Shown: one piece after another, positions 1 to 64,000 of the stretch
How positions within the stretch are numbered: the stretch's first letter is position 1
Layout of the letters: each line of letters begins with the position of its first letter
Notes under the pieces: generated by a model
The model's database searches: none
Told to the model about the DNA's origin: nothing
Seen by the model: only the letters and a program-made list of their open reading frames with translations
NCBI RefSeq assembly: GCF_041886205.1
Contig: NZ_CP169029.1
Direction: 5' to 3' (one strand)
Source of the DNA: Escherichia coli
Lineage (GTDB): Bacteria > Pseudomonadota > Gammaproteobacteria > Enterobacterales > Enterobacteriaceae
Length of the DNA: 64,000 nucleotides
Program-made: the position numbers and the translations under genes

Positions 1-16
1 TTATCTCGTCATCAAT

Positions 17-223
17 ATGAATTGCCAACGGCTCCGTGATAGTGGTTTCACATATATAAAAACTTATATTTTTAGTACATTAGCCATCTATGTCATCTCT
101 TTCATCACAATGATTGTCGAACATTTTGACTGTTCCGGTAATGGTCCGATGATTTTTTTGATTTTTTATTTTTCCACCTTTGGCATGTTAGTTCTTGCCC
201 CTACTGATTCACCCCGCAAATAA
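17..223 (+). CDS. yigG: Small hydrophobic membrane protein; frame is open upstream to window edge, so may be 5'-truncated
   Basis: ORF track 68 aa, hydrophobic; sits upstream of yigF and next to corA as in known synteny; AT-rich. Symbol assigned by position only. Confidence 0.4.
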
Positions 224-237
224 TTTATGGAGATTTT

Positions 238-618
238 ATGAGTAAGGATTATATGGAAGATGGTTCATTAACTGAAAAGTGGAAGTACCGCTTTTCTTTT
301 TATGATGAACATGGGTTCCCTGGATTTTGGGGTGCAAGCCCAGAATATAAGAAAGCATTTAAAGCATTAAAACCAAGACAAAGGATAACAATTCAAACAA
401 ATATTATTGCATTTTTCTTCTCATGGATCTATTTATTTGTCTTGGGATTATGGAAGAAAGCTATTGTTGTTCTAGTGCTGGCAATATTTTCTTTAATTTT
501 TGGTTACATGATTGGCTATAATGTATTTGGTTTTATCATCGCCGCTTATGTTTCATACAATACCAACAGATGGTTCTATGAAAAAGAAGTAAAAGGTATT
601 AATACCTGGAATTTATGA
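238..618 (+). CDS. yigF: Inner membrane protein YigF (DUF2628-like), 126 aa
   Basis: ORF track 126 aa; two hydrophobic segments; GGAG-like RBS upstream; synteny next to corA. Confidence 0.7.
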   Translation: MSKDYMEDGSLTEKWKYRFSFYDEHGFPGFWGASPEYKKAFKALKPRQRITIQTNIIAFFFSWIYLFVLGLWKKAIVVLVLAIFSLIFGYMIGYNVFGFIIAAYVSYNTNRWFYEKEVKGINTWNL

Positions 619-660
619 ATAACAGGTGGCTTAGCCAGGCTAAGCCACCGCTCTCGTTTT

Positions 661-1611
661 TTACAACCAGTTCTTCCGCTTAAAGTACAGATACGGTGCC
701 AGGCCCGCGAGTATCATAAAGATAATCGCGCCTGGGTAACCAAAGCTCCACTTCAGTTCCGGCATAAACTCAAAGTTCATCCCATAGCTGGAAGCAACCA
801 GCGTTGGCGGCAGGAACACGACGGATACCACCGAGAAGATTTTGATAATGCGGTTCTGCTCGATGTTGATAAAGCCCATCGCCGCCTGCATCAGGAAGTT
901 CACCTTCTGGAACAGAGATTCGTTATGCGGCAGCAGGGATTCGATATCTCGCAGGATTTCACGCGCCTGCTCCAGTTGCCCGCCCGGTAAACGCGCCTTA
1001 CGCACCAGGAAGTTGAGCGCACGCTGGGTATCCATCAGACACAGGCGAACTTTCCAGCCGATATCTTCCAGTTCCGCCAGCGTGGAGAGCGCCTCGTCGT
1101 ACTCATCGCCCTGATGCCCTTCCATAATTACCCGGCTCAACTGCTCCAGATCGCTGTAGATGTTTTCAATTTCATCTGCCAACTGTTCGATTTTGGTTTC
1201 GAACAGATCCAGCAGCAACTCGTAGGCGTTACCGTCTACCATCGACTGGCTACGGGCACGCATACGATACAGACGAAAAGCGGGCAGTTCACGCTCACGC
1301 AGAGTAAACAGACGACCATCACGGATGGTAAATGCCACAGTGGAGTTACCGGCGTGATCTTCCGCATCTTCAAAGAAGAAGAAGGAGTGAATATGCAGGC
1401 CGTCGTCGTCTTCAAAGAAACGTGCCGATGCTTCGATGTCTTCCAGTTCCGGGCGGGTTGCCAGGCTCTGGCCAAGTTCAGATTGTACGCGCAGTCGCTC
1501 GTCGTCGTCCGGTTCGACAAGATCAATCCATACTGCATTTACAAGGGGTTGTGACTCTTCGACTTCCAGCCGGGTCAGTCGGTTATTTTCCAGTTGAAAT
1601 GCGCTCAGCAT
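661..1611 (-). CDS. corA: Magnesium/cobalt transport protein CorA
   Basis: ORF translation has native N-terminus [10 protein letters not shown] (start trimmed 5 codons from ORF-track start) and C-terminal YGMNFE pore motif with two TM segments; 316 aa. Confidence 0.95.
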
Positions 1612-1980
1612 GACCGGGACTCCCAATGCTTAAAATATCGGACAGTTCGGTGGGCACACAGAAACAAATTGGGTTTCAGACCATTAAACAGCCTGACTCA
1701 GCGCGACGGGAAAAATTGAGGTCGCTGACAACCGCTAAGGCTATCAGCAAAAAGGGATAGCCTTAGGAGTTGATCCTGGATGACAGGATAGTGAGCCAGT
1801 ATCTACTGGGTGTGTCCAAGGCGAATGTCCTCTTAGAGTGATCGTGCGCGCATGTTACGCCAGCAAAATTTTGCCGTCAACACGCAACAGAACACCACAG
1901 AACAATAGTTGAACTTCGCGCTTTTTGGTACTCGTCAAGGTCGCTAACAGGATAAAAAAATCCCACATCCAGGACCTATA

Positions 1981-2745
1981 ATGGCGCATCGGCTACTCAT
2001 TGGTAAAGGAATGATCACCTTGAATCTCAAACGGATTTTTCTCACCCTCACCTTACTTCCCTTGTTTGCTGTTGCCGCTGATGATTGCGCACTCTCAGAT
2101 CCGACGCTGACCGTACAGGCGTATACCGTTAATCCTCAAACAGAGCGGGTGAAAATGTACTGGCAAAAAGCCAATGGCGAAGCGTGGGGAACGTTACATG
2201 CTCTGCTGGCGGATATGAATAGTCAGGGTCAGGTGCAGATGGCGATGAACGGCGGCATCTATGATGAAAGCTATGCGCCGCTCGGTTTGTACATCGAAAA
2301 CGGTCAGCAGAAGGTGGCGTTAAATCTCGCTTCAGGTGAAGGGAATTTCTTTATTCGTCCTGGCGGCGTGTTTTATGTCGCGGGAGATAAAGTCGGCATC
2401 GTTCGTCTGGATGCCTTTAAAGCCAGTAAAGAGATTCAGTTTGCGGTGCAGTCAGGGCCAATGTTGATGGAAAACGGTGTAATTAATCCGCGTATTCATC
2501 CCAACGTCGCCTCACGCAAAATTCGTAACGGTGTTGGGATTAATAAACATGGGAACGCCGTGTTTTTGTTGAGCCAGCAGGCAACAAATTTTTATGATTT
2601 TTCCTGTTATGCCAAAGCGAAACTGAACGTTGAGCAGCTGCTTTATCTTGATGGCACGATTTCACATATGTATATGAAAGGCGGGGCAATCCCGTGGCAA
2701 CGCTATCCTTTTGTCACCATGATTTCCGTCGAGCGGAAAGGTTAG
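1981..2745 (+). CDS. yigE: Exported protein YigE (DUF2233), signal peptide present
   Basis: ORF track 254 aa with N-terminal signal-like hydrophobic segment; located between corA and uvrD. Confidence 0.8.
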   Translation: MAHRLLIGKGMITLNLKRIFLTLTLLPLFAVAADDCALSDPTLTVQAYTVNPQTERVKMYWQKANGEAWGTLHALLADMNSQGQVQMAMNGGIYDESYAPLGLYIENGQQKVALNLASGEGNFFIRPGGVFYVAGDKVGIVRLDAFKASKEIQFAVQSGPMLMENGVINPRIHPNVASRKIRNGVGINKHGNAVFLLSQQATNFYDFSCYAKAKLNVEQLLYLDGTISHMYMKGGAIPWQRYPFVTMISVERKG

Positions 2746-2783
2746 AATGATAGTTTTGTGTCAGATACTAAATATGCTGCTGA

Positions 2784-2890
2784 TGCCGGAAGCGGCGTAA
2801 ACGCCTTATCCGGCCTACATGACGTTGCAATTTATTGAATCTGAATGATTTTTTAGGCCAAATAAGGTGCGCAGCACCGCATCCGGCAAC
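2784..2890. repeat. RIP/BIME-type element: two inverted REP (GCCGGATG...) copies flanking an IHF-like core cgttgcaatttattgaat
   Basis: Palindromic REP units readable directly; the same core recurs at 21311-21415. Confidence 0.8.
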
Positions 2891-2891
2891 G

Positions 2892-5054
2892 TTACACCGA
2901 CTCCAGCCGGGCGTAAGCTGCCACCAGCCATTTGATTCCCTGGCCCTGGAATGCCACCTGCAAACGGCTATGTTCGCCGCTGCCTTCCATATTGACGATA
3001 GTGCCTTCACCAAACTTAGCGTGGCGTACGCGCTGGCCGAGCTTGTAGCCGCTGTCGTTCTCGACCATCGGCGTACCCATCCGCTGATGGCTAACCGGGC
3101 GGCTTACCGTGGCGCGCAGGCGCACCTCTTCCACACACTCTTCCGGCAGCTCGCCAATAAAGCGCGACGGGCGATGGTAAACTTCTTTGCCATACAGACG
3201 GCGAGTTTCCGCGTAGGTCAGCGTCAGTTTCTGCATCGCGCGGGTTACACCAACGTAGGCCAGACGGCGTTCTTCTTCCAGACGCCCGCCTTCATCCAGC
3301 GACATCTGGCTTGGGAACATGCCCTCTTCCATACCAACGATAAACACCTGAGGAAACTCCAGACCTTTCGCCGAGTGTAGCGTCATCAACTGCACCGCAT
3401 CCTGCCAGGTATCCGCCTGCCCTTCACCTGCTTCCAGTGCCGCATGGGAGAGGAACGCCTGCAGCGGCATTAAATCTTCGTCTTCTTCGTTGTAGCTGAA
3501 CTGGCGCGTTGCCGTCACCAGTTCCTCTAAGTTTTCGATACGCGTCTGACCTTTTTCGCCCTTCTCCTGCTCGTACATGGTGCGCAGGCCGGAGTCTTTA
3601 ATTACCCGGTCAGTCTGTACATGCAGCGGCATATCGGCAGTTTCTTGCGCTAAGGCGTCGATTAATTCCATAAATCGCTGCAAGGCGCTGGCAGCTCGCC
3701 CGGCGAGCGCTTTTTCCTGCAACAGCTCACGACATGCCTGCCAGAGTGTTAACTGGCGATCGCGCGATGTCTGACGTACCACGTCCAGCGTCCGGTCACC
3801 AATACCCCGCGTTGGCGTATTCACCACACGCTCAAAGGCCGCGTCGTCGTTGCGGTTGGCAATCAGGCGCAGATACGAGAGCGCATCTTTGATTTCCTGG
3901 CGTTCGAAGAATCGCATCCCGCCGTAAATACGGTACGGCATACTGGCCTGCAATAACGCCTCTTCCAGTACACGCGACTGGGCGTTGCTGCGGTAGAGAA
4001 TGGCGCACTCGGCAAGCGCCCCGCCGTTGTCCTGCCAGGTTTTGATGCGGTTAACCACAAAACGCGCTTCATCGAGTTCGTTAAAAGCGCAATAGAGGGA
4101 AATAGGCTCACCGTCCGCGCCATCGGTCCACAGTTTTTTACCCAGACGCCCGTTATTGTTTTCAATCAGGGCGTTAGCGGCGCTCAGAATATTGCTGGTA
4201 GAGCGGTAGTTTTGCTCCAGACGAATAGTTTCGGCACCGGGGAAATCATTAAGGAAACGCTGAATATTCTCCACCTGCGCCCCGCGCCAGCCGTAGATTG
4301 ACTGGTCGTCATCACCGACGATCATCACTTTGCCGGTGTCGCCCGCCAGCAGGCGGATCCACGCGTACTGAATGTTGTTGGTATCCTGGAATTCGTCCAC
4401 CAGGATGTTGGTAAAACGTTCGCGGTAGTGTTGCAGGATATGCGGCTTGTTAAGCCACAGTTCGTGGGCGCGCAGCAGCAGCTCGGCGAAGTCCACCAGG
4501 CCCGCGCGGTCACACGCTTCCTGATACGCCTGATACACCTTCTGCCAGGTCTGCTCCACCGGATTACCGTAGCTTTGAATATGATGCGGACGCAGGCCTT
4601 CATCTTTCTGGCTGTTGATGTACCACATTGCCTGGCGCGGCGGCCACTGCTTCTCGTCGAGGTTCATGGCTTTGATCAGACGCTTAAGCAGGCGTAGCTG
4701 GTCTTCACTGTCGAGGATCTGGAAATCCTGCGGCAGATTGGCGTCCATATGGTGCGCACGCAGCAAACGATGCGCCAGCCCGTGGAAGGTGCCGACCCAC
4801 ATGCCGCCCTGGCTGGTGCCCATCAGTTGCCCGATACGATGACGCATTTCCGCCGCCGCTTTGTTGGTAAACGTCACCGCCATAATCGAGTATGGCGAGC
4901 AGTTTTCCACGCTCATCAGCCAGGCGATACGATGCACCAGTACGCGCGTCTTACCACTGCCCGCGCCCGCCAGCACCAGAAGGTTGCTGCGTGGCGCGGC
5001 CACCGCTTCGCGCTGTTTGTCGTTAAGGCTGTCGAGCAGGTAAGAAACGTCCAT
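2892..5054 (-). CDS. uvrD: DNA helicase II UvrD
   Basis: Translation begins MDVSYLLDSLNDKQREAV with Walker A AGAGSGKT; 720 aa after trimming the ORF-track N-terminal extension. Confidence 0.95.
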   Translation of the reverse strand: MDVSYLLDSLNDKQREAVAAPRSNLLVLAGAGSGKTRVLVHRIAWLMSVENCSPYSIMAVTFTNKAAAEMRHRIGQLMGTSQGGMWVGTFHGLAHRLLRAHHMDANLPQDFQILDSEDQLRLLKRLIKAMNLDEKQWPPRQAMWYINSQKDEGLRPHHIQSYGNPVEQTWQKVYQAYQEACDRAGLVDFAELLLRAHELWLNKPHILQHYRERFTNILVDEFQDTNNIQYAWIRLLAGDTGKVMIVGDDDQSIYGWRGAQVENIQRFLNDFPGAETIRLEQNYRSTSNILSAANALIENNNGRLGKKLWTDGADGEPISLYCAFNELDEARFVVNRIKTWQDNGGALAECAILYRSNAQSRVLEEALLQASMPYRIYGGMRFFERQEIKDALSYLRLIANRNDDAAFERVVNTPTRGIGDRTLDVVRQTSRDRQLTLWQACRELLQEKALAGRAASALQRFMELIDALAQETADMPLHVQTDRVIKDSGLRTMYEQEKGEKGQTRIENLEELVTATRQFSYNEEDEDLMPLQAFLSHAALEAGEGQADTWQDAVQLMTLHSAKGLEFPQVFIVGMEEGMFPSQMSLDEGGRLEEERRLAYVGVTRAMQKLTLTYAETRRLYGKEVYHRPSRFIGELPEECVEEVRLRATVSRPVSHQRMGTPMVENDSGYKLGQRVRHAKFGEGTIVNMEGSGEHSRLQVAFQGQGIKWLVAAYARLESV

Positions 5055-5112
5055 TGGCACCGCCGCGTAAAAATAGGTTGGGCGGAGAAGCGCAACGCCC
5101 TCCGCCAAAAAG

Positions 5113-5128
5113 CTGGGTATATATACAG
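5113..5128 (-). promoter_or_regulatory. LexA (SOS) box CTGTATATATACCCAG upstream of uvrD
   Basis: CTG-N10-CAG palindrome about 60 bp upstream of the uvrD start codon. Confidence 0.8.
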
Positions 5129-5137
5129 ATTTGCTGA

Positions 5138-5854
5138 TTATATCAGCGAGGTCAGAGATGCCAACCGGGAAATTTCCAGATGCGGCAGTAAACGGCTGTC
5201 CCAGGTTTGCATCAGATCGCCATTTTCCGGTCTGATCCAACAAGCCTGCATTCCGCTGCGAATTGCCCCACCCACGTCAGTGGTGAGATCGTCCCCAACA
5301 TGTAAGATCTCGCCGATCGGCACGTTGAGTTTTTCCGCAGCCAGAAAGTACATATCGCTGAACGGTTTTGAGCGCCCGTGCGGGCCAGCGCGCAGCACAA
5401 ACTCAAAATAATCCCCCAAACCAAACAGTTCCGGCTGGGCGTTACCGTTGGTGATCGCCACCAGCGGCCATTTCTTCGCCAGCTGTTTTAAGGTGTCGTG
5501 AGTTTGCTGCGGGACGTCGATTCGGCTGCGCCATTTGGCAAAGTTAATCATTGCTGCGTGTGCGCCTGCACTGGCTTCTTCGGCACTCAGCCCGGCGTCG
5601 AGCATCGCTTGTTCAATCGATCGAAAACGCCAGCGCGTCACATCGTGATAAATCTCGGGTTCCGCTTCCCGTACCGCCTGGCGCAGGCGTTGCAGATCTT
5701 CATTCCGGAAGCTGCGCAGCGCCGGATGATAATTTTGCACAAAGGTAAGCGCCTCTCGCTCGGTGCGCAAAATCACCGGACGGTTATCGTAAAGGGTATC
5801 ATCCAGGTCAAAGGTGAGCGCCGAGATGCGCCCCAAAGGCCGGTAAAAACGCAT
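5138..5854 (-). CDS. yigB: HAD-family phosphatase YigB
   Basis: ORF 238 aa with HAD motif [11 protein letters not shown] near N-terminus. Confidence 0.9.
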
Positions 5855-6750
5855 TATTTCCCCCGTTTGGCGCGTGGATGCGCCGCATCGTACACCGAGG
5901 CAAGGTGTTGAAAATCAAGATGAGTATAGATTTGCGTGGTGGAGAGGTTGGCATGACCCAGCAGCTCCTGCACACCACGAAGATCGCCGCTCGACTCCAG
6001 CATATGCGTGGCGAACGAGTGACGTAATTTATGCGGATGAACGTGATTATTCAGCCCTTGTTTTATGCCCCATTCGGCAAAGCGTTTCTGCACATTACGC
6101 GCGGAGATACGCTTGCCCAGTTTCGACAGAAAAAGCGCGTCGTCTTCGCTACCAAACAGGTCGCGCAAATCAAGCCAGTGCTCAATCCACGCCACAGCGT
6201 TGCGACCAATCGGCAGGCGGCGCTCTTTGCTGCCTTTCCCCATTACCCACACTTCACCAGACTCCAGGTCGAGGTGTTTGATATCCAGCCCCACCAGCTC
6301 GGAAAGACGCAGACCCGCGCCGTACATCACTTCCAGCATTGCACGGTCGCGTACAGCGAGGGGATCGTTGATATCAATATCCAGCAGCCGATTCATATCG
6401 TCGACGTCGATGTTTTTCGGCAGATGACGCGGCGCTTTCGGTGCCGAAACTCCTTTCGCCGGGTTAGCTTTGAGTTCGTTCTGGCTGACCAGCCAGTCAA
6501 AAAAGCTACGTAGCGCAGAAAGCCGTAACGCCAGACTTGCTGCTCCCAGCCCTTTACGGCGACTGCGTACAGCAAAATTGCGTACCATCGCTGCATCGCA
6601 TTGTTGCCAGCTTTGCAGGCCGTTTTCGCTGGCAAAATTGATGATCGCCTCAAGCTGACGCTGGTAGTTAAGTAGGGTTATCGGGCTAAGCTGACGCTCC
6701 ACGCTCAGATAACGTAGGTAGCGTTCTACATCGGTGTGTAAATCGGTCAT
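5854..6750 (-). CDS. xerC: Tyrosine site-specific recombinase XerC
   Basis: 298 aa; C-terminal catalytic HxLRHSFAT...LGH...Y signature of tyrosine recombinases; synteny dapF-yigA-xerC-yigB. Confidence 0.95.
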
Positions 6751-7454
6751 ACGCGTTCAATCCAACGCTCCAGAAGCTCCGGCAACATCAGCGCAATTTC
6801 ATGAAGTAACTGCGTTCCCTGCCCTTGTTGATAGTGACTGGCATCGCGACTGGTAAACAGCACGATACCCAAATCAGCATCGCTTCCCAGCATCGACATC
6901 GCCACCGATCCCACCGCTTTCGCTTCCGGTAGCACCACCAGCAGCTCCGGTCCGTTAAGCGGCCCAAGATAGTGCTGTTCCTGCCCCAGACGCTGAATAC
7001 GCAGCGGTTCGAAAGACTGACGGCTTAATGCCAGATGAGTGTGGTTCGACGGCGCACCTAAGCGCCAGCGATCCGGAAACAGGCGCAGACTCGCACCAGC
7101 CAGGCCGAGATCGCGCGCCCAGCGGTGAAAGCGCATCAGCATATCATCGAGACTGCTGGCGGCGGTGAGACTGCGCTGCAGGTAGAGTAGGCGATAAAAC
7201 AGCCCTTCGTTGGCGATAGCCTGTTCCATCAACAGCGCCATGTTCTCCTCCAGAACATGAATATGATTACGTGCGCGGGCCATGTGCCATTCGACCAACG
7301 AAACGGTGCCGCGTACCGGATGCGGCACACGTATCGCTTCGACTGCGCGCGCATTGCGGATAAAAAACTCAGGATTTTTAATCAGATAATCGACAACCGC
7401 CCGGTCATCAAGCTCCGTGAGTGTTTCCTGCAGTTCTTCCCCTGGTTGCTTCAT
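6747..7454 (-). CDS. yigA: DUF484 protein YigA
   Basis: 235 aa ORF overlapping xerC start by 4 nt; conserved operon position. Confidence 0.85.
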
Positions 7455-8275
7455 AGATGAATAAATCCGTCGTAGACATGTACCGCCGGGCCAGTCATAT
7501 ATAACGGGTGACCCGGACCTTTCCAGGCGATATCAAGACGACCGCCGGGGAGTTCCACGCGTACTTCTTCGGCCAGCAAACCTTGCTGAATCCCTACCGC
7601 CACCGCCGCACATGCGCCGCTGCCGCAGGCCTGGGTTTCTCCTGCCCCACGCTCATAGACGCGTAAACGAATATGCTCGCGCTTAACCACTTGCATAAAA
7701 CCGATATTGGCGCGCTCCGGAAAACGTTCGTGGCTTTCCAGAACAGGACCAAGCGTTTCTACCGCCGCAGTATCGACATCATCGACCTGAATCACGCAAT
7801 GCGGATTTCCCATCGACACCACGCCGCATAAGATTGTCTGCTCGGCAGCGCGCATAATATAGGTCTTTTCCGCTTTGTTAGCGCGAAACGGCACGGCAGA
7901 AGGTTCGAAGTTGGGTTCGCCCATATTTACGCGGACCAGATCGTCATCGGTGACGGTCAGAACCATCCGCCCGTTGGCGGTGCTGACGCGGATATCGCGC
8001 TTATTGGTCAGCCCTTTCAGACGCACGAAACGGGCAAAGCAGCGCGCGCCGTTGCCGCACTGCGCCACTTCACTGCCATCAGCATTGAAAATGCGATAGT
8101 GAAAATCCAGTTCAGGATCATACGGCGGCTCAACCACCAGCAACTGATCAAACCCTACCCCCAGGTGCCGATCCGCCAGGCGACGAATCAGTTCCGGTGA
8201 AAAAAAGACATTCTGCGTTACCGCGTCGACGACCATAAAATCGTTGCCAAGGCCATGCATTTTCGAGAACTGCAT
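7451..8275 (-). CDS. dapF: Diaminopimelate epimerase DapF
   Basis: Translation [17 protein letters not shown] with catalytic Cys motifs (CGNGARC, CGSGACA); 274 aa. Confidence 0.95.
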
Positions 8276-8311
8276 CATTTACTCCAATCACGCGGGTACA
8301 GAAACTGACTT

Positions 8312-8515
8312 TTAGTAATTCACCTGGGATGGACCATCGCCAGTGGCACGGTCGTTTTTATCCGGCACCGTGGATTGCGTTTGTGTCTCTACCGGTTTGG
8401 TCGGCGGCGGTGCATTTTTATCTGCAGGCGGGAAATAGAGCGGACCTTTCAGACCGCAGCCCGTCAGGCTGAAGAGAGTAAGTAATACAGTGAGTGCCTT
8501 AAACACGTTTTTCAT
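8312..8515 (-). CDS. yifL: Small lipoprotein YifL
   Basis: 67 aa with lipobox LTGC after signal peptide; Pro-rich tail. Confidence 0.85.
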   Translation of the reverse strand: MKNVFKALTVLLTLFSLTGCGLKGPLYFPPADKNAPPPTKPVETQTQSTVPDKNDRATGDGPSQVNY

Positions 8516-8703
8516 TATGGATTGCCTGTAAAGTTCATCGCTTTCTGCTTTCTATCATCGCAGGAGAAGGCGTAAAAGCAAGCGTTTAGCGACTCTTTAT
8601 GAAGTCTGAAAAGTGAGGAAATGCTGCGAGTATAACGCTTACTCGTGGGGATTTATGTTTTGCTGGTAGTTTCGTGATCGGCACCTCGCGCCAGGATGGC
8701 TTT

Positions 8704-10182
8704 ATGCACTATCGCAATGTGGTTTGTTTGTTGTCTTGTTCGTTGTTTTTATCGTCGGCATGGGGATGTCGGCTTGATGAGCCGGAACATAATATTTACC
8801 AGAAACAGGGAAAAGGCGTGGTGTACCTGCGCCCTTATAAAGAAACAAATCTTTCTCTACCTGACGTGAATTACAAGAGTTTGCGTCGTTTACCTAATTT
8901 ATTAATAGACGCAACAACACAAGATGAATGGAATAAAGAACCACCTCTGACTGATCTAACAACTGACAACCTCTATGAGGGCGCACAAGCCTGGTATCCC
9001 CATTACTCCTGGCATAGCGATGGTCGCTATATCCTCTACGCGGGTGAAGTAGTGCAAAATCCTCACGACGCACCACCCGTCGATATCGCCTCATTCAAGG
9101 CATGGGGAGATTTTGCCGCAGATAAACACAGTCTCTATTTTGAAGGCAAGCGCACCGATAACAATGGCGGGGGAAATCGCTTAGATATCAAAACACTGCA
9201 TCAGGTGGAATTCCGGCCTCCCTGGGATCCTGACTTACTGGGGCTGATATTACGTGACGCTAATTTCTTGTATATCAATGGGCATCGCCTCGCAGATCCC
9301 GATAGTTTCCGTGTGCTGGCACAAAAGTCATGGGATCAACGAGGAAAGTTTTCTACCGCGTTTAATCCCTGTGTGGCTATGCCATTTGGCCCATGGGATA
9401 CCCTGGCTCGTACACGGACCAAAATCCTGATCAACGGCGAACAGCTTGATGCCGACCCGGACACTTTTTCCGTCGTGCGCTGGATGCCCGGCTCACTCTT
9501 GACCTGGCGTGATAAAAACGGGCTGCAGCGTAAAGTCCTCGACAAGGAAAATCTGGCGTGGGATGAGGATTTAACAAAGCACTGTCTGGATTTTTCTCTG
9601 CTGGAAAAGAAAGTGTTCTGGCGTCGGGGGCCTGACTGTAAACAGGAAGAATTACCGGGACTCGATCCGGAACAGTTTCACCCCATCAGTGATGCTGTCG
9701 CACAGTATCAGGACTCGCTTTATACCATCATCGAAACAGAGTCTGGTGACCGCAAGCTGGAGATCGTGAAACTTGATGATCCTAATCTTATTATCAACAA
9801 ACGTTTCAACGCCGGGAAACGCCACGGCTATTTACTTACGCGTGCCGAAGGGTGGCCAAACCATTCCGGTTTACACGTGTTTGAATCTGATGGACCGCTG
9901 ATCTTACTGGATAACCGCTCTCCGGATGAACGCGAAGCCCATCTTAATGACCATCCCTTTTTGCGCAGATGGTATGCCCGCGATAACCGCTACGTTTACA
10001 GCTTTGATGGCGCGCAGCTCTGGCGATACCGCACCGCGGATCCGAAACAAGTTCGCTTAATCTGGAAGGAACAACATTCGGGATATGGCTATGGCGTAAA
10101 TTACAAAACGGGATATCTGGACGGAAAAATTACCGATGACGGCGAATTTATTCCTGCCCCGCGCAATGAGGCGACAAAATGA
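8704..10182 (+). CDS. Exported DKNYY-like repeat protein (paralog A), function unknown; start could be 8674 (GTG) or 8704 (ATG)
   Basis: ORF track 502 aa; N-terminal signal/lipoprotein-like segment (…LFLSSAWGC); repeated blocks such as VDIASFKAWGDFAADKHSLYF, RLADPDSF, DADPDTFSVV, ARDNRYVYSFDG; collinear similarity to the downstream ORF. Confidence 0.7.
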   Translation: MHYRNVVCLLSCSLFLSSAWGCRLDEPEHNIYQKQGKGVVYLRPYKETNLSLPDVNYKSLRRLPNLLIDATTQDEWNKEPPLTDLTTDNLYEGAQAWYPHYSWHSDGRYILYAGEVVQNPHDAPPVDIASFKAWGDFAADKHSLYFEGKRTDNNGGGNRLDIKTLHQVEFRPPWDPDLLGLILRDANFLYINGHRLADPDSFRVLAQKSWDQRGKFSTAFNPCVAMPFGPWDTLARTRTKILINGEQLDADPDTFSVVRWMPGSLLTWRDKNGLQRKVLDKENLAWDEDLTKHCLDFSLLEKKVFWRRGPDCKQEELPGLDPEQFHPISDAVAQYQDSLYTIIETESGDRKLEIVKLDDPNLIINKRFNAGKRHGYLLTRAEGWPNHSGLHVFESDGPLILLDNRSPDEREAHLNDHPFLRRWYARDNRYVYSFDGAQLWRYRTADPKQVRLIWKEQHSGYGYGVNYKTGYLDGKITDDGEFIPAPRNEATK

Positions 10183-11501
10183 ATGGTCAAATAATCACTG
10201 TTGCACTCATCCTGTTGGGGCACATATTTCTGACGCCTGCTGTACAGGCCATAGGGTTCGACTATTACAATGATCACGGTGTTATGTCTTACGGTAAAGG
10301 TTATGGGGAGGATGAGAAAATCATTGCCCAATTTCCGAAGATGAACAGAGCCGATTTGCGCCTTGTGACAAATATATCCGGGGAGCGGGAGTTGGTGGAA
10401 GGCTATATACCCACCGATGAAATAAGCATAAAAAATGAGGAATACCACTGGGTGACAGACGGCCGCGTTATTCTCTGGCGTGGCAAAATCGTTAGCAATC
10501 CACCGGGAACACCCACTGTCGATATTGCCAGCTTTCAGGCTATGGGCCGCTTCGCGGTCGATAAATATAGCCTCTATTTTGACGGACAGCGCACCGAAAG
10601 TAATAGCGGCGCGTCACGTGTTGATCTGGCGACACTAAAAGCTATCGAAGGTAACTCTACCACGCTGGTGGATAGTAAAAATCTCTATTTGTCCGGTCGA
10701 CGTCAGGGGAGCAGCAGTAATGTTACTGTATTAGAAAAAAGATGGTGGGGTATTAATCCACGTCTTATGAGTGTAAACAGAAATTTGTATTCCAATGATC
10801 TGCTTATCCGCAGTGGGCAGAATATTTATTTAAATGGCGTTCACCTTACGGCGAATGCAGACTCATTTGAGATAATTCGCTGGAGACCTCATTCACTGCT
10901 GGTTTTTCGCGACAATAAGGGTCTGCATCGTTATCCCTTTGGTCAATTATCAGGCAAGGCAATACCCGTAGATGATGACGTCTCTTTTGAAGTAGGGGAA
11001 AGTCGCGTTCGCTGGCGTAAACAGCTCACGTCCGACCGTCAGTGGAGCAAGTGGATAGACCTACCAGGTATTGAACCTGAACAATTCCATCTGATTACTG
11101 GCAATATTGCGCAGTATAAAGATCGTCTGTATGTAACAAAATTATCGACTTTTGGTGAAGACCAGCTTGAAATAATTCTGCTGGATTCGCCAGACCTGGT
11201 CATTGATAACTCATTTAATGGCGGCAAACAACATGTTTACTTTATCCGCCAATTACGGTCAAAGAGCGTGCAAATTATTCCAACTAACGGCCCGCTAATT
11301 AAAAACGATCGCTTCGCTTATGACGATCGCAATGTTTATACATGGACCGATACAGAGGTAAGGATTACGCCCTCCCCCTGCCCGGCGAAAACACACGTCA
11401 GAGAAGAGAATGTGCGTGAACTTCACAACAGAGACATTATTATTCCGTTGACGGATGAATCATGCCAGAACGCAGCAGACGAGCAAACTTTGAAGCCCTG
11501 A
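10179..11501 (+). CDS. Exported DKNYY-like repeat protein (paralog B), function unknown
   Basis: ORF track 440 aa; signal peptide MNGQIITVALILLGHIFLTPAVQA; start ATG overlaps upstream stop (ATGA); blocks VDIASFQAMGRFAVDKYSLYF, TANADSFEIIRW, DDRNVYTWTD paralogous to the upstream ORF; AT-rich. Confidence 0.7.
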   Translation: MNGQIITVALILLGHIFLTPAVQAIGFDYYNDHGVMSYGKGYGEDEKIIAQFPKMNRADLRLVTNISGERELVEGYIPTDEISIKNEEYHWVTDGRVILWRGKIVSNPPGTPTVDIASFQAMGRFAVDKYSLYFDGQRTESNSGASRVDLATLKAIEGNSTTLVDSKNLYLSGRRQGSSSNVTVLEKRWWGINPRLMSVNRNLYSNDLLIRSGQNIYLNGVHLTANADSFEIIRWRPHSLLVFRDNKGLHRYPFGQLSGKAIPVDDDVSFEVGESRVRWRKQLTSDRQWSKWIDLPGIEPEQFHLITGNIAQYKDRLYVTKLSTFGEDQLEIILLDSPDLVIDNSFNGGKQHVYFIRQLRSKSVQIIPTNGPLIKNDRFAYDDRNVYTWTDTEVRITPSPCPAKTHVREENVRELHNRDIIIPLTDESCQNAADEQTLKP

Positions 11502-11548
11502 CCCCATGCCGCTATACTGCCGCCATCACTTAAAAACAGGATACAACA

Positions 11549-11869
11549 ATGAACGACAGTGAATTTCATCGCCTGGCTGATCAACTCTGGCTGACCATTG
11601 AAGAACGCCTGGACGACTGGGATGGCGACAGCGATATCGACTGCGAAATCAACGGCGGTGTACTGACCATTACCTTTGAAAACGGCAGCAAAATCATTAT
11701 CAACCGCCAGGAACCGCTCCACCAGGTATGGCTGGCAACCAAACAGGGCGGCTACCATTTTGACCTGAAAGGCGATGAGTGGATTTGCGATCGCAGCGGC
11801 GAAACCTTCTGGGATTTGCTGGAACAGGCGGCGACGCAGCAGGCGGGTGAAACAGTCAGTTTCCGCTAA
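11549..11869 (+). CDS. cyaY: Frataxin homolog CyaY (iron-sulfur cluster assembly)
   Basis: 106 aa, [19 protein letters not shown]...; convergent with cyaA. Confidence 0.95.
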
Positions 11870-11908
11870 GATTGCATGCCGGATAAGCCTCGCTTTCCGG
11901 CACGCTCA

Positions 11909-14455
11909 TCACGAAAAATACTGCTGTAATAGCGGCGTGTCATGATCCTGATTGGCAGGCGGCATGTTACCGATAGATTTTGTGCGGAACGGAATCACCT
12001 GTTCACGACCATCAACCTTCACAATCTGATAGAACTGCGGCAGGTTGAAGTTGATGAAGCTTGAGCCGTAGGTGAAGCGGTCGTGCGATGACGAGTAGAA
12101 GCGACTGACGTCACGCACCAGCTCCTCTTTGCTGCCTTCGCAGTGGTGATACACCTCAACCCGGTTGCTTTCGTCGAGAATGTAGATATTAAAGCCATTC
12201 TCATCTTGCGTTTCTTCGAAAAAGAACTGGATGATCCCTTCGCTGGCAAAGCCGTCCACCACCGCCGGTAATTTGACGTGATTGGTTTCAACCTGCACTG
12301 ACAGGCCGTGCAGTTTGTTATGCGAAATAGCGCCATAAAACTCGATGGCGTTTTCCAGTTTCTGTACCGATACATTCAGGCGTTCGAAGAACAACCCCCA
12401 GGTTTGACCAGAAACGCGCAGCGCCTTGAAGCGTCCGGTTTCCTGGCGGGTGCTGGAAAGACGCAGTTCAATACACTCAGAAACCAGTTGCTGCACGCGA
12501 GTACGGATTAAGCCGCGCAGATGCTGGCTATAACAGAAGACTTCCACGCTATCTGGCGGTGCGGCGTCCTGATGCATTTTGCCGAGAATAGTTTTCAGGG
12601 CTTCGATCATCGATTGCTCGCCGTTGAAGTGCAGCGTACGCACTTCGTTCCACGAGTTGCGGTACAGCAGGTCAACGCTACCTACCAGGCAATTTTGATT
12701 CTCGCCAAAGCTGAAGACATCCAGCTTACGGAAATCAAAATGCACCACCTGATTGCGGAACGCAGCTGTCGGGTCATATTCCAGGTTAACGATAATCGCC
12801 AGATGGCGGATCTCACACGGGCTGTAGAGCGCCTTCGGTGTCGGTGCAGGTAAGCGCAGCGGGAAATGGTGCGACACGTCGGCGACCATCTCCTGCAACT
12901 TAGGCAAATCGACAATGCCGTTACCTTTAATATACAAGCGGGTGCGCGAGGTCAGCAGGCCGTTAAACCATGCCCACGCCACCAGTTTATTCAGGTAACG
13001 GTTATATTCCAGCGGCTGATGGCTGATGATCGACTCAATATTTGGCGCGCGGTTATACAGATACCAACCTGAACGGTTAGCCCGGCCCGGCGGCACATAA
13101 ATAAAGGTCAGATTCGGTTCCGAGAGATCGGGTGAAATCTGCGGGTTTACCAGAGTTACTTTACCTGGCAATGCTTCAAACGCGGCATACAGCTTACGCG
13201 TCAGCACACCGATATCCTGCGGGCTGGCGGAAACGCTAAGGTTATTGCGACGCGCAAAGCGGATCAGATTGCGGTAGCTCTGCATCATCGCGTCGAGCAA
13301 CTCGTTGTGCGCCTCACGCACCTGATCAATCTTCCAGTTAGCGCGGTTATCGAGCATTGCCAGACGAGCATCGTCCCAACCCCACTCGCTCACTAACTGG
13401 CTCAACACTGCGCGACGCCAGCCTACGCAGGCGCGTTCACGGCTGAGCTTTTCGCACACTTTTAAATAGAAGCAGCGACGTACTAAATCCAGACGGGTGA
13501 AATCTTCAATCGCCGTCAGGTATTCAGTAACACGCTCCAGCATCATGCAGTATGGATCGAGACCAAACGATACAATCTCGCCGTCGTGCAAACGCTGTTT
13601 GATATCTTTCGCCAGCAGACGTGGGTTCGGGTATTCCCAGGAATAGGCTTCCAGCAGCAGTGTTTTCAGCACCGCTTTGTATGGGGAATCGATACTCTTG
13701 TAGAGCTGCCAAAGGCTGGCACCAAAGTACTCTTCAGCAGAAAGCGAGCTTAAGCCACCGAGATCCAGCCATTCATTTGGCGTCAGCACGCCCTGCGCGT
13801 AAAGCGTCATCACATAGTCATCGTAATGCTCTTCTTCGTCGCACGGCACCATATTCCACAGAATACGCTTACCGGCGAGACGCACGGCGGTACGATAAAA
13901 TTCGTCAAGCAGCAGTATATGCTGGGTGGAGCCACAATCTTCGCCCCCCAGGCTGCCGCTTTCATTATGACGGAAGCGATTTTCATCAATCAGGAAGAAG
14001 CTGACTTCCACACCCAGCGAGGCGGCCCAGCTTTCCAGCAGGCTGCATTTACGTTGTAGTAACTGGCGCTCTTCGCTATCGAGCCAGGATTGATGACAGA
14101 CCCAGATATCCAGGTCAGAGGAACAACTTTGCCCTACGGACGAGGTGCTGCCCATGGTGTATACACCAGTAATTGGAAGCTCACCTTTCGGCGGATCCTG
14201 TACTGACATTCCACGATACAGTTCAAGCTCGTTCAGGTAGTGGCGTTGAGTTTCATCAGGCGTGTAAAGGCAAATGCCTTTGGGAACGTTACCATCAAGG
14301 TAACCCGGCATTAGCGGATGGTGATAGTGCAACAATGTCGGCAGTAGACTGTAGACCTGTTGGAATGCAGGCCCCATAGCAGCAAGCGCGCGATCCACAC
14401 GCAATTGATTTATGGCATCCAGTCTCTGTTTCAGAGTCTCAATATAGAGGTACAA
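11909..14455 (-). CDS. cyaA: Adenylate cyclase CyaA (class I), TTG start
   Basis: 848 aa; N-terminus (M)[11 protein letters not shown] encoded from TTG codon at 14453-14455. Confidence 0.95.
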
Positions 14456-14841
14456 GACGTATCGCCTGATTTGCTACCCGTCATGACTGTGATTCCGCCA
14501 ACATCAACGGTAACACGCGGCATTCGGGATATTTCGTATGTCAAAGGTAACCGTTACCACTTTTCGCGCCTGGTTTTTTTAGTTTCACGACGAAAAAATG
14601 GTCTAAAACGTGATCAATTTAACACCTTGCTGATTGACCGTAAAGAAAGATGCGCTACATACAAGTGTAGCACCGTTTATTCTCTGTAAATTCCTTATTA
14701 CGACGGCGTGAAACGCCTGTCAGGATCCACTGCCAGACCTCATTTTACGGTTTGCGCAGGCGTCTACGTTTCACCACAACACTGACATCACTCTGGCAAG
14801 GATGTTAGGATGGACCACGGATGATAATGACGGTAACAAGC

Positions 14842-15783
14842 ATGTTAGACAATGTTTTAAGAATTGCCACACGCCAAAGCCCACTTGCACTCTGGCAGGC
14901 ACACTATGTCAAAGACAAGTTGATGGCGAGCCATCCGGGCCTGGTCGTTGAACTGGTACCGATGGTGACGCGCGGCGATGTGATTCTTGATACGCCGCTG
15001 GCGAAAGTAGGCGGAAAAGGCTTATTTGTAAAAGAGCTGGAAGTCGCGCTCCTCGAAAATCGCGCCGATATCGCCGTACACTCAATGAAAGATGTGCCGG
15101 TTGAATTCCCGCAAGGTCTGGGACTGGTCACTATTTGTGAGCGTGAAGATCCTCGCGATGCCTTTGTGTCCAATAACTATGACAGTCTGGATGCGTTACC
15201 GGCAGGCAGTATCGTCGGGACGTCCAGTTTACGTCGCCAGTGCCAACTGGCTGAACGCCGCCCGGATCTGATTATCCGCTCCCTGCGCGGCAACGTCGGC
15301 ACTCGCCTGAGTAAACTGGATAACGGCGAATACGATGCCATCATTCTTGCCGTAGCCGGACTAAAACGTTTAGGTCTGGAGTCCCGCATTCGCGCCGCGT
15401 TACCGCCCGAGATTTCTCTTCCGGCGGTAGGACAAGGTGCGGTCGGTATTGAATGCCGCCTTGATGATACACGCACTCGCGAGCTGCTTGCCGCGCTGAA
15501 TCACCACGAAACTGCACTGCGCGTTACCGCAGAACGCGCCATGAATACCCGTCTCGAAGGCGGATGTCAGGTGCCAATTGGTAGCTACGCCGAGCTTATT
15601 GATGGCGAAATCTGGCTGCGTGCGCTGGTCGGCGCGCCGGACGGTTCGCAGATTATTCGCGGTGAACGCCGCGGTGCGCCGCAAGATGCCGAACAAATGG
15701 GGATTTCGCTGGCAGAAGAGCTACTGAATAACGGCGCGCGCGAGATCCTCGCTGAAGTCTATAACGGAGACGCCCCGGCATGA
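14842..15783 (+). CDS. hemC: Porphobilinogen deaminase HemC
   Basis: Translation [20 protein letters not shown]...; 313 aa. Confidence 0.95.
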
Positions 15784-16520
15784 GTATCCTGGTCACCCGC
15801 CCGTCTCCCGCTGGAGAAGAGTTAGTGAGCCGTCTGCGCACACTGGGGCAGGTGGCCTGGCATTTTCCGCTGATTGAGTTTTCTCCGGGTCGACAATTAC
15901 CGCAACTTGCTGATCAACTGGCAGCGCTGGAGGAGAGCGATCTGTTGTTTGCCCTCTCGCAACACGCTGTTGCTTTTGCCCAATCACAGCTGCATCAGCA
16001 AGATCGTAAATGGCCCCGACTACCTGATTATTTCGCCATTGGACGCACCACCGCACTGGCACTACATACCGTAAGCGGACAGAAGATTCTCTACCCGCAG
16101 GATCGGGAAATCAGCGAAGTCTTGCTACAATTACCTGAATTACAAAATATTGCGGGCAAACGTGCGCTGATATTACGTGGCAATGGCGGTCGTGAGCTAA
16201 TTGGGGATACCCTGACGGCGCGCGGTGCTGAGGTCACTTTTTGTGAATGTTATCAACGATGCGCAATCCATTACGATGGTGCAGAAGAAGCGATGCGCTG
16301 GCAATCCCGCGAGGTGACGACGGTCGTTGTTACCAGCGGTGAAATGTTGCAGCAACTCTGGTCGCTGATCCCACAATGGTATCGTGAGCACTGGTTACTA
16401 CACTGTCGACTATTGGTCGTCAGTGAGCGTTTGGCGAAACTCGCCCGGGAACTGGGCTGGCAAGACATTAAGGTCGCCGATAACGCTGACAACGATGCGC
16501 TTTTACGGGCATTACAATAA
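15780..16520 (+). CDS. hemD: Uroporphyrinogen-III synthase HemD
   Basis: 246 aa; ATGA overlap with hemC stop; operon hemCDXY. Confidence 0.9.
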
Positions 16521-16541
16521 CTCTCATAACAGGAAGCCATA

Positions 16542-17741
16542 ATGACGGAACAAGAAAAAACCTCCGCCGTGGTTGAAGAGACCAGGGAGGCCGTGGACAC
16601 CACGTCACAACCTGTCGCAACAGAAAAAAAGAGTAAGAACAATACCGCATTGATTCTCAGCGCGGTGGCTATCGCTATTGCTCTGGCGGCGGGCGTCGGT
16701 TTGTATGGCTGGGGTAAACAACAGGCCGTCAATCAGACCGCCACCAGCGATGCCCTGGCTAACCAACTGACGGCATTGCAAAAAGCCCAGGAGAACCAAA
16801 AAGCCGAGCTGGAAGGCATTATCAAGCAACAGGCTACGCAGCTTGAACAGGCGAATCGTCAGCAAGAAACGCTGGCAAAACAGTTGTATGAAGTCCAACA
16901 AAAGGTCGCCACCATTTCCGGCAGCGATGCTAAAACCTGGCTGCTGGCTCAGGCCGATTTTCTGGTGAAACTCGCCGGACGGAAGCTGTGGAGCGATCAG
17001 GACGTCACGACCGCTGCAGCGTTGCTGAAAAGTGCAGACGCCAGCCTGGCGGATATGAATGACCCGAGTCTGATTACCATTCGTCGGGCAATTACCGATG
17101 ATATCGCCAGCCTTTCTGCAGTATCGCAGGTGGATTATGACGGCATCATCCTTAAGCTTAATCAGCTTTCAAATCAGGTAGATAACCTGCGTCTGGCCGA
17201 TAATGACAGCGATGGTTCGCCGATGGATTCCGACGGTGAAGAGCTTTCCAGTTCCATCAGCGAATGGCGTATCAATTTGCAAAAAAGCTGGCAGAACTTT
17301 ATGGACAACTTCATTACGATTCGCCGTCGTGATGACACCGCCGTACCGCTGTTAGCGCCAAATCAGGATATCTATCTGCGCGAAAATATTCGCTCTCGCC
17401 TGCTGGTCGCTGCACAAGCTGTACCGCGTCATCAGGAAGAGACTTATCGCCAGGCGCTGGAGAACGTCTCCACCTGGGTACGTGCTTACTACGATACTGA
17501 TGATGCCACCACCAAAGCATTCCTCGACGAGGTGGACCAGTTAAGCCAGCAAAATATCTCGATGGATCTTCCGGAAACCCTGCAAAGCCAGGCGATGCTG
17601 GAAAAACTGATGCAGACTCGCGTGCGTAACCTGCTGGCACAACCGGCAGCGGAGACAACGGAAGCTAAACCTGCACCTGCACCTGCACCTGCACCTGCAC
17701 CGCAAGCTGATACTCCGGCAGCCGCGCCGCAAGGAGAATAA
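16542..17741 (+). CDS. hemX: HemX membrane protein with C-terminal Pro-Ala repeat
   Basis: 399 aa; N-terminal TM segment; coiled-coil Gln-rich region; C-terminal [13 protein letters not shown]. Confidence 0.9.
17670..17699 (+). repeat. Perfect hexanucleotide tandem repeat (CCTGCA)x5 encoding (Pro-Ala)5 inside hemX
   Basis: Read directly: cct gca repeated five times in frame. Confidence 0.9.
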
Positions 17742-17743
17742 CC

Positions 17744-18940
17744 ATGCTAAAAGTGTTATTGCTCTTTGTGTTGCTGATTGCGGGGATCGTGGTTGGCCCG
17801 ATGATTGCCGGTCATCAGGGTTATGTGCTGATCCAGACCGACAACTACAATATCGAAACCAGCGTCACGGGCCTCGCGATTATTTTGATTCTGGCGATGG
17901 TAGTACTGTTTGCCATTGAGTGGCTACTGCGGCGGATCTTCCGCACTGGCGCGCACACCCGTGGGTGGTTTGTCGGGCGTAAGCGTCGCCGTGCACGTAA
18001 GCAGACCGAACAGGCGCTGCTGAAACTGGCGGAAGGCGATTATCAGCAAGTTGAAAAGCTGATGGCGAAAAATGCCGATCACGCGGAACAACCGGTGGTG
18101 AACTATCTACTGGCTGCCGAAGCCGCGCAACAACGTGGTGATGAAGCACGCGCCAACCAACATCTGGAACGCGCAGCGGAGCTGGCCGGCAATGACACCA
18201 TTCCGGTAGAAATCACCCGTGTACGTCTGCAACTGGCCCGTAATGAAAACCATGCTGCACGCCACGGCGTGGATAAGCTGCTGGAAGTTACGCCACGCCA
18301 TCCGGAAGTATTACGTCTGGCAGAACAGGCGTATATCCGCACAGGTGCATGGAGTTCGCTGCTGGATATTATCCCATCAATGGCGAAAGCCCATGTTGGT
18401 GATGAAGAACATCGTGCAATGCTGGAACAACAGGCATGGATTGGCCTGATGGATCAGGCGCGTGCCGATAACGGTAGCGAAGGTTTGCGTAACTGGTGGA
18501 AAAACCAAAGCCGGAAAACGCGTCATCAGGTAGCGTTGCAGGTGGCAATGGCGGAACATCTTATTGAATGTGACGATCATGATACTGCCCAGCAAATTAT
18601 CATCGACGGCCTGAAACGCCAGTATGACGATCGTCTGCTGCTGCCGATTCCGCGTCTGAAAACCAATAACCCGGAACAGCTGGAAAAAGTGCTGCGCCAA
18701 CAGATCAAAAACGTCGGCGATCGCCCGCTGTTGTGGAGCACACTGGGTCAGTCGCTGATGAAGCACGGCGAATGGCAGGAAGCATCGCTCGCCTTCCGTG
18801 CAGCGCTGAAACAACGTCCGGACGCCTACGATTACGCATGGCTTGCCGACGCGCTGGACAGACTGCACAAGCCGGAAGAAGCCGCAGCGATGCGTCGCGA
18901 CGGTTTGATGTTAACGTTGCAGAATAACCCGCCACAGTAG
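17744..18940 (+). CDS. hemY: HemY, TPR-containing inner membrane protein
   Basis: 398 aa; two N-terminal TM segments; follows hemX with a 2-nt gap. Confidence 0.9.
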   Translation: MLKVLLLFVLLIAGIVVGPMIAGHQGYVLIQTDNYNIETSVTGLAIILILAMVVLFAIEWLLRRIFRTGAHTRGWFVGRKRRRARKQTEQALLKLAEGDYQQVEKLMAKNADHAEQPVVNYLLAAEAAQQRGDEARANQHLERAAELAGNDTIPVEITRVRLQLARNENHAARHGVDKLLEVTPRHPEVLRLAEQAYIRTGAWSSLLDIIPSMAKAHVGDEEHRAMLEQQAWIGLMDQARADNGSEGLRNWWKNQSRKTRHQVALQVAMAEHLIECDDHDTAQQIIIDGLKRQYDDRLLLPIPRLKTNNPEQLEKVLRQQIKNVGDRPLLWSTLGQSLMKHGEWQEASLAFRAALKQRPDAYDYAWLADALDRLHKPEEAAAMRRDGLMLTLQNNPPQ

Positions 18941-18950
18941 TTCCTTCTCA

Positions 18951-18980
18951 CCCGGAGGAAAGCACCTCCGGGACCTTTCT
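18951..18980 (+). terminator. Hairpin cccggagg-N6-cctccggg followed by a T-containing tract; likely hemCDXY terminator
   Basis: Perfect 8-bp stem immediately after hemY stop. Confidence 0.5.
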
Positions 18981-18987
18981 GATGCAT

Positions 18988-19194
18988 AAAAAAACGCCTG
19001 CTCTTATTACGGAGCAGGCGTTAAAACAGGTCTGTATGACAACAAGTGGGTGCTTCACTCAACGTTGTGTCCATGGTGTCTGATGAGGCATAAGCGACAT
19101 CTGTCAGTGGACGATAAGCACCGTAAACGGCTCTGCGTCATTCCGGAGTTTATGAGGCACTAAGGCGAACATAAGAGATAGAATGAGCATCTAC
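18988..19194 (-). ncRNA. glmZ: GlmZ small RNA (SraJ/RyiA), about 207 nt, with intrinsic terminator
   Basis: Minus-strand sequence starts GTAGATGCTCATTCCATCTCTTATG... and ends in hairpin AACGCCTGCTC...GAGCAGGCGTT plus U7; known location between hemY and aslA. Confidence 0.8.
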
Positions 19195-19618
19195 TCGTTT
19201 ATTATGCCACAGAGAATCGGGAAATAACATCCCTTAACACTTGTTATGAGATAATTCTGTACCCCTCTTTGCTTCCTGAGTAATAACTTCCTGAGTGAAT
19301 ATTTACCCTGAGCTTGATTCTACACATACTCATTATGAATGATAAAATTCATTCAATTAATAACACATATATTAATTGCTGTTAAAACTAAAAACAGCAT
19401 CAATAATCAACGCGATATAATAAACCTGCCTTACATATCAACTGCGCCAGAGGTAGGATTGAAAATGCTCTCCTGATTTTTAAATTCATTTTTGGGATAA
19501 ATAAATAATTTATTTTTATCACTATTATTTATGCAATCATCCTGTCAGGGAGAGGGATCTCAATTATCAATGCTTAATTACGTCATCATTTTGATGACAT
19601 GAAACCGGAGCATTTTGC

Positions 19619-21274
19619 ATGGAATTTTCGTTTTCACCCAAACTTCTTGTTGTTGCTGTCGCCGCCGCTCTTCCTCTCATGGCCAGCGCAGCTGATACCC
19701 CGTCAACTGCCACCGCACGCAAAGGCTTTGCCGGATACGATCACCCAAACCAGTATCTGGTTAAACCGGCGACCACTATTGCCGACAACATGATGCCAGT
19801 AATGCAGCATCCGGCGCAGGATAAAGAAACCCAGCAGAAGCTGGCAGAACTTGAGAAAAAAACCGGTAAGAAGCCCAACGTAGTGATCTTTCTTCTGGAT
19901 GACGTGGGCTGGATGGACGTCGGCTTTAACGGCGGCGGCGTGGCAGTGGGTAACCCTACACCAGATATCGACGCCGTTGCCAGCCAGGGGCTGATTTTAA
20001 CTTCGGCGTATTCTCAACCAAGCTCTTCCCCAACCCGCGCCACCATTCTCACCGGACAATACTCCATCCACCACGGCATTCTGATGCCGCCAATGTACGG
20101 GCAACCGGGCGGGCTGCATGGGTTAACCACGCTGCCGCAGTTGCTGCACGATCAGGGCTACGTCACTCAGGCCATCGGGAAATGGCATATGGGAGAAAAC
20201 AAAGAGTCGCAGCCGCAGAACGTTGGCTTTGATGATTTCCGTGGCTTTAACTCGGTGTCTGATATGTACACCGAATGGCGCGACGTTCACGTAAACCCGG
20301 AAGTGGCCCTGAGTCCGGACCGTTCTGAATACATCAAGCAATTACCGTTCAGCAAAGATGACGTTCATGCAGTGCGCGGCGGCGAACAACAGGCCATTGC
20401 CGACATTACGCCGAAATATATGGAAGATCTGGATCAACGCTGGATGGACTATGGCGTTAAGTTCCTCGACAAGATGGCGAAGAGCGATAAGCCTTTCTTC
20501 CTCTATTACGGCACTCGCGGCTGTCACTTCGATAACTACCCGAACGCCAAATATGCGGGTAGCTCTCCGGCGCGCACCTCTTACGGCGACTGCATGGTGG
20601 AGATGAACGATGTGTTCGCTAATCTGTATAAAACACTGGAGAAAAACGGTCAGCTTGATAACACGCTGATCGTCTTTACCTCCGATAACGGACCGGAAGC
20701 CGAAGTACCGCCGCACGGACGCACACCGTTCCGTGGTGCGAAAGGTTCGACCTGGGAAGGCGGCGTTCGCGTACCGACTTTCGTTTACTGGAAAGGGATG
20801 ATCCAACCGCGTAAATCTGACGGTATTGTCGATCTGGCAGATCTCTTCCCTACCGCGCTGGATCTGGCAGGGCATCCTGGAGCGAAAGTGGCGAATTTAG
20901 TGCCGAAAACCACCTTTATCGATGGTGTGGACCAGACATCCTTCTTCCTGGGAACAAATGGTCAGTCTAACCGTAAGGCCGAGCACTACTTCCTCAACGG
21001 TAAACTCGCTGCTGTGCGTATGGATGAGTTCAAGTATCACGTCCTGATTCAGCAACCTTACGCTTATACCCAGAGCGGATATCAGGGTGGATTCACCGGC
21101 ACAGTAATGCAAACGGCGGGATCGTCGGTGTTTAACCTGTACACCGATCCGCAGGAAAGCGACTCTATCGGCGTGCGCCATATTCCGATGGGTGTACCGC
21201 TACAGACCGAAATGCACGCATATATGGAGATCCTGAAAAAATATCCACCACGCGCGCAGATTAAATCTGATTAA
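19619..21274 (+). CDS. aslA: Arylsulfatase AslA (Ser-type sulfatase, S-x-P-x-R motif), periplasmic
   Basis: 551 aa; signal peptide; sulfatase signature [13 protein letters not shown] around nt 20027-20045. Confidence 0.9.
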
Positions 21275-21310
21275 GCCGGCGCTATCGCTACATCGGGCCA
21301 CACTGACCTT

Positions 21311-21415
21311 GCCGGATGCGATGCTGACGCATCTTATCCGGCCTACAGAACGTTGCAATTTATTGAATTTGCAAGGATTGTAGGCCGGATAAGGCGTTCA
21401 CGCCGCATCCGGCAA
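21311..21415. repeat. RIP/BIME-type element (REP - IHF-like core cgttgcaatttattgaat - REP) between convergent aslA and aslB
   Basis: Near-identical to the element at 2784-2890. Confidence 0.8.
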
Positions 21416-21439
21416 TCAACCGCAGGCGGCCGCCGATTT

Positions 21440-22675
21440 CTACTTACTCACCACCAGCAAATGCGCCTGCATAATGTCGCTGGCCGGGCGACCGTGCGCC
21501 AGCAAATCAGCCATTGCTTTAAGATATGGCGGTAGATGGCGGAAATAACGCTGATATCCGGCACACAAATAATTCAGCCCCGGTTTGCCGCTGGCATCGA
21601 GCATGAAGCGGTGTTTCGGGCAGCCTCCCCAACATGCTTTTAACACGTTACAACTGCGACACTGCGCCGGTAACTGCTTAAATTTATCTTCACCAAACAC
21701 CTGCTGTTGCGGGGAATCGATCATTTCTGCAATTGTTTGCTGGTGCATATTCCCCAGCCGATATTGCGGATAAACATAGTGATCGCAGGCGTAAACGTCG
21801 CCGTTGTGCTCAACAATCACCGAGCGCCCACAGGTTGGCTGATGATGGCAAACCGCACCCGGCGCACCGACAAAATTGGCAAACGCCCATTCGATATTCA
21901 TCACGAAAATCTTGCCGACGTCGCGTTTGATCCAGTGGTCGAATATCGCCACCAGAAACTCACCGAACTCCTCGGGGCGCACCGACCATTCCGTTAGCTC
22001 ACCCTGAATATCACCAGGCGCATGTAACTTAAGTCCATCGCGGGCAGCTGTTTCATCAGCCAGGCGCTCGACCACCGGAATAAACTGGATGAATTCGACT
22101 CCCACATCGCACAAAAAATCATATACCTGCAACGGTTGCTGCGCGCTGGTGCGATTAACGCAGACCAGCACGTTATAGTCGACATGATGCTTTTGCAGCA
22201 GCTTCAAGGCACGCATCACCAGTTTATGCGTGGGTCTGCCGCCTTTGGTCACGCGATATTGATTGTGGATCTCAGCCGGACCATCCAGCGATAACCCAAC
22301 AAGAAAATGATTTTCTGCCAGAAATGCACACCATTCATCATCGAGCAGCACGCCGTTAGTCTGGAAGCTGTTACTTATCTTCCTGCCAGCACCATATTTC
22401 GCCTGTAGCGCCACGGCACGGCGGTAAAAATCCAGCCCGAGTAACGTTGGTTCGCCGCCCTGCCAGGTAAAAGCCACTTCGTTTTGGGTTTCGCTGGCGG
22501 CGATATAGTGACGGACATACGCTTCCAGCGTGTCATCGTCCATATGCGTGACTGGCTTTTCGCGGTAAATGGATTGTTTTTCGAGATAAAAACAGTAGTC
22601 ACAGTTCAGATTACAATCGGAACCGCTCGGTTTCGCCATCACATGAAAAGCACGCGTTGGAATCTGTTGCAGCAT
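21440..22675 (-). CDS. aslB: Anaerobic sulfatase-maturating enzyme homolog AslB (radical SAM)
   Basis: Translation MLQQIPTRAFHVMAKPSGSDCNLNCDYCFY (CxxxCxxC radical SAM motif) plus C-terminal Cys clusters; 411 aa. Confidence 0.9.
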   Translation of the reverse strand: MLQQIPTRAFHVMAKPSGSDCNLNCDYCFYLEKQSIYREKPVTHMDDDTLEAYVRHYIAASETQNEVAFTWQGGEPTLLGLDFYRRAVALQAKYGAGRKISNSFQTNGVLLDDEWCAFLAENHFLVGLSLDGPAEIHNQYRVTKGGRPTHKLVMRALKLLQKHHVDYNVLVCVNRTSAQQPLQVYDFLCDVGVEFIQFIPVVERLADETAARDGLKLHAPGDIQGELTEWSVRPEEFGEFLVAIFDHWIKRDVGKIFVMNIEWAFANFVGAPGAVCHHQPTCGRSVIVEHNGDVYACDHYVYPQYRLGNMHQQTIAEMIDSPQQQVFGEDKFKQLPAQCRSCNVLKACWGGCPKHRFMLDASGKPGLNYLCAGYQRYFRHLPPYLKAMADLLAHGRPASDIMQAHLLVVSK

Positions 22676-22789
22676 GGTCGCTCCTTGCCTGAAGTCATCC
22701 TTCAATACGTTAAGGGCGAAATCATACCGTGGGACAATGAGTTATTACGGGCGTTTATTGCGAAGGGAGAGTGACGAAATGCACAGAAA

Positions 22790-22822
22790 ACAAAAAACCC
22801 CGCCGAAGCGGGGTTCAAAATT
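22790..22822 (-). terminator. Intrinsic terminator after proM (hairpin ccccgcttcggcgggg + U-run on minus strand)
   Basis: GC stem with tetraloop followed by T-run when read on minus strand. Confidence 0.7.
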
Positions 22823-22899
22823 GGTCGGCGAGAGAGGATTCGAACCTCCGACCCACTGGTCCCAAACCAGTTGCGCTACCAAGCTGCGCTACTCGCCGA
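22823..22899 (-). tRNA. proM: tRNA-Pro (anticodon UGG)
   Basis: Minus strand reads TCGGCGAGTAGCGCAGCTTGGTAGCGCAACTGGTTTGGGACC...CCA-end; cloverleaf and anticodon loop identified. Confidence 0.9.
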
Positions 22900-22940
22900 A
22901 ATACTGCTTTTTGAATTTTTAGTTCAATTCTTTAAAGTCG

Positions 22941-23027
22941 TGGTGCGAGGGGGGGGACTTGAACCCCCACGTCCGTAAGGACACTAACACCTGAAGCTAG
23001 CGCGTCTACCAATTCCGCCACCTTCGC
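22941..23027 (-). tRNA. leuT: tRNA-Leu (anticodon CAG), long variable arm
   Basis: Minus strand GCGAAGGTGGCGGAATTGGTAGACGCG...CTTCAGGTG...CACCA. Confidence 0.9.
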
Positions 23028-23047
23028 ATTGTCACAACTTCTAATAA

Positions 23048-23124
23048 TGGGGTGGCTAATGGGATTCGAACCCACGACAACTGGAATCACAATCCAGGGC
23101 TCTACCAACTGAGCTATAGCCACC
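23048..23124 (-). tRNA. hisR: tRNA-His (anticodon GUG) with extra 5' G
   Basis: Minus strand GGTGGCTATAGCTCAGTTGGTAGAGC...GATTGTGATTC...CCA. Confidence 0.9.
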
Positions 23125-23181
23125 ACTACAAATCTTGTTACGCGGTATTACTACCACCGCAGCTCAAGCGCCGGGACTAAA

Positions 23182-23258
<77 letters not shown>

Positions 23259-23360
23259 TTAGCGCCGTTGCGGGGGTGGATAATACGGACTTCCCACCCC
23301 TCTGTCTAGTCTCTTTTTAAATAAATTGCGCGTTTGGTTACGGTTTGTGCGTTTTGCTGC

Positions 23361-24746
23361 TTATTCCTCCAGTTTATGTGCTTTACCGTGGCGATTAAGC
23401 CCAAAAACTTTATAAATCGCCGTCACCGCCAGCATAAAGATGATGCCGACAAACAGCGACATACGCGTATCTTCATTAAAGTACATGCCGATCAAAACGC
23501 AAATCAGGAATGCCATTGTTACGTAGTTGGCCCACGGGAACAGGATTGAGCGGAACGGATGGCTGGCAATCGCCGCTTTATGTGCACGCCGAAAACGCAG
23601 CTGGCTTATCAATATCACAAACCATGGCACCATCCCCGGAAGCACGCTGGCACTGTAGACGTAGACAAACACACGCTGCGGATTGGGAATGATGTAGTTC
23701 AGGCATGAGCCAATTAGCAGAATAGCAATAGATACTGCCACACCCGCAACTGGTACGCCGTGACGGGAAACTTTCGCCATCGCCGCCGGTAACTGACGGT
23801 TTTTCGCCAGTGCGTAGAGCATACGTCCGCAACTGTACATGCCGCTGTTACAGCCAGAGAGCGCAGCCGTCAGCACCACAAAGTTGATAATGCCCGCCGC
23901 TGCGGTAATACCGATTTTGGCAAAAGTCAGTACGAACGGGCTGCCGTTGCTGCCAATTTCATTCCACGGGAAGATGGTGACGATAACGAAAATCGCGCCT
24001 ACGTAGAAAATCAGGATCCGCCACAGCACTTTGCCTACGGCACTGCGCAGCGTCACCTGCGGATTCTTCGCTTCACCGGCAGTAATGCCAATCAGCTCCA
24101 CGCCCTGGTAGGACGCCACCACAATACACAGCGCGGTCAGGAACCCTTTCCAGCCACCCGCAAAGAAACCGCCATGCTCTGTGAGATTGCTAAAACCAAT
24201 CGACTGCCCGCCATTGCCAAAGCCAAAGAAAATCACGCCCAGGCCAATGACAATCATCACGATAATCGTGGTGACTTTGATCATCGCGAACCAGAACTCG
24301 ATTTCGCCGTACAACCGCACCGCCGCCAGATTCGCCAACGCCACCAGCGCCACCGCGATCAATGCAGGTATCCACTGCGCCATCTCCGGGAACCAGAACT
24401 GGACATAAACGCCAATGGCGGTGATTTCAGAGATCCCCACCGCCATCCACATAAACCAGTAAGACCAGGCGGTGAGATAGCCAAAGAACGGGCTCATATA
24501 ACGATGCGCATAAACGGCGAACGAACCGGTAACCGGTTCGAGGAACAACATTTCGCCCATTGAACGCATGATGAAAAAGACGAACAGCCCGGCGATGATA
24601 TAGGCCAACAATACGGATGGCCCGGCCCATTTCAGGGTACTGGCGGCCCCCATAAACAGGCCGACGCCAATAGTGCCCCCCAGGGCGATGAGTTCGATAT
24701 GTCGAGCTTCCAGCCCACGCTGTAGCTCTGGTTTGTTATCTGCCAT
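23361..24746 (-). CDS. yifK: APC-family amino acid permease YifK
   Basis: 461 aa, 12 predicted TM segments; N-terminus [24 protein letters not shown] typical of amino acid permeases. Confidence 0.9.
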
Positions 24747-24936
24747 AAATCCTCGTGTTGTGTTTGCATGCTTTCCGGTGTTACCGGTTATCGTTATGGG
24801 TACATCGAGTGTTGCGAATGTTTTCGTAATTCAGGAGAAATGGCAAATAAAGCATTAAAAATTTGAATGCTTTGTGTAATAAAAAGACAGGCAGGCGACG
24901 AAGTGACCACTCCGTCGCTATACAAAGAGAGGAAAA

Positions 24937-25677
24937 TCAGAGATCGCCGGTGTAATGCCAGCGTAAATAACGCAGCAAACGAAGCTGACGCTTAATGCGG
25001 CTCGGCTGCGAAAGCAGGCGGTAGAGCCACTCCAGTCCCAGCGTTTGCCAGATTTTCGGTGCGCGTTTTACGTGACCGGTGAAAACATCGTAAGTCCCGC
25101 CAACGCCCATATACAGCGCATCTGGATGCACCAGACGGCAGTCGCGCATGAAGATCTCCTGCTTTGGCGATCCCATCGCAACGGTGACGATTTGCGCTCC
25201 GCTGGCATGAATGCGTTCAAACAGCGCCTGACGCTGCTCGGGTTTAAAATAACCATCCTGACTGCCAACGATATTCACATTCCATTGGTTGCGCAGTTTA
25301 GCTTCAGTTTGCGCCAGCACTTCAGGTTTACCGCCCACAAGAAATACCGGCGTCCCTTCTTTGCCTGCGCGCGCCATCAGCTCTTCCCAGAGATCGGCAC
25401 CGGCAACGCGGGAAACCTGCGCCTGCGGGTACTTTTTACGTACTGAACGTACAACGCTGATGCCATCCGCATATTTAAATTCGGCAGCGTTAATTAACTC
25501 CCTGACCTCGGCGTTATCTTCAATGGTCAGCATTTTTTCAGCATTAATGGCAACTAGCGTTCCCTGCTTAAGCTGCCCGTCAGCAAACAGATAATCGAGG
25601 GCGTGCTGCATATCACGCCAACCAATCAACTGTAAGCCACGCAGCGTATAGGTCGGTGCCGTGGTGTTGTTATTCAT
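24937..25677 (-). CDS. wecG: ECA biosynthesis: UDP-ManNAcA transferase WecG (RffM)
   Basis: 246 aa; WecB/TagA/CpsF glycosyltransferase family; last gene of ECA cluster. Confidence 0.85.
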
Positions 25678-25679
25678 TG

Positions 25680-27032
25680 TTATCCTTCAACCTGCGTCCG
25701 GAGCGATGATTTTGTACGTTTATGAATGAGTCCGGCGCTTTCAAAAAGCCAGTACAACAGTTTTGCGATCATCAGACATGCGCCGAAGACCACGATAAAA
25801 AAGACTACGCGTGAGACAAACGAATCCAGCCCTTCACGTGCCAGCACGATCATATTGAAGATCGCCCCAAAGCAGAAACTGTGCAATATCGCAGCCTTAT
25901 AGCGATTAGTCTCGCGGTTGCCCAGCTCATACAGCCAGTCGAACCATTTGATGATCAGTCCAACCACAATCGCCCCGAGCGGGATGAACAACGCGCCGCC
26001 CATCACCACCAGTGAGCCTATAAGCGTAGGCGAGATCGCCAGTCCGGAGTGGTTATTCAGCACTTCCCAGGTAAAGTAGTTGGCTGAGTTCAGCACCATA
26101 CTCGGGCGACCCGGCCACAGCCAGGAAGGGATAAAGACATAGAAATCGCGGACAATTGGAGCCAGGCCCTGGAAGTCGATGTTGTCGTAGTTCTGCAACA
26201 GCAACGCCAGATTCTCCCACGGCGAGAAGGTGTCGCGAGTGAGATAGAGAAATGTATAGAACGCTTCATCGCCGCTCACATTCATTCCATAGCGTTTTAG
26301 CGCCAGCCAGAACATGCCAACAATCCCCAGCACGCCCGCCGCCGCCAGCATCCACAACGAAATCCAGCCGCGAATAATGCCAATAAACAGGAAGATAGCG
26401 AATGCGATGATGATATTAGCGCGAGTGCCGCCGACAATCATATAAGTCAGCAAGCCAAAGGCGACCGTGCTGACGAGGAAAAACAGCCACGCTTTGCTGT
26501 CCTGGCGCAGAAAGTAGACCACCAGCATCGCCGGGATGAAAAAGTAAAAGAAGCGTTTTAACGCCACGCCGGAGACTTCACTGGAGAAGATCTGACTGTA
26601 GGAGTTAAGCCGGAACAGCAAAAAGCCGTTGTGCATGAAGAAGATGCCGACGCTTACCAGCGCGATGCCCATCAGGATCACCCACGTGAGATTGGTCTCC
26701 ACGCGGTTCATGGTAAACAGCGGACGGCGCGGTACATCAGCAACGCGTTTGCGTAGGCGGGTTTTGTAGGTGACATAGTAAACCGCGTAGAAACAGCCCG
26801 CAGAAAGCAACGCCTGCAACAAGATTTCTGGCGGCGCGACACCAACATCAAAGCGAAATACCAGCACGCTGGTCAGTGGGAAGCCGAAGAAAAAGGTGAG
26901 CAAAAACAGCAATGAAAAGAAGACATTGAAGTTAAAGCGCACACGGCGAAACTCAAACCAGGTCAGCGTGGCAATAAACAGCGTGCAGAGCAGCCAGACA
27001 ACAAACAGGCCACTGAATTGCAGCAGACTCAT
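25680..27032 (-). CDS. wzyE: ECA polymerase WzyE
   Basis: 450 aa polytopic membrane protein within ECA cluster. Confidence 0.85.
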
Positions 27033-28108
27033 GCGACCTCCCCGGCGGCAATCGCCAACGCCCGCTGCCAGCCTTGTAGATAGTTAGGGCTAAAGAAGGC
27101 AATGGTGTTTTTATCCACCGACGCCAACTGGCGCTGCGCTTCACGCACAATATCCTCGTTGAGATCGTCGGTAGTAAACAGCACTGGCAAATGCTGTTCC
27201 GTCATATCCTGCCAGAACGGATTTTCCCGGTTAAGCACACAAGGAATGCCCGCCTGAATCAGTAAGCACAGCGTACCAATGCCCTGCTGGCGGGCAAAAA
27301 TAAAGTAACCAAGATCGCACTGACGAAGTAGCGCCAGATAGGCGTCAAATTCCAGTTTTTCGCTCAGAACTTGCAGATTTTCTTCGCTGAATAACTCCAG
27401 CCCCACCTGACGAACTTCCTCGATGTACGCTTCGTTATTAGGCGGATATCCCATCGGCACCACCACTTTTACCATATCGCCAAATTGCTGATGAACGGCG
27501 CGCAAGGCAGCAATATGCTCATTGCTGCGGTCGCCGGAGTTCCCCACCAGAATGGTCATTTTCCCTTCACGTTGCCGAGCGTTCGCCATCGTATTGAGAG
27601 AAGGGTCCATCCGCGTCGGGAAGTACAGCAGTTCGCCCCGCACCTTTGGATGCGTTTTGGCAAAAAAGCTCAAATCGCCGCGGGTGGCAAATACACAGCC
27701 GACTCGCTTTTGCGCCAGGCGACGTAGTGGGTAAAAAAGCTTATATCTCAAACCACTGGAAAGTTCGTACAGGTCTGCCCCCCAGATATGCCAGTAAAAC
27801 TGGCTGGGCTTAATGCCACCATTCAGCAGAGCCAGCCACAGTGTGGGATTGAACTGACCGTGGAAGAAAAAACGCTGCTGACGGTTAGCTTTTGCTTTCG
27901 CGATGACCGCTTCCGCCAGCGATTTTTTCCCAGGGAAAAATTGCACAGAAAGCGCCGGACAGCTATCACTTAAGCCGTCGTCCTTGCCAACAACCATAAA
28001 CTCGCGCGCGTCCTCGCTCGCCGCGGCCAGCGAGTCATTGAAAAACCGCAAAACGGTTCGGTTATGGTGAGGGATATCCGATCCCAGTACGTGAATCAGT
28101 ACAGTCAT
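27029..28108 (-). CDS. wecF: TDP-Fuc4NAc:lipid II transferase WecF (RffT)
   Basis: 359 aa; cluster position between wzxE and wzyE; 4-nt overlaps with both neighbours. Confidence 0.85.
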
Positions 28109-29355
28109 GCCCGCCTACGCCAGAGTAAAAACACGCCACAACAAAGAGAAAAATAGACGATATAGGTTGCCATATAGGCCTGCGCCGCGCCCAGTGCACC
28201 ATGCGCAGGGATTAGCCAGTGGGCAAATACCATCAATAAAGTGAACTGGCTGACTTCCGCCAGAATATAAAACCGCAGTGACGCTTTGGCGATCACCAGA
28301 TAACCAAATACATAAGCGCCCACTTTTAACACATCACCCACCAACTGCCAGGCAAAGAGATCGCGCATAGCGGTAAATTTATTCGACAACAGCAGCCAGA
28401 TAGCAAAATCACGCAGCAACCAGACGGTAAAACTCGCTGCCGCTACTGCCGGTAAGACGAATTTCAGCGATTTAACCACTTCCCGGGTGATATCGCGCTT
28501 TTCCGTTAGCCGCGACAACGTGGGCAGCAAATATACGCTGAACGATGCCGTAATAAATTGCAGGTAGGCATCGGAAATACTGCTCACCCCTTGCCAGATC
28601 CCCACCTCATCCCAGCTATACTGCGCCGCCAGCAGTTTACGCATCATGATGTAAGCAACAGGCAAGGTCACCGACGTAATCAACGCCATGAGCGTAAATT
28701 TGCTCAACTGCCCTGCCAGACCGTTATCCCAGCTGGGTTTCAGATAGCTTAACGGGATGACACCACGTTTGATCAACATGATGGCGGCAGGGATTACCAC
28801 CAGCGCGGGAATCAGCGCCAGACCCAGCAACGCCCCTTCATAACCGCCCAAACGGTAACTGACGTAGTACGCGAGAACGCCAATCAAGCTGCCAACAATC
28901 AGAGATAACGCATTACCTGCGGCATCGCGAAAGCCTTTCATCAGCGCCAGTAACAGGTTGCCCCAGGCGATCCCCATTTGCACCAGCGCCACTAAACGCA
29001 CCAGCCCCTGATAGTCGGTATTACCAAACAATCCCTGGCTGATTGGCGCTGCTGCCAGCACAAAAACCAGCGCCATCAGCGTAGAGAAACCAAGTACCAT
29101 CGCTGATGAAGTGCCGACCACGCGGCGCAGCTGTTGCGGATTATTATGGTACTGGGCAACGTATTTGGTTACACCGTTAAAGATGCCAGCCCCGGCAAGC
29201 ACGCCGAGCACGGTAATCAACTGGCGGAAATTTGCCGCCAGCCCAAGCCCCGCCGGACCAAATGACACCGCCAGCAACTTACCGACCAGTAACCCGGCAC
29301 CAATCTTGACCAGTGTACTGGCCGCCGTCCACAAGGACGCTTTCGCCAACGACAT
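28105..29355 (-). CDS. wzxE: ECA lipid III flippase WzxE
   Basis: 416 aa polytopic membrane protein of the Wzx family; position in cluster. Confidence 0.85.
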
Positions 29356-29356
29356 A

Positions 29357-30487
29357 TCAGGAGAAGTAGTTCAACAAAGTCGCAATTACCGTACGCTGAT
29401 TGACGGGCGACAAGTTGTAGAACAGCGGCAGGCGCAGCAGGCGCTCGCTCTCTTTGGTGGTGTAGCGATCTTCACCGTGGAACTCACCAAAGCGTTCCCC
29501 CGCAGGGCAACCGTGCAAAGGAATGTAATGGAACACCGCCATGATTTCCGCTTCTTTCAGAAAGTTAATCAACGCGCTCCGGTCATCAATATCCCGCAGT
29601 TTAATGTAGAACATATGCGCGTTCTGCACGCAGCCATCGGGAATCGACGGCAGCTCGATACGCCCGGCTTTCGCCAGAGGCGCTAACGCATCGTAGTAGT
29701 TTTGCCACAGCGCCAGACGTTGCTGGTTGATACGATCCGCTGCCTCCAGTTGCGCCCACAGGTACGCAGCTTGCAGATCGGACATCAAATAGCTGGAGCC
29801 GATATCTCGCCAGGTATATTTATCGACCTGACCACGGAAGAACTGGCTGCGGTTAGTGCCTTTTTCACGGATGATCTCGGCTCGTTCGATCAACGCTTTA
29901 TCGTTAATCAGCGTCGCGCCGCCTTCACCACCCGCCGTGTAGTTTTTGGTTTCATGGAAGCTAAAGCAGCCAATATGACCAATGGTTCCCAGTGCACGCC
30001 CTTTGTAAGTGGACATCACGCCCTGAGCGGCATCTTCCACCACAAACAGATTATGCTTTTTCGCCAACGCCATAATGGTGTCCATTTCGCAGGCCACGCC
30101 CGCGTAATGCACCGGCACGATAACGCGCGTTTTGTCGGTGATCGCCGCTTCAATCAACGTTTCGTCGATGTTCATGGTGTCCGGGCGAACATCCACAAAA
30201 ACGATTTTTGCGCCACGCAGCACAAAGGCATTGGCGGTGGAGACAAAGGTGTAGCTCGGCATGATCACTTCATCGCCAGGCTGGATATCGAGCAGCAGCG
30301 CCGCCATCTCCAGCGAAGCGGTGCAGGATGGCGTCAGTAACACTTTGGCGCTGCCAAAACGTTGCTCCAGCCACTGCTGGCAGCGACGGGTAAAACCGCC
30401 ATCGCCACACAGTTTGCCGCTACCCATTGCCGACTGCATATAGTCGAGTTCGGTTCCCACCACCGGCGGTGCGTTAAATGGAATCAT
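29357..30487 (-). CDS. wecE: TDP-4-keto-6-deoxy-D-glucose aminotransferase WecE (RffA), PLP-dependent
   Basis: 376 aa DegT/DnrJ/EryC1-family aminotransferase. Confidence 0.9.
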   Translation of the reverse strand: MIPFNAPPVVGTELDYMQSAMGSGKLCGDGGFTRRCQQWLEQRFGSAKVLLTPSCTASLEMAALLLDIQPGDEVIMPSYTFVSTANAFVLRGAKIVFVDVRPDTMNIDETLIEAAITDKTRVIVPVHYAGVACEMDTIMALAKKHNLFVVEDAAQGVMSTYKGRALGTIGHIGCFSFHETKNYTAGGEGGATLINDKALIERAEIIREKGTNRSQFFRGQVDKYTWRDIGSSYLMSDLQAAYLWAQLEAADRINQQRLALWQNYYDALAPLAKAGRIELPSIPDGCVQNAHMFYIKLRDIDDRSALINFLKEAEIMAVFHYIPLHGCPAGERFGEFHGEDRYTTKESERLLRLPLFYNLSPVNQRTVIATLLNYFS

Positions 30488-30491
30488 GTGA

Positions 30492-31166
30492 TCACCTGTA
30501 TAACCAGTACGCGGTGCTTTCTACATTCGCACCACTTTGTATGTATCGTTTAAGCGCGGCGGTGTTGCCCATTTGGGTCGCCACCCGCAAAGTTGTTTTA
30601 CCGCGAGCATACGCCCAGTTTAGCGCCGTTTGCATCAGCTCAGCACCTACACCGCGTCCAGCCAGCAGGCCAATTCGCGCATCTGTCGCATTGAGTTCCC
30701 GTAAAGAGACATAACCGCGAATACCGCCGGACACCGCACGTAAAATCAGACATTGATGATCAAAGGTGCCGCGCACGGCATTTTCAATCCACTGTGCATA
30801 AAAGCGTCTGCTGGCGTCAGGCGCATACCACGGCGCACGAAAACGGCTTTGCGCAAATGCGGCGCTGGCTAACTGACGTAATGCGGGAATATCGGTCTCT
30901 TGTGCCACTACAGCACCACTATCACTGACATTGTTCACGGGTAGTGCCAAATCAACTTCACCTTCTACCAGGGAGAATCCCAGCTGTTGCAGGGCATCCA
31001 GTTCACCCGTATTTGATGCCGCAATTTTGGCCTGCACCCGTGACCACGGCGCTAACACGTCTGGCGTCAGGAGCGGTGCTTCAGACGTAATGCGCACGAT
31101 GGCGCTGTTAACACCAAAGAAGGCGTTTTCCCAGGTTAGTGGCTCAATACTGGCGCGGACGGGCAC
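30492..31166 (-). CDS. wecD: TDP-fucosamine acetyltransferase WecD (RffC), GNAT fold
   Basis: 224 aa; overlaps rffH start; position in cluster. Confidence 0.8.
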
Positions 31167-32025
31167 GAAGTAACTCCAGCAGATATTGGCCGTAGCCAGT
31201 TTTCGCTAATGAACTGGCAGCACGCTTCACACCCTCGTCATCGAGCCAGCCGTTACGCCAGGCGATCTCTTCCAGGCAGGCAATCTTAAAGCCCTGGCGT
31301 TTTTCTACTGTCTGCACAAAGGTACTGGCTTCAATCAGGCTGTCGTGAGTGCCAGTGTCCAGCCAGGCAAATCCGCGCCCGAGCAGTTCAACGGTCAGGT
31401 TGCCCGCCTCGAGGTACATCTGGTTGATGGAGGTAATCTCCAGTTCACCACGCTCCGACGGCTTCACCTGCTTTGCGTACTCCACGACTTTACTGTCGTA
31501 GAAATAAAGCCCGGTCACCGCCCAGTTTGACTTCGGCTGTTTTGGCTTTTCTTCCAGCGAGATAACGCGGAAATTGTCGTCAAACTCCACCACGCCAAAG
31601 CGTTCCGGGTCCATCACCTGATAGCCAAATACCGTCGCCCCTTCCGTGCGCGCCGCAACATGACGCAGCTTCGGACTGAAGCCCTGACCGAAGAAGATGT
31701 TATCGCCCAGCACCAGACAAGAAGGTTCACCGTTGAGGAAGGTTTCACCGATGATAAAGGCCTGCGCCAGACCGTCCGGGCTGGGCTGTTCGGCGTATTC
31801 CAGCTGGATACCGAACTCACTACCATCGCCCAGCAGGCGCTGGAAATAACCTTTATCTTCCGGCGTAGTGATGATGAGAATTTCGCGGATACCGGCCAAC
31901 ATCAGCACCGACAGCGGATAGTAAATCATTGGCTTATCGTAAATCGGCAACAGTTGCTTCGATACGCCGCGCGTAATCGGATGCAATCGGGTGCCGGAAC
32001 CGCCCGCCAGGATAATACCTTTCAT
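31144..32025 (-). CDS. rffH: Glucose-1-phosphate thymidylyltransferase RffH
   Basis: 293 aa; N-terminal [19 protein letters not shown] nucleotidyltransferase motif. Confidence 0.95.
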
Positions 32026-32043
32026 GTTTGCCTCCGCTGAAAA

Positions 32044-33111
32044 TTAGCCTTTCAGACCTAAACGCTCGCCCTGATAGCTGCCGTCCTGCACCTGCTTCCA
32101 CCAGCTTTCATTAGCCAGATACCACTGCACCGTTTTACGCATTCCACTTTCAAAGGTTTCCTGTGGCAGCCAACCAAGTTCACGGGCAATTTTCGAAGCA
32201 TCAATGGCATAACGCAGATCATGCCCCGGACGGTCAGCGACAAAGGTGATCAAGTCACGATAGTGCGCCACGCCGTGCGGCTTGTTCGGAGCCAGTTCTT
32301 CCAGCAGCTCGCAAATGGTTTCCACAACATCGAGATTCTTACGCTCGTTGTGACCACCAATATTATAGGTTTCACCGACTTTCCCGGTGGTCGCCACGCA
32401 ATACAGCGCGCGGGCGTGATCTTCCACATACAGCCAGTCACGGATTTGCTGCCCGTTGCCATATACCGGCAGCGGTTTACCCGCCAGCGCGTTGAGGATC
32501 ATCAGCGGGATCAGTTTTTCCGGAAAGTGGTAAGGACCGTAGTTATTCGAGCAGTTGGTGATCAGCGTCGGCAGACCGTAGGTCCGCAGCCAGGCGCGCA
32601 CCAGATGGTCGCTGCTGGCTTTTGACGCGGAATAAGGGCTGCTCGGCGCATACGGCGTGGTTTCGGTGAAGAAATCATCCGTCGAGTGCAGGTCACCATA
32701 TACTTCGTCGGTGGAGATATGATGAAAACGGAACGCTGATCTTTTATCTTCCGTCAGCGTATTCCAGTAAGCCCGCGCCGCTTCAAGCAATGTATAAGTC
32801 CCGACAATGTTGGTTTCAATAAACGCTGCCGGGCCGTCAATAGAACGGTCAACATGGCTTTCGGCTGCCAGATGCATGACACAGTCTGGCTGATGCTCAG
32901 TGAATACGCGTGCCAGTTCTGCCCGATCGCAGATATCAACTTTCTCAAAGGCAAAGTGCTCGCTTTGCGCGACCGGTGCCAGCGACATCAGGTTTCCGGC
33001 GTAGGTCAGCTTATCGACCACTACCACCGCATCGCTCGTTTCGTTGATGATATAACGCACCAGCGCCGAGCCAATAAACCCGGCACCACCTGTTATCAGA
33101 ATTTTTCTCAT
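32044..33111 (-). CDS. rffG: dTDP-glucose 4,6-dehydratase RffG
   Basis: 355 aa; N-terminal Rossmann [19 protein letters not shown]; SDR-family YxxxK. Confidence 0.95.
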
Positions 33112-34373
33112 CAGCGCCAGACTCCTTTGGCATCGACGACATACTGCTGATGGACATTGTCGCCATTGATAACTTTGAACTGACTATGATCGACCAGCAT
33201 CACCAGCACGTCTGCCGTTGCCAGCGCCTCGTCAAGCTGCGCCAGAGTACAAAGCCCGGTCAGTTTTTTCGGCAACTGGTGGATGTTAGGCTCAACAACC
33301 AGCGTTTCGCCGCTGTGCCACTGGGCGATCAGTTCAGCGATTTCCATCGCCGGGCTTTCGCGCAGGTCATCAATATTCGGTTTAAACGCCAGACCAAAGC
33401 AGGCGATTTTCAGTTCACTGGCGCGTTTATCGGTAGCAGCAAGGCAGTCGGCAACCGCCGCTTTCACCTGATCGATAACCCAGAACGGTTTGTGATCGTT
33501 AACTTCGCGCGCGGTACGGATAAGCCGCGCCTGCTGGGGGTTCTGTGCCACGATAAACCACGGATCAACAGCAATGCAGTGACCGCCCACGCCAGGGCCA
33601 GGCTGAAGAATATTAACGCGAGGGTGACGATTCGCCAGGCGAATCAGTTCCCAGACGTTAATCCCCTGATCGGCACAAATCAGCGACAATTCATTAGCAA
33701 AAGCGATATTCACATCGCGGAAGCTGTTTTCGGTGAGCTTACACATTTCCGCCGTCCGCGAGTTAGTGACGACACACTCACCTTCGAGGAAAATTTTGTA
33801 CAGTTCGCTGGCGCGGGTCGAACAAACCGGCGTCATACCACCAATCACGCGATCGTTTTTAATCAGCTCGACCATAACCTGGCCCGGTAACACGCGTTCC
33901 GGGCAGTAAGCAATGTTGACGTCCGCCTGCTCGCCCACCTGCTGTGGGAAAGTGAGATCCGGACGCATCTCTGCTAACCATTCTGCCATCTTCTCGGTTG
34001 ACCCCACCGGCGAGGTGGATTCAAGGATCACCAGCGCGCCTTTTTTCAGCACTGGCGCAATGGAGCGAGCAGCCGATTCAACGTAGGTCATATCTGGCTC
34101 ATGATCGCCTTTAAACGGCGTGGGTACAGCAATCAGCCAGGCATCCGCTTCAACTGGCGTCGTGCTCGCTCGTAAAAAACCGCCTTCTACGGCAGTTTTT
34201 ACTACGCTCGCCAAATCAGGCTCGACGATATGGATTTCGCCACGATTGATGGTATCAACCGCGTGTTGGTTGATATCGACACCAATCACCTGTTTTTGCC
34301 GTGAGGCAAACGCAGCTGCTGTAGGCAGCCCGATGTAACCCAGTCCGATAACAGAAATGGTCGCAAAACTCAT
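33111..34373 (-). CDS. wecC: UDP-ManNAc dehydrogenase WecC (RffD)
   Basis: 420 aa; N-terminal [15 protein letters not shown]-binding motif of UDP-sugar dehydrogenases. Confidence 0.95.
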
Positions 34374-35500
34374 AGTGATATCCGATTATTTTTTAACGCT
34401 TCCAGAATGCGAGAGCATGCCTGACCATCACCATACGGGTTATGGGCGCGGCTCATAGCTTGATATTCGTTTTCGTCTTTTAAAAGACGCGTCACTTCCT
34501 CGACAATTCGCTGCTTATCCGTGCCTACCAGACGCACCGTACCCGCCGTCACCGCTTCCGGACGCTCAGTGGTATCGCGCATCACCAGCACCGGTTTCCC
34601 CAGCGAAGGCGCTTCTTCCTGAATGCCGCCTGAGTCGGTCAAAATCAGCCAGGCGTGGTTCATCAGCCAGACAAACGGTAAATACTCCTGGGGATCGATC
34701 AGAATGACATTTTTCACATGCCCCAGAATGCGATTGACCGGCTCTCTGACGTTCGGGTTGAGATGCATCGGATAGACAATCTGGATGTCCTGGTGCGTGG
34801 TGGCGATGTCTGCCAGCGCATGGCAGATTTCTTCAAAGCCACGACCGAAGCTCTCACGCCTGTGACCGGTCACCAGAATCATCTTTTTATCGGGGTCGAT
34901 AAACGGGTAATTTGCCGCCAGTTCTGAACGCAGCGTATCGCTGCTCATCACCTGGTCACGCACCCATAACAGTGCATCGATGACAGTATTACCAGTAATG
35001 AAGATTCGGCTATCCGCAACGTTTTCACGCAGCAAGTTTTGCCGGGAAGTTTCGGTTGGAGAGAAGTGATACATCGCCAGATGCCCGGTCAATGTACGGT
35101 TAGCCTCTTCCGGCCACGGCGAATAGAGATCGCCCGTGCGCAGACCAGCCTCAACGTGACCAACAGGAATACGCTGATAAAACGCCGCCAGGCTGGTTGC
35201 CAGCGTCGTCGTCGTATCGCCGTGAACCAGCACGACGTCTGGTTTGAACTCGGCAAGAATAGGTTTTAGCCCTTCCAGAATCCGACAGGTTATCTCTGTC
35301 AGGCCCTGTCCTGGCTGCATTATGTTGAGATCGTAGTCAGGTACAATGGAAAAGAGTTTCAGCACCTGATCGAGCATCTCCCGATGCTGCGCAGTGACGC
35401 AAACTTTAGCCTCAAAAAAAGGATCTTTTGCCAACGCATGCACCAACGGCGCCATCTTGATGGCTTCCGGGCGCGTACCAAATACAGTCAGTACTTTCAC
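34370..35500 (-). CDS. wecB: UDP-GlcNAc 2-epimerase WecB (RffE), GTG start
   Basis: Native N-terminus (M)[19 protein letters not shown] starts at a GTG codon; 376 aa. Confidence 0.9.
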
Positions 35501-35555
35501 ATCGATTCTCTTCGAATAAGCGGCGAGCGCCTTTGCGCTCACCGCAGCAGTGTTG

Positions 35556-36602
35556 CTATTTCGAGCAACGGCGGGTTAATGCGACACCAGCCCCGATCAG
35601 CCCCCCGACAATGCCCCACATAATCATCAGGAAGGCACGACGTGGGCTATCGCGTTTTACCGGTTCTTCCGGCGTACGCAAATAGCGATAGGTCTGAAAA
35701 CGCGGATCCAGGGTTGGACCAACATTCAGGGTGTTTAACATGGCCCGATTCTGATCATAGTCGAGATCAAAGGCCGGACCGACGGCCTGTAAATTTTCCA
35801 GTCGAGCCTGAAGCATTGGACGCCCAAGCAGGAACATTTCTGAATCAGGTAATTCCTCGGCAGGTACATCTGTCGCACTGCGCGAAATATTATGCTGCTC
35901 AGCAATTTTCAGCGCCTGCTCAATGCTGTTCATCCGGCGGTCGTAGATGGCTTTCGCCACCTCTTCCTGACGCTTCACCTGAGCTTTCATCTGGATGGTA
36001 CGCGCCGCCCATGCGCCTTTCAGCTCATCATTCAGATGGCTGGCTGCACGCTGGCTGGCAAAAGCAACATACTGACGTAACAGGTTATTAGCGTCAGGCG
36101 CGGTTTCGGCAATAAGCTTCACGCTGTCATTGACCGCGCGGGTAAAGTCTCCGGGGATAAACTGGATGTTGTTAATCATTTCATCCAGCAACGCCGCATC
36201 GGCTTTGCTGTTGCCCACCATCCGCTGTTTGTAATAGTCGGTTTGCAGCCAGAACTCTCTGCGGGTATCCCACGAGGCCAGTTGCATAACAAACTCTTTA
36301 TAGGCTTCGTCCATGACCGATGGTTGGTCGGCAGAAGCCATGTTTGAACGGACATCCAGGTTACGCAAAAATTGCTGCTGCGAGTAATATCCCCCCAGCA
36401 TATTCACCGTTGGACGATCGGTAATCGCCGTCGAGCTCCACTCCTGACGAGCAAAAAACGTATACGCCAGCGCGATTAACGCAAACGCCAGCCCCATGCC
36501 AATAATCCATAGCTTCCCAGCCCACAAGGTACGAAACAACCCACGAATATCCAGTTCATTTTCAGCGTCTTCGGCCGGTTTCCCAGGCATTGGTTGTGTC
36601 AT
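35556..36602 (-). CDS. wzzE: ECA chain-length regulator WzzE
   Basis: 348 aa; N- and C-terminal TM segments flanking periplasmic coiled-coil domain. Confidence 0.9.
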
Positions 36603-36613
36603 CACATCCTCAT

Positions 36614-37717
36614 TTATTTGGTTAAATTGGGGCTGCCACCACGATTTCTACGCAGTCTGCGTTTTATGCGCTTAATAAAGCGAGCAACTTTCCAGGCACG
36701 CTTAATGCAATATCCATAGAGGAAGAATGCTAGCAAAAAGAGCACCAGCATGACCCACTCCGGGACAAAATGAGAATATTCTGCCAGCACGCCAATGGAA
36801 GCGAGCAGTGCTGCGGCAAGGGTAATCAGCACAAACGCCTGACGGGAAGTAAACCCGGCACGCATGATCAAATGGTGAATATGCTGACGGTCAGGAGAGA
36901 ATGGGCTCATGCCTTTACGCAGGCGACGGTACATAATCGCCACCATATCCATTAGCGGAATGGCGATTATCCACAAAGCGGTAACCGGGCTGATGGGATG
37001 GGTTTTGCCCTGGGTCGTTTCGAGCAGGATCCAGATAACGGTAAAACCAATCAGCGTACTGCCTGCATCACCCATAAAGACTTTGTAGCGGCGACCCAGG
37101 ATACCAAGGTTAAGCATGATGTATGGCAGGATGGCGGCGATCATCGCAAAGCACCAGATTGCGAGGCTGGTTTGCCCGTCGAACCACAAAATCATACCGA
37201 TTGCTGCAAACGAGACGCAGGACAACCCGCCCAGCAAGCCATCAATGCCATCAACCATGTTGAACGCATTAATGGCCGCCCAGACGGCAAATAGCGTCAG
37301 GAAGTAACCAAACGGTCCGAGCACCATCTCCCAGGAGCCAAAGATATAACCCAGGCTACTGAGATAAAGCTTGCCGAACACCATCATAACAATGCCAACA
37401 GCGGCCTGTATGGTGGCACGGATTTTTACGCTGATATCAAAACGGTCATCCAGCGCGCCAATGAAAACAAGCACACCGGCACAAGCGAGATAGAGAGATG
37501 CATGCGGAATATAGTAATCGACAATTCCGAACGTGAAGCAAATCCCTGCGTAAACCGAAATACCCCCAACGAGTGGTATCAACCCCTGGTGACGTTTGCG
37601 GAAGTTTGGTTTATCCACTAAACCGACTTTTTTTGCCACCTTACGGGCAAAAAACAGAAACAGTGTCGTGAATAAAAAAATACTGATGAGATCAGTACTC
37701 ACTGTCAGTAAATTCAC
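36614..37717 (-). CDS. wecA: UDP-GlcNAc:undecaprenyl-phosphate GlcNAc-1-P transferase WecA (Rfe)
   Basis: 367 aa polytopic membrane protein, MraY/WecA family; immediately downstream of rho. Confidence 0.95.
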   Translation of the reverse strand: MNLLTVSTDLISIFLFTTLFLFFARKVAKKVGLVDKPNFRKRHQGLIPLVGGISVYAGICFTFGIVDYYIPHASLYLACAGVLVFIGALDDRFDISVKIRATIQAAVGIVMMVFGKLYLSSLGYIFGSWEMVLGPFGYFLTLFAVWAAINAFNMVDGIDGLLGGLSCVSFAAIGMILWFDGQTSLAIWCFAMIAAILPYIMLNLGILGRRYKVFMGDAGSTLIGFTVIWILLETTQGKTHPISPVTALWIIAIPLMDMVAIMYRRLRKGMSPFSPDRQHIHHLIMRAGFTSRQAFVLITLAAALLASIGVLAEYSHFVPEWVMLVLFLLAFFLYGYCIKRAWKVARFIKRIKRRLRRNRGGSPNLTK

Positions 37718-37956
37718 AATGCATGCTCTCAGAGAAAATTATTAGCAGAAGTATAACCACGAAGACCTTTATTCAGAAGGGAAAGTCCGTTCCAAACCCA
37801 CCAGTCCTGTGCAAAAATTAACCATTTGATATGCAAATTGCATAACATGCCAGCAAATTCCAGGAATTTTCCTAACATCGCCAGCGCGGCATTAAGATTA
37901 CAGATATAAAAGCAAAACGCCACGTAAACACGTGGCGTTTTTGGCATAAGACAAAT

Positions 37957-39216
37957 TTATGAGCGTTTCATCATTTCGAAGAAATCGTCATTGGTCTTGG
38001 TCATTGCCAGTTTATTAATGAGGAATTCCATTGCATCGATTTCGCCCATCGGGTGAATGATTTTGCGCAGGATCCACATTTTCTGCAGTTCTTCCTGAGT
38101 CGTGAGCAGCTCTTCTTTACGGGTACCAGAACGGTTGTAGTCGATAGCCGGGAAGACGCGTTTTTCAGCGATCTTACGAGAGAGGTGCAGTTCCATGTTG
38201 CCTGTACCTTTAAACTCTTCGTAGATAACTTCGTCCATTTTAGAACCGGTATCGATAAGCGCCGTCGCGATAATGGTCAGGCTGCCGCCCTCTTCCACGT
38301 TACGCGCCGCACCAAAGAAGCGTTTCGGACGATGCAGGGCGTTGGCATCCACACCACCGGTCAACACTTTACCTGACGCCGGAACAACGGTGTTGTAAGC
38401 GCGCGCCAGACGAGTGATGGAGTCGAGCAGAATGATAACGTCTTTCTTGTGCTCAACCAGGCGTTTGGCCTTCTCGATCACCATTTCCGCAACCTGAACG
38501 TGGCGAGATGCGGGTTCGTCAAAGGTAGAAGCAACAACTTCACCTTTTACCAGACGCTGCATCTCGGTTACTTCTTCCGGACGTTCGTCGATCAGCAGAA
38601 CCATCAGCACACAATCCGGGTGGTTGTAAGCAATGCTCTGAGCAATGTTCTGCAGCAGCATGGTTTTACCGGCTTTCGGCGGTGCCACAATCAGACCACG
38701 CTGACCACGACCGATAGGTGATGCCAGATCCAGTACGCGAGCAGTTAAATCTTCAGTAGAACCGTTACCACGTTCCATACGCAGACGAGAGTTTGCGTGC
38801 AGCGGGGTTAAGTTCTCAAAGAGGATTTTGTTGCGGGCGTTTTCAGGTTTGTCGAAGTTAACTTCGTTAACTTTCAGCAGCGCAAAATAGCGTTCACCTT
38901 CTTTCGGCGGGCGAATCTTACCAGAGATGGTATCACCAGTGCGGAGGTTGAAACGGCGGATTTGGCTAGGGGAAACGTAGATGTCATCAGGACCGGCGAG
39001 GTAGGAGCTGTCTGCGGAACGGAGGAAACCAAATCCATCCTGCAATATCTCCAGTACGCCATCACCAAAGATATCTTCGCCACTCTTTGCGTGCTGCTTC
39101 AGGATGGCAAAAATAATGTCCTGCTTACGCATACGAGCCAGGTTTTCCAGCCCCATATTTTCGCCGAGAGTGATCAGCTCAGAAACCGGCGTATTCTTTA
39201 ATTCGGTAAGATTCAT
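37957..39216 (-). CDS. rho: Transcription termination factor Rho
   Basis: Translation [40 protein letters not shown]...; Walker A GKT; 419 aa. Confidence 0.97.
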
Positions 39217-39300
39217 AGTGGTGTGAGTTCTTAAACTTGGGGTAAATCTCGAACTTAATGTTGTGAATGGTATGGCAGGATCATCCATGCCTGTTTACGG

Positions 39301-39402
39301 TCATCGACTCATGTCTTTTCGCTGCCTGGTCACAGGAGAGTACGCAGAACTGAAACGACAAGACGGATTGAGTGACGAGCCAGAAATCTGTTCACTTCGC
39401 AT
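39301..39402 (-). CDS. rhoL: rho operon leader peptide RhoL (33 aa)
   Basis: Minus-strand ORF MRSEQISGSSLNPSCRFSSAYSPVTRQRKDMSR upstream of rho. Confidence 0.75.
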   Translation of the reverse strand: MRSEQISGSSLNPSCRFSSAYSPVTRQRKDMSR

Positions 39403-39542
39403 TTAAGATAAAACGGGAAGCGTTGGAAATTACAAGATTCAAACTTAATAAGGTATGTTTAATACGAAGTCAACACTAAGTTAGCATGACTCACGCCGGG
39501 CGTCCAGTTTTTAGCGACGGGGCACCCGAACATGAAATTCCC

Positions 39543-39872
39543 TTACGCCAGGTTAGCGTCGAGGAACTCTTTCAACTGACCTTTAGACAGTGCACCCACT
39601 TTGGTTGCCGCCACTTCACCGTTTTTGAACAGCAGCAGAGTCGGGATACCACGGATGCCATATTTCGGCGCAGTGCCAGGGTTTTGATCGATGTTCAGTT
39701 TTGCAACGGTCAGTTTGCCCTGATATTCGTCAGCGATTTCATCCAGAATCGGGGCGATCATTTTGCACGGACCGCACCACTCTGCCCAGAAATCGACGAG
39801 GATCGCCCCGTCCGCTTTGAGTACATCCGTGTCAAAACTGTCGTCAGTCAGGTGAATAATTTTATCGCTCAT
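39543..39872 (-). CDS. trxA: Thioredoxin 1
   Basis: [37 protein letters not shown] (WCGPC active site); 109 aa. Confidence 0.97.
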
Positions 39873-40002
39873 ATATAACTCCACAGGAATAAGCCTGGCG
39901 TGTTGGTTTCGTTGTTGGTGTAACATTAACCAACTAAAGGTTGACTTTATTTCACCGGATACGCTTTCGTAAAGCAATAGTAAGCTGATATTCTACCACA
40001 CT

Positions 40003-41268
40003 ATGAGCAAAACACATTTAACAGAACAGAAGTTTTCCGACTTCGCCCTGCATCCGAAGGTTGTAGAAGCCCTTGAAAAAAAAGGGTTTCATAACTGTAC
40101 GCCCATTCAGGCACTGGCCCTTCCGCTGACGCTGGCGGGTCGTGACGTAGCCGGGCAGGCGCAAACCGGTACCGGGAAAACGATGGCGTTTCTTACGTCA
40201 ACGTTTCATTATCTTCTCTCTCATCCTGCGATTGCCGATCGCAAGGTGAATCAGCCGCGTGCCTTAATTATGGCACCGACGCGTGAACTTGCCGTGCAGA
40301 TCCATGCCGACGCAGAACCGCTGGCGGAAGCTACTGGCCTGAAGCTGGGTCTGGCTTACGGTGGTGATGGCTACGACAAACAGCTGAAAGTGCTGGAAAG
40401 CGGCGTTGACATTCTGATTGGCACCACGGGGCGTTTAATTGACTACGCCAAGCAGAACCACATTAACCTCGGTGCCATTCAGGTGGTGGTACTGGACGAA
40501 GCCGATCGCATGTACGATCTGGGCTTTATTAAAGATATCCGCTGGCTGTTCCGCCGTATGCCGCCTGCAAACCAGCGCCTCAACATGCTGTTCTCTGCCA
40601 CGCTTTCGTACCGGGTACGTGAACTGGCGTTTGAGCAGATGAACAATGCCGAATATATTGAAGTGGAACCGGAACAGAAAACGGGCCACCGTATTAAAGA
40701 AGAGCTTTTCTACCCTTCTAACGAAGAAAAAATGCGTTTGCTGCAAACGCTGATCGAAGAAGAGTGGCCAGACAGAGCGATTATTTTCGCCAACACCAAA
40801 CACCGTTGTGAAGAGATCTGGGGCCACCTGGCGGCAGATGGTCATCGTGTCGGTTTGTTGACAGGCGATGTCGCGCAGAAAAAACGTCTGCGTATTCTTG
40901 ATGAATTTACCCGTGGCGATCTGGATATTCTGGTTGCCACCGACGTTGCCGCGCGTGGTTTGCATATTCCGGCAGTGACGCACGTCTTTAACTACGATTT
41001 ACCCGATGACTGTGAAGATTACGTTCACCGTATTGGTCGTACAGGTCGCGCAGGCGCAAGCGGTCACTCTATCAGCCTGGCGTGTGAAGAGTATGCATTG
41101 AATTTGCCTGCTATTGAGACCTATATTGGTCACTCAATTCCGGTAAGCAAATACAATCCGGACGCATTGATGACCGATCTGCCAAAACCGCTGCGCCTCA
41201 CGCGCCCACGTACAGGCAATGGTCCGCGTCGTACTGGCGCTCCGCGTAATCGTCGTCGTTCAGGTTAA
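40003..41268 (+). CDS. rhlB: ATP-dependent RNA helicase RhlB (DEAD box)
   Basis: 421 aa; motifs [25 protein letters not shown]; Arg-rich C-tail. Confidence 0.95.
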
Positions 41269-41401
41269 ATAAAATGTCATACTCAAAATCATTCAAACTG
41301 TATCAAGATGGCAAGAGAATGAATCCTGAATCACTTACTGTAGTAAGTGATTCAGGTGAAAGAATGCAGCCAACACAGAGACAGATTGAAGGATGAAGAG
41401 T

Positions 41402-42886
41402 ATGGGTTCCACCTCGTCGCTGTATGCAGCCATTGATCTCGGTTCGAATAGTTTTCATATGCTGGTTGTGCGCGAGGTGGCTGGAAGCATCCAGACGCTG
41501 ACGCGAATAAAACGCAAAGTGCGTCTGGCTGCTGGCCTGAATAGCGAAAATGCCCTGTCTAATGAAGCAATGGAGCGCGGTTGGCAATGTCTGCGCCTGT
41601 TTGCTGAACGTCTGCAAGATATCCCTCCCTCGCAAATTCGCGTTGTCGCTACGGCGACATTACGTCTTGCCGTCAATGCGGGTGATTTTATTGCCAAAGC
41701 GCAGGAAATCCTCGGTTGTCCGGTACAGGTGATCAGCGGTGAAGAGGAAGCACGTCTGATTTATCAGGGCGTTGCTCACACAACTGGCGGTGCCGATCAG
41801 CGCCTGGTGGTGGATATAGGCGGTGCCAGTACTGAACTGGTAACCGGCACGGGTGCACAAACCACCTCGTTGTTCAGCCTGTCGATGGGCTGCGTCACCT
41901 GGCTGGAACGCTATTTTGCCGATCGTAATCTGGGGCAGGAAAATTTTGATGCTGCAGAAAAAGCGGCACGCGAAGTGTTACGTCCGGTTGCCGATGAATT
42001 ACGGTATCACGGCTGGAAAGTGTGCGTTGGTGCTTCCGGCACCGTGCAGGCGTTACAGGAAATCATGATGGCACAGGGGATGGATGAACGCATTACCCTG
42101 GAAAAGTTGCAGCAATTGAAACAGCGAGCCATTCATTGCGGTCGGCTGGAGGAACTGGAGATTGACGGGCTGACGCTGGAACGTGCGTTAGTGTTCCCGA
42201 GTGGTCTGGCGATCCTGATCGCCATTTTTACCGAACTGAATATTCAGTGTATGACCCTGGCGGGCGGTGCGCTGCGTGAAGGCCTGGTCTACGGCATGTT
42301 GCATCTGGCCGTCGAGCAGGATATTCGCAGCCGTACGCTGCGTAATATTCAGCGCCGCTTTATGATCGATATTGATCAGGCGCAGCGCGTAGCCAAAGTT
42401 GCGGCTAACTTCTTCGATCAGGTGGAAAAGGAATGGCATCTTGAAGCAATAAGCCGCGATTTGCTCATCAGCGCCTGTCAGCTTCATGAAATCGGCCTGA
42501 GCGTTGACTTTAAACAAGCGCCGCAACACGCTGCTTATCTGGTGCGTAATCTGGATCTTCCCGGTTTTACCCCCGCACAGAAAAAATTGCTGGCGACGCT
42601 ACTGCTCAACCAGACTAATCCGGTCGATCTCTCATCGCTGCATCAGCAAAATGCCGTACCGCCGCGCGTCGCAGAACAACTCTGCCGTTTACTCCGCCTG
42701 GCCATCATTTTTGCCAGCCGTCGCCGTGACGATCTCGTGCCAGAGATGACATTACAGGCTAACCATGAACTGTTGACCTTGACGCTTCCGCAAGGTTGGC
42801 TAACCCAACATCCGCTGGGTAAAGAGATTATTGCTCAGGAAAGCCAGTGGCAGAGCTATATCCACTGGCCGCTGGAAGTGCATTAA
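41402..42886 (+). CDS. gppA: Guanosine pentaphosphate phosphohydrolase GppA (Ppx/GppA family)
   Basis: [22 protein letters not shown]... ; 494 aa. Confidence 0.95.
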
Positions 42887-42894
42887 TGAGTAAG

Positions 42895-42930
42895 TGCCGG
42901 ATGCGATGCTGACGCATCTTTTCCGGCCTT
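42895..42930. repeat. REP-like palindromic unit between convergent gppA and rep
   Basis: gccggatgcgatgctgacgcatc...ccggcc palindrome. Confidence 0.6.
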
Positions 42931-42932
42931 GA

Positions 42933-44954
42933 TTATTTCCCTCGTTTTGCCGCCATCATCGCTTTCAGATTCGCCAGATGGCTTTGCCCTTTCTGCATCC
43001 GTTCTTCGGCGCTGACCACTTTGCGCTCCTGTTCCCAAATCAGATCATCCTGCGGCAGCTCCAGCAAAAAGCGGCTCGGCTCCGGGCGCACCAGCTCGCC
43101 GTACTGACGGCGTTCTTTACACAGCGTAAAGGTCAATTCCTTCTGGGCGCGGGTAATGCCGACATAGGCCAGCCGCCGCTCCTCATCGATATTATCTTCA
43201 TCGATGCTGCTCTGGTGCGGCAAAAACCCTTCTTCCATACCGACCATGTAGACATAAGGAAACTCCAGCCCTTTTGACGCGTGCAGAGTCATCAGTTGCA
43301 CCTGATCCAGCTCTTCTTCACTCTCACCACGCTCCATCATGTCGCGCAAAGTAAAGCGCGTCACCACCTGGGTGAGCGTCATCGGCTCATCCAGTTCGCT
43401 GCCTTCCAGCATCTCCGTCATCCAGCTAAACAGTTGGTTGACGTTCTTCATGCGCATTTCGGCAGCTTTCGGGCTGGGCGATGTTTCGTACAGCCAGGAT
43501 TCATAATCCATGCCGTGGATCAGATCGCGCACCGCGGCAATCGGCTCCCGCTCCGCCAGACGCTGAATTTCTGCCAACCAGTGAGTGAAGCGGGTCAATG
43601 CTTCATAACCACGTCCGCTAAGCGTCTGACTCAGGCCCATATCAAAGCTGGCGGTAAACATGCTTTTATTGCGCGTCATCGCCCACTCACCCAGCTTTTT
43701 CAGCGTAGCCGGGCCAATCTCTCGCTTCGGCGTGTTAACGATACGCAGAAATGCGCTGTCATCGTCCGGGTTAGTCAGCACGCGCAGATAAGCCAGCAAG
43801 TCCTTGATTTCAGGACGAGAGAAAAACGACGTACCACCAGAAATTTTGTACGGGATGCGGTTTTGCATCAGGAATTTTTCAAACACCCGCGACTGATGGT
43901 TACCGCGATAAAGAATGGCGTAATCTTTGTACTGCGTTTTATTGACGAAGTGATGGGCGATCAGCTCGCCAGTAACGCGCTCGGCTTCATGTTCCTCGTT
44001 ATTCGCGCTTAAAACTTTTAGCTCTGTGCCGTAACCCAGTTCGGAGAACAGACGCTTTTCAAAGACGTGCGGATTATTGGCGATCAGGATGTTCGCCGCT
44101 TTCAAAATACGTCCGGAAGAGCGGTAGTTCTGCTCAAGCTTAATCACCTTCAGCGCCGGAAAATCCTGACTCAGCAGCACCAGGTTTTGTGGACGTGCAC
44201 CGCGCCAGGAGTAGATCGACTGGTCGTCATCGCCCACCACGGTAAAGCGCGCGCGGCTGCCCACCAGCAGTTTCACCAGTTCATACTGGCTGGTGTTGGT
44301 GTCCTGATACTCATCCACCAGCAGGTAGCGAATTTTGTTCTGCCAGCGCTCGCGGACTTCTTCATTGCGTTGCAGCAGCAACGTCGGCAATAAAATCAGA
44401 TCATCGAAGTCGAGAACGTTACAGGCTTTCAGGTGTGCATCATACAGCCCATAACAATGGGCAAAAATACGGTCCCGCTCGCCAATCGCACTGGCTGCCG
44501 CCTGGGACGGTGTTTTGAGATCGTTCTTCCAGTTAGAGATGGTCGAAATCAACTGTTGCAGGAGAACTTTGTCATCTTCAATCAGCCCTTCGGTCAACTC
44601 TTTGAGCAACGCCAGCTGATCGGTATCGTCAAACAGCGAAAAGTTCGCCTTCATCCCAAGCGCCGCATACTCGCGTTTGATGATATCCAACCCCAGCGTG
44701 TGAAAAGTGGAGATCATCAGCCCGCGCGCCTCTTTGCGACCCAGCGTCTGCCCGACACGCTCTTTCATCTCGCGCGCCGCCTTATTGGTAAAGGTCACCG
44801 CCGCGATATGTCGCGCCTGATAACCGCAACCGCGGATCAGATGGGCGATTTTATTGGTGATCACACGAGTTTTACCGGAACCCGCGCCCGCCAGCACCAG
44901 GCAGGGGCCGGTAACGAATTCGACAGCTTGTTGTTGGCCGGGGTTTAGACGCAT
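42933..44954 (-). CDS. rep: ATP-dependent DNA helicase Rep
   Basis: [31 protein letters not shown]...; UvrD/Rep superfamily 1 helicase; 673 aa. Confidence 0.95.
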
Positions 44955-45171
44955 AGGTGTATTGCTCAATCTTCGAACGGGGGGAGGATTGTAGCAGAAT
45001 CGCATTTGAATGTGACCGCGTGTAAGCCGCTAACCGGTTGGCTGCGGATGTTTAAATCAGAGAGAGAAGACCGAAATCGGAGTTCATCGTGAATCCATTA
45101 GACTTAGAAAATATCGGGTCGTAACGTTGTGTTATTACTTTTTCAGAGTTTACTAAGGAGAGGTTTACTCG

Positions 45172-55663: not shown

Positions 55664-57184
55664 ATGTCACTGTCAATTGTTCATACCCGCGCAGCCCTGG
55701 GAGTAAATGCGCCCCCGATCACTGTTGAGGTACATATCAGTAAAGGTCTACCCGGCTTAACGATGGTGGGCTTACCAGAAACAACTGTAAAAGAAGCTCG
55801 CGATCGCGTGCGCAGCGCCATTATCAATAGCGGATATGAATATCCGGCGAAAAAAATCACCATCAACCTTGCTCCAGCCGATCTGCCAAAAGAAGGGGGA
55901 CGATATGATTTACCTATCGCCATTGCGTTGCTGGCGGCCTCAGAACAGCTTACAGCCAATAAGTTAGATGAATATGAATTAGTCGGAGAACTGGCTCTTA
56001 CAGGCGCTCTGCGTGGCGTTCCCGGTGCAATCTCCAGTGCAACTGAAGCTCTTAAGTCGGGCAGAAAAATTATCGTCGCGAAAGATAACGAAGATGAAGT
56101 GGGGCTAATTAACGGTGAAGGATGCCTGATAGCCGATCATCTGCAGGCTGTCTGTGCGTTTCTGGAAGGTAAGAACACTCTCGAACGCCCGAAACCAACT
56201 GATGCAGTATCCCGGGCGCTACAACATGATCTCAGTGATGTTGTCGGTCAGGAGCAAGGAAAACGAGGACTGGAAATTACCGCCGCTGGTGGGCACAACC
56301 TTTTACTGATTGGACCGCCGGGAACAGGTAAAACAATGCTCGCCAGCCGTATTAATGGCCTTTTGCCAGATTTAAGCAATGAAGAGGCACTGGAGAGCGC
56401 TGCGATATTAAGTCTGGTAAATGCTGAATCAGTACAAAAACAATGGCGGCAGCGCCCGTTCCGCTCACCGCATCACAGTGCGTCGTTAACTGCGATGGTG
56501 GGCGGTGGTGCAATTCCAGGGCCAGGTGAAATTTCGTTGGCGCATAACGGCGTGCTTTTTCTTGATGAGCTACCTGAATTTGAACGGCGTACACTGGATG
56601 CCTTGCGAGAGCCGATTGAATCCGGGCAGATCCATCTTTCACGCACACGAGCAAAAATAACCTATCCAGCCCGTTTCCAGCTTGTCGCGGCGATGAATCC
56701 CAGCCCTACCGGACATTATCAGGGAAACCATAACCGCTGCACGCCAGAACAGACATTACGTTATCTCAACCGGCTCTCGGGGCCCTTTCTCGACCGCTTC
56801 GATCTCTCACTGGAGATCCCATTACCACCCCCCGGCATTTTGAGTAAAACGGTAGTGCCGGGAGAAAGCAGCGCCACCGTTAAACAACGCGTAATGGCCG
56901 CCAGAGAGCGCCAATTTAAGCGGCAGAATAAACTGAATGCCTGGCTGGATAGTCCGGAAATACGCCAATTCTGCAAACTTGAGAGCGAAGATGCGATGTG
57001 GTTGGAAGGAACACTGATCCATCTGGGGTTATCGATTCGTGCCTGGCAGCGGTTATTGAAAGTTGCACGAACCATTGCTGATATTGATCAGTCTGACATT
57101 ATCACACGTCAGCATTTGCAGGAGGCAGTTAGCTATCGTGCGATTGACCGTTTGCTCATCCATCTGCAAAAACTACTGACATAA
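55664..57184 (+). CDS. yifB: Mg-chelatase-like AAA+ ATPase YifB (ComM family)
   Basis: MSLSIVHTRAALGVNAPPITVEVHISKGLPGL; Walker A GPPGTGKT; 506 aa. Confidence 0.9.
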   Translation: MSLSIVHTRAALGVNAPPITVEVHISKGLPGLTMVGLPETTVKEARDRVRSAIINSGYEYPAKKITINLAPADLPKEGGRYDLPIAIALLAASEQLTANKLDEYELVGELALTGALRGVPGAISSATEALKSGRKIIVAKDNEDEVGLINGEGCLIADHLQAVCAFLEGKNTLERPKPTDAVSRALQHDLSDVVGQEQGKRGLEITAAGGHNLLLIGPPGTGKTMLASRINGLLPDLSNEEALESAAILSLVNAESVQKQWRQRPFRSPHHSASLTAMVGGGAIPGPGEISLAHNGVLFLDELPEFERRTLDALREPIESGQIHLSRTRAKITYPARFQLVAAMNPSPTGHYQGNHNRCTPEQTLRYLNRLSGPFLDRFDLSLEIPLPPPGILSKTVVPGESSATVKQRVMAARERQFKRQNKLNAWLDSPEIRQFCKLESEDAMWLEGTLIHLGLSIRAWQRLLKVARTIADIDQSDIITRQHLQEAVSYRAIDRLLIHLQKLLT

Positions 57185-57185
57185 A

Positions 57186-57208
57186 AAAAGGGCATTTCGC
57201 CCTTTTTA
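57186..57208. terminator. Bidirectional intrinsic terminator (aaaaagggc-atttc-gcccttttt) between convergent yifB and maoP
   Basis: Perfect hairpin flanked by A-run and T-run. Confidence 0.8.
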
Positions 57209-57547
57209 TTAATCATCAGAATCGGTGTAGTCTTCAGCACCTTCAACCTGCGGTTTACCGCCGGAAAGGGTGTGAAAACGTTTTGGACGCTTAATACGCG
57301 TCATATACTTGGACCACACGCGTTCTGCTTCTGTCACTGGCTCACGTTCGCCACGGCATACTGCTACGAAGAGTTTCTCTTCCTCGGTAACCGGCTCGCG
57401 TTTGCCAAGATCCAACTCATTGAAGGCATAACCATGACGCTCAAGCAGTTGTGCCTCTTTGATGGTGAAATCACCATGACGAGAGAATCCACGTGGATAA
57501 TGTTTATTGTCGAAATATCGATTAGTCGTCGTAAAGCTTTCCGCCAT
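57209..57547 (-). CDS. maoP: MaoP (YifE), DUF413 protein
   Basis: 112 aa; [42 protein letters not shown]. Confidence 0.85.
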
Positions 57548-57665
57548 CCTGCACGCTCCTAATTCTTTGACCGAGCTAGTTATGGCGCGGAGTATTAGTT
57601 ACGCTTGACAGAGTGTAAAACAAAACATTTAAATCATAACGACAAATAATTTTGCGGAGAGCACT

Positions 57666-58505
57666 GTGGATACGGAATTGTTAAAAACTTTCCTGGAAGT
57701 TAGCCGAACGCGTCACTTTGGTCGAGCGGCTGAATCGCTCTATCTGACCCAGTCAGCCGTGAGCTTTCGAATCAGACAACTGGAAAATCAACTGGGTGTG
57801 AATCTTTTCACCCGCCACAGAAACAATATCCGTTTAACCGCTGCTGGTGAAAAACTACTGCCTTATGCAGAAACGCTCATGAGCACCTGGCAGGCCGCCC
57901 GCAAGGAGGTGGCGCATACCTCACGACATAACGAGTTTTCTATCGGTGCCAGCGCCTCATTGTGGGAATGTATGCTTAATCAGTGGCTGGGACGTTTGTA
58001 TCAAAATCAGGATGCCCATACAGGCTTACAGTTCGAAGCGCGAATTGCCCAACGGCAGTCTCTGGTAAAACAGCTGCATGAACGCCAGCTTGATCTTCTT
58101 ATTACCACTGAAGCGCCCAAAATGGACGAATTTAGTAGTCAGTTGCTGGGATATTTCACTTTAGCGCTTTATACCAGTGCCCCTTCCAAACTAAAGGGAG
58201 ATCTTAACTATCTGCGACTGGAGTGGGGGCCAGATTTTCAACAGCATGAGGCAGGTTTGATCTGTGCTGACGAAGTTCCCATTCTGACAACCAGTTCTGC
58301 TGAACTGGCACAGCAACAGATTGCGATGCTTAATGGTTGCACCTGGCTACCCGTCAGCTGGGCGCGTAAAAAAGGCGGCCTGCATACTGTTGTTGATAGC
58401 ACAACACTTTCACGACCGCTTTATGCCATATGGCTGCAAAATAGCGATAAAAATGCGTTGATTCGCGATCTATTGAAAATTAACGTGCTGGATGAAGTGT
58501 ATTAA
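57666..58505 (+). CDS. hdfR: LysR-type transcriptional regulator HdfR
   Basis: 279 aa; N-terminal LysR HTH; divergent from maoP. Confidence 0.85.
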
Positions 58506-58565
58506 TCTGAATGGCTGGCAAGGATGCCGGTAGAAGGATTTACTTCGGAGAGGATTATTTCAGAT

Positions 58566-58592
58566 AAAAAAAATCCTTAGCTTTCGCTAAGG
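58566..58592 (-). terminator. rrn operon distal terminator (hairpin ccttagc-gaaa-gctaagg + U-run on minus strand)
   Basis: Hairpin followed by 8 T on transcribed strand just after tRNA-Trp. Confidence 0.8.
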
Positions 58593-58600
58593 ATGATTTC

Positions 58601-58676
58601 TGGCAGGGGCGGAGAGACTCGAACTCCCAACACCCGGTTTTGGAGACCGGTGCTCTACCAATTGAACTACGCCCCT
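58601..58676 (-). tRNA. trpT: tRNA-Trp (anticodon CCA)
   Basis: Minus strand AGGGGCGTAGTTCAATTGGTAGAGCACCGGTCTCCAAAACCGGG...CCA. Confidence 0.9.
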
Positions 58677-58684
58677 AATTAGGG

Positions 58685-58761
58685 TGGCGGAACGGACGGG
58701 ACTCGAACCCGCGACCCCCTGCGTGACAGGCAGGTATTCTAACCGACTGAACTACCGCTCC
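58685..58761 (-). tRNA. aspT: tRNA-Asp (anticodon GUC)
   Basis: Minus strand GGAGCGGTAGTTCAGTCGGTTAGAATACCTGCCTGTCACGCAGG...CCA. Confidence 0.9.
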
Positions 58762-58813
58762 ACCGAATTCTTTTACAACCACCGGTTTTATGACCGGCTT
58801 ACTGCTTAATTTG

Positions 58814-58933
58814 ATGCCTGGCAGTTCCCTACTCTCGCATGGGGAGACCCCACACTACCATCGGCGCTACGGCGTTTCACTTCTGAGTTCGGCATGGGGT
58901 CAGGTGGGACCACCGCGCTACGGCCGCCAGGCA
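58814..58933 (-). rRNA. rrfC: 5S ribosomal RNA
   Basis: Minus strand begins TGCCTGGCGGC...GTGGTCCCACCTGACCCCATGCCGAACTCAGAAGTGAAACGCCGTAGCGCCGATGG and ends ...AACTGCCAGGCAT. Confidence 0.95.
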
Positions 58934-59025
58934 AATTCTTTTTTATCAGACCGCTTCTGCGTTCTGATTTAATCTGTATCAGGCTGAAAATCTTCTCTCA
59001 TCCGCCAAAACACCTTCGGCGTTGT

Positions 59026-61928
<2,903 letters not shown>

Positions 61929-62121
61929 TCACAACCCGAAGATGTTTCTTACGATTCATCATCGTGTTGCGAAAATTTGAGAGACTCACGAACAACTTTC
62001 GTTGTTCAGTGTTTCAATTTTCAGCTTGATCCAGATTTTTAAAGAGCAAATATCTCAAACATCACCCGAAGATGAGTTTTGAGATATTAAGGCAGGTGAC
62101 TTTCACTCACAAACCAGCAAG

Positions 62122-62197
62122 TGGCGTCCCCTAGGGGATTCGAACCCCTGTTACCGCCGTGAAAGGGCGGTGTCCTGGGCCTCTAGACGAAGGGGAC
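62122..62197 (-). tRNA. gltU: tRNA-Glu (anticodon UUC) in 16S-23S spacer
   Basis: Minus strand GTCCCCTTCGTCTAGAGGCCCAGGACACCGCCCTTTCACGGCGG...GACGCCA. Confidence 0.9.
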
Positions 62198-62282
62198 GTA
62201 TCAGTCTGCTTCGCAAGACGCCTTGCTTTTCACTTTCTATCAGACAATCTGTGTGAGCACTGCAAAGAACGCTTCTTTAAGG

Positions 62283-63824
<1,542 letters not shown>

Positions 63825-63955
63825 AAAAGTTTGATGCTCAAAGAATTAAACTCCGTAATGAATTACGTGTTCACTCTTGAGACTTGGTATTCATTTTTCG
63901 TCTTGCGACGTTAAGAATCCGTATCTTCGAGTGCCCACACAGATTGTCTGATAAA

Positions 63956-63968
63956 TTGTTAAAGAGCA
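63956..63968 (-). promoter_or_regulatory. rrn leader boxA antitermination element (TGCTCTTTAACAA on minus strand)
   Basis: Exact boxA consensus in the leader upstream of 16S; a second boxA-like TGCTCTTTAAAAATCTGG lies in the spacer at 62031-62048. Confidence 0.8.
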
Positions 63969-64000
63969 GTGCCGCTTCGCTTTTTCTCAGCGGCGCGGGG

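What the first reader, a model, noticed from the sequence alone, without database searches (positions are those of the whole stretch)
1..620. AT-rich block encoding two small membrane proteins at the window edge
Positions 1-620 are markedly AT-rich (by eye below 40% GC) and encode two short hydrophobic proteins (yigG-like, possibly truncated by the window edge, and yigF). The composition contrasts with adjacent corA and suggests an old horizontally acquired islet or H-NS-bound region.
Basis: seen in the sequence. Interest (0 to 1): 0.25.

Follow-up and report, generated by a model that had tools for sequence, protein, structure and literature searches.

The report
AT-rich yigG-yigF islet beside corA
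The AT-rich block is real and is the known E. coli yigG-yigF pair of small inner-membrane protein genes, an old, H-NS-silenced type of islet; the only unusual point is that this window carries a rare, strongly divergent allele in a chromosomal slot that varies greatly between strains.

Summary
Window 1-620 has 32.9% GC against 52.3% for the window, the lowest of all 620-bp windows (z = -5.2). It holds the last 73 codons of a yigG-type gene, cut by the window edge, and a complete yigF-type gene (DUF2628). A bidirectional terminator hairpin follows, then convergent corA.

Both genes are real: dN/dS is 0.10-0.33, and AlphaFold models are confident helical membrane proteins. The low GC lies at silent positions (GC3 0.29-0.33 against 0.62 in the flanks), so hydrophobic amino acids do not explain it.

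The pair sits between rarD and corA in at least eight enterobacterial genera, always 10-19 GC points below its flanks. It has no mobility signatures. It is therefore an old, vertically kept islet.

For the K-12 allele, published work already shows H-NS binding, an extended protein occupancy domain, a "promoter island" and an H-NS-repressed promoter inside yigG.

New here:
- The window allele is rare (8 of 5,426 complete E. coli genomes).
- It is only 76-81% identical in DNA to K-12 yigF and yigG, with synonymous divergence up to ten times that of the flanks.
- About half of E. coli carry a type VI secretion effector-immunity cassette in this slot, usually instead of yigG-yigF.

Protein function remains unknown.

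The parts
2..223 (+). 3' part of a yigG-type gene: codons 54-126 plus the TAA stop. It encodes a 126-aa, four-helix inner-membrane protein distantly related to DUF805. The 5' part lies off the left edge of the window.
   Evidence: The frame is open to the window edge. The full ORF is at L001 3843-4223 in a 100%-identical genome. NCBIfam NF008474 (YigG equivalog) scores 201.9 bits, below its cutoff of 217. Pfam DUF805 gives E = 9e-4, below its gathering score. dN/dS is 0.12-0.33. The AF2 model has pLDDT 86.5.
1..143 (+). Stretch homologous to the K-12 'yigG 1.2' fragment, which carries an H-NS-repressed, AT-tract-dependent intragenic promoter. The AT-tract is at about 53-75 and the -10 TACATT at 76-81. 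The K-12 extended -10 TG is changed to TA here.
   Evidence: 87.4% identity to the fragment sequence printed in PMC7229825. Promoter activity in this allele is inferred, not tested.
229..232 (+). GGAG Shine-Dalgarno sequence for yigF, 5 nt before the ATG. The gap between the yigG stop and the yigF start is 14 nt, which fits a bicistronic arrangement.
   Evidence: Read directly from the sequence.
238..618 (+). Complete yigF-type gene. It encodes a 126-aa DUF2628 inner-membrane protein with a charged N-terminal part (1-53), a hydrophobic conserved IYLFVLGLWKK segment, and a helical hairpin (72-92, 96-119).
   Evidence: Pfam PF10947 scores 46 bits against a cutoff of 23. RefSeq annotates WP_000031249.1 at this position. 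dN/dS is 0.10-0.20. The AF2 model has pLDDT 91.8. Conserved motifs appear across 44 homologues.
625..662 (.). Bidirectional intrinsic-terminator-like hairpin (GGTGGCTTAGCC A GGCTAAGCCACC, 11-12 bp) with a T-run on the plus strand. It is shared by the convergent yigF and corA genes and marks the right-hand boundary of the AT-rich block.
   Evidence: repeat I3. It is conserved in all three yigGF alleles.
661..1611 (-). corA (Mg2+/Co2+ transporter). This conserved flanking core gene is not part of the islet. Its 3' half carries raised between-allele divergence.
   Evidence: RefSeq annotation. GC is 52.9%. The 3' half is 5-6% divergent between allele classes, while the 5' half is identical.

Best explanation
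Window 1-620 is the right-hand two-thirds of the yigG-yigF islet, a roughly 0.9-kb AT-rich two-gene cassette between the core genes rarD and corA.

Shown:
- It encodes two small polytopic inner-membrane proteins under purifying selection. YigG has four helices and lies on the fringe of DUF805. YigF belongs to DUF2628.
- The genes are arranged as an operon, with a 14-nt gap and a Shine-Dalgarno sequence before yigF.
- The operon ends at a hairpin shared with convergent corA.
- The cassette entered this slot once in an ancestor of a large part of Enterobacteriaceae. It has been kept there without mobility genes.
- It has stayed AT-rich at silent sites and evolves many times faster than its flanks.
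- In Escherichia it exists as deeply divergent allele classes that move between lineages and species by homologous recombination through the conserved flanks.
- This window carries a rare mosaic allele.

Inferred from published K-12 data and from retained sequence properties: the AT-rich DNA is coated by H-NS, forming a small extended protein occupancy domain. That keeps the operon and its many spurious intragenic promoters largely silent under laboratory conditions.

Inferred weakly: the two proteins act together in the inner membrane as an accessory envelope function that affects surface properties and stress tolerance. They would be expressed only when silencing is relieved.
For: - Composition: 32.9% GC, z = -5.2. 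GC1/2/3 is .31/.34/.33 for yigG and .33/.33/.29 for yigF, against .63/.33/.62 for corA and .51/.39/.62 for the 10-TM protein RarD. The deficit is therefore at silent and first positions, not a result of hydrophobic residues.
- Coding: dN/dS is 0.10-0.33. YigF hits Pfam DUF2628. AF2 pLDDT is 86.5 and 91.8.
- Age and synteny: rarD-yigG-yigF-corA is found in Escherichia spp., Salmonella, Superficieibacter, Atlantibacter, Kosakonia, Phytobacter and Mangrovibacter. Shared indels define a slot-type YigF clade. The cassette GC is below the flanks in every genus. There are no repeats, tRNA or integrase.
- Fast evolution: between genera YigF is 34-79% and YigG 21-50% identical to the window proteins, where RarD is 81-88% and CorA 91-95%.
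- Allele classes: dS between window and K-12 is 1.18 (yigF) and 0.47 (yigG), against 0.11-0.12 for rarD and corA.
- Inter-species exchange: the 'Esc2' allele matches E. albertii yigF at 99.5%, while corA differs at dS 0.30. The breakpoint lies at the terminator.
- Mosaic: the window allele is K-12-like upstream and Esc2-like in yigF.
- Census: 8, about 622 and about 2,312 genomes carry the three alleles, out of 5,426.
- H-NS, EPOD and promoter island for the K-12 allele: PMC3661553, PMC8282354 and PMC7229825.
- The window allele keeps a fivefold excess of -10-like hexamers and the mapped promoter's AT-tract and -10.
- Phenotype hint: Salmonella yigG deletion mutants attach less to plastic and produce and tolerate chlorine less well (PMC3579871).
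Against: - No H-NS occupancy or expression data exist for this allele. Silencing is extrapolated from K-12, which is 76-81% identical in the coding DNA.
- A physical YigG-YigF interaction is not shown. The two proteins are not homologous. DUF2628 homologues outside the slot occur without a YigG-like neighbour. In O157 a YigG-family gene is paired with a different small membrane ORF.
- Absence from Klebsiella, Citrobacter and Enterobacter is only suggested by their absence from the protein and genome hit lists. Those slots were not inspected.
- The Salmonella phenotypes are modest and only partly complemented.
Confidence: 0.8

Rival explanations
1. The two small membrane proteins are an immunity-like or protective module for inter-bacterial competition. 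They would protect against a membrane- or envelope-targeting effector. Their deep allele classes would reflect selection to match different attackers, and the rarD-corA slot would be a competition-cargo hotspot.
For: - The same slot carries a DUF3289 (colicin-M-like effector) plus DUF943 (immunity) pair in 2,627 of 5,426 E. coli, also at 32% GC (PMC11148199).
- An orphan DUF943 sits next to yigF in E. whittamii.
- The proteins are small inner-membrane proteins with deep allele classes that are exchanged between species.
- O157 has a third, very divergent YigG-family gene with a different partner.
Against: - No toxin gene is adjacent to yigG-yigF in any genus examined.
- dN/dS is well below 1.
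- Synteny is stable across at least eight genera, which is unlike mobile effector-immunity pairs.
- There are no PADLOC or PHROGs hits.
- Neighbours of distant DUF2628 homologues are housekeeping genes.
- Sharing a slot with an effector-immunity cassette shows a recombination-permissive site, not a shared function.
Confidence: 0.12
2. The islet is a recent horizontal acquisition that has not yet drifted toward the host's composition.
For: - GC is very low at all codon positions.
- Earlier compositional methods predicted it as foreign (PMC3661553, Table 1).
- Alleles clearly move between Escherichia species.
- The window allele is rare and mosaic.
Against: - The cassette occupies the same slot in at least eight genera, and shared indels define one clade.
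- It is AT-rich relative to its flanks in all of them.
- There are no mobility genes, repeats or tRNA.
- A remnant of the yigG 5' end persists in strains that lost the pair, so the pair was ancestral there.
- What is recent is allele replacement by homologous recombination, not acquisition of the islet.
Confidence: 0.05
3. The AT-richness is only a by-product of encoding very hydrophobic proteins rich in Phe, Ile, Leu, Tyr, Asn and Lys, with no bearing on origin or silencing.
For: Both proteins are rich in Phe, Ile and Leu.
Against: - GC2 of yigG and yigF (0.33-0.34) equals that of corA (0.33) and is close to that of the 10-TM transporter RarD (0.39).
- GC3 is 0.29-0.33 against 0.62.
- The 14-nt spacer and the upstream non-coding DNA are equally AT-rich.
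Confidence: 0.03
4. The ORFs are spurious or decaying, so the block is effectively non-coding AT-rich DNA.
For: - PGAP does not annotate the yigG-type ORF in the eight genomes that carry this allele.
- Many truncated or partial homologues exist in databases.
- About 46% of E. coli lack the pair.
Against: - dN/dS is 0.10-0.33 over many allele pairs.
- ORFs of conserved length (around 121-128 codons) are found across genera.
- Motifs are invariant: N-x-Q/M-R-x-R-D-x-G in YigG, and LGLWKK and Y-E/L-KEVK in YigF.
- The AF2 models are confident.
- The missing annotation is explained by a curated score cutoff (201.9 against 217).
Confidence: 0.02

Closest known systems
E. coli K-12 yigG-yigF (b3818-b3817 region): the H-NS-bound 'promoter island' and small EPOD between rarD and corA
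   Same: - Same slot, gene order, gene lengths (126 + 126 codons), spacing and shared terminator.
- Same low GC: 33-35%.
- Same protein families.
- The excess of -10-like hexamers and the mapped intragenic promoter's AT-tract and -10 are retained.
   Different: - DNA identity is only 81.6% over the cassette, 81% in yigG and 76.5% in yigF.
- Protein identity is 72% (YigG) and 75% (YigF).
- dS is up to 1.18 against 0.11 in the flanks.
- The window YigG scores below the NCBIfam equivalog cutoff and is left unannotated.
- The extended -10 TG of the K-12 intragenic promoter is lost.
- H-NS binding has not been measured for this allele.
E. albertii / E. coli 'Esc2-type' yigG-yigF allele (for example WP_001532065.1 + WP_000031247.1)
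   Same: This is the closest allele class. YigF is 89-90% and YigG 86% identical in protein, and the DNA is 88.6% identical over the cassette. The window's yigF half is 93-98% identical to it in 60-bp windows.
   Different: - The window allele is a mosaic. Its upstream region and the first 15 or so codons of yigG are K-12-like, and the middle of yigG matches neither class well.
- dS to the albertii-type yigF is 0.27-0.29, about the E. coli-E. albertii species distance (corA 0.30).
- The Esc2 type is found in about 622 genomes; the window type in 8.
Xenogeneic, H-NS-silenced AT-rich islets of Enterobacteriaceae (the general class)
   Same: It is an AT-rich block of about 0.9 kb embedded in roughly 52% GC core DNA. 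It is dense in promoter-like hexamers. Its genes are of unknown function, non-essential and variably present (PMC3661553; PMC7229825).
   Different: It is unusually small and old. It lacks mobility genes, is fixed in one syntenic slot across genera, and is under purifying selection.
DUF3289/DUF943 colicin-M-like T6SS effector-immunity cassette (PMC11148199)
   Same: It occupies the same rarD-corA slot in other E. coli and has the same roughly 32% GC. It is also a two-gene cassette ending at corA.
   Different: The proteins are unrelated: a 282-aa DUF3289 effector and a 165-aa DUF943 immunity protein. It is absent from this window. It arrives with a duplicated corA 3' fragment. There is no evidence that yigG-yigF are an effector or an immunity protein.

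Membership tests
Pfam DUF2628 (PF10947): YigF | Score above the Pfam gathering threshold across the domain | tested here: met
   46.0 bits against a cutoff of 23, E = 7.3e-12, residues 17-117 matching profile positions 9-91 of 93.
Pfam DUF2628 (PF10947): YigF | Conserved core motifs shared with distant members (K-W-x-x-R-F-x-F, LGLWKK, Y-x-KEVKG) | tested here: met
   K14, W15, R18, F19, F21, L69-G70-L71-W72 and K74 are invariant in 44 homologues from Enterobacteriaceae, Pseudomonas, Pantoea, Dyella and Nocardia.
NCBIfam NF008474 (PRK11371, YigG equivalog) | Whole-protein score at or above the curated cutoff (217 bits) | tested here: not met
   The window-type YigG scores 201.9 bits. The K-12 YigG scores 255.6. 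Homology is not in doubt (72% identity, same slot), but the curated equivalog rule fails. This explains why PGAP leaves the ORF unannotated in all eight genomes.
Pfam DUF805 (PF05656): YigG | Score above the gathering threshold (25.7 bits) | tested here: not met
   20.2 bits, E = 8.7e-4. Only 6 of 14 slot-type YigG homologues reach E below 0.01.
Pfam DUF805 (PF05656): YigG | Remote homology: a family profile reaches bona fide DUF805 proteins, and the R-x-R-D-x-G loop motif lies between helices 2 and 3 | tested here: inconclusive
   A YigG profile search of 1.84 billion representatives found only 48 hits at E of 1e-3 or better. The weak tail (E 5e-5 to 7e-4) includes proteins that score 76-83 bits on DUF805. 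R63, R65, D66 and G68 are invariant. This suggests a narrow, divergent offshoot of DUF805.
H-NS-silenced AT-rich islet / promoter island / EPOD | AT-rich block well below the genome GC | tested here: met
   32.9% against 52.3%, z = -5.2.
H-NS-silenced AT-rich islet / promoter island / EPOD | Abnormally high density of promoter-like signals | tested here: met
   TATAAT with at most one mismatch occurs at 27.4 per kb against 5.2 per kb in the rest of the window, the top of 634 windows. Five of the six full sigma-70-like sites in window 1-2000 lie within 1-620.
H-NS-silenced AT-rich islet / promoter island / EPOD | Measured H-NS occupancy and de-repression in an hns mutant | not testable with these tools
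   Published only for the K-12 allele (PMC3661553 Table 1; PMC8282354; PMC7229825).
Mobile genomic island | Integrase or transposase, flanking direct repeats, insertion at a tRNA or tmRNA gene | tested here: not met
   The 912-bp cassette holds only the two genes. There are no significant flanking direct or inverted repeats and no tRNA.
T6SS effector-immunity pair / known anti-phage defence system | Match to a known effector, immunity or defence family, or adjacency to one | tested here: not met
   No PADLOC or PHROGs hits for either protein. No DUF3289 or DUF943 lies in the window, where yigF is followed directly by corA.

The most novel reading that the evidence does not exclude
The rarD-corA slot is a long-lived 'replaceable cargo' site of Enterobacteriaceae. 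AT-rich two-gene membrane-protein cassettes are swapped in it by homologous recombination through the conserved flanks. The cargo includes several yigG-yigF allele classes, a YigG-family gene with a different partner in O157, and a colicin-M-like T6SS effector-immunity pair. The deep, trans-species yigG-yigF allele classes would be maintained by balancing or frequency-dependent selection, because the pair has an envelope-protective, immunity-like role in inter-bacterial or phage conflict. The rare window allele would be one such specificity variant.
Probability: 0.12. Interest if true: 0.55.

Novelty: already known. Interest (0 to 1): 0.2.

Why it matters
As stated, the finding re-discovers a published feature: the AT-rich, H-NS-bound yigF-yigG islet of E. 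coli. It therefore matters little on its own.

The follow-up adds modest value.
- The islet is ancient and syntenic rather than recently acquired, and its low GC sits at silent sites. It is a clean small example of an AT-rich silenced locus that has persisted for a long time without drifting toward the genome's composition.
- E. coli holds at least three yigG-yigF alleles whose synonymous divergence is up to ten times that of the flanks. One of them is shared almost identically with E. albertii.
- The same slot holds a type VI secretion effector-immunity cassette in about half of the strains, usually in place of yigG-yigF.
- There is a practical annotation point. The yigG-type gene of this allele, and a YigG-family gene in O157:H7, are missed by RefSeq annotation because of a family score cutoff.

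Tried and rejected
- YigG and YigF as paralogues, since both are 126 aa. Rejected: hhalign probability 0.2%.
- Defence or phage origin. No PADLOC or PHROGs hits. The phage-collection hits are two tiny unannotated records.
- Plasmid origin. The plasmid hits are mislabelled chromosomes or chromosome pieces, or 37-46% identical homologues on Pantoea, Duffyella and Kosakonia replicons.
- Gene-neighbourhood inference from distant DUF2628 homologues. The neighbours are unrelated housekeeping genes, and no YigG-like partner is present.
- An RNA element in the block. No Rfam match lies in 1-620. The terminator-like hairpin at 274-296 inside yigF is not conserved in the K-12 allele.
- Literature on polymorphism of the rarD-corA slot. 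Two searches were unproductive.
- Early identity-band counts were misleading. The 40 bp of corA in that query produced '>=99%' hits, so the census was redone with coding-only queries.

Full report
**1. The observation**

Window 1-620 has 32.9% GC. The whole window is 52.3% and the adjacent corA gene 52.9%. Among all 620-bp windows (mean 52.4%, sd 3.8%) it is the minimum, at z = -5.2.

The frame of positions 2-223 is open to the left edge. It encodes the last 73 residues of a protein ending ...APTDSPRK. Positions 238-618 encode a complete 126-aa protein.

The window is 100% identical to the chromosome of E. coli LHM10-1, with window position 1 equal to L001 position 4001. There the left ORF is an intact 126-codon gene (L001 3843-4223). 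The gene order is rarD, yigG-type, yigF-type, then convergent corA, ysgD, yigE and uvrD.

**2. Are the ORFs real genes, and what are the proteins?**

- YigF-type: Pfam DUF2628, 46 bits against a cutoff of 23.
- YigG-type: 72% identical to K-12 YigG. It scores 201.9 bits on the NCBIfam YigG equivalog, whose cutoff is 217. That explains why RefSeq annotates only the DUF2628 gene in all eight genomes with this allele.
- YigG is a fringe relative of DUF805 (20.2 bits against 25.7). A profile of 14 slot-type YigG proteins found only 48 representative clusters among 1.84 billion proteins. The weak tail of that list contains genuine DUF805 proteins.
- Nei-Gojobori dN/dS between alleles is 0.12-0.33 for yigG and 0.10-0.20 for yigF. 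Both genes are therefore under purifying selection.
- AlphaFold2 gives a four-helix bundle for YigG (pLDDT 86.5).
- For YigF it gives a helical N-terminal part, a broken hydrophobic helix carrying the invariant IYLFVLGLWKK motif, and a long helical hairpin (pLDDT 91.8).
- By the positive-inside rule, both proteins probably have their N- and C-termini in the cytoplasm. This is an inference.
- The two proteins are not homologous to each other.
- Neither structure nor sequence searches of the PDB were informative.

**3. What the low GC means**

| Gene | GC1 | GC2 | GC3 |
|---|---|---|---|
| yigG | .31 | .34 | .33 |
| yigF | .33 | .33 | .29 |
| corA | .63 | .33 | .62 |
| rarD (10-TM transporter) | .51 | .39 | .62 |

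Second positions are alike, so amino-acid composition does not explain the deficit. It lies at silent and first positions.

**4. Age and origin**

A scan of one genome per species and tblastn of flank proteins place the yigG-yigF pair between rarD and corA in:
- several Escherichia species;
- Superficieibacter, Atlantibacter, Kosakonia, Phytobacter and Mangrovibacter;
- Salmonella, seen in a serovar Omuna contig.

A YigG-family ORF precedes yigF in every case (HMM E from 1e-44 to 6e-5).

The slot-type YigF proteins share an N-terminal 4-5-residue insertion. They lack two insertions and the C-terminal tail found in Pseudomonas, Pantoea, Pragia, Dyella and Nocardia homologues. This argues for one acquisition.

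In each genus the cassette is 10-19 GC points below rarD and corA. There are no flanking repeats, tRNA or integrase. The islet is therefore old and vertically retained, yet it has stayed AT-rich.

It evolves fast. Between genera YigF falls to 34-79% identity and YigG to 21-50%, where RarD is 81-88% and CorA 91-95% identical.

**5. H-NS**

I could not measure binding. For the K-12 allele the literature is explicit.
- yigF/yigG is a 663-bp 'promoter island'. It is bound by H-NS in all the ChIP studies compared and was predicted foreign by two methods (PMC3661553, Figure 1 and Table 1).
- It is shown as a small extended protein occupancy domain (PMC8282354).
- yigG contains an H-NS-repressed intragenic promoter that needs an upstream AT-tract (PMC7229825).

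The window allele keeps the sequence properties. It has 27 near-consensus -10 hexamers per kb against 5 per kb elsewhere. Five of the six sigma-70-like sites in window 1-2000 lie within 1-620. Window 1-143 is 87% identical to the mapped promoter fragment. The AT-tract and the TACATT -10 (76-81) are intact, although the extended -10 TG is lost.

**6.

Census over 5,426 complete E. coli genomes, using the 776-bp coding query:

| Identity to window | Genomes | Allele |
|---|---|---|
| 99% or more | 8 (pig, pigeon, poultry, human, frog, bear) | window allele |
| 80-90% | 622 | 'Esc2' class (89.5% in the listed examples) |
| 60-80% | 2,312 | K-12 class |
| any match | 2,947 (54%) | all yigG-yigF types |

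Synonymous divergence between window and K-12 is 1.18 for yigF and 0.47 for yigG. For rarD and corA it is 0.11-0.12.

The Esc2 yigF is 99.5% identical to E. albertii yigF (dS 0.014), while their corA genes differ at dS 0.30. Identity drops from 99-100% to about 94% at the terminator. This is clear inter-species exchange of the cassette.

The window allele is a mosaic:
- K-12-like from the rarD stop through the first 15 or so codons of yigG (93-98%);
- Esc2-like across the yigG 3' end and yigF (93-98%);
- distinct from both in between.

Its yigF differs from the albertii type at dS 0.27-0.29, about the species distance. The corA 3' half carries 5-6% divergence between allele classes, and the 5' half none. 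That fits recombination tracts ending inside corA.

**7. Other cargo in the same slot**

- In 2,627 genomes the slot carries a DUF3289/YPO3983 protein plus a DUF943 protein. These were shown experimentally to be a periplasm-acting, colicin-M-like candidate T6SS effector and its immunity protein (PMC11148199). This cassette is also 32% GC.
- Because 2,947 + 2,627 exceeds 5,426, at least 148 genomes have both cassettes. One example is OkiPb01703: rarD-yigG-yigF-corA'-DUF3289-DUF943-corA.
- The effector cassette arrives with a duplicated 147-bp corA 3' fragment. In Atlantibacter it also brings a rarD 3' fragment. This suggests entry by recombination from a donor that carried it in the same slot.
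- A B2-type strain that lacks yigG-yigF still has a remnant of the yigG 5' end, so the pair was ancestral there.
- O157:H7 SS52 has an unannotated, very divergent YigG-family ORF (E = 1e-22 against the family profile). It is paired with a different 104-aa membrane ORF on the other strand.

**8. Function**

Nothing ties the proteins to a known mechanism.
- There are no PADLOC or PHROGs hits.
- Distant DUF2628 homologues sit among housekeeping genes, without a YigG-like partner.
- The only phenotypes found are for Salmonella yigG deletion mutants: reduced attachment to polystyrene, spinach and tomato, and poorer growth under chlorine stress, with partial complementation (PMC3579871).

My committed reading is an H-NS-silenced bicistronic operon for two accessory inner-membrane proteins that probably act together on envelope properties. 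I hold the identity, architecture, age and silencing type of the islet at about 0.8 confidence. I hold the protein function much lower.

An immunity-like role in bacterial conflict is the most interesting reading not excluded. The evidence for it is only circumstantial: a shared slot, deep exchanged alleles and small membrane proteins. Evidence against it is low dN/dS, stable synteny and the absence of an adjacent toxin. I put it at about 0.12.

**9. Verdict**

The finding is real and correctly interpreted, and it is essentially known biology. The added facts are a rare divergent mosaic allele, an ancient syntenic origin, persistent silent-site AT-richness, inter-species allele exchange, and an effector-immunity cassette that alternates with yigG-yigF in the same slot. 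These are of moderate specialist interest and leave the classification unchanged.

Noticed in passing
L004 3623-4965; L005 3910-5564; L006 2338-4007; L013 4432-6459 (same slot as window 1-660 in other genomes): In 2,627 of 5,426 E. coli the rarD-corA slot carries a DUF3289 (colicin-M-like candidate T6SS effector) plus DUF943 (immunity) cassette at 32% GC. It is accompanied by a duplicated 147-bp corA 3' fragment, and in Atlantibacter also by a rarD 3' fragment. This suggests insertion by recombination from a donor that carried it in the same slot. At least 148 genomes carry both this cassette and yigG-yigF.
   Followed up: partly
L006 1927-2313 (+) and 1412-1726 (-), E. coli O157:H7 SS52: An unannotated 128-aa ORF is a very divergent YigG-family member (E = 1e-22 against the family profile, with no Pfam hit). 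It is paired with a 104-aa membrane ORF on the opposite strand instead of yigF. This is a third cargo type in the slot.
   Followed up: partly
L001 3843-4223 (window 2-223 is its 3' part): The intact yigG-type gene of this allele is not annotated by PGAP in any of the eight genomes carrying it. It scores 201.9 bits against the 217-bit cutoff of NCBIfam NF008474.
   Followed up: yes
L009 4487-4975 (Escherichia whittamii): An orphan DUF943 immunity-type gene lies between yigF and corA, with no DUF3289 effector.
   Followed up: no
window 661-1100 (corA 3' half): The corA 3' half is 5-6% divergent between strains with different yigG-yigF allele classes, while the 5' half is identical. This fits recombination tracts that end inside corA.
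   Followed up: partly
window 2746-2891, with an Rfam match at 2776-2815 (-): The yigE-uvrD spacer holds a REP/naRNA4-like element (36.4 bits, below the gathering score of 59.5). Other E. coli (L002, L004, L006) instead have a 300-aa 'SAM hydrolase/SAM-dependent halogenase family' gene there. This is a second presence/absence polymorphism 2 kb from the islet.
   Followed up: no
window about 18,870-19,930: This is the second most AT-rich stretch of the window (minimum 36.5% GC per 620 bp). It coincides with the 678-bp unannotated hemY-aslA intergenic region in strain LHM10-1.
   Followed up: partly
L010 (CASFSC010000152.1, 1,564-bp contig of an 'uncultured Alistipes sp.' MAG): This contig encodes K-12-type rarD'-yigG-yigF-corA' with 100% CorA identity. 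It is almost certainly an E. coli contig mis-binned into a Bacteroidota MAG.
   Followed up: no
window about 1763-1819 (-): The corA leader carries the annotated 18-codon ysgD/CorL small ORF, and a terminator-like hairpin lies at 1722-1750 (-). Both are known features, noted only for completeness.
   Followed up: no
Salmonella (L087 4001-4783; PMC3579871): Salmonella also appears to have divergent yigG alleles and presence/absence variation. The Omuna YigG is about 50% identical to the E. coli proteins. The paper reports LT2 YigG as 82% identical to K-12 YigG and reports the gene as absent from S. Enteritidis.
   Followed up: no

Follow-up and report, generated by a model that had tools for sequence, protein, structure and literature searches.

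The DNA analysed here, referred to below as the window, is a 64-kb stretch of Escherichia coli sequence. It aligns in reverse orientation to positions 3,941,632-4,003,035 of K-12 MG1655 with 96.8-98.6% identity, and several sequenced isolates are 100% identical to it over the stretches queried. Two repeat elements, A and B, lie in it between convergent genes, whose names were taken from MG1655 and other RefSeq annotations. Element A (2784-2888) is found in the 146-bp spacer between yigE (1981-2745, plus strand) and uvrD (2892-5054, minus strand), and element B (21310-21414) in the 165-bp spacer between aslA (19619-21274, plus strand) and aslB (21440-22675, minus strand). K-12 MG1655 carries orthologous copies of both elements at the corresponding positions. 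An earlier, sequence-only reading of this DNA had located both elements and named the two flanking gene pairs correctly.

Several other features of the window deserve mention. A 2.57-kb segment (8861-11427) is missing in K-12 MG1655 (breakpoint 3,994,183/4); it covers most of two tandem open reading frames (8674-10182 and 10179-11501, plus strand) upstream of cyaY, both with weak matches to the DKNYY family (PF13644). Gathering-score matches to Rfam were obtained on the minus strand for the GlmZ sRNA (18988-19194), the trxA 5' UTR thermometer (39843-39942), the 'Rev39' 5' UTR family ahead of the ilv operon (55093-55382) and the rrnC operon, tRNAs included (58604-63824), and no Rfam family covers element A or element B. 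The argX-hisR-leuT-proM tRNA cluster lies at 22825-23258. Direct repeats of 66-116 nt and 72-85% identity, at a constant offset of about 39.9 kb, connect 3290-5000 with 43196-44900; they reflect the paralogy of the helicase genes uvrD and rep and are no repeat elements.

Anatomy of the two REP doublets

REPs of E. coli are imperfect palindromes of 30-40 nt with a conserved GTAG/CTAC tetranucleotide at the foot (PMC3333891). Elements A and B each contain two inverted palindromic units flanking a common core, as the sequence-only reading had described. The 18-mer CGTTGCAATTTATTGAAT lies at 2823-2840 in A and at 21351-21368 in B, on the plus strand in both, and an exact search of the 64 kb found it exactly twice, against 0.06 occurrences expected. 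A REP profile built from the window's own units recovers all four units of A and B with E values of 3.5e-9 to 9.6e-9; three have an intact foot and the fourth a degenerate one, and all fold with -17 to -21.5 kcal/mol. Units were typed by comparing each with consensus sequences from a metagenome family sample, in which Y, short Z and long Z types were distinguished. The short Z type is the one that we take to be called Z1, on the basis of this sample.

In element A, the left unit (A-left, TGCCGGAAGCGGCGTAAACGCCTTATCCGGCCTAC, 2784-2818, plus strand) is of the Y type: it reads GCCGGAAG, is 94% identical to the Y consensus (REP profile E = 8.9e-9) and folds with -17.5 kcal/mol. It is followed by a 34-nt L spacer (2819-2852, plus strand) with the core TGCAATTTATTGAAT at 2826-2840, within the 18-mer in common with B; the L profile introduced below matches 2822-2851 with E = 5.8e-4. 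A predicted IHF site, ATTCAATAAATTG, occupies 2828-2840 on the minus strand, with one mismatch to the consensus WATCAANNNNTTR, and falls inside a 16-nt block with 87-98% conservation across family members. The right unit (A-right, TGCCGGATGCGGTGCTGCGCACCTTATTTGGCCTAA, 2853-2888, minus strand; E = 9.6e-9) is divergent, being 78% identical to the Y, 76% to the long Z and 69% to the short Z consensus. Its foot is degenerate, with TTTGGCCTAA in place of TCCGGCCTAC, and it ends in GGCCTAA, whereas the other three units end in GGCCTAC. Compared with the left unit of B, its inner stem carries a compensated change from GATGC/GCATC to GGTGC/GCACC, as read from the sequence. The stop codon of uvrD (TAA, 2894-2892) is so near that the A-right stem starts 4 nt past it, the first paired base being 2887.

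Element B begins with a unit containing the long stem-loop GCGATGCTGACGCATC (B-left, 21310-21346, plus strand; E = 3.5e-9), which is 86% identical to the long Z, 85% to the Y and 76% to the short Z consensus and carries the G/C pair typical of Y. Its L spacer measures 33 nt (21347-21379, plus strand), with the core TGCAATTTATTGAAT at 21354-21368, an L profile match at 21349-21378 (E = 6e-6) and a predicted IHF-like site on the minus strand (ATTCAATAAATTG, 21356-21368), again one mismatch away from WATCAANNNNTTR. The right unit (B-right, TGCCGGATGCGGCGTGAACGCCTTATCCGGCCTAC, 21380-21414, minus strand; E = 4.2e-9) is a perfect Y, 100% identical to the consensus. The description of the two elements as near-identical must be corrected: their pairwise global identity is 78% in either orientation. 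What does align closely is a stretch of 39 nt (2805-2843 against 21333-21371) with 92% identity.

Solitary REP-like units had also been proposed at three other places, and two of these are borne out. The first (42895-42931, plus strand; E = 2e-7), in the convergent gpp/rep spacer, is of the B-left type and 97% identical to B-left, with the same long stem-loop GCGATGCTGACGCATC, the Y-typical G/C pair and a degenerate tail (CCTTG). The second (48718-48748, minus strand; E = 1.9e-4), proposed from 48716 onwards, lies in the convergent ilvY/ilvA spacer and is 94% identical to the short Z consensus. The third candidate, near 11880 in the convergent cyaA/cyaY spacer, was rejected, with a profile E value of 1.4 and no unit consensus to which its identity exceeds 69%. 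This G+C-rich hairpin (11878-11901) resembles a REP stem in shape, has no foot and is probably an ordinary shared 3' hairpin. All four REP-bearing spacers of the window thus separate convergent genes, and every copy in the window is intergenic. This fits the location at 3' ends of transcription units given for the BIME-1/RIP/RIB class in published work.

Relation to known REP elements

In the published scheme, BIME-1 is a single pair of one Y and one Z1 unit in inverse orientation with a long, well-conserved L linker, frequently with an IHF site, BIME-2 consists of Y and Z2 units in tandem, and other combinations are termed 'atypical' (PMC3333891, PMC1187871). The IHF site is carried by the L linker (PMC3333891). 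A family sample was collected from metagenome contigs by requiring any unit foot, then 20-45 nt, then an inverted Y unit, the spacer sequence being left unconstrained. Of 55 distinct spacers (31-37 nt), 53 have one common core that is always oriented alike with respect to Y, and the remaining two are weak, non-L sequences. The spacer consensus is ATGGGTACTGCAATATATTGAATTTGCACGATTTT, and its conserved 16-nt block covers the IHF motif. An earlier scan of a genome collection with the exact 15-mer core had returned only 29 loci, because this T-variant of the core is a minority form.

A profile of these 55 independent spacers matches the window in exactly two places, elements B and A, both on the plus strand, and no third match below E = 0.6 occurs in the 64 kb. 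The architecture proposed by the sequence-only reading, REP units around a spacer with an IHF site, is thereby recovered from sequences outside the window, and both spacers are, by sequence, genuine L spacers. The IHF motif had been proposed as a further check, and a one-mismatch match is indeed present in both spacers, the mismatch of ATTCAATAAATTG to WATCAANNNNTTR being identical to that of the family consensus. The motif itself carries no statistical weight, as the window contains 52 matches against 47 expected, and the IHF assignment therefore rests on family membership and the literature.

The family sample also reveals how the two elements depart from the common form. At least 44 of the 55 members pair the Y unit with a short Z unit, and three pair it with a long unit of the G/C type. 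Element B obeys the family polarity, its L core pointing to Y, but has an unusual partner unit. Element A has its Y unit across the spacer from where the family has it, and none of the 55 sampled members shows this arrangement. The polarity rule (53 of 55 spacers) was derived in this analysis and is not a published criterion; B conforms to a fixed polarity of L relative to Y and A does not.

Judged by these sequence features, A and B belong to the BIME-1/RIP/RIB class of REP doublets with an L spacer (Gilson, Bachellier, Hofnung; Oppenheim 1993; Boccard and Prentki 1993), a kind familiar since the early 1990s, whose members in E. coli K-12 have been on record for thirty years. They have in common with it the inverted, tail-to-tail units with CTAC/GTAG feet, the conserved spacer of about 34 nt that contains an IHF consensus, the single and extragenic occurrence at 3' ends of transcription units and the presence or absence among isolates. 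The layout is that of BIME-1, with inverted units, an L linker of 34 or 33 nt, a single copy and no tandem iteration, and the IHF consensus inside the spacer (as a sequence match) and the position between convergent genes are those of RIP/RIB elements. The units are extragenic and highly repeated, as REP/PU sequences are: in megablast searches of 5,425 E. coli genomes the median number of unit copies per genome was 13-14 with element A as query and, among the matches listed, at least 39-40 with element B. Neither element has the strict BIME-1 pairing of one Y and one Z1. The canonical member combines a short Z1 with Y, whereas B combines a long Y/Z hybrid with Y, and A combines Y with a divergent unit, with Y on the opposite spacer side. 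Under the published scheme both would thus be called 'atypical BIMEs' carrying L and not textbook BIME-1. Because the pairing is non-canonical in both and A breaks the polarity, behaviour measured on canonical members may not transfer to them.

Two other known systems invite comparison. BIME-2 elements (Y and Z2 units with S, l, r or s linkers, in tandem, associated with gyrase and with HU/naRNA) belong to the same palindromic-unit family, including Y. They are, however, tandemly iterated, lack the L spacer and bind gyrase, whereas A and B are single, carry L and show neither the Y + Z2 composition nor the short S linker and tandem arrangement of BIME-2. REPINs, which are mobilised by RAYTs (Bertels and Rainey 2011; Nunvar 2010; Ton-Hoang 2012), likewise are inverted REP pairs that form one long hairpin and vary in presence among members of a population, and collapsed alleles in the form of outer-arm palindromes recall REPIN excision in Pseudomonas (PMC3337134). 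Unlike Pseudomonas REPINs, whose spacers are all different (PMC3337134), A and B have a highly conserved spacer with a predicted protein-binding site. No RAYT gene was found in the 64-kb window. E. coli K-12 has tnpA-REP, and TnpA-REP cleaves and recombines BIMEs in vitro (PMC3333891).

There is nothing new in the finding of such elements as such. The gain over the sequence-only reading lies in corrected unit types, polarity and identity and in the removal of the claim on gyrase discussed below. The departures from the textbook, namely the lack of a Z1 unit, the reversal of spacer polarity seen in A and the inversion polymorphism of B, are minor variations.

Alternative alleles and the nature of the elements

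The two loci were compared across 5,425 complete E. coli genomes. Of these, 3,011 have element A in the uvrD 3' spacer and 2,413 have an alternative arrangement, which together account for 5,424 of the 5,425. In the 2,413 genomes without A, a 300-aa (0.9-kb) SAM-hydroxide-adenosyltransferase gene (PF01887/PF20257) lies between yigE (or ysgD) and uvrD. Behind the gene stands the short palindrome GCCGGATGCGGTG-loop-CACCGCATCCGGC, which is perfect and has arms and outer flanks equivalent to those on the outside of element A. Some of the 2,413 genomes lack yigE as well. A descent of A-right from the end of the SAM-hydrolase gene was considered on the strength of a shared motif, AAG/ATAAGGTGC, which is indistinguishable from an ordinary REP tail. 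The alternative alleles still have a hairpin 3-14 nt from the uvrD stop codon. When a synthetic flipped form of A was used as query, the best match was 83% and no flipped form was found; A, with its degraded arms, is therefore fixed in one orientation. On a metagenome contig 87-92% identical to the window, which has no yigE, uvrD is directly followed by a different REP doublet with a 22-nt spacer, units of the GATGGCG type and no L motif; in this related organism the uvrD 3' spacer has therefore undergone an independent colonisation.

Shares at locus B are approximate, being drawn from an evenly spaced sample of ranked genomes: about 40% carry the full element, about 10% a single Y unit and about 17% an outer-arm palindrome. 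By direct count, 1,730 of the 5,425 genomes (32%) have a deletion of about 1.5 kb (window 19757-21346) that removes aslA codons ~47-551 and ends on the right in the foot of the left unit, so that the spacer and Y remain as a half element, with a TATC microhomology at the junction. The collapsed alleles of the aslA-aslB spacer were seen in strains GF60 and 14EC020. The outer-arm palindrome equals the unflipped full element B minus the sequence between two CGCATC direct repeats, and the single-Y allele, which lacks the CTAC foot, equals a flipped B minus the sequence between two ATCCGGC repeats. Perfect outer-arm palindromes have been interpreted in Pseudomonas as REPIN excision products by Bertels and Rainey (PMC3337134). 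The collapsed alleles can be explained by replication slippage between the 6-7-nt direct repeats, with no transposase, and equally well as excision. Presence or absence of BIME-1 among isolates has already been reported (PMC1187871, citing Bachellier 1997). What the comparison adds is a quantified picture of repeat behaviour: element A and the SAM-hydroxide-adenosyltransferase gene as alternative occupants of the uvrD spacer and, at locus B, collapsed palindromes, an aslA deletion ending in a REP tail and an in-place inversion.

At each locus, a third to a half of the E. coli genomes are without an intact copy, and both elements are therefore dispensable; that they are dispensable and structurally unstable within the species favours the view of them as largely selfish REP doublets. 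We hold with considerable confidence that A and B are enterobacterial REP doublets with an L spacer, probably handled by RAYT, for which effects of IHF and of 3' hairpins are secondary. In short, they are most likely RAYT-type selfish REP doublets with an IHF site. They would persist mainly as non-autonomous, REPIN-like elements by means of a single-copy REP-associated Y1 transposase (TnpA-REP/RAYT) and would decay when sequence between their own repeats is excised or lost by slippage. As double-stranded DNA they would offer an IHF bending site between convergent transcription units, and once transcribed, the gene-proximal unit would form a 3' stem-loop that stops 3'-5' exonucleases. Such effects on the host would be incidental or, at most, under weak selection, and would not explain why the elements exist.

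Predicted RNA structures are more stable for B (-71.9 and -75.2 kcal/mol) than for A (-44.7 and -52.7 kcal/mol), and none of 200 shuffled sequences folds as well (z scores: B, -7.9 and -8.4; A, -3.3 and -5.3); as DNA, the z scores are -10.7 for B and -3.0 for A. In the predicted RNA and DNA structures alike, the two units pair arm to arm into a hairpin of about 105 nt with the spacer at its tip. REP stem-loops define the protected 3' ends of many Rho-terminated mRNAs (PMC6061677), in keeping with the position of A and B between convergent genes, and the protection of mRNA 3' ends that had been suggested for A and B is plausible.

The same hairpins raise the question whether A and B are bidirectional terminators or attenuators of the convergent gene pairs, selected by the host and only incidentally similar to REPs. 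They lie exactly between convergent genes with strong hairpins on both strands, the alleles without an element keep a perfect hairpin beside uvrD and aslB, which suggests that some hairpin is needed, and BIMEs have been linked to transcription attenuation (Espeli et al. 2001). A simple terminator scan flagged a single weak terminator-like site on the uvrD strand of A-right, where the inner stem is followed by UUAUUUGG, but 0.8 such sites were expected, and none was found in element B. Moreover, the units are without U-tracts, a terminator would have no use for the conserved 16-nt core of the spacer, and the same sequences occur dozens of times per genome, as befits a repeat family and not a locus-specific signal. 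We consider host-selected terminators an unlikely account of the elements.

The uvrD side of element A lends itself to a different explanation, in which A-right acts mainly on translation, its stem stalling the terminating ribosome and lowering UvrD output. The distance from stop codon to stem is 4 nt for uvrD, from the TAA at 2894-2892 to the first paired base at 2887, and a hairpin 3-14 nt from the stop is kept in the alternative uvrD alleles. According to PMC12306157, which cites Liang, Rudd and Deutscher 2015, almost one in two E. coli REPs is able to stall ribosomes immediately before the termination codon. The mechanism is, however, inapplicable to yigE, aslA and aslB, where the corresponding distances are 39, 36 and 25 nt. 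As the main role of A-right this appears rather doubtful to us. As a side effect of a selfish REP doublet, the A-right stem could also interfere with translation termination at uvrD.

The sequence-only reading had further suggested that both elements may provide DNA gyrase sites. Convergent transcription accumulates positive supercoils, which gyrase binding and cleavage at A and B would relieve, and REP DNA binds gyrase in vitro (Yang and Ames 1988, as cited in PMC6379681). Genome-wide, however, gyrase cleavage sites are enriched in BIME-2 (Y and Z2, in tandem), unreported for BIME-1 and slightly depleted at IHF sites (PMC6379681). Since A and B are single, with an L spacer instead of S, and are not BIME-2, the evidence concerns another class; we have withdrawn the suggestion and regard a gyrase-site function as highly improbable.

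Inversion of element B

Both orientations of element B occur on identical flanks. The order is long unit, spacer, Y in the window, K-12, O157:H7 and Nissle, whereas EC42405, E. coli E69 (which represents a species of its own in the genome collection), E. whittamii and a more distant relative from a metagenome have Y, reversed spacer, long unit. Element B of the window matches the reverse complement of the EC42405 element at 102 of 105 positions, compared with 86 of 111 in the direct alignment. With a diagnostic 95-nt query, the flipped form was found at 97.9-100% identity in at least 40 genomes, many of them O145:H28. We considered whether element B of the window is a recent flip of an EC42405-type allele; it has three differences both from that reverse complement and from the unflipped element of Nissle, so that recent inversion and recombination are indistinguishable.

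The terminal or the inner inverted arms could serve as the sites of inversion, whether through recombination, through template switching or through excision and reinsertion by RAYT, and inversion would switch both the polarity of the asymmetric IHF site and which unit caps which mRNA. The REPIN papers and more recent BIME papers searched contained no description of in-place inversion. BIME-1 elements in general may be small invertible DNA segments, a speculative idea to which we give only a small chance. If true, inversion of BIME-1 would be a source of heritable, reversible local variation, and if it were frequent or driven by an enzyme, it would offer a handle on the processing of REP doublets in vivo. 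A further variant of this locus was seen on a metagenome contig 88-90% identical to the window, where B and about 29 nt of its flank are tandemly duplicated, although the class is described as single-copy.

Follow-up and report, generated by a model that had tools for sequence, protein, structure and literature searches.

The window, the whole 64 kb stretch of Escherichia coli DNA analysed here, is 99.9% identical over its full length to E. coli strain LHM10-1, whose RefSeq annotation gives the local gene order as corA, ysgD, yigE, uvrD, yigB, xerC, yigA, dapF and lptM. On the minus strand the uvrD coding sequence opens with an ATG at position 5054, its translation beginning with MDVSYLLDSLNDKQREAV, the N-terminus of UvrD, and the upstream gene yigB closes with the stop codon TAA at 5140-5138. 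In the spacer between these two genes the plus strand at 5113-5128, read directly from the window, is CTGGGTATATATACAG, and the minus strand from 5128 to 5113 therefore reads CTGTATATATACCCAG. The features of the locus are as follows.

2892 to 5054, minus strand: uvrD, the gene under regulation, encoding DNA helicase II (720 aa), from its translation and the RefSeq annotation of the 99.9% identical strain
5055 to 5066, minus strand: conserved GCGGCGGTGCCA directly before the ATG, a likely ribosome-binding region
5081 to 5106, minus strand: leader hairpin GGCGGAGGGCG-UUG-CGCUUCUCCGCC, GC-rich, about 10 pairs, folding at approximately -20.7 kcal/mol
5113 to 5128, minus strand: LexA (SOS) box, the 16-mer CTGTATATATACCCAG, from its sequence, the published uvrD box, matrix score and conservation
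5130 to 5111, minus strand: 20-bp LexA site ATCTGTATATATACCCAGCT, which contains the 16-mer box
5130 to 5132, minus strand: predicted transcription start at A residues that follow the -10 element by 5-7 nt, from promoter geometry
5137 to 5145, minus strand: extended -10 element TGaTATAAT (hexamer 5142-5137), from the promoter scan, geometry and conservation
5159 to 5164, minus strand: TTGGCA, the -35 hexamer for uvrD, within the yigB coding sequence, from the consensus scan and conserved across Enterobacterales
5138 to 5854, minus strand: yigB, the final gene of the upstream dapF-yigA-xerC-yigB cluster, with the uvrD promoter in its 3' end

The core of the box is a palindromic CTG-N10-CAG with an AT-rich (TA)n spacer, and 14 of its 16 positions match CTGTATATATATACAG, the left half-site being a perfect match to the consensus and the right half-site, CTGGGTAT, carrying 2 mismatches. 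The initial annotation had called a canonical CTG-N10-CAG SOS operator at these coordinates on the minus strand, about 60 bp upstream of the uvrD start and about 10 bp downstream of the yigB stop. Both the sequence and the coordinates are exact, and the measured gaps are 58 nt from the box, on the upstream side, to the ATG at 5054, and 9 nt from the yigB TAA to the box, on its downstream side. The assignment of the uvrD start to this ATG is itself correct, by translation as well as by the RefSeq annotation. In the complete E. coli genomes searched, no annotated feature lies under a 30-mer covering the 20-bp site.

Elsewhere in the window, two adjacent hypothetical genes of 492 and 440 aa were identified on the plus strand at 8704-11501, between lptM and cyaY. 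Both gave weak Pfam matches to DKNYY (PF13644) only, and neither matched a defence system in PADLOC. As lptM and cyaY are adjacent in K-12, this interval may be a strain-variable islet. A frameshifted pseudogene of a PemK/MazF-family toxin lies between rep and ppiC at approximately 45165-45613 on the plus strand, as annotated in LHM10-1; as small indels separate that strain from the window, its coordinates are possibly a few bases off.

We scored the site with a 20-position weight matrix built from 17 of the 18 E. coli boxes in PMC3009722 (Table 4), that of uvrD being left out. The uvrD 20-mer scored 18.2 bits, with a heterology index (HI) of 7.8, and was the best match in the window, the next reaching 13.1 bits. 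When each of the 18 known boxes was scored leave-one-out the uvrD box ranked 11th, its score lying among those of boxes accepted by experiment. The exact probability of 18.2 bits is 3.1e-7 per position, which corresponds to 0.04 sites expected per window and approximately 3 per E. coli genome. The bare CTG-N10-CAG core, with 25 occurrences in the window against 14.9 expected, is uninformative, whereas the full 20-mer is informative. Because some 3 sites of this strength are expected per genome, and because the whole window, dinucleotide-shuffled 200 times, attains 18.2 bits somewhere in 3 cases, the score alone is no proof of an operator. Position and conservation supply what the score leaves short.

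The next-best matrix matches in the window lie in the ilvE-ilvD spacer (52153-52172, plus strand, 13.1 bits) and inside hemY (18360-18379, plus strand, 12.8 bits). The CTG-N10-CAG core is incomplete in both, the former being without the CTG and the latter without the CAG, and both were rejected as being at chance level, with 51 of 200 shuffled windows attaining 13.1 bits. A second LexA box overlying the -10 hexamer was also considered, as CTGATATAATCACCAG is found there in Citrobacter, Enterobacter and Edwardsiella, but it scores just 3-8 bits, and the E. coli version, CTGATATAATCAGCAA, was rejected at -13 bits. An Rfam scan of both strands of 4900-5300 gave no match at E <= 1.

A sigma-70 consensus scan of positions 4900-5400 returned one promoter, on the minus strand, with 11 of 12 consensus matches and a spacer of 16 nt, against 0.3 such promoters expected. 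This strong promoter, TTGGCA-16-TGaTATAAT, occupies the final 27 nt of yigB, so placed that the yigB stop codon falls within the -10 hexamer. The 20-bp LexA site starts 6 nt past the -10 hexamer and the CTG of the box 8 nt past it. Given the predicted transcription start at 5132-5130, the box would extend from approximately +2/+4 to +17/+19, well inside the footprint of RNA polymerase. The box adjoins or overlaps the regulated gene's promoter, which is the standard geometry for steric repression, with the transcription start placed here by prediction. The initial annotation had set the box at the junction between the xerC-yigB operon and uvrD, which holds for its position and can now be refined: the last codons of yigB hold the promoter, and the box lies over the predicted transcription start.

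The promoter, in the form TTGGCA-N16/17-TGATATAAT (window positions 5137-5164), is embedded in the conserved C-terminus of YigB (..EISRLASL..). The end of yigB is under a dual coding and promoter constraint, with the -10 element over the yigB stop, and this arrangement is conserved from Escherichia to Photorhabdus.

Within E. coli, an 801-bp query around the box was matched in 5425 of 5426 complete genomes, with 100% identity in 8 of 10 among the matches listed. The 30-mer over the 20-bp site was intact in 5417 of the 5426; in the other 9 no exact match to it reached 28 nt. Identity of at least 99% was seen for a 136-bp control region in 5401 of 5425 genomes, and for the surrounding 801 bp, coding sequence included, in just 1744 of 5425.

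Among the 9 genomes without a match to the 30-mer, we inspected a single one, that of E. coli AMSCJX02 (NZ_CP031105.1), a giant-panda isolate. It carries a 2-bp TA deletion in the (TA)4 spacer of the box, converting the core to CTG-N8-CAG. Such a deletion should break the spacing of the half-sites and abolish LexA control, and it could be either real slippage or an assembly error.

Across species, uvrD loci were collected by searching one genome per species for the UvrD peptide LNDKQREAV, written as a degenerate pattern and irrespective of any box, which yielded 120 loci. A locus was scored as having a box where the 300 nt preceding the uvrD start contained a match of at least 14 bits. Boxes were found before uvrD in 23 of 29 Enterobacterales, 18 of 19 Vibrionales, 8 of 11 Pasteurellales and 13 of 16 Alteromonadales-type genomes, or 62 of the 75 genomes sampled in these four orders, the chance expectation being 0.002 per locus. 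No box of at least 14 bits was identified upstream of uvrD at any of 31 non-gammaproteobacterial loci, nor in any of 95 equal-sized coding-region controls. Within the gammaproteobacteria, the same 300 nt contained a box of this strength in none of 6 Shewanella genomes, and a uvrD box was found in 1 of 6 Marinomonas. When the upstream sequences of Enterobacterales are set in register with the ATG, the -35 hexamer, TGATATAAT and the box are conserved, whereas the leader between box and ATG is not. The distance from box to ATG also differs by lineage, at 9-20 nt in Vibrionales and Pasteurellales, 14-58 nt in Enterobacterales and approximately 130 nt in Pseudoalteromonas.

A UV tiling-array study (PMC3009722, Table 4), which looked for this motif in the 100 nt before UV-induced genes and transcripts, uvrD included, gives the 25-mer AAATCTGTATATATACCCAGCTTTT as the LexA motif of uvrD, and the window carries an identical sequence. 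Another study counts uvrD as a classical SOS gene, with an HI of 8.5, inside the limit of HI <14 used for listing loci, a 2.1-fold induction by AZT and a 1.7-fold dependence on LexA cleavage (PMC11228462, Table 1). Fragments of the uvrD promoter drive SOS-inducible reporters, and the promoter, assayed with a reporter, is classed as "early" in the SOS response, with activity that peaks at a time independent of UV dose (PMC5999292). Salmonella uvrD, with one LexA box, responds to nalidixic acid with a 13.9-fold induction (PMC8072944, Table 1); the heterogeneity of its basal expression is LexA-independent (PMC8072944), and its regulation by lexA is attributed to Pang and Walker (1983), as cited in that paper. 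LexA dependence and damage induction are taken here from the literature.

Compared with the published E. coli uvrD SOS box, the site in the window has the same 25-mer, the same flanking genes and a similarly intermediate HI (7.8 computed, 8.5 published), and we found no difference between the two: the locus is one and the same, seen here in a further E. coli strain. The intermediate-affinity operators of the housekeeping repair genes uvrA/ssb, uvrB and ruvAB are, like that of uvrD, single boxes with HI of approximately 6-9, a modest 2-4-fold induction and genes with roles beyond SOS. The uvrD locus differs from these in having its promoter inside the 3' end of yigB and, after it, a leader hairpin that has been reported as an attenuator. 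The uvrD boxes of Salmonella, Vibrio, Haemophilus and Pseudoalteromonas are likewise of the CTGT-N8-ACAG type and upstream of the uvrD orthologue, although among gammaproteobacteria the distance to the ATG varies, and Shewanella and most Marinomonas (5 of 6) are without the box.

We conclude, with a probability of about 96%, that the 16-mer represents the uvrD promoter's LexA operator in E. coli, at which a LexA dimer would block RNA polymerase. The sequence itself, its matrix score, the promoter geometry and the conservation of the site are the basis of this reading. The reported LexA dependence of uvrD is small, at approximately 2-fold, and counts against it, as does the LexA-independent heterogeneity of basal uvrD expression in Salmonella. 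As the 20-bp site begins 6 nt, and its CTG 8 nt, beyond the -10 hexamer, a bound LexA dimer would cover the transcription start and the first 18 or so transcribed bases, and LexA at the box would be expected to block sterically either the binding of RNA polymerase or the formation of the open complex. Following DNA damage, RecA-stimulated self-cleavage of LexA would free the promoter and allow a modest rise in uvrD transcription. The imperfect right half-site and the non-consensus flanks would confer an intermediate affinity, and one perfect and one imperfect half-site within such flanks therefore suggest leaky repression and early release. An intermediate affinity would account for an induction of only 2-fold or so, and leaky repression would suit a helicase that is needed in the absence of damage too, in mismatch repair and excision repair.

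A second, LexA-independent layer of control may be provided by the GC-rich hairpin in the 58-nt leader, through attenuation, and the same hairpin would halt read-through from the upstream operon. An attenuator at uvrD is named in the title of Easton and Kushner (1983), as cited in PMC7835731 (reference 156). The hairpin at 5106-5081 fits this reported attenuator and is a candidate for it, as well as a candidate terminator of yigB read-through. It is followed by CAACCUAUUUUU, and a U5 run at 5073-5069 begins 7 nt beyond the stem rather than adjacent to it. Judged by computation alone, the hairpin is unconvincing as an intrinsic terminator: with the U-run offset in this way, a consensus terminator scan called no terminator on the minus strand, and the 91-nt leader folds no better than shuffled sequence (z = 0.37). 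Attenuation at this locus therefore rests on the 1983 report and not on computation. The stem is kept despite substitutions in E. albertii, where a G-U pair is formed, and in Citrobacter. The 58-nt leader with this hairpin is confined to Escherichia and Citrobacter within our sample, and other Enterobacterales have unrelated hairpins at the same position, followed by T/C-rich runs. Immediately before the gene, cggcggtgcca-ATG is conserved in Enterobacteriaceae.

It is possible, but we think unlikely, that LexA and the leader hairpin together gate read-through from dapF-yigA-xerC-yigB, besides repressing the uvrD promoter. Were this so, the output of uvrD would combine SOS status with transcription of the upstream operon, and the recurrence of hairpins in Enterobacterales despite the turnover of their sequence would represent selection on the gate.

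Much less probable is that the box serves mainly as a LexA roadblock to this read-through, acting with a hairpin terminator, and not as the site of a repressor of a dedicated promoter. The box lies just past the yigB stop with the hairpin next, which places both in the path of read-through, and the hairpins and T/C-rich runs that recur at this position in other Enterobacterales would fit the same scheme. A near-consensus promoter with an extended -10 element, conserved across Enterobacterales, is however situated immediately upstream of the box; uvrD promoter fragments suffice to drive SOS-inducible reporters (PMC5999292); and the short distance between box and ATG in Vibrionales and Pasteurellales leaves no room for a terminator. 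A roadblock is in any case compatible with the operator as the main explanation. That the box is instead a chance CTG-N10-CAG in an AT-rich, promoter-proximal spacer, with no binding of LexA, would draw on the frequency of the core motif in the window and on the shuffled windows that equal its score, but it is effectively refuted by the conservation of the uvrD box in four gammaproteobacterial orders and in none of the controls, and is further opposed by the identity to the published site, its near-invariance across E. coli genomes and the LexA-dependent expression of uvrD in the literature (PMC11228462), leaving it a negligible probability.

We thus return to the LexA operator of the uvrD promoter. 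The initial observation is confirmed and its interpretation as an SOS operator supported, the 25-mer being that of the published box; the feature is the long-known uvrD SOS operator, for which Easton and Kushner (1983) is said to be the primary footprinting paper, and is nothing new. The uvrD box serves as a positive control, a genuine SOS operator, established by experiment, having been recognised from raw sequence and correctly placed with respect to both flanking genes. The arrangement is a textbook one, and makes DNA helicase II modestly inducible by damage.

Follow-up and report, generated by a model that had tools for sequence, protein, structure and literature searches.

Anatomy of the lptM-cyaY locus

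The window, by which we mean the whole 64,000-nucleotide stretch of Escherichia coli DNA analysed here, carries two plus-strand open reading frames (8674-10182 and 10179-11501 in the ORF list) within the 3,033 bp that separate lptM (yifL) from cyaY, the locus being bounded by dapF/lptM on one side and by cyaY/cyaA on the other (Table 1). A preceding sequence-only reading had described two same-strand frames of 502 and 440 aa in about 3 kb at this place; the arrangement and the second length stand, but the figure of 502 aa belongs to the maximal frame opening at GTG 8674, and ATG 8704, giving 492 aa, is the likelier start of ORF1. This ATG is the PGAP start in strain LHM10-1 (100% identical), and the N-terminus that it produces (MHYRN...) is kept in orthologues. 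G+C content is 0.489 in ORF1 and 0.456 in ORF2, below the 0.52-0.55 of the flanks. Scans of ORFs, repeats and tRNAs found no IS, integrase, tRNA or flanking direct repeat at the borders, in agreement with the earlier reading, and the closest tRNAs lie more than 11 kb from the gene pair. Rfam returned no match within 8200-12000, the leader RNA (8516-8703) folds no better than its shuffles (z = 0.27), and promoter and terminator scans gave nothing beyond chance level.

Table 1. Features of the lptM-cyaY interval and its flanks, in window coordinates
Feature	Coordinates	Strand	Description
lptM (yifL)	8312-8515	-	Core flank, divergent from ORF1; 100% identical to annotated LptM WP_000799889.1
Intergenic region and ORF1 leader	8516-8703	+	Common to divergent lptM/ORF1; nearly unaltered in K-12-type scars (alignments)
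ORF1	8704-10182	+	492 aa; predicted outer-membrane lipoprotein, DKNYY-like all-beta repeat protein
Allelic cassette	8824-9408	+	ORF1 codons 41-235, N-terminal repeat domain; very old divergent alleles within E. coli
Segment lost in scar-type E. coli, K-12 and O157 included	8861-11427	+	2,567 bp
ORF1/ORF2 stop/start overlap (ATGA)	10179-10182	+	GCGACAAAATGAATGG; GAGG ~9 nt upstream
ORF2	10179-11501	+	440 aa; predicted soluble periplasmic paralogue of ORF1
cyaY	11549-11869	+	Core flank

The signal peptide of ORF1 ends ...SSAWG/C22, from which we predict an outer-membrane lipoprotein; its lipobox (A-W-G-C) is non-canonical at -3 and -2, and every lipoprotein-type paralogue keeps the lipobox Cys, followed at +2 by R, S or K. 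ORF2 has a signal peptide ending ...AVQA/I (a signal peptidase I site) and a Cys401/Cys429 pair at its C-terminus, and is predicted to be a soluble periplasmic protein. The two proteins are paralogues (36% identity over 325 aa, E = 2e-61). The ATGA overlap reported previously is real and is also present in the annotation of other E. coli alleles and of Citrobacter; together with the upstream GAGG it is consistent with translational coupling of the two genes. An AF2 model of ORF2 is all beta (pLDDT 81, pTM 0.70), and a model of ORF1 joined to ORF2 by a linker, built on a paired alignment, reached pTM 0.55 and pLDDT 73, values that speak neither for nor against a heterodimer. Tandem family members occupy three chromosomal homes (lptM-cyaY, cycA-ytfE and hda-arsC), and at all three they always consist of a lipobox-Cys paralogue and a signal-peptidase-I paralogue. 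In Salmonella, E. albertii and some E. coli, in-frame fusions of ORF1 to the C-terminal domain of ORF2 are widespread.

ORF1 and ORF2 are divergent DKNYY-type all-beta repeat proteins without a catalytic signature. They share with DKNYY (PF13644) the repeat motif D-x-x-x-L/V-Y-[FY]-x-G, which appears as DKHSLYFEG, DANFLYING and DNRYVY in ORF1 and as DKYSLYFDG, DSKNLYLSG and DDRNVY in ORF2, and the block DK..LY.DG.R is invariant over 18 paralogues. Matches of the window proteins to the Pfam profile lie below Pfam significance (i-E = 0.019 and 0.082 for ORF2, 5.2 for ORF1); of 18 family members, the same profile matches 8 with E <= 1e-3 and 12 with E <= 0.1, the lowest E-value being 5.4e-6. Foldseek against AFDB50 matched the same family only, the best AFDB structural neighbours are DKNYY proteins, and the fold is common to the ORF1/ORF2 family and DKNYY; remote DKNYY matches are low-scoring, multi-repeat proteins. 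Compared with DKNYY at large, the window proteins form a small, Enterobacterales-only clade in which the pairing of lipoprotein and soluble paralogue is fixed and which has a second, non-DKNYY C-terminal domain (LPGxDPEQF...AQYQD).

No enzymatic family was found for either protein in Pfam, NCBIfam, PADLOC, PHROGs or PDB sequences, which bears out the earlier remark that enzymatic motifs are not recognisable; at E <= 1, PADLOC matched neither protein to any family, and NCBIfam and PHROGs gave no matches. PDB sequence matches were at chance level only and were rejected, among them an OXA beta-lactamase (E = 0.055) and an aldehyde dehydrogenase (E = 0.93). A literature search for 'DKNYY' led to one unrelated paper and no functional literature for the family, and no paper was found that connects yifL, cyaY and a pseudogene. 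STM3941 (a putative inner membrane protein, indole-induced) and STM14_4741-4745 (starvation Tn-seq, near yifL) were considered and dropped, none being mappable to a DKNYY-like gene. The pair had been put forward as a candidate uncharacterised system, and this holds insofar as no assigned function was found, yet the family is already catalogued as DKNYY and PGAP calls some alleles 'DKNYY family protein'.

Deletion in K-12 and history of the gene pair

In K-12, for which the earlier reading had given only a short spacer, the interval is 462 bp long and aligns to window positions 8516-8860 and 11428-11548. It is a deletion scar in which the 5' end of ORF1 is joined to the 3' end of ORF2, approximately 157 nt of ORF1 coding sequence being fused to the final 74 nt of ORF2. 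The junction (8860/11428, within 1-2 bp) recurs in all four scars examined (K-12, O157, NR3736, CH10508) and is in frame; NR3736 and CH10508 still encode a mini-lipoprotein of 76-77 aa, and the mini-ORF of K-12 and O157 has been cut down to 17 aa. One ancient in-frame deletion of 2.57 kb removed the pair from K-12, O157 and roughly two thirds of E. coli, after which the scar decayed. Across the scar, on the antisense strand, K-12 has a gene model, yzcX (b3808), which is probably spurious.

At least 80% of positions 8900-11400 is present in 1394 of 5426 complete E. coli genomes and some part in 1865, so that carriers make up about a quarter to a third; those sampled include B2/ExPEC/APEC and non-O157 STEC genomes, among which an enrichment is visible, and Shigella holds truncated fragments of the module. 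The same site holds orthologues in no fewer than six further enterobacterial genera: between lptM and cyaY, Citrobacter carries 2 genes and Klebsiella spallanzanii 4, and orthologues likewise lie there in Salmonella, E. albertii, Pseudocitrobacter and Phytobacter. The Salmonella orthologue at this site is a fused protein of 669 aa found in thousands of assemblies, Superficieibacter retains a remnant there, and reading frames are intact from Escherichia to Leminorella. The two genes form a vertically inherited, Enterobacterales-specific envelope module that is ancestral at the lptM-cyaY site, and the locus continues to change by duplication, gene fusion and deletion. We have high confidence in this account of the module's anatomy and evolutionary history.

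Across E. coli alleles and in comparison with Citrobacter, dN/dS of the two genes is 0.09-0.40 (0.09-0.19 for ORF1), against 0-0.06 in the flanks; by these values both genes are real and functional, under purifying selection (dN/dS roughly 0.1-0.4). Divergence within ORF1 is concentrated in the cassette: window and B2 alleles share 71% amino acid identity over codons 41-235 (dS 1.78) and 96% over the rest of the gene (dS 0.15), and the window cassette resembles that of Citrobacter (79%) more than it does the E. coli B2 allele. The N-terminal repeat domain persists as very old allele classes. Positive selection as the main driver of this divergence was rejected, given a dN/dS of approximately 0.1 even in the variable cassette.

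These observations bear on two simpler accounts of the locus. The sequence-only reading had taken the genes for a two-gene insertion between yifL and cyaY and hence for strain-variable accessory DNA. Strain variability is borne out by the counts above and by absence from K-12, and a horizontal arrival in some strains would agree both with this presence/absence polymorphism and with G+C content under that of the flanks; the insertion itself, however, we regard as scarcely credible. Because K-12 keeps the joined ends of ORF1 and ORF2, it is K-12 that carries a deletion and not the window an insertion, and K-12-type spacers that hold both gene ends at one junction, same-site orthologues in other genera and the lack of mobility genes, att-like repeats or PHROG hits all speak against acquisition. 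As for a genomic island, the borders have no mobility genes, scar strains offer no clean empty site, and the module is not absent from related genera. Acquisition machinery is not visible because the pair is ancestral here and was lost from K-12, a case that warns against taking a gap in K-12 for an insertion in other strains. Loss from most E. coli, the Shigella fragments and the further decay of scars after deletion might instead suggest a functionless relic whose genes are decaying with no current role, but the dN/dS values hold over divergences reaching dS ~2, frames remain intact as far as Leminorella, and the fused Salmonella form is kept in thousands of assemblies, so that we consider a relic very improbable.

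Possible functions in the envelope

We propose that ORF1 and ORF2 may jointly form a non-enzymatic binding module in the periplasm, with ORF1 tethered to the outer membrane and ORF2 free, and that this module would capture or neutralise a variable molecule entering the envelope, for example a periplasm-acting toxin delivered by a T6SS or similar weapon. The lipobox of ORF1 and the signal peptidase I site of ORF2 place both proteins, by prediction, in the periplasm, where such a toxin would act. Immunity-like protection that pays off in some ecologies only would explain the frequent loss of the pair, its old alleles and the DUF3304 gene that neighbours it in most carriers. The last of these, an orphan gene directly upstream of ORF1, occurs in 1075 of 5426 complete E. 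coli genomes (~20%), and DUF3304 is the Tli1 immunity domain (PMC13133936). A Citrobacter homologue, 64% identical, lies in a VgrG / DUF4123 / DUF3304 / Tle1-like cluster, and an E. coli copy (76% nucleotide identity) lies beside DUF4123. Lipoprotein and soluble paralogue paired at three homes, natural fusions and cassette alleles at dS 1.78 also count in favour of the explanation as a whole.

This proposal must be tempered by several observations. The link to DUF3304 is circumstantial because the gene is absent from the window and from non-Escherichia loci. At the loci examined, the genes next to family members include no toxin, effector, VgrG or adaptor, and the three conserved homes are all housekeeping neighbourhoods; the one departure from this, a weak one, is a lone copy in Limnobaculum found a few kb away from an Rhs array and a prophage. 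Neither protein matches any known immunity or defence family, and with an overall dN/dS far below 1 the genes show no sign of rapid positive selection. The mature proteins (420-470 residues each) exceed most characterised immunity proteins in size. An immunity-like, toxin-binding function is the leading inference and nevertheless a doubtful one; the explanation as a whole, weighted towards this functional claim, we hold only tentatively, at somewhat less than even confidence. More speculative than the toxin-binding role itself is the suggestion that the pair represents a new Enterobacterales class of envelope protection, a two-part periplasmic trap whose exchangeable N-terminal cassette would set specificity for toxins or foreign envelope-active proteins. 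If true, such a trap was missed for decades because K-12 holds only a deletion scar.

Two other functions were weighed against toxin binding. By analogy with LolA/LolB or with the N-terminal domain in LptA/LptD, the pair could serve as an envelope relay or in biogenesis, soluble ORF2 passing a hydrophobic or glycan cargo to outer-membrane-anchored ORF1, with a cargo that would be strain-specific, such as a surface polysaccharide or lipid; we think this unlikely. Alternatively, the N-terminal repeats of ORF1 might be a surface antigen, acting as an adhesin or as a phage or immune target, with alleles kept by frequency-dependent selection and ORF2 as chaperone or partner. Repeat beta-proteins are often binding scaffolds, the old allelic dimorphism is limited to this repeat domain of ORF1, and the module is patchy, with its enrichment in the sampled groups named above, all of which would fit an antigen; the low dN/dS within the variable cassette does not, and the remote DKNYY matches bring no functional clue, leaving an antigen role a slightly slimmer prospect than a relay. 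Binding of an incoming toxin remains our preferred reading. Whichever function applies, the module comprises two sizeable, predicted exported proteins found in a sizeable share of E. coli, widespread in Salmonella and present in several other enterobacterial genera, and the pairing, natural fusions, old allele classes and DUF3304 neighbour lead to testable hypotheses on envelope defence. We found no experimental work on either protein in the literature, one likely reason being that in K-12 and O157, both laboratory strains, only the scar is left.

Comparison with known systems

Tli1/DUF3304 proteins, which act against T6SS Tle1 phospholipases, resemble the predicted products of the pair in being periplasm-facing, membrane-tethered, non-enzymatic beta proteins, and resemble it also in position through the orphan gene upstream of ORF1. 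They are unrelated to ORF1 and ORF2 in sequence and fold, the two proteins of the pair are 3-4 times as large, and at the loci examined no effector, VgrG or adaptor gene adjoins the pair. LolA and LolB are a soluble carrier and an outer-membrane lipoprotein acceptor, paralogues of one another that are essential and universal in these bacteria; a predicted soluble periplasmic ORF2 and a predicted outer-membrane lipoprotein ORF1, paralogous and paired at three homes, recall this arrangement, whereas the pair is dispensable and polymorphic, and a fold search found no match to LolA/LolB. Beta-propeller envelope proteins such as TolB, with BamB as a lipoprotein example, also count among the closest known systems. 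The lysozyme inhibitors MliC and PliC are smaller (~100-130 aa) and of a different fold, and sequence, profile and fold searches found no similarity between them and ORF1/ORF2. They nonetheless present one fold as a lipoprotein and as a free periplasmic version, shielding the envelope from an incoming enzyme, and ORF1 and ORF2 are likewise predicted to be lipoprotein and free periplasmic versions of one fold.

The lptM-cyaY interval and its protein pair

The 3,033 bp between lptM (yifL) and cyaY hold two plus-strand ORFs (see table), within a segment (8300-11900) that is 100% identical to E. coli strain LHM10-1. As the sequence-only reading had it, the two ORFs lie on the same strand and overlap by ATGA at 10179-10182, and no IS, integrase or bordering repeat was found at the two-ORF region; nor is any tRNA present there, and GAGG lies ~9 nt upstream of the overlap. 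Of the lengths it gave, 440 aa for ORF2 holds; 502 aa for ORF1 is the maximal frame from GTG, and the PGAP start at ATG 8704, with which an MHYRN N-terminus conserved in orthologues agrees, yields 492 aa. G+C content, which it proposed to check, is 0.489 in ORF1 and 0.456 in ORF2, below the 0.52-0.55 of the flanks.

Features of the lptM-cyaY site, of related loci and of the scar (coordinates for L-numbered comparison loci are within those loci)
Feature	Sequence	Coordinates	Strand	Remark
lptM/yifL	window	8312-8515	minus	core flank
ORF1, maximal frame	window	8674-10182	plus	from GTG, 502 aa
ORF2	window	10179-11501	plus	ORF call
cyaY	window	11549-11869	plus	core flank
yzcX counterpart	window	11423-11758	minus	111-aa antisense ORF over cyaY
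yzcX (b3808)	L040	851-1336		MG1655 gene model, 161 aa
Mini-lipoprotein ORF	L037; L038	605-835; 605-838		NR3736, CH10508
DUF3304 segment	L003	1717-2960		E. coli P15-385
Natural fusions	L009; L029; L031; L032	10001-11995; 6001-8010; 2275-4332; 6613-8640
Second and third homes	L011; L033; L028	4847-7389; 2494-5175; 8001-10863
Other lptM-cyaY cargo	L007; L009; L029	13956-20772; 12264-12797; 7989-8378
Single family member	L013	8001-9314		Limnobaculum

The two products, which share 36% identity across 325 residues (E = 2e-61), are paralogues and form an exported pair of non-enzymatic beta-repeat proteins that is ancestral, dispensable and polymorphic. The ORF1 signal peptide ends SSAWG|C, with a Cys conserved in every lipoprotein-type member, and other lipoprotein subtypes of the family carry canonical LAC, IAC or TAC lipoboxes. 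Under the Lol +2 sorting rule, the R, S or K at position +2 predicts that lipoprotein-type members are sorted to the outer membrane. In ORF2, signal peptidase I is predicted to cleave at AVQA|I, and a pair of C-terminal Cys residues is conserved. In recurrent natural in-frame fusions (604-685 aa; Salmonella, E. albertii, Pseudocitrobacter, Phytobacter, some E. coli), ORF1 is present in full and ORF2 contributes its C-terminal domain, a hint that the two work as one unit.

Judged by dN/dS, both ORFs are functional but under less constraint than their neighbours: ORF1 gives 0.09-0.19 and ORF2 0.13-0.40, whereas dapF, lptM, cyaY and cyaA give 0-0.06. Divergence within E. coli is mosaic along ORF1. 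Between the window allele and a B2-type allele, the N-terminal repeat domain (codons 41-235, window 8824-9408), a recombining allelic cassette, is 71% identical with dS 1.78, whereas identity elsewhere in ORF1 is 96%, with dS 0.15; the window's version of this domain is nearer to Citrobacter (79%) than to the B2 allele. Such a pattern points to allele classes of great age, either maintained or passed around by recombination. Fast positive selection there is disfavoured by a dN/dS of ~0.1 inside the domain.

Deletion and haplotypes within E. coli

The K-12 spacer is short (462 bp), as the sequence-only reading had it, but not for want of an acquisition: it aligns as window 8516-8860 joined to 11428-11548, so that the leader and 52 opening codons of ORF1 run straight into the final 24 codons of ORF2, and PGAP labels it a 'DKNYY family protein' pseudogene, frameshifted and partial. 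On this alignment the K-12 state is a deletion and the window state is not an insertion. Because K-12, O157, NR3736 and CH10508 have the junction in common, within 1-2 bp, a single ancient deletion of 2,567 bp probably underlies the scar. The deletion left ORF1 and ORF2 in frame with each other; an intact 76-77 aa mini-lipoprotein ORF combining the ORF1 lipoprotein signal with the ORF2 C-terminus survives in NR3736 and CH10508, and the K-12 and O157 scars carry an extra 6-bp deletion and a stop that leave 17 codons. The MG1655 gene yzcX, antisense to cyaY and listed in two papers as encoding a membrane protein and as pairing with cyaY in a 'divergent excludon', spans the scar and looks like an annotation artefact produced by it.

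Among 5426 complete E. coli genomes, 5425 contain the flanks and 1394 at least 80% of 8900-11400, with some of that interval detected in 1583 by megablast and 1865 by blastn; internal sequence is absent from about two thirds, and every spacer lacking it that was examined is the scar. The DNA is strain-variable, as proposed, but not acquired. At least five states occur: the scar; ORF1 and ORF2 (the window, B2 strains such as APEC O18); DUF3304 with ORF1 and ORF2; DUF3304 with a fused 685-aa gene; and DUF3304 with a divergent pair and a fused gene.

The DUF3304 segment, absent from the window, lies between lptM and ORF1; 1075 of these 5426 genomes have it at a coverage of at least 80%. It is bracketed by a ~245-nt direct repeat comprising the ORF1 leader and the 5' end of the signal peptide, and after it comes a remnant ('...PGVNPAHFNVISHTMAQ*') of a further DKNYY-like paralogue. 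The window form would result from recombination between the repeats, although the change could also have run the other way. DUF3304 is the domain found in Tli1 proteins, which confer immunity to the Tle1 phospholipases of T6SS (PMC13133936). A Citrobacter homologue (64% identical) lies within a VgrG-DUF4123-DUF3304-Tle1-like cluster, and an E. coli copy (76% nucleotide identity) adjoins DUF4123. No effector adjoins the lptM-cyaY copy, which is therefore an orphan immunity gene. One contig of 4 kb (JAIJJM010000270.1, locus L015) bears the label 'MAG: Collinsella sp.', but its DUF3304, ORF1 and ORF2 are 94-99% identical to E. coli, and it is almost certainly E. coli DNA placed in the wrong bin.

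Homologues in other genera

Comparison across enterobacteria overturned the insertion reading, since homologues occupy the same site in many genera, and the gene pair is evidently ancestral there. Citrobacter sp. FP75 has two genes (75% identical for ORF1, 62% for ORF2), Klebsiella spallanzanii four tandem paralogues, arranged as two lipoprotein-soluble pairs, plus other cargo, and Salmonella enterica a single fused lipoprotein of 669 aa, on record in thousands of assemblies; the forms in E. albertii, Pseudocitrobacter vendiensis and Phytobacter are fused as well, while Escherichia sp. MOD1 has homologues and Superficieibacter a remnant. Across these genera flanking proteins are 93-100% identical, ORF1 and ORF2 45-75%. 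More generally, variable content concentrates at this hotspot: K. spallanzanii carries a GntR regulator, an amidohydrolase and two MFS transporters, one enterobacterium a PAP2 phosphatase and Salmonella a DUF3021 membrane protein.

The family has a second home at cycA-ytfE (Salmonella, E. albertii, E. whittamii, some E. coli; probably also a Pseudocitrobacter copy with unmatched flanks) and a third at hda-arsC in Leminorella. Tandem pairs at all three homes consist of one lipoprotein-type and one soluble-type paralogue, in reversed order at cycA-ytfE. When one genome from each of 100,044 species was scanned, relatives turned up only in Enterobacteriaceae; an exhaustive profile search across 1.84 billion representatives returned only 131 proteins at E <= 1e-3, the named closer homologues being from Enterobacteriaceae or Budviciaceae and the weakest multi-repeat matches including a Gracilibacteria protein. 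In Limnobaculum a single member has prophage genes on one side and the tail of an Rhs toxin/orphan cassette array on the other, the only toxin-proximal context found for the family.

Possible function and relation to known systems

We propose that ORF1 and ORF2 may act jointly in the periplasm as a binding module, with one copy anchored in the outer membrane and the other free, which would capture or neutralise a variable molecule entering the envelope and so give immunity-like protection. This function is the one we prefer, though we think it less likely than not. The arguments for it are the signals for export, an absence of catalytic features, the frequency of loss, the old allele classes confined to a single domain and an orphan neighbour of Tli1 type; against it stand the lack of an adjacent toxin gene at any conserved locus, dN/dS values well under 1 and a link to DUF3304 that is circumstantial. 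A LolA/LolB-style relay or envelope-biogenesis factor seems rather unlikely, and a surface antigen or adhesin somewhat more so. That the pair is a relic we consider very improbable, and horizontal insertion, opposed by the single fused junction in K-12 and by the homologues at lptM-cyaY elsewhere, scarcely credible.

RefSeq names these genes 'hypothetical protein' or 'DKNYY family protein', and no functional literature was found on DKNYY or the lptM-cyaY locus, which bears out the expectation of an uncharacterised system. This is a sizeable, conserved and unstudied envelope module of which K-12 happens to lack an intact copy. ORF1 and ORF2 fall outside all characterised systems; within the DKNYY family they are a divergent Enterobacterales variant, distinguished by its architecture of a lipoprotein with a soluble paralogue.

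Follow-up and report, generated by a model that had tools for sequence, protein, structure and literature searches.

A moderately AT-rich DKNYY-like gene between lptM and cyaY of Escherichia coli is probably a long-resident paralogue of a variable array

The proteins of the Pfam DKNYY family (PF13644) are uncharacterised repeat proteins, and RefSeq and UniProt give that name to many members of a protein family encoded between lptM and cyaY. The broader DKNYY family is typical of low-GC taxa. For H-NS, the motif tCGATAAATT has been described (Lang 2007, PMC2094087). In our calibration sample of 113 CFT073 genes with ChIP-seq values (PMC9765446), all seven genes below 44% GC were H-NS-bound, as were 2 of the 11 genes at 44–48% GC, namely c0022, which lies between genes of 40% and 43% GC, and leuO. 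Tandem paralogues of varying copy number make up orphan type VI secretion system (T6SS) immunity arrays, such as those of Tli1/DUF3304 lipoproteins, DUF3304 being a Tli1-type domain (PMC13133936), and the AID arrays of Bacteroides (cited in PMC12469244). Here we analyse a pair of genes in a 64,000-nucleotide stretch of an E. coli genome (contig NZ_CP169029.1; hereafter the window) and compare them with these systems and with the flexible gene pool of E. coli.

The locus is bordered on the left by lptM (yifL; 8315..8518, minus strand), whose translation matches LptM and which is annotated by RefSeq in (near-)identical strains. Its right border is cyaY (11549..11869, plus strand), identified from its ORF and from RefSeq annotation and coding for a frataxin-like iron donor. 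Both borders are conserved. Two genes, here called gene A and gene B, lie between them on the plus strand. Gene A (8674..10182, 49.2% GC), the first paralogue, is a 502-aa ORF whose product is DKNYY-like and probably exported; the start equivalent to that of RefSeq, at position 8704, gives 492 aa. It is separated from lptM by a divergent spacer (8519..8673) of 43.2% GC. Gene B (10179..11501) encodes a 440-aa DKNYY-like protein that is probably Sec-exported and all-beta. The gene A stop codon and the gene B start codon overlap in an ATGA (10179..10182, plus strand) with a GAGG 8 nt upstream, an arrangement that suggests translational coupling and a single A–B operon. A sigma-70-like match found by consensus scan, TTGAAG-17-TATACT (11490..11518, plus strand), runs across the stop codon of gene B; it is a candidate cyaY promoter.

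The products of genes A and B are 36% identical over 325 aa (E = 2e-61) and, judged by their sequences, are paralogous, uncharacterised DKNYY-like proteins. Their matches to Pfam DKNYY are sub-threshold (E = 0.019 and 0.082 for gene B, E = 5.2 for gene A), most precomputed DKNYY matches among homologues are graded 'faint' or 'weak', and an NCBIfam profile search of the proteins gave no match; RefSeq names gene A 'DKNYY family protein' or 'hypothetical protein'. The N-terminus of the gene B product, MNGQIITVALILLGHIFLTPAVQA/IG, resembles a signal peptide, consistent with probable export through Sec. In the AF2 model (pLDDT 82.8) residues 1–23 are disordered and the structure is all beta. The family is small, with 130 representatives among 1.84 billion proteins, ranges from 420 to 670 aa in length and turned up in just a few Enterobacterales species, being absent from most of the Enterobacteriaceae species representatives scanned. 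Family members adjoin cyaY at one locus and ytfE at a second.

A sequence-only reading of the window had put the stretch 10680-10870 at roughly 40% GC by eye, against roughly 50–55% in the neighbouring dapF, cyaA and hem genes. Both estimates proved accurate: exact computation gives 40.3% for this stretch and 45.9% for 10180-11520, and the neighbours measure 52.2–56.0% (dapF 55.3%, cyaA 52.2%, hemC 56.0%, hemD 53.2%; cyaY has 53.6%). The gene B ORF has a GC content of 45.6% (GC1 0.528, GC2 0.385, GC3 0.454) and, as had been claimed, is AT-rich relative to its flanks, with the lowest GC and the lowest GC3s of the 41 long genes in the window. Against the 39 other long window ORFs, its GC of 45.6% compares with a mean of 53.5% (z = -3.51) and its GC3s of 0.437 with a mean of 0.571 (z = -2.39). 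In a sliding scan of the window, equally GC-poor 1323-bp segments amount to only 0.45% of all and are located at gene B, at the window's left end (1-141) and in the hemY–aslA spacer. Gene B contains two troughs of 38.5–41% GC, at about 10630-10980 and 11030-11380 and each of about 350 bp; 200-bp segments across the first (10629..10978, plus strand), which includes the stretch quoted above, have 39.5–42.5% GC and those across the second (11029..11378, plus strand) 38.5–45%. The compositional shift is nevertheless moderate rather than extreme. The third codon position contributes 57% of the GC deficit, the first 35% and the second 8%. The first-position share arises because the protein is rich in Ile, Asn, Asp, Ser and Tyr and poor in Ala, Leu and Met.

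Codon usage gave a different picture. With K-12 ribosomal-protein genes as reference, gene B has a CAI of 0.331 (3 of the 39 other long ORFs are lower) and an Nc of 55.4 (one of the 39 is higher). Near-identical codon statistics were found for ORF 55634-57184 (GC3s 0.445, CAI 0.300) and ORF 57666-58505 (GC3s 0.440, CAI 0.327), which from their size and position we take to be the core genes comM and hdfR, respectively, and for hemD (CAI 0.318, Nc 56.7). The CAI and Nc of gene B lie inside this low-expression tail of core genes. Its dinucleotide signature is native (delta* 68.7 versus a window mean of 68.1, with 37.5% of sampled segments equally or more deviant). Measured against the spread of the core genes, the departure that had been proposed is seen in total GC (z = -3.5) but not in codon usage, where comM, hdfR and hemD match gene B.

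Full-length gene B is present in 1407 of 5426 complete E. coli genomes (~26%), on chromosomes only, and the intact genes are missing from ~74%. In E. coli the locus occurs with two, three or five genes or with an IS insertion. Apart from the scar described below, its forms are the two genes by themselves, DUF3304 plus two and DUF3304 plus four; an IS3 element is present there in some strains. Arrays of paralogues fill this position in at least six genera, the order lptM–array–cyaY being found in Citrobacter sp. FP75, K. spallanzanii, Escherichia sp. E4385 and MOD1-EC7003, E. albertii, Pseudocitrobacter vendiensis, Phytobacter diazotrophicus and Salmonella Infantis. Orthologues of gene A at this site in other genera are 49–75% identical. 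A neighbour-joining tree places A-type and B-type genes in separate clades that each span several genera, which argues that the A/B duplication is old. Judged from the sequences, divergence of the array is not clock-like: gene A of E. albertii is 73% identical to that of E. coli, the Citrobacter gene is 75% identical, and between alleles of gene A in E. coli dS is as high as 0.47. Since E. albertii is thus as distant as Citrobacter and dS within E. coli is this high, we conclude that allelic exchange takes place at the locus. The GC content of the arrays tracks that of the host (Klebsiella 52.6–56.1%, flanks 57–59%; Citrobacter 48.8–50.7%, flanks 54–58%; Escherichia 45.6–49.6%), staying 3–8 GC points below the flanks. 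Because gene A and the orthologous arrays of three other genomes share this offset, it is a property of the family and the locus and not noise.

To what remains in genomes without the intact genes, alignments and breakpoint mapping gave a uniform answer. K-12 JM109, O157:H7, ETEC4075 and WCHEC000837 all lack the segment 8861..11427 (2,567 bp), so that 187 nt of gene A now abut 74 nt of gene B, the 2.57 kb between them being gone, and the junction is identical in the four strains. The lptM/gene A spacer is kept in all four scar genomes, aligning almost base for base, and the sigma-70-like match is intact and 100% conserved. None of the four aligned genomes has a clean empty site; all are scars. 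Since these strains carry the same A-5'/B-3' junction, the two-gene state is ancestral to the scar. The direction of change is thereby corrected: what K-12 and O157 show is not an empty site but the outcome of a 2.57-kb deletion, which left the promoter-like site of cyaY in place. PGAP treats the remnant as a 'DKNYY family protein' pseudogene that is frameshifted and incomplete. The K-12 ORF yzcX is annotated across the scar and part of cyaY; no relevant literature turned up for either DKNYY or yzcX.

Within E. coli, gene B shows a dS of 0.05–0.07, compared with 0.07–0.25 for flanking core genes, and a dN of 0.02–0.03, giving a dN/dS of 0.38–0.49 compared with 0–0.08 for the flanks. The dN/dS between gene B and its Citrobacter counterpart is 0.13. 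This low value, together with the raised ratio within E. coli, shows that gene B does code for a protein, although one under weak constraint.

Altogether, these results make it probable that gene B is an old second paralogue of a variable array and that its AT-richness comes from weak constraint and residue composition, possibly with a very old foreign origin. An array of DKNYY-like, probably exported beta-proteins would have resided between lptM and cyaY since before the split of Escherichia, Salmonella, Citrobacter and Klebsiella, undergoing recurrent duplication, fusion, pseudogenisation and deletion. In a weakly constrained and presumably poorly expressed gene B, codon selection would be weak and the universal GC-to-AT mutation bias could lower GC3, while an amino-acid make-up high in AT-coded residues would add to the AT-richness. 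Part of the composition may also be a leftover of a very old foreign origin. The causal role given here to low expression and GC-to-AT mutation bias is one that we infer. As a counter-point, total GC remains an outlier (z = -3.5), and the tiny, patchy family would equally suit lateral spread long ago. Accessory genes of lower GC at variable loci are textbook cases, so that the finding carries little weight beyond annotation hygiene; annotations of both genes, and of the pseudogene remnant in K-12, already exist in RefSeq.

The sequence-only reading had regarded both genes as inserted and gene B as consistent with horizontal origin. A recent insertion of the two into the lptM–cyaY spacer from a foreign, AT-richer donor could account for their absence as intact genes from ~74% of complete genomes, for a gene B GC below that of the flanks and for the IS3 element or extra DUF3304 gene of some strains. 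It is, however, most improbable given that genomes 'lacking' the genes hold a scar of both ends with one junction in four aligned strains, that synteny of the locus extends over six or more genera, that the dS of gene B is no higher than that of the flanks and that its dinucleotide signature is native. Flanking repeats, tRNA and integrase are also missing: the array borders have no tRNA (the nearest is 11 kb off) and no direct repeats other than short chance or paralogue-derived ones, and the ORF list of the window contains no integrase, transposase or IS ORF at the locus. Plasmid and phage origins were considered and rejected, since the only high-identity matches in the plasmid collection are megabase-sized records, evidently mis-filed chromosomes, and the match in the phage collection is a Salmonella chromosomal contig with the same lptM–cyaY locus. 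With a scar in place of an empty site, arrays in at least six genera, GC that tracks the host, dS at or below that of the flanks and no marks of mobility, the description of gene B as 'inserted' is not supported. Horizontal origin survives in part: accessory status (1407/5426), GC below the flanks and a patchy family allow an ancient foreign source, whereas the scar, cross-genus synteny, dS and dinucleotides speak against a recent one. Among the usual marks of a genomic island, deviating base composition and sporadic distribution were found; deviating codon usage or signature, mobility hallmarks and a clean empty site were not. That there is nothing to explain, the composition lying within normal core gene-to-gene variation, would agree with the GC3s, CAI and Nc that gene B shares with comM, hdfR and hemD, with its average dinucleotide signature and with about one third of the GC deficit stemming from amino-acid composition. 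We consider this distinctly unlikely, because gene B ranks last of 41 genes in both GC and GC3 (GC z of -3.5), the same shortfall against the flanks is seen in gene A and in the orthologous arrays of three further genomes and, in the sampled part of the CFT073 data (PMC9765446), the 9 of 113 genes below 45.6% GC are all marked CFT-specific or undetermined.

A doubtful but possible alternative, compatible with the old-paralogue reading and not exclusive of it, is that gene B is an ancient xenogeneic gene from a low-GC donor, silenced by H-NS/StpA on the AT troughs and thereby freed of codon selection, which would leave amelioration incomplete. It could draw on the 45.6% GC of gene B with its two ~350-bp troughs of 38.5–41%, on the patchy distribution of the family and on the H-NS motif, which matches gene B at 10558 (1 mismatch, ~70 nt upstream of the first trough), 10639 (2 mismatches, inside the first trough) and 11139 (1 mismatch, inside the second). 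Gene B thus holds two of the nine 1-mismatch matches in the window, and its three matches at ≤2 mismatches compare with ~1.3 expected from window density; window-wide, however, matches at ≤2 mismatches are not enriched (62 observed versus 56.5 expected from shuffled sequence). Occupancy in the sampled CFT073 genes climbs steeply with falling GC (Spearman -0.58; PMC9765446), but both of the bound genes among the 11 at 44–48% GC adjoin far more AT-rich DNA, whereas the neighbours of gene B have 49% and 54% GC and its dinucleotide signature is native. On this calibration with the sampled CFT073 genes, the chance of H-NS binding at the GC content of gene B would be roughly one in five. A GC content of ~45%, at which about one-fifth of the sampled CFT073 genes are bound, should not in itself be read as evidence of H-NS silencing. 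The CFT073 orthologues of the two genes are C_RS22330 and C_RS22335, at 4,494,307-4,497,092 of that genome.

As to function, the lptM–cyaY array might serve as a 'defence shelf' on the chromosome, holding periplasmic proteins that evolve under diversifying selection, with the DKNYY-like paralogues forming a new orphan immunity or decoy family whose targets may be toxins that act in the periplasm, be they T6SS-delivered or bacteriocins. If true, this would explain copy-number variation, divergent alleles, raised dN/dS and frequent loss. We regard it as quite improbable. A DUF3304 (Tli1-type) gene heads the same locus in many E. coli strains and is absent from this window; that gene scores E = 8e-4 and 19 bits against the Tli1a model, for a cut-off of 110. 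No effector, VgrG, PAAR, Hcp or other T6SS gene lies beside family members in any context examined, and no secretion genes surround the distant homologues L029, L030 and L032. A link to iron handling, suggested by adjacency to cyaY and ytfE, is a weaker alternative. In Salmonella, free iron falls when STM3944 is overexpressed (PMC8264917). We considered STM3944 as a DKNYY-like gene and rejected it: its putative match is the cyaY-proximal Salmonella ORF, and because this ORF codes for a 129-aa DUF3021 membrane protein, absent from our window, the phenotype probably does not belong to the DKNYY-like gene. A small, fast-evolving, probably exported family fixed at one slot in several enterobacterial genera is a cheap target for functional study.

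The array differs from orphan T6SS immunity arrays in that no DUF3304 gene is present in the window and its proteins are large (420–670 aa); it resembles them in its tandem paralogues of varying copy number and in proteins that are probably periplasmic and fast-evolving. Compared by composition alone, gene B at 45.6% GC is unlike the H-NS-bound genes of the CFT073 sample, which mostly have 31–43% GC. It shares with H-NS-silenced genes (the CFT073-specific c0078–c0080 and c0021–c0023; bgl, leuO) a GC content below the mean, accessory status and AT-rich internal tracts with near-matches to the H-NS motif. As in Pfam DKNYY proteins, the weak matches cover a region with a D-K-x-S-L-Y-F motif and the predicted structure is all beta. 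Unlike typical members of the E. coli flexible gene pool and its regions of genome plasticity, the locus is without mobility genes, tRNA or repeats, shows a deletion scar where an 'empty' state would be expected, keeps its synteny from genus to genus and has a native dinucleotide signature. With that pool it has in common a presence/absence polymorphism (26%), GC below that of the core, weak codon bias, structural variants, IS insertion and a site between conserved core genes.

The window is a piece of E. coli chromosome, 100% identical to strain LHM10-1 over the region tested. Its minus strand carries uvrD-yigB-xerC-yigA-dapF-lptM in this order, followed on the plus strand by the ORFs gene A (8674–10182) and gene B (10179–11501); downstream of gene B lie cyaY, cyaA and hemCDXY. 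The sequence-only reading had described gene B as AT-rich relative to its core neighbours, with about 40% GC at 10680–10870. Computed values agree: this stretch has 40.3% GC and gene B 45.6% (GC3 0.454), compared to 55.3% for dapF, 53.6% for cyaY, 52.2% for cyaA and 56.0% for hemC. Against the 39 other long ORFs of the window, gene B is lowest in both GC (z = -3.5) and GC3s (0.437, z = -2.4), and 0.45% of 1323-bp windows slid across the sequence are as GC-poor. The shift is nevertheless moderate. Three of the window's core genes, hemD and two ORFs presumed from their size and position to be comM and hdfR, have codon statistics nearly identical to those of gene B (CAI 0.331, with K-12 ribosomal-protein genes as reference; Nc 55.4), and its dinucleotide delta* of 68.7 is exactly average (mean 68.1). 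Codon position 3 contributes 57% of the GC deficit and position 1 35%, the latter because the protein is high in Ile, Asn, Asp, Ser and Tyr and low in Ala, Leu and Met.

Genes A and B encode paralogues (36% identity over 325 residues) and are probably one operon, judging from an ATGA stop/start overlap preceded by GAGG. Both proteins have hydrophobic N-termini; an AVQA at the end of this segment in the gene B protein suggests Sec export, and inspection found no canonical lipobox in either protein. RefSeq names them 'DKNYY family protein' or 'hypothetical protein', no NCBIfam model covers them, and Pfam DKNYY hits stayed below threshold, with E = 0.019 for gene B and 5.2 for gene A. Searching 1.84 billion proteins with a profile built on 20 members retrieved only 130 representatives, and all named members are from Enterobacterales.

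Full-length gene B is present in 1407 of 5426 complete E. coli genomes, in every case on the chromosome. Four aligned strains without it (K-12 JM109, O157:H7, ETEC4075 and WCHEC000837) retain the lptM–gene A spacer together with the 5'-terminal 187 nt of gene A, which are fused to the final 74 nt of gene B; the junction is identical in all four. The deleted segment corresponds to 8861–11427 (2,567 bp), and PGAP labels the remnant a DKNYY pseudogene. A promoter-like TTGAAG-17-TATACT at 11490–11518, overlapping the gene B stop codon and 31 nt before cyaY, is kept in this scar. In MG1655, yzcX (b3808; positions 851–1336 of locus L013) runs antisense to cyaY and spans the scar and part of that gene, so its annotation is probably an artefact of the scar. 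Other E. coli forms of the locus carry a DUF3304 gene with both genes, or IS3, a DUF3304 gene and four paralogues.

Outside E. coli, the lptM–cyaY interval, or the position right beside lptM, is occupied by one to four arrayed paralogues in Citrobacter sp. FP75, Klebsiella spallanzanii, Escherichia sp. E4385 and MOD1-EC7003, E. albertii, Pseudocitrobacter vendiensis, Phytobacter diazotrophicus and Salmonella Infantis. Some contain a single ORF of 590–710 aa that combines an A-type body with a B-type C-terminus. A neighbour-joining tree separates the A-type from the B-type genes, each as a clade of several genera, and array GC tracks the host genome, a few points under the flanks. In the four aligned strains the site without gene B is not empty, and the earlier description of the pair as inserted is not supported.

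Two DKNYY-like paralogues also lie between cycA and ytfE (E. whittamii locus L024, 2154–5215; also loci L022, L023 and L025). At both family loci the neighbouring gene encodes an iron donor to Fe-S clusters (cyaY at one, ytfE/RIC at the other), which may reflect chance or hint at function. Salmonella has an extra gene, not found in the window, for a 129-aa DUF3021 membrane protein between the DKNYY-like gene and cyaY (5374–5763 in L038, 10695–11084 in L037), which is presumably STM3944. Overexpression of STM3944 lowers free iron (PMC8264917). On two Salmonella plasmids, a DUF3021 gene is found together with a C-terminal fragment of the family.

Nei–Gojobori rates for the window against three other E. 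coli strains, one of them B2, gave gene B a dS of 0.05–0.07, not above flanking core genes (0.07–0.25), a dN of 0.02–0.03 and a dN/dS of 0.38–0.49, compared to 0–0.08 for the flanks. Against Citrobacter its dN/dS is 0.13, which indicates a genuine protein-coding gene under weak constraint. Gene A and its B2 allele (4405–5874 of L012) share 87% amino acid identity with a dS of 0.47 (flanks 0.07–0.26), suggesting long-separated allelic lineages or conversion between paralogues; inter-genus distances are not clock-like either, and allelic exchange therefore also occurs at the locus. Within the window the pair has no tRNA, integrase or IS at its borders and no direct repeats flanking it, and plasmid and phage collections yielded no genuine copy of it.

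Of the horizontal origin proposed for gene B, the below-flank GC and accessory distribution stand; a deletion scar in place of an empty site, a native dinucleotide signature and the lack of mobility hallmarks speak against a recent insertion. The family itself may have been acquired from a foreign source long ago. Silencing by H-NS had also been suggested, and CFT073, where the orthologues are C_RS22330 and C_RS22335, has been profiled by H-NS ChIP-seq (PMC9765446). Among 113 genes in the first 134 kb of CFT073, used as a calibration in place of the orthologues themselves, H-NS bound 7/7 genes below 44% GC, 2/11 at 44–48%, 1/20 at 48–52% and 1/75 above 52%, and both bound 44–48% genes adjoin far more AT-rich DNA. 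Gene B itself has two internal 350-bp troughs of 38.5–41% GC and two of the window's nine one-mismatch matches to the Lang 2007 motif. Silencing is therefore possible though rather unlikely, and composition alone does not predict it. We favor, with moderate confidence, gene B being a long-resident, weakly constrained, probably poorly expressed accessory gene drifting AT-ward. Its third positions would drift to an AT-biased mutational equilibrium, and its protein composition would add to the AT-richness.

Far more AT-rich than gene B is 1–620 (500-bp windows at 33–37% GC), where a plus-strand 126-aa ORF (238–618; 32% GC, GC3 0.29; no NCBIfam match) adjoins ORF 661–1626, which we take to be corA. 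The 126-aa ORF is a better candidate than gene B for a foreign, H-NS-bound gene. Another of the window's three lowest-GC segments is the 38% GC spacer at 19000–19750, from hemY to a 551-aa ORF at 19619 that is the aslA counterpart in the CFT073 annotation.

In many E. coli, a DUF3304 gene lies between lptM and gene A (2066–2620 in L003, 1687–2241 in L004, 263–814 in L014). L014, a 4-kb contig (JAIJJM010000270.1) from a 'Collinsella sp.' metagenome-assembled genome, encodes DUF3304, gene A and gene B with 94–99% amino acid identity to their E. coli counterparts and is a contaminant from E. coli. The Tli1 lipoproteins, which confer immunity to the Tle1 phospholipases of the T6SS, have DUF3304 as their domain (PMC13133936), and the locus gene matches NCBIfam Tli1a weakly (E = 8e-4). 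Because this Tli1-type gene heads the locus in other strains, the array might, speculatively, be an orphan-immunity or defence array. No effector gene lies beside the DUF3304 gene in these three loci, and the gene neighbourhoods examined lend the idea no support.

Overall the finding is ordinary: an accessory gene of reduced GC at a variable locus of the chromosome is a familiar pattern, and both genes are already annotated. Compared to genomic islands, the pair departs in most respects, namely signature, mobility hallmarks and empty site.

What the first reader, a model, noticed from the sequence alone, without database searches (positions are those of the whole stretch)
11440..11560. Insertion places the repeat-protein operon directly upstream of and co-oriented with cyaY
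Only 47 bp separate the stop of the second inserted gene (11501) from the cyaY start (11549), with no obvious intrinsic terminator in between. A candidate -10 (tatact at about 11512-11517) sits in the gap. Read-through from the inserted operon could therefore alter expression of the frataxin homolog compared with strains lacking the insertion.
Basis: inference. Interest (0 to 1): 0.4.

Follow-up and report, generated by a model that had tools for sequence, protein, structure and literature searches.

The report
cyaY's own promoter after DKNYY genes
The 47-bp gap in front of the E. coli frataxin gene cyaY holds cyaY's own conserved, already-mapped promoter. The two genes upstream are old residents that K-12-type strains lost by deletion, not a new insertion, so the junction is ordinary.

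Summary
The geometry is as described. ORF2 stops at 11499-11501 and cyaY starts at 11549. The gap is 47 bp, the genes are co-oriented, and there is no terminator.

It is the -10 of a full sigma-70 promoter: -35 TTGAAG at 11490-11495, inside ORF2's last codons, with a 17-nt spacer. Published mapping puts the cyaY transcription start 24 nt before the ATG in K-12 and O157:H7 EDL933. Their 66 nt upstream of the ATG are identical to the window, so the start falls at 11525.

The "insertion" framing is wrong. K-12, EDL933 and at least 2,484 of 5,426 complete E. coli genomes carry one shared 2,567-bp deletion (window 8861-11427). It keeps the upstream control region, the 5' end of ORF1, the last 74 nt of ORF2, its stop codon and the whole cyaY promoter. 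Paralogous DKNYY genes occupy the same lptM-cyaY slot in a cryptic Escherichia clade, Citrobacter and Salmonella. In Klebsiella spallanzanii they sit beside lptM.

Read-through into cyaY is physically possible but untested. No sigma-70-like promoter was found upstream of ORF1, and the deletion strains keep the same upstream control region. This is an ordinary locus of low interest.

The parts
8516..8703 (.). Divergent control region between lptM (- strand) and ORF1 (+ strand). It is kept intact in the deletion strains. The lptM -10 is TATACT on the - strand at 8629-8634, and the lptM start site is near 8618-8622.
   Evidence: Identity to K-12 is 99.5% and to Escherichia sp. E4385 97.9%. The first ~97 nt are 91-92% identical to Citrobacter and Salmonella. 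The yifL/lptM start site is at -103 in K-12 and at 107/31/17 in EDL933. No + strand sigma-70-like site of at least 8/12 occurs in 8500-8760.
8704..10182 (+). ORF1, a 492-aa DKNYY-like paralog by the PGAP start (the longest ORF starts at GTG 8674). It has an N-terminal signal or lipoprotein-like sequence (…LSSAWGC).
   Evidence: Pfam DKNYY scores 21.8 bits, below the 25-bit cut-off. It is 36% identical to ORF2 over 325 aa, E = 1e-61.
10179..11501 (+). ORF2, a 440-aa DKNYY-family protein with a signal peptide. Its start overlaps the ORF1 stop (ATGA). Its last codons carry the cyaY -35.
   Evidence: Pfam PF13644 scores 26.8 bits against a 25-bit cut-off. PGAP names close relatives 'DKNYY family protein'.
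8861..11427 (.). The 2,567-bp segment missing in K-12, EDL933 and many other E. coli. This is one shared deletion that fuses the ORF1 5' end to the ORF2 3' end.
   Evidence: BLAST of K-12 (J53) against the window joins 8860 to 11428. The same junction occurs in three diverged remnants. The junction 80-mer is present at >=80% coverage in 2,484 genomes. Remnants are annotated as a DKNYY pseudogene in J53 and EDL933.
11490..11495 (+). -35 hexamer TTGAAG of the cyaY promoter, inside the last codons of ORF2 (…Q T L K P stop).
   Evidence: One search reports TTGAAG-17-TATACT, 9/12. Mendoza-Vargas 2009 Table S1 gives the -35 as 'tgcaAACTTTGAAgccc'. It is invariant in the E. coli alleles examined except the L013 type, and in E4385 and Citrobacter.
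11499..11501 (+). ORF2 stop codon TGA, lying in the promoter spacer.
   Evidence: The same stop position occurs in Citrobacter, E4385 and the K-12-type remnants.
11513..11518 (+). -10 hexamer TATACT of the cyaY promoter.
   Evidence: The published -10 is 'tgccGCTATACTgccg'. It is also kept in the contig carrying the Salmonella CyaY sequence and in the E. coli variant whose -35 is replaced.
11525..11525 (+). Inferred cyaY transcription start (A), 24 nt before the ATG and 7 nt after the -10.
   Evidence: Transferred from K-12 (454 read at -24; RegulonDB distance 24) and from EDL933 Cappable-seq (24). Both have 11483-11548 identical to the window. It has not been mapped in this strain.
11538..11541 (+). 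Shine-Dalgarno-like AGGA, 7 nt before the cyaY ATG.
   Evidence: Sequence. GGA is invariant in all seven genera or alleles aligned.
11549..11869 (+). cyaY, the 106-aa frataxin homologue and iron donor protein.
   Evidence: Pfam Frataxin_Cyay E = 2.8e-34. RefSeq WP_000999947.1.
11423..11758 (-). Antisense ORF of 111 aa, the counterpart of K-12 'yzcX' (b3808). It is probably not a gene.
   Evidence: In K-12 the ORF runs on through the deletion remnant, so its length depends on the allele.

Best explanation
The 47-bp gap and the last codons of ORF2 contain cyaY's own sigma-70 promoter. The -35 is TTGAAG at 11490-11495, the spacer is 17 nt, the -10 is TATACT at 11513-11518, and the start is at A11525. 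This gives a 24-nt leader with an AGGA ribosome-binding site.

The arrangement is ancestral, not the product of an insertion. A cluster of DKNYY-family paralogs has occupied the lptM-cyaY slot since before Escherichia, Citrobacter and Salmonella diverged. K-12-type strains lost 2,567 bp of it in a single internal deletion that stopped 121 bp short of the cyaY ATG and left the promoter untouched.

cyaY is therefore transcribed mainly from the same promoter in strains with and without the intact gene pair. Transcripts from the DKNYY genes, if made, would run on into cyaY, because no terminator exists and the untranslated gap is too short for Rho to load. This input is probably minor and is also available to the deletion strains.

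Shown: the geometry, the deletion, the synteny, the conservation, and the published start site in identical sequence. Inferred: that the promoter fires in this strain, and that read-through is small.
For: 1. Promoter match TTGAAG-17-TATACT.
2. A 5' end at -24 in K-12 was assigned to exactly these boxes (PMC2760140 Table S1). RegulonDB gives 24, and 5'-triphosphate-specific Cappable-seq in EDL933 gives 24, difference 0 (PMC10469882 supplementary file 6 and methods). The tag 25305 is cyaY.
3. Positions 11483-11548 are identical in the window, K-12 and EDL933.
4. Segment 11484-11548 is 98.5% identical to Escherichia sp. E4385 and 84% to Citrobacter FP75. ORF2 coding DNA is only 66-69% identical, and cyaY is 94% and 87%. 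The -35, -10 and stop are invariant in alignment A1.
5. Deletion: K-12 joins 8860 to 11428. The junction is the same in three diverged remnants. The junction is found in at least 2,484 genomes. The 133-bp stretch 11428-11560 is present in 5,392 of 5,426 genomes.
6. Synteny of DKNYY clusters between lptM and cyaY holds in Citrobacter and E4385. K. spallanzanii has them beside lptM. A contig carrying the Salmonella CyaY sequence has a 670-aa protein 37-47% identical to ORF2.
7. There is no terminator, and no flanking repeats or mobility genes.
8. No sigma-70-like promoter lies upstream of ORF1.
Against: No start site or transcript has been mapped in a strain with the intact gene pair; both mapped strains carry the deletion. 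The K-12 454 evidence is a single read that is not specific for 5' triphosphate. The EDL933 analysis screened only 250 bp upstream of start codons, so a start upstream of the remnant (more than 274 bp away) would not have been assigned to cyaY. I could read only one line of that supplementary table. Failing to find a consensus promoter upstream of ORF1 does not exclude an activator-dependent or alternative-sigma promoter that could give strong conditional read-through.
Confidence: 0.8

Rival explanations
1. Read-through from the two-gene operon contributes substantially to cyaY mRNA. Strains with the intact pair would then express the frataxin homologue differently from strains without it.
For: The genes are co-oriented, the gap is 47 bp and there is no terminator. 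Translation of ORF2 up to 47 nt before cyaY would protect the transcript from Rho (inference from the established requirement of Rho for roughly 70-80 nt of untranslated RNA). In K-12 and EDL933 the remnant is frameshifted, so Rho polarity could lower read-through there. That would be a real difference between alleles.
Against: No sigma-70-like promoter lies upstream of ORF1. cyaY has its own conserved, mapped promoter. The deletion strains keep the same upstream control region (99.5% identical). Many keep an intact 77-aa in-frame mini-ORF that ends at the same stop codon.
Confidence: 0.12
2. Transcriptional interference. RNA polymerase arriving from the DKNYY genes passes over the cyaY promoter and occludes it, so induction of the upstream genes lowers or reshapes cyaY expression rather than adding to it.
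For: The cyaY -35 lies inside ORF2 and the -10 is 12 nt after its stop codon, so any upstream transcript must cross the promoter. Promoter occlusion by read-through is an established phenomenon (general knowledge).
Against: There is no evidence that the upstream genes are transcribed strongly enough. An occluding transcript would itself carry cyaY, so the net loss would be small.
Confidence: 0.04
3. The -24 end is an RNA processing site of a longer transcript, and TATACT is a chance match.
For: The promoter pattern alone is at chance frequency. The K-12 454 method did not select 5' triphosphates, and only one read was found.
Against: Cappable-seq, which captures triphosphorylated ends, gives the same position in EDL933. 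The end lies 7 nt after a 5/6 -10 that has a 4/6 -35 at a 17-nt spacing. Both hexamers are invariant across genera while the adjacent coding DNA is 66-69% identical.
Confidence: 0.03

Closest known systems
The cyaY promoter and start site of E. coli K-12 recorded in RegulonDB (start codon distance 24) and mapped by Mendoza-Vargas et al. 2009, and by Cappable-seq in O157:H7 EDL933
   Same: The 66 nt upstream of the ATG are identical, including the -35 TTGAAG, the -10 TATACT and the start nucleotide.
   Different: In those strains the DNA upstream of -97 (relative to the start site) is the deletion remnant. Here it is the intact 3' part of ORF2. No mapping exists for this allele.
The K-12 'DKNYY family protein' pseudogene and yzcX (b3808) annotation between lptM and cyaY
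   Same: It is the same locus. The remnant's 5' part matches window 8704-8860 and its 3' part matches 11428-11501.
   Different: The window has the undeleted two-gene form, which at least 1,393 of 5,426 complete genomes cover by >=80%. yzcX is an antisense ORF whose length changes with the allele, 161 aa in K-12 and 111 aa here.
Promoters embedded in the 3' end of an upstream co-oriented gene, such as internal promoters of the rpsU-dnaG-rpoD and dcw clusters (from general knowledge; not tested here)
   Same: The -35 lies in the coding sequence of the preceding gene, there is no terminator between the genes, and the downstream gene can in principle receive both its own and upstream transcription.
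   Different: Co-transcription is documented for those operons. Here it is only possible, and the upstream genes have no recognisable promoter.

Membership tests
Sigma-70 promoter | -35 and -10 hexamers resembling TTGACA / TATAAT with a 16-18 nt spacer | tested here: met
   TTGAAG (4/6), 17 nt, TATACT (5/6), 9/12 in all. As a bare pattern this is at chance frequency (5 found, 5.8 +/- 2.4 expected).
Sigma-70 promoter | A primary (5'-triphosphate) transcript end 5-9 nt downstream of the -10 | tested here: met
   Taken from the literature for identical sequence in other strains. The end is at -24 from the ATG, which is 7 nt after the -10. Sources are K-12 and EDL933 Cappable-seq. It has not been mapped in this strain.
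Sigma-70 promoter | Conservation above that of neighbouring non-essential sequence | tested here: met
   Segment 11484-11548 is 98.5% (E4385) and 84% (Citrobacter) identical, against 66-69% for ORF2. The hexamers are invariant.
Sigma-70 promoter | Loss of transcription on mutating the hexamers | not testable with these tools
   This needs a reporter or mutant experiment.
Intrinsic terminator between ORF2 and cyaY | G+C-rich hairpin followed by a U tract | tested here: not met
   No site in 11400-11600. The fold z-score is 0.35. The gap has no T run of three or more.
Operon (cyaY as distal cistron of the DKNYY genes) | Same strand, short intergenic distance, no terminator | tested here: met
Operon (cyaY as distal cistron of the DKNYY genes) | A promoter upstream of the first gene | tested here: not met
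   No + strand match of at least 8/12 in 8500-8760. Other promoter types are not covered by this scan.
Operon (cyaY as distal cistron of the DKNYY genes) | A transcript spanning the junction | not testable with these tools
   No RNA data exist for an intact-pair strain.
Operon (cyaY as distal cistron of the DKNYY genes) | Conserved adjacency across genomes | tested here: inconclusive
   Adjacent with a 47-54 bp gap in E4385 and Citrobacter. Separated by a DUF3021 gene in the contig carrying the Salmonella CyaY sequence. Not adjacent in K. spallanzanii.
Insertion / genomic islet | A clean empty site in strains that lack it | tested here: not met
   The strains that lack it carry both ends of the gene pair fused by an internal deletion.
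Insertion / genomic islet | Mobility genes, flanking direct or inverted repeats, or a tRNA target | tested here: not met
   No such ORFs. The only repeats are short internal paralog matches and a 13-nt pair that is not at the boundaries.
Insertion / genomic islet | Absence from outgroup genomes at the same site | tested here: not met
   Homologous clusters occupy the slot in Citrobacter, Salmonella and E4385, and lie beside lptM in K. spallanzanii. Only the distant Serratia rhizosphaerae has lptM and cyaY directly adjacent, 121 bp apart. Any insertion therefore predates the Escherichia-Salmonella split.
Insertion / genomic islet | Atypical base composition | tested here: inconclusive
   GC is 0.43-0.52 across 8500-11500 against 0.52-0.60 in the flanking genes. 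The dip is modest.
DKNYY family (Pfam PF13644) | Score at or above the Pfam gathering threshold (25 bits) | tested here: met
   ORF2 scores 26.8 bits, so it passes. ORF1 scores 21.8 bits and does not pass, but it is a clear paralog of ORF2 (36% identity, E = 1e-61).

The most novel reading that the evidence does not exclude
In the roughly one quarter of E. coli that keep the intact DKNYY pair, cyaY would double as the last cistron of a conditionally induced envelope-protein operon. The natural alleles would then form a series with measurably different frataxin-homologue expression. Those alleles are the intact pair, the in-frame 77-aa mini-ORF, the frameshifted remnant open to Rho polarity, and the variant whose -35 is replaced.
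Probability: 0.1. Interest if true: 0.35.

Novelty: already known. Interest (0 to 1): 0.13.

Why it matters
CyaY modulates iron-sulfur cluster assembly, so strain-specific control of it would matter for iron and oxidative-stress physiology. The evidence points the other way. The promoter is the recorded one, it is identical in strains with and without the upstream genes, and the evolutionary event was a deletion that spared it. The useful result is a corrected history of the locus: the K-12 state is derived, and yzcX is most likely an annotation artefact. It also supplies a ready set of natural alleles should anyone wish to test read-through.

Tried and rejected
1. Start-site supplements. There were no hits for cyaY or its coordinates in PMC4782308, PMC6131387 or PMC3415461, where stored files may be truncated. 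No supplements are held for PMC8848933, PMC11092163 or PMC4161252. PMC4288677 is not held.
2. Literature. Phrase searches for cyaY promoter, transcription, mRNA or expression returned nothing. 'DKNYY' appears in one unrelated paper.
3. The 'cyaY-yzcX divergent excludon' of PMC12288877 was considered as evidence for a long cyaY leader. I rejected it because the two annotated CDSs overlap, so the overlap call is trivial.
4. The genome-contig scan with ORF2 gave only two loci, both E. coli-like. Synteny was obtained instead from protein search plus contig look-ups.
5. The terminator-like hairpin at 8624-8648 was rejected as a terminator. It overlaps the lptM -10 on the other strand and lies upstream of ORF1.
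6. The terminator-like site at 10799-10821 inside ORF2 was treated as chance: 2 sites found against 3.9 +/- 2.1 expected.
7. Function of the DKNYY proteins: NCBIfam, PADLOC and PDB sequence searches gave nothing significant. I did not pursue structure prediction because it does not bear on the junction.
8. An RNA element in the gap: Rfam found nothing.

Full report
**What the window is.** Positions 8200-12000 are 100% identical to the chromosome of E. coli strain LHM10-1, and 5,425 of 5,426 complete E. coli genomes match part of this stretch. The layout is as follows:
- dapF and lptM on the - strand, with lptM at 8312-8515.
- ORF1 on the + strand at 8704-10182 by the PGAP start (the longest ORF starts at 8674).
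- ORF2 on the + strand at 10179-11501.
- A 47-bp gap.
- cyaY on the + strand at 11549-11869 (Pfam Frataxin_Cyay, E = 2.8e-34).
- cyaA, convergent with cyaY.

ORF1 and ORF2 are paralogs, 36% identical with E = 1e-61. Both match Pfam DKNYY weakly, at 21.8 and 26.8 bits against a 25-bit cut-off. NCBIfam, PADLOC and PDB sequence searches return nothing significant for them.

**Checking the observation.** The ORF2 stop is TGA at 11499-11501 and the cyaY ATG is at 11549, so the gap is 11502-11548, 47 bp.

No intrinsic terminator is present:
- The scan finds no terminator-like site near the gap.
- The RNA fold of 11440-11580 is no better than shuffles, z = 0.35.
- The gap has no T run.
- Rfam finds nothing in 8200-12100.

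**The -10 belongs to a real, known promoter.** The scan pairs TATACT with a -35 TTGAAG at 11490-11495 and a 17-nt spacer. On its own this is a chance-level pattern, with 5 sites found against 5.8 +/- 2.4 expected. Two independent lines make it real.

The first line is published mapping. Table S1 of Mendoza-Vargas et al. 2009 (PMC2760140) lists a cyaY 5' end at -24 from the start codon. It assigns that end to the boxes 'AACTTTGAA' and 'GCTATACT'. This rests on one 454 read that was not selected for triphosphate ends. The O157:H7 EDL933 Cappable-seq study (PMC10469882) compares RegulonDB distances with its own triphosphate-specific starts. Its table gives 'cyaY 24 | 25305 | 24 | 0', and EDL933_RS25305 is cyaY. 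Positions 11483-11548 are identical in the window, K-12 and EDL933, so the start transfers to A11525, 7 nt after the -10.

The second line is conservation:

| Comparison | 11484-11548 | ORF2 coding DNA | cyaY |
|---|---|---|---|
| Escherichia sp. E4385 | 98.5% | 66% | 94% |
| Citrobacter sp. FP75 | 84% | 69% | 87% |

The -35, the stop codon in the spacer and the -10 are invariant in that alignment. They are also invariant in the diverse E. coli alleles examined, with one exception described below.

**The 'insertion' is the ancestral state.** K-12 (J53, MG1655) is not empty at this site. PGAP annotates a 'DKNYY family protein' pseudogene between lptM and cyaY. BLAST of the K-12 locus against the window joins window 8860 directly to 11428. 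K-12 therefore lacks 2,567 bp from inside the gene pair. It retains the lptM-ORF1 control region (99.5% identical), about 157 nt of ORF1, the last 74 nt of ORF2, the stop codon and the whole gap.

The evidence that this is one old deletion:
- Three remnants that differ from each other by several per cent and by small indels share the same junction.
- An 80-mer across the junction is found at >=80% coverage in 2,484 genomes. This is a lower bound, because megablast misses diverged remnants.
- EDL933 carries the same remnant.

About 1,393 genomes cover >=80% of 8200-12000, which corresponds to the undeleted form. The 133 bp at 11428-11560 occur in 5,392 of 5,426 genomes.

Outgroups settle the polarity:

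| Genome | What lies between or beside lptM and cyaY |
|---|---|
| Citrobacter sp. FP75 | Two DKNYY genes, 62% aa identity to ORF2, 54-bp gap to cyaY |
| Escherichia sp. E4385 | Three DKNYY genes, 47-bp gap to cyaY |
| Klebsiella spallanzanii | Four genes beside lptM; cyaY not adjacent |
| Contig carrying the CyaY sequence that NCBI names Salmonella enterica | A 670-aa protein 37-47% identical to ORF2, then a DUF3021 gene, then cyaY |
| Serratia rhizosphaerae | Nothing; lptM and cyaY directly adjacent, 121 bp apart |

No mobility genes or boundary repeats flank the pair. Its GC content is only modestly lower than that of the flanks. If the cluster ever arrived by insertion, that happened before the Escherichia-Salmonella split.

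**Consequences for the read-through idea.** Nothing in the sequence would stop a transcript that reaches the end of ORF2. Translation of ORF2 to within 47 nt of cyaY leaves too little naked RNA for Rho. This last point is inference from the known requirements of Rho.
- cyaY has its own conserved promoter.
- No + strand sigma-70-like site of at least 8/12 exists in 8500-8760 upstream of ORF1. This region holds the lptM promoter on the other strand.
- The supposed insertion-free strains keep the same upstream control region, so they are equally exposed to upstream transcription.

Many deletion strains even keep an intact in-frame 77-aa ORF1::ORF2 fusion that ends at the same stop codon. That exact protein is seen on at least 1,000 contigs. 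A real allele difference could still arise through Rho polarity in the frameshifted remnants of K-12 and EDL933, but this is speculation. Neither published start-site data set comes from an intact-pair strain. The EDL933 analysis looked only 250 bp upstream, so read-through is neither shown nor excluded.

**Comparison with what is known, and verdict.** The promoter is the one already recorded for K-12, and the remnant is already annotated as a DKNYY pseudogene. The arrangement works like other promoters embedded in the end of an upstream gene. Membership of cyaY in a DKNYY operon is not established: the geometry fits, but there is no recognisable promoter, no transcript evidence, and adjacency is only partly conserved. 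The finding is a correct description with a mis-polarised history and an untested, probably minor, regulatory consequence. Interest is low.

**What led nowhere.** Several start-site supplements were unavailable or truncated. No paper discusses cyaY transcription. The cyaY-yzcX 'excludon' is uninformative because the annotated CDSs overlap. The genome-collection scan with ORF2 found only E. coli-like loci.

Noticed in passing
L018 605-838 (E. coli strain 500111); equivalent to window 8704-8860 joined to 11428-11501: In many deletion strains the 2,567-bp deletion is in frame. It leaves an intact 77-aa ORF with the ORF1 signal or lipobox-like N-terminus fused to the last residues of ORF2, ending at the same TGA 47 bp before cyaY. 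That exact protein occurs on at least 1,000 contigs and some sources call it 'putative lipoprotein'. In K-12 and EDL933 it is further frameshifted.
   Followed up: partly
window 8516-11548; loci L003, L009/L010, L011, L013, L014, L015: The lptM-cyaY slot is structurally hypervariable. Forms seen are two DKNYY genes (window), DUF3304 plus two genes (L003), DUF3304 plus one 685-aa gene (L014), three genes (L013, and E4385 L009/L010), four genes (K. spallanzanii L011), and a 670-aa gene plus DUF3021 (Salmonella-type contig L015). Intact E. coli alleles differ by up to about 8% over the 3.8 kb (91.8-100% identity), while the flanking promoters are nearly invariant.
   Followed up: partly
L013 3455-3536 (E. 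coli strain 23CRST031): This variant has a third small gene (141 aa) and an 82-bp gap. Its homology to the window begins exactly at the -10 TATACT, and the -35 is replaced by unrelated sequence with no good hexamer. About 180 genomes cover less than 80% of 11428-11560 and may include this type. They are natural promoter variants of cyaY.
   Followed up: partly
window 11423-11758 (- strand); K-12 yzcX b3808 in L004 551-1036: K-12's annotated 'protein YzcX' is an ORF antisense to the 5' part of cyaY that runs on through the DKNYY deletion remnant. In the window the corresponding ORF is only 111 aa, because the upstream sequence is ORF2. Its length depends on the deletion, so it is most likely not a real gene.
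   Followed up: partly
window 8624-8648: The hairpin flagged as terminator-like on the + strand overlaps the -10 (TATACT on the - strand, 8629-8634) of the published lptM/yifL promoter. The lptM start is near 8618-8622. It sits upstream of ORF1, not after any gene.
   Followed up: partly
window 8500-8760, + strand: No sigma-70-like promoter of at least 8/12 was found upstream of ORF1. How the DKNYY genes are transcribed is therefore open; candidates include an activator-dependent promoter, an alternative sigma factor or silencing.
   Followed up: no
window 11870-11908: The 39 bp between the convergent stops of cyaY and cyaA hold a REP-like hairpin (GCCGGA…TCCGGC within 'tgccggataag…'). It has no T run on either strand, so neither gene has a canonical intrinsic terminator here.
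   Followed up: no
L005 (JAIJJM010000270.1, labelled 'MAG: Collinsella sp.'): This 4-kb contig of an actinobacterial metagenome-assembled genome encodes ORF2 at 94% identity and carries the E. coli cyaY promoter sequence. It is almost certainly E. coli contamination of the bin.
   Followed up: no

Follow-up and report, generated by a model that had tools for sequence, protein, structure and literature searches.

Introduction

The UUG initiation codon of Escherichia coli cyaA was reportedly described by Roy et al. in 1983, and the gene has been a textbook case since 1985. Synthesis from UUG, GUG and AUG versions of cyaA stands in the ratio 1:2:6 (Reddy 1985, as cited in the relevant passage of PMC5499595). 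The UUG is conserved in Enterobacterales and in other gammaproteobacteria (PMC5499595). In the window (the whole stretch of E. coli DNA that was analysed, 64,000 nucleotides long) the gene, its start codon and its leader are the same as in K-12, and no difference from the documented case was found.

A second closely related system is the LysR-type autoregulated activator IlvY with its divergent ilvY-ilvC promoters, reportedly characterised by Wek and Hatfield in 1986 and 1988 and by Rhee et al. in 1998 and 1999. Here too the window agrees with K-12 in the gene, in the operators O1 and O2 and in where the start lies.

The third system concerns ambiguous AUGUG and GUGUG sites and AUGUGA start-stop sites (PMC9841429). 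RF2-dependent termination-reinitiation was reported at AUGUGA reporters and at native narQ, and wecB was listed (Table 2) among atGTG-starting genes without a Shine-Dalgarno (SD) sequence of at least 4 nt (Kohl et al. 2022, PMC9841429). The wecB gene of the window shares the AUGUGA, the A at coding position 4 and the lack of a strong SD. Unlike that study, in which wecB was only catalogued, the present analysis adds that an AUG-UGA or UUG-UGA is kept in 54 of 56 Enterobacteriaceae species.

A more distant likeness is infC, whose AUU start and IF3-mediated autoregulation likewise put a non-AUG codon to use in translational control; this is an analogy only. To our knowledge no trans-acting discrimination mechanism is known or indicated for the cyaA, wecB and ilvY starts, unlike infC. 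UUG and GUG are treated as canonical by IF3 (PMC5499595), which sets the starts of the window apart from the infC type.

Genomic setting and start codon usage

Of 5426 complete E. coli genomes, 5425 matched a 2-kb query around the site under study, and strains wlxctx60, LHM10-1 and CP52E come closest, with 99.9% identity. The window runs in the reverse orientation to K-12 and corresponds to the K-12 region at 3.94-4.00 Mb. From the rarD side its gene order includes corA, uvrD, xerC, dapF, cyaY, cyaA, hemCDXY, aslAB and the wec/rff cluster; there follow rho, trxA, rhlB, gppA, rep, ilvC, ilvY, ilvADEMG and then rrnC.

A sequence-only reading of this DNA had picked out three non-ATG initiation codons: TTG for cyaA, GTG for wecB and TTG for ilvY. 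Direct reading of the sequence located all three where they had been placed, at 14453-14455 (plus-strand letters CAA), 35498-35500 (CAC) and 47811-47813 (TTG), respectively. cyaA and wecB lie on the minus strand, which had gone unmentioned, and ilvY lies on the plus strand.

Annotation transferred onto the window yielded 52 coding genes, of which 45 start with ATG, four with GTG (wecB, wecA, rffC, hdfR) and three with TTG (cyaA, ilvY, ysgD). The non-ATG share of 7/52 (13.5%) is slightly below that of the whole E. coli genome (about 17%), and against this baseline non-ATG starts are not enriched in the window (binomial P = 0.80 for at least 7 of 52). For TTG alone, the three starts in 52 genes were compared with the 81 UUG starts annotated among about 4300 E. 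coli genes (PMC4909307), which gave a binomial P of 0.075. The pattern of three codons is no more than chance would give.

The three genes named in the sequence-only reading do belong to the non-ATG set, but they make up 3 of its 7 members. Missing from the list were the GTG starts of wecA (37715-37717, minus strand), rffC (31164-31166, minus strand) and hdfR (57666-57668, plus strand), all present in annotations that include the curated K-12 record, and the TTG start of ysgD (1817-1819, minus strand; PGAP annotation). Pfam supports the assignment of hdfR, which encodes a LysR-type regulator. The ysgD product is a small protein of 18 aa and has been seen as a tagged protein (bioRxiv 10.1101/511675).

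Placement of the three starts

The cyaA, wecB and ilvY starts are very probably ordinary, already annotated initiation sites of the canonical bacterial non-AUG kind. All three are already known and present in every current annotation. The same three positions as in the window are given by PGAP on near-identical strains and by the curated K-12 record, and the PGAP start is correct for all three genes in every annotated record examined (K-12 and ten other strains). At each site initiator fMet-tRNA would decode UUG or GUG a few nucleotides 3' of an SD-like element, so that each protein would begin with Met at the annotated position. The earlier proposal that the native N-termini of CyaA, WecB and IlvY coincide with these codons appears sound, backed as it is by annotation, cross-species conservation and domain boundaries. 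The spacing of the ribosome binding sites also fits: an SD-like element lies 5-10 nt upstream of each start, ordinary in strength for ilvY and weak for cyaA and wecB (the median anti-SD duplex energy in the window is -5.85 kcal/mol). Scanning the three leaders for consensus promoters was uninformative, with nothing found around the ilvY transcription start.

The cyaA coding sequence (11909-14455, minus strand) is defined by its ORF, PGAP and Pfam and encodes a class I adenylate cyclase of 848 aa with a conserved TTG start. Both of its Pfam domains, Adenyl_cycl_N and Adenylate_cycl, were found with very low E-values (1e-82 and 2e-258), and position 2 of the Adenyl_cycl_N profile falls on CyaA residue 5. 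There is no in-frame alternative start upstream of the TTG; the open frame begins at this codon. The TTG is given by PGAP and K-12, and 5421 of 5426 E. coli genomes share an identical 41-nt stretch centred on it. In the 400 nt upstream of the gene one base differs from K-12.

Among orthologues, the homologous cyaA start is TTG in 10 of 11, as read from the DNA of protein-search matches, a comparison that drew on fragmentary or truncated gene calls with intact 5' regions. The TTG group comprises Salmonella, Serratia, three other Enterobacterales, Vibrio ponticus, Photobacterium sanctipauli, Aeromonas veronii and two further gammaproteobacterial orthologues with 48-49% identity. The only exception is Pseudomonas, which has ATG together with a non-homologous N-terminal extension. 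The CyaA N-terminus aligns across the 10 orthologues. A weak SD-like AGG (14465-14467, minus strand; anti-SD energy -2.9 kcal/mol) lies 9 nt before the TTG, and the block CAGGCGAnACGUC at this site is kept across Enterobacterales in the orthologue comparison. Together, the deeply conserved UUG and the weak SD keep adenylate cyclase synthesis low, as experiments in the literature show.

For wecB and ilvY a scan of species-representative genomes with a GppA query provided 80 Enterobacteriaceae loci spanning both genes. The wecB coding sequence (34370-35500, minus strand; ORF, PGAP, Pfam Epimerase_2) encodes a UDP-GlcNAc 2-epimerase of 376 aa. Its GTG is the start in PGAP and in K-12, 5424 of 5426 E. 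coli genomes contain the 41-mer around it, and the homologous start is GTG in all 56 Enterobacteriaceae species compared. In about 25 of these 56 species an in-frame stop lies 4-6 codons upstream with no start codon in between, and GTG is therefore the sole possible start there. Immediately after the GTG, conservation takes on a coding pattern (0.98, 1.00 and 0.70 at codon positions 1, 2 and 3). Upstream of both the wecB and the ilvY start it is flat, at 0.72-0.78. WecB residues 1-40 align, from residue 1-2 onwards, with the N-termini of 16 distinct solved UDP-GlcNAc 2-epimerase sequences. The leader directly upstream is a conserved block, GAAGAGAAUCGAU (35501-35513, minus strand), with a weak SD-like AAGAG (anti-SD energy -2.9), and the AAGAGA in it is invariant in the 56 species.

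The ilvY coding sequence (47811-48704, plus strand; ORF, PGAP, Pfam) encodes a LysR-type regulator of 297 aa with HTH_1 and LysR_substrate domains, and HTH_1 profile position 1 falls on residue 3. The start aligns to one position in 61 species, most of which have an in-frame stop 5-7 codons upstream. Codon-position periodicity, seen from the annotated codon at wecB, sets in at the annotated ilvY codon as well (0.99, 0.98 and 0.87 at positions 1, 2 and 3). The SD sequence, GAGGG (47798-47802, plus strand), lies 8 nt before the TTG, and its anti-SD energy of -6.1 kcal/mol is near the window median.

Published operator sequences (PMC5002191) match the window in the ilvY-ilvC divergent promoter region (47739-47790, plus strand), with O2 at 47739-47759 and O1 at 47770-47790. 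The centre of O1 lies at +17 relative to the start of ilvY transcription, while O2 overlaps the ilvY -10 and -35 boxes (PMC5002191, where it summarises Wek and Hatfield 1988). These positions, as given in that summary, put the ilvY transcription start near 47764. In the same frame, 28 codons before the ilvY start and upstream of O2, lies an ATG (47727-47729, plus strand), which would therefore fall outside the transcript and is probably a decoy.

The three cases illustrate that start sites can be fixed by comparative data alone, from an upstream stop, the onset of codon periodicity and domain boundaries. The findings carry little weight overall, and their use lies in calibrating comparative start-site placement. 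Only two observations are new, and mildly so: a dimorphism of the ilvY start codon (about 62:34 TTG:GTG in 5426 E. coli genomes) and the conservation of the AUGUGA context at wecB across the family.

Variation of the ilvY start codon

Across 61 species the homologous ilvY start codon is GTG in 48, ATG in 12 and TTG in one. The ATG species include Kosakonia, Phytobacter and Pluralibacter, and the lone TTG species is E. albertii. Within E. coli two haplotypes were read from sampled genomes. One, which includes K-12 and O157:H7, ends in GAGGGCTGTCCCT followed by GTG, and the other ends in GAGGGCTGCGCCA followed by TTG. Alleles were counted with 41-nt queries designed so that every 28-nt seed includes the codon. 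The TTG allele was found in 3364 of 5426 genomes (about 62%) and the GTG allele in 1854 (about 34%).

Compared with K-12, the window has TTG and three linked spacer substitutions in place of the GTG arrangement. The three further haplotype differences fall within a 5-nt stretch just before the codon. The window also carries a rare G-to-T change at position -6, common to only 5 of 5426 genomes in the 41-mer test.

The ilvY TTG is thus correct for this sequence, yet it belongs to the more frequent of two E. coli haplotypes and is a strain allele rather than the reference state: the reference strain K-12 carries GTG, and GTG or ATG is found in other genera. With TTG and GTG both in use among E. 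coli strains and ATG in 12 of 61 species, selection on the particular codon is loose at most. The start position is fixed, whereas GUG, UUG and AUG can each serve as the codon, and negative autoregulation of ilvY transcription by IlvY may buffer the resulting differences in translation efficiency.

Non-ATG starts and regulatory genes

The three codons had been presented as a feature of regulatory genes that fits low-level translation of regulators. In its general form, namely that weak start codons were selected here since the genes are regulators needed at a low level, this explanation is possible but on the unlikely side. It has its best case in cyaA, whose TTG is kept across gammaproteobacterial orders and measurably lowers expression (cited passage of PMC5499595). 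At ilvY, 49 of 61 species and all E. coli alleles that were read have a codon other than ATG, and hdfR, the second LysR-type gene of the window, starts with GTG.

Against the rule, WecB is a metabolic enzyme of the Epimerase_2 family, and wecA and rffC, which use GTG as well, also encode enzymes. The description as regulatory genes therefore suits IlvY, a LysR-type regulator, and CyaA, a signalling enzyme, but not WecB. Conversely, rho is a global regulator encoded in the window and uses ATG. The lack of any enrichment of non-ATG starts in the window also speaks against such selection. The ATG of 12 species and the TTG/GTG alternation within E. coli mean that no specific weak codon is required at ilvY. 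Low-level translation as a consequence of the start codon is shown by experiment only for cyaA, with the 1:2:6 ratio quoted above from PMC5499595; at ilvY the codon is not fixed, and WecB is no regulator. Outside the window, highly expressed tufA (EF-Tu) and hupB (HU-beta) also start with GUG (PMC5499595), and these abundant proteins undermine a rule that assigns weak starts to regulators.

The AUGUGA motif at wecB

wecB is an enzyme gene within the ECA (enterobacterial common antigen) operon, and its start combines an invariant GUG with a weak SD and an AUGUGA context. The AUGUGA (35497-35502, minus strand) contains an out-of-frame AUG-UGA start-stop that overlaps the GUG and has its final A at coding position 4. 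Such a start-stop may compete with the GUG or feed reinitiation at it. A specific version of this idea is that the GUG is invariant as part of the AUGUGA: ribosomes that start on the out-of-frame AUG would stop at the UGA and reinitiate on the GUG, and this would set the level of WecB relative to upstream wzzE.

Several observations are consistent with such a scheme. The motif is present in the window, and 54 of 56 species have a NUGUGA that begins with AUG or UUG. The A at coding position 4 is invariant across species. The mechanism itself has been demonstrated at reporters and narQ, and wecB is listed as an atGTG gene by the same authors (PMC9841429). However, that evidence concerns reporters and narQ, and wecB figures there as a list entry only. 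The base that makes the AUG is moreover the least conserved of the block: the motif reads ATGTGA in 46 of 56 species, TTGTGA in 8 and ACGTGA in 2. The A at coding position 4 is also the first base of a conserved Lys codon. A start-stop role as the reason for the invariant GUG is on balance rather improbable.

A stronger functional reading of the two mildly new observations is more doubtful still. Under it, either the linked ilvY changes are compensatory and set lineage-specific IlvY translation rates and hence lineage-specific ilvC inducibility, or ECA precursor synthesis is tuned by the wecB AUGUGA, acting as a functional start-stop reinitiation switch.

Alternative start sites

Translation could in principle begin at a nearby ATG, in which case the non-ATG codons would be annotation conventions. 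In-frame ATGs do exist, at cyaA Met27, wecB Met16, ilvY Met25 and ilvY 47727. No N-terminal peptide or initiation-profiling entry for CyaA, IlvY or WecB was found in the supplements searched, those of TRAINSPOTTER N-terminomics, tetracycline ribosome profiling and Salmonella riboproteogenomics. Each candidate nevertheless fits poorly with the proteins. Starting at Met25 would delete 22 of the 60 HTH_1 positions of IlvY, starting at Met27 would delete about the first 22 Adenyl_cycl_N positions of CyaA, and starting at Met16 would remove the N-terminal stretch that WecB has in common with the 16 solved epimerase sequences. Coding-type conservation starts at the annotated codons, and the alternative ATGs are poor in SD (+0.6 to -3.5 kcal/mol). 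The ATG at 47727 is upstream of the ilvY promoter elements, and in most species its frame is closed by the stop 5-7 codons before the annotated start. Finally, mutation of the cyaA UUG alters expression (as given in the cited passage of PMC5499595). Nearby-ATG starts are already close to refuted and must be considered very improbable.

The longest wecB ORF reaches a GTG at 35542, which was rejected as a start: it has no SD (+1.3 kcal/mol), most species lack it, and it falls within one arm of an intergenic hairpin.

Dual initiation with two isoforms, for example from GTG 35542 and GTG 35500 at wecB or from TTG 47796 and TTG 47811 at ilvY, would draw on in-frame start codons that do exist upstream in open frames, yet it appears extremely unlikely and is effectively refuted by the conservation data, as conservation of the coding type is absent 5' of the annotated starts, the upstream alternatives are absent or interrupted by stops in most species, 35542 and 47796 have no SD (+1.2 to +1.3 kcal/mol), and the former falls in the hairpin arm.

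Gene calling and yigE

It had also been predicted that gene callers relying on the first ATG would misplace these starts. This is true in principle for cyaA and wecB, where such a rule would cost 26 and 15 residues, respectively. At ilvY, however, the error goes in the opposite direction: with the in-frame ATG 28 codons upstream at 47727, a first-ATG rule lengthens IlvY rather than shortens it, and PGAP is correct throughout. The picture drawn from sequence alone thus changes in three respects: WecB is no regulator, the ilvY TTG is a strain allele, and the misleading ATG of ilvY lies upstream and not downstream.

The clearest mis-call in the window is probably that of yigE, a gene that the sequence-only reading did not mention. 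Its annotated start is the ATG at 1981, and the probable true start is a TTG 39 nt downstream (2020-2022, plus strand). The supplement of a tetracycline ribosome-profiling study contains the entry 'yigE TTG 39' with the N-terminus MNLKRIFL, and yigE transcription starts between the ATG and the downstream TTG (PMC4909307).

In the protein collection, some cyaA orthologues (e.g. P0010 and P0034) were called automatically with an upstream extension, and mis-calls of starts therefore do occur.

Translation start sites in the window

The ilvY start region (47798-47813) exists as two haplotypes within E. coli, differing at 4 positions inside 8 nt. Among 5426 complete genomes, about 62% carry the TTG haplotype (GCTGCGCCA-TTG) and about 34% the GTG haplotype (GCTGTCCCT-GTG); K-12 and O157:H7 belong to the latter group. 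The window has an additional G-to-T change at position -6 of ilvY, which is rare and was found in only 5 of these genomes.

At wecB, an out-of-frame ATG-TGA start-stop (AUGUGA; 35497-35502, minus strand) overlaps the GTG start codon. The motif is conserved, with 54 of 56 Enterobacteriaceae species having either ATGTGA or TTGTGA at this place. By its sequence, the wecB AUGUGA belongs to the site class reported by Kohl et al. 2022 (PMC9841429).

The interval separating the wzzE stop codon from the start of wecB contains a GC-rich hairpin (35520-35545), which reads GCGGTGAGCGC-AAA-GGCGCTCGCCGC on the minus strand and has no T-run.

The TTG start of cyaA is overlapped by a 17-codon upstream ORF (14431-14484, minus strand), whose ATG is out of frame with cyaA and precedes the TTG by 29 nt. 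The Shine-Dalgarno sequence of this ORF (anti-Shine-Dalgarno duplex energy of -4.8 kcal/mol) is better than that of cyaA itself (-2.9 kcal/mol). In Salmonella the corresponding ATG shares the reading frame of cyaA and lies at codon position -10, and Serratia lacks that ATG upstream of cyaA.

The sequence-only reading listed non-ATG starts for cyaA, ilvY and wecB, and was incomplete: four more are annotated in the window. Three are GTG codons, those of wecA (37715-37717), rffC (31164-31166) and hdfR (57666-57668), which encodes a LysR-type regulator. The fourth is the TTG of ysgD (1817-1819), a small protein of 18 aa. The annotated ATG start of yigE at 1981 is probably an annotation error. Tetracycline ribosome profiling placed the start of yigE 39 nt further downstream, at a TTG (2020-2022) giving the N-terminus MNLKRIFL..., and transcription onset was located between the two codons (PMC4909307). 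This TTG would be the fourth TTG start of the window.

Strain differences elsewhere in the window

Between lptM and cyaY (8704-11501) lie two genes, one encoding a hypothetical protein of 492 aa and the other a DKNYY-family protein of 440 aa. They are a strain-variable insertion, because K-12 possesses only yzcX at this position. Compared with strain 6EVA, hemX (16542-17741) shows an in-frame length change of 6 nt, and wecC, which is frameshifted in 6EVA, is intact in the window.

Follow-up and report, generated by a model that had tools for sequence, protein, structure and literature searches.

The CCTGCA array in the Pro-Ala tail of Escherichia coli HemX is the typing locus CVN014

The hemX gene, its hexanucleotide array and the hemY junction

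The window, by which is meant the whole 64-kb stretch of E. coli DNA analysed here, carries the gene order hemC-hemD-hemX-hemY. Open reading frames for hemC (14821–15783) and hemD (15780–16520) lie upstream of hemX (16542–17741, + strand), which encodes a protein of 399 amino acids and is followed, after a gap of 2 nt, by hemY (17744–18940, +), encoding a protein of 398 amino acids with HemY_N and TPR matches. The product of hemX matches the Pfam HemX family, PF04375, along nearly the whole of the profile (positions 2–235 of 236; E = 5.1e-108; 360.6 bits, the cut-off being 25.9), and its RefSeq orthologues are annotated hemX; the RefSeq protein name, 'uroporphyrinogen-III C-methyltransferase', is historical. 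Reviews describe HemX and HemY as poorly characterised membrane proteins (PMC2704936), and the Keio hemX deletion is reported to have reduced gentamicin sensitivity (PMC12282077).

The layout of HemX is one of an N-terminal segment containing KKSK, a hydrophobic helix at approximately residues 36–57, a coiled-coil or otherwise helical region, the PF04375 domain at residues 130–363 and, finally, a Pro/Ala-rich tail at residues 364–399, C-terminal of residue 363 there being no match to any family. It is within this tail, in the last 10% of the gene (codons 377–386 of 399), that the array is found. Five exact copies of CCTGCA occupy positions 17670–17699 (+), as established both by direct reading of the window and by a scripted check. 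The first repeat codon is that of residue 377 (16542 + 3 × 376 = 17670), such that the array is read in the hemX frame as five Pro-Ala dipeptides, P377 to A386. An earlier note on this DNA had described a perfect (CCTGCA)5 array that codes for a repeat of Pro-Ala towards the C-terminus of HemX, and both parts of that description are borne out, the second by the agreement of frame, residues and Pfam match. The same note had also seen a degenerate sixth unit, CCGCAA. Here the CCG codon does continue the pattern with a proline, but just three of the six bases match CCTGCA, and the call made by Tandem Repeats Finder (17669–17701, period 6, 5.5 copies, 100% matches, score 66) extends beyond the fifth unit by two bases (CC) only. 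A tandem-repeat search of the whole 64 kb returned no other perfect array and no other array of period 6. Assuming equal base frequencies and the 24 bases that are fixed by a 30-nt hexamer array, the chance expectation for such an array is ca 2e-10 per 64 kb (4^-24 × 64,000 positions).

The position of the array in the protein bears on how it is to be regarded. Since PF04375 ends at residue 363 and the protein itself ends 13 residues after the repeat, the segment is a C-terminal tail and not an interdomain linker; in other words, there is a folded domain on one side of it only, and the flexible linker proposed in the earlier note does not stand. In this regard the tail differs from the OmpA hinge, the Pro-rich spacer of TonB and the Ala/Pro linkers of the pyruvate dehydrogenase E2 component, all of which contain alternating Pro and Ala and are expected to be extended and non-globular, but which join two folded domains. 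An AlphaFold2 model of HemX places residues 280–365 in helices (pLDDT 64–81) and approximately residues 364–399 in coil (pLDDT 27–31), from which the tail, a low-complexity segment, is probably disordered. The model was used solely for this contrast between residues 280–365 and the tail and, because it is poor overall (mean pLDDT 44, from an alignment of 22 closely related Enterobacteriaceae sequences), it supports disorder of the tail weakly. A search of the literature found no report on the function of the HemX tail.

The 13 codons on the 3′ side of the array (17700–17738, +) end in PQGE and overlap the Shine-Dalgarno sequence of hemY, AAGGAG (17731–17736, +), which lies within the last codons of hemX. 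From the end of the array it is 31 nt to the Shine-Dalgarno sequence and 45 nt to the start of hemY. Necessarily, therefore, the distance from the Shine-Dalgarno sequence to the hemY ATG is independent of repeat number, as the array is upstream of both. A hairpin is predicted at 17724–17775, in which the Shine-Dalgarno region (GCAAGGAGAAUAAC) would pair with hemY codons 5–10 (GUUAUUGCUCUUUGUG); such a structure would fit translational coupling of hemY to hemX although, with z = -1.3, the prediction may be without meaning.

Identity with CVN014 and allelic variation across E. coli

In typing work this array is known as CVN014, a variable-number tandem repeat (VNTR) from the generic E. coli MLVA scheme (GECM-7/GECM-10; credited to Lindstedt et al. 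2007 by PMC8143711, PMC3877011, PMC3519732 and PMC3407997). This identification makes use of the primer tables reprinted in later papers (PMC8143711, Table 1). The forward primer, TCCCCGCAATCAGCAAMACAAAGA, matches without mismatch at 17763–17786 (−), within the first hemY codons, and the reverse primer, GCAGCRGGGACAACGGAAGC, matches with one mismatch at 17646–17665 (+). Each matches once only in the 64 kb, where approximately zero matches are expected by chance, and the two sites converge on either side of the array. The resulting amplicon, 17646–17786, is 141 bp long, or 111 bp once the 30 bp of repeat are subtracted. From the published sizing rule for the locus, (PS-111)/6 (PMC8143711), an amplicon of 141 bp is allele 5. 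The locus known from typing and the hemX array are thus the same in primers, in the 6-bp unit, in the 111-bp offset and in presence, range and diversity.

The single mismatch in the reverse primer site is due to a GGG to GAG change (Gly371Glu) at 17653–17655 of the window, 8 bases from the 5′ end of the primer. At this codon the window has GAG (Glu) where each of the 16 E. coli alleles that were fetched has GGG (Gly). The substitution is rare, since a 110-nt query across codon 371 matches at 100% only wlxctx60 and 40EC among complete genomes.

Published typing work describes CVN014 as present in all isolates with 2–12 repeats (PMC5217547), as having 2–11 copies in ST131 (PMC3407997), as 'the most variable locus' of the assay (PMC3877011) and, in non-O157 STEC, as having a Nei index of 0.83 and a range of 4–15 (PMC3519732). 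The cited MLVA papers treat it as an anonymous marker, with hemX, the Pro-Ala tail and hemY all unmentioned, and a literature search returned no E. coli paper joining hemX with MLVA, VNTR or tandem repeat; the sole related match concerned an unrelated point mutation in Salmonella hemX. The locus is outside the eight-locus O157 MLVA scheme. A different identity, with VNTR-19/TR7, had been suspected from the score of 6 given to EDL933 at that locus and the six hemX units of an O157 genome. It was rejected, as the window, searched with up to three mismatches allowed, contains no site for the published primer; VNTR-19/TR7 has been assigned to the open reading frame Z3274 (PMC3321953).

With a 291-nt query around the array, the locus was found in 5,425 of 5,426 complete E. 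coli genomes. Allele frequencies rest on two systematic samples of 60 genomes each, rather than on the full count, with copy number taken from the matched span; in the pooled total of 120, NCTC11023 is counted twice, being in both samples, and a few other genomes are likewise shared. The systematic samples were used for this purpose because, with the 110-nt query, BLAST split its matches over the repeat and the identity bands mixed alleles. In both samples every difference in matched span is a multiple of 6 bp. The pooled tally comprises one genome with a deletion allele, about 20 with two copies, four with three, 10 with four, 19 with five, 18 with six, 14 with seven, nine with eight, 10 with nine, five with 10, six with 11, one with 13 and two with 16. 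The distribution is accordingly uneven, with a peak at two copies and a broad peak at five to seven, and corresponds to a Nei diversity of ca 0.89. This unevenness could reflect mutational dynamics, in which short arrays are stable, phylogenetic sampling or weak selection. Both the range and the diversity seen in the genomes agree with the literature on CVN014, the complete genomes stretching the range slightly, to 0–16 copies.

When the hemX repeat is compared across E. coli genomes, therefore, its copy number differs, such that the species does not share a single repeat length. The alleles fetched for direct comparison include those of K-12 DH1 and IAI39 (two copies each), 21F61 (two copies and an interrupted CCTACA unit), strain 130 (seven), CUPF06 (eight), 53_142304 (nine), AVS0969 (10), KE48 (13) and ST3, CE0021a and ZH48 (16 each), together with those of the O157:H7 strains 380-94 (four), 86-24 (six), TW14359 (11) and NE 1092-2 (15). 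In NCTC11023 the array is deleted along with the QADTP codons. The 16 fetched alleles differ by whole CCTGCA units within the same flanks, the exceptions being the CCTACA interruption of 21F61, which is the sole imperfect array among them, and the larger deletion of NCTC11023. Arrays are perfect up to 16 copies. The range in E. coli consequently runs from 0 to at least 16, where 16 is a lower bound on the maximum: a synthetic 20-copy query, with matches ranked by identity and not by copy number, gave alleles of 12–16 copies, and additional 16-copy genomes came from the second 60-genome sample.

The effect on the protein is direct. Annotated HemX lengths are 384 amino acids in NCTC11023, 393 in K-12 and 421 in ST3. 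The earlier note had given the K-12 protein about 393 residues and had supposed that the window has two or three additional units. The first figure is correct, as the hemX coding sequence of DH1 is 1182 nt long with two units, and the 399 residues of the window are those of K-12 plus exactly three. The accompanying proposal, that in-frame changes of copy number vary the length of the protein, is likewise upheld by the exact 6-bp steps and the 0–16 copies of the fetched alleles. Derivatives of K-12 have two copies uniformly in the first 60-genome sample. One genome labelled 'DH5alpha' (NZ_CM135829.1) may be mislabelled, as it is 4.83 Mb long with five units, against ca 4.6 Mb and two units in K-12 derivatives.

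The allele without any repeat (NZ_LS483297.1, 4601288–4601653) has the junction AAACC|GGCAGCC and a HemX of 384 amino acids that is annotated as intact. The sequence at the junction suggests that the array was lost through a deletion between short CC/CCGG microhomologies.

Probable origin and tolerance of the length variation

Change in copy number at the locus is recurrent within clones and is not a single ancient event. Indeed, O157:H7 genomes alone carry 4, 6, 7, 11, 12, 13 and 15 copies, and the flanking haplotype is a different one in each of the three 16-copy alleles. Slipped-strand mispairing is the accepted mechanism for VNTRs of this kind. Mispairing of the hexamers during replication would lead to the gain or loss of whole CCTGCA units and, with each unit, of one Pro-Ala dipeptide. 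As the unit is of two codons, the frame is never shifted and, with the hemY ribosome-binding site located downstream of the array, the spacing between hemX and hemY is unaffected. Moreover, with the tail of low complexity, probably disordered and outside the conserved HemX domain, changes in its length would be tolerated. Length changes so tolerated would then drift rapidly, giving 0 to at least 16 copies and many alleles per clone. The reading of the locus that we favour, at a probability of roughly 0.87, is of near-neutral replication slippage within a disordered Pro/Ala tail, in which we infer that slippage causes the changes, that they are nearly neutral and that the tail is disordered.

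Other hexamer loci provide a point of reference. In O157, VNTR-3, -9, -17, -19 and -37 are, like the hemX array, 6-bp units within open reading frames, with diversity indices of 0.74–0.90 (PMC3321953), and O157 hexamer VNTRs show slippage-type changes of single and multiple units (PMC3777172). They are nonetheless different loci, and several of them have null alleles, whereas the hemX array belongs to the core genome. Parallel serial passage of O157 gave mutation rates of ca 1e-4 to 1e-5 for comparable 6-bp VNTRs, at loci other than CVN014 (PMC3777172).

The repeat unit itself may also contribute to its instability. CCTGCA contains the palindrome TGCA, and quasi-hairpins are predicted for the single strand on either strand of the DNA. 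In folding predictions, single strands of 11 units have energies of -12.2 and -14.8 kcal/mol (z = -4.9 and -2.6), and those of five units are indistinguishable from shuffled sequence. These predicted energies are consistent with longer alleles being less stable, and the two-unit allele would presumably be a common, stable end-state.

Comparison with orthologues shows how the tail varies beyond E. coli. HemX of the Citrobacter freundii group and of C. gillenii contains CCTGCA at the same position, with from two to four or more Pro-Ala units depending on the strain; C. gillenii itself has (CCTGCA)4, with neighbouring strains differing by Pro-Ala units, and C. rodentium has three units. In Salmonella hemX, on the other hand, there is no array, just one degenerate unit. 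In C. sedlakii the place of the E. coli array is taken by one to three copies of a 9-bp unit, CCTGCCGCA, coding for PAA, which is a second, independent in-frame VNTR in the HemX tail. The C. sedlakii proteins P0022, P0010 and P0006 come from different strains, in which HemX is of 394, 397 and 400 amino acids, with one, two or three copies. That the array is outside PF04375, that orthologue tails vary and that one natural isolate is without the repeat altogether together suggest that the length of the tail is tolerated and probably nearly neutral.

The residues that follow the repeat are well kept. In the alignment of orthologues P385, P396, Q397, G398 and E399 are invariant across genera, A386, P392, A393 and A395 are nearly so, and the final PQGE is invariant in Escherichia, Citrobacter and Salmonella. 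This conservation is the starting point for an alternative in which the Pro-Ala run acts as a semi-rigid spacer, setting the reach of a conserved terminal P-A-A-A-P-Q-G-E motif from the membrane-anchored body of HemX to a partner in the envelope, with its lengths selected by lineage. Such a role would sit well with the retention of a Pro/Ala-rich segment of some kind in both Escherichia and Citrobacter, with the non-uniform distribution of alleles and with the description of HemX as a distant homologue, without the mitofilin domain, of the contact-site protein Mic60 (bioRxiv 10.1101/2022.06.14.496148). If it were true, the hypermutable hexamer would allow heritable and reversible retuning of a spacer distance within a core housekeeping operon. 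The terminal conservation, however, is at least partly due to the overlapping hemY Shine-Dalgarno sequence, AAGGAG, and the run itself is nearly lacking in Salmonella and wholly so in the natural isolate NCTC11023. Furthermore, close relatives differ widely in length, both in the O157:H7 genomes considered here and in ST131 (PMC3407997). We therefore regard selection on spacer length as improbable, with only a slim chance of being correct. A second role, in which the number of units would act on the folding of the mRNA or on translational coupling where hemX meets hemY, and so tune HemY synthesis, is given some plausibility by the 31 nt between array and Shine-Dalgarno sequence and by the 2-nt gap between the genes. 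When the junction was folded by partition function with 0–20 units, however, the pairing probability stayed at 1.00 for the Shine-Dalgarno sequence and at 0.36 for the AUG, the repeat pairing with itself. The spacing of stop codon, Shine-Dalgarno sequence and AUG is, as noted, independent of the array, and the local hairpin at the hemY start does not stand out from shuffled sequence (z = -1.3), which makes an effect on HemY very unlikely.

Slippage, and hypermutability when set against the remainder of the genome, are also features of the simple-sequence contingency loci of Haemophilus and Neisseria, and the high allelic diversity of the hemX array might be taken to mean that it too is phase-variable, with slippage switching hemX or hemY on and off. 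The hemX array differs in that the length of its unit is divisible by three and in that it lies at the 3′ end of a gene, in neither the promoter nor the early coding region. Every change of 6 bp is in frame and so cannot give on/off switching; in keeping with this, all 16 fetched alleles retain the frame and the stop codon, and RefSeq annotates an intact hemX in each. The prospect of such a switch here is negligible. Equally hard to credit is that the variation is an artefact of sequencing or assembly, with repeats collapsed or expanded. Short repeats can indeed mis-assemble, and one metagenomic sequence, P0001, may be a case in point: this E. coli-like HemX of 485 amino acids, from a single ENA contig, has an odd internal tandem duplication of 86 residues (HQEETYRQ...TTEAKPA) with its junction at the start of the Pro-Ala run, which could be real or an assembly artefact. 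Against a general artefact, arrays of at most 96 bp lie within single reads, the steps in complete genomes are of exactly 6 bp, K-12 derivatives consistently have two copies, and MLVA studies size the same variation independently from PCR fragments (PMC5217547, PMC3407997, PMC3877011, PMC3519732). Near-neutral slippage in the Pro/Ala tail is thus the reading with which these observations are best reconciled.

The marker in use and other repeats in the window

As an established typing marker and a textbook slippage-prone microsatellite, the hemX array is already known. What can be added is small: the marker is placed in the tail of hemX, just upstream of the hemY ribosome-binding site, its range is given as 0–16 units, and its variation is seen to change HemX from 384 to 421 residues. 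The MLVA allele of the window can be read directly as CVN014 = 5, which is found in roughly one-sixth of complete E. coli genomes. For studies of HemX and HemY, it follows that the 'wild-type' tail is not the same from strain to strain, laboratory K-12 having two units where most natural isolates have five to seven or more.

Two further repeats occur in the window. The first is a 15-bp tandem repeat at 55257–55293 (2.5 copies, 90% matches), the unit of which on the − strand is GCGTGGTGGTGATTA (Val/Ile codons). It is situated ca 190 bp upstream of an open reading frame for a 548-aa acetolactate synthase large subunit (53427–55073, −), and is what we would presume to find in the leader-peptide/attenuator region of ilvGMEDA. 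The second is a near-duplicate of 15–16 bp at 19272–19301, CTTCCTGAGTRAATAA in 1.9 copies, in the long AT-rich intergenic region between the end of hemY at 18940 and the start of a 551-aa sulfatase-like open reading frame at 19619.
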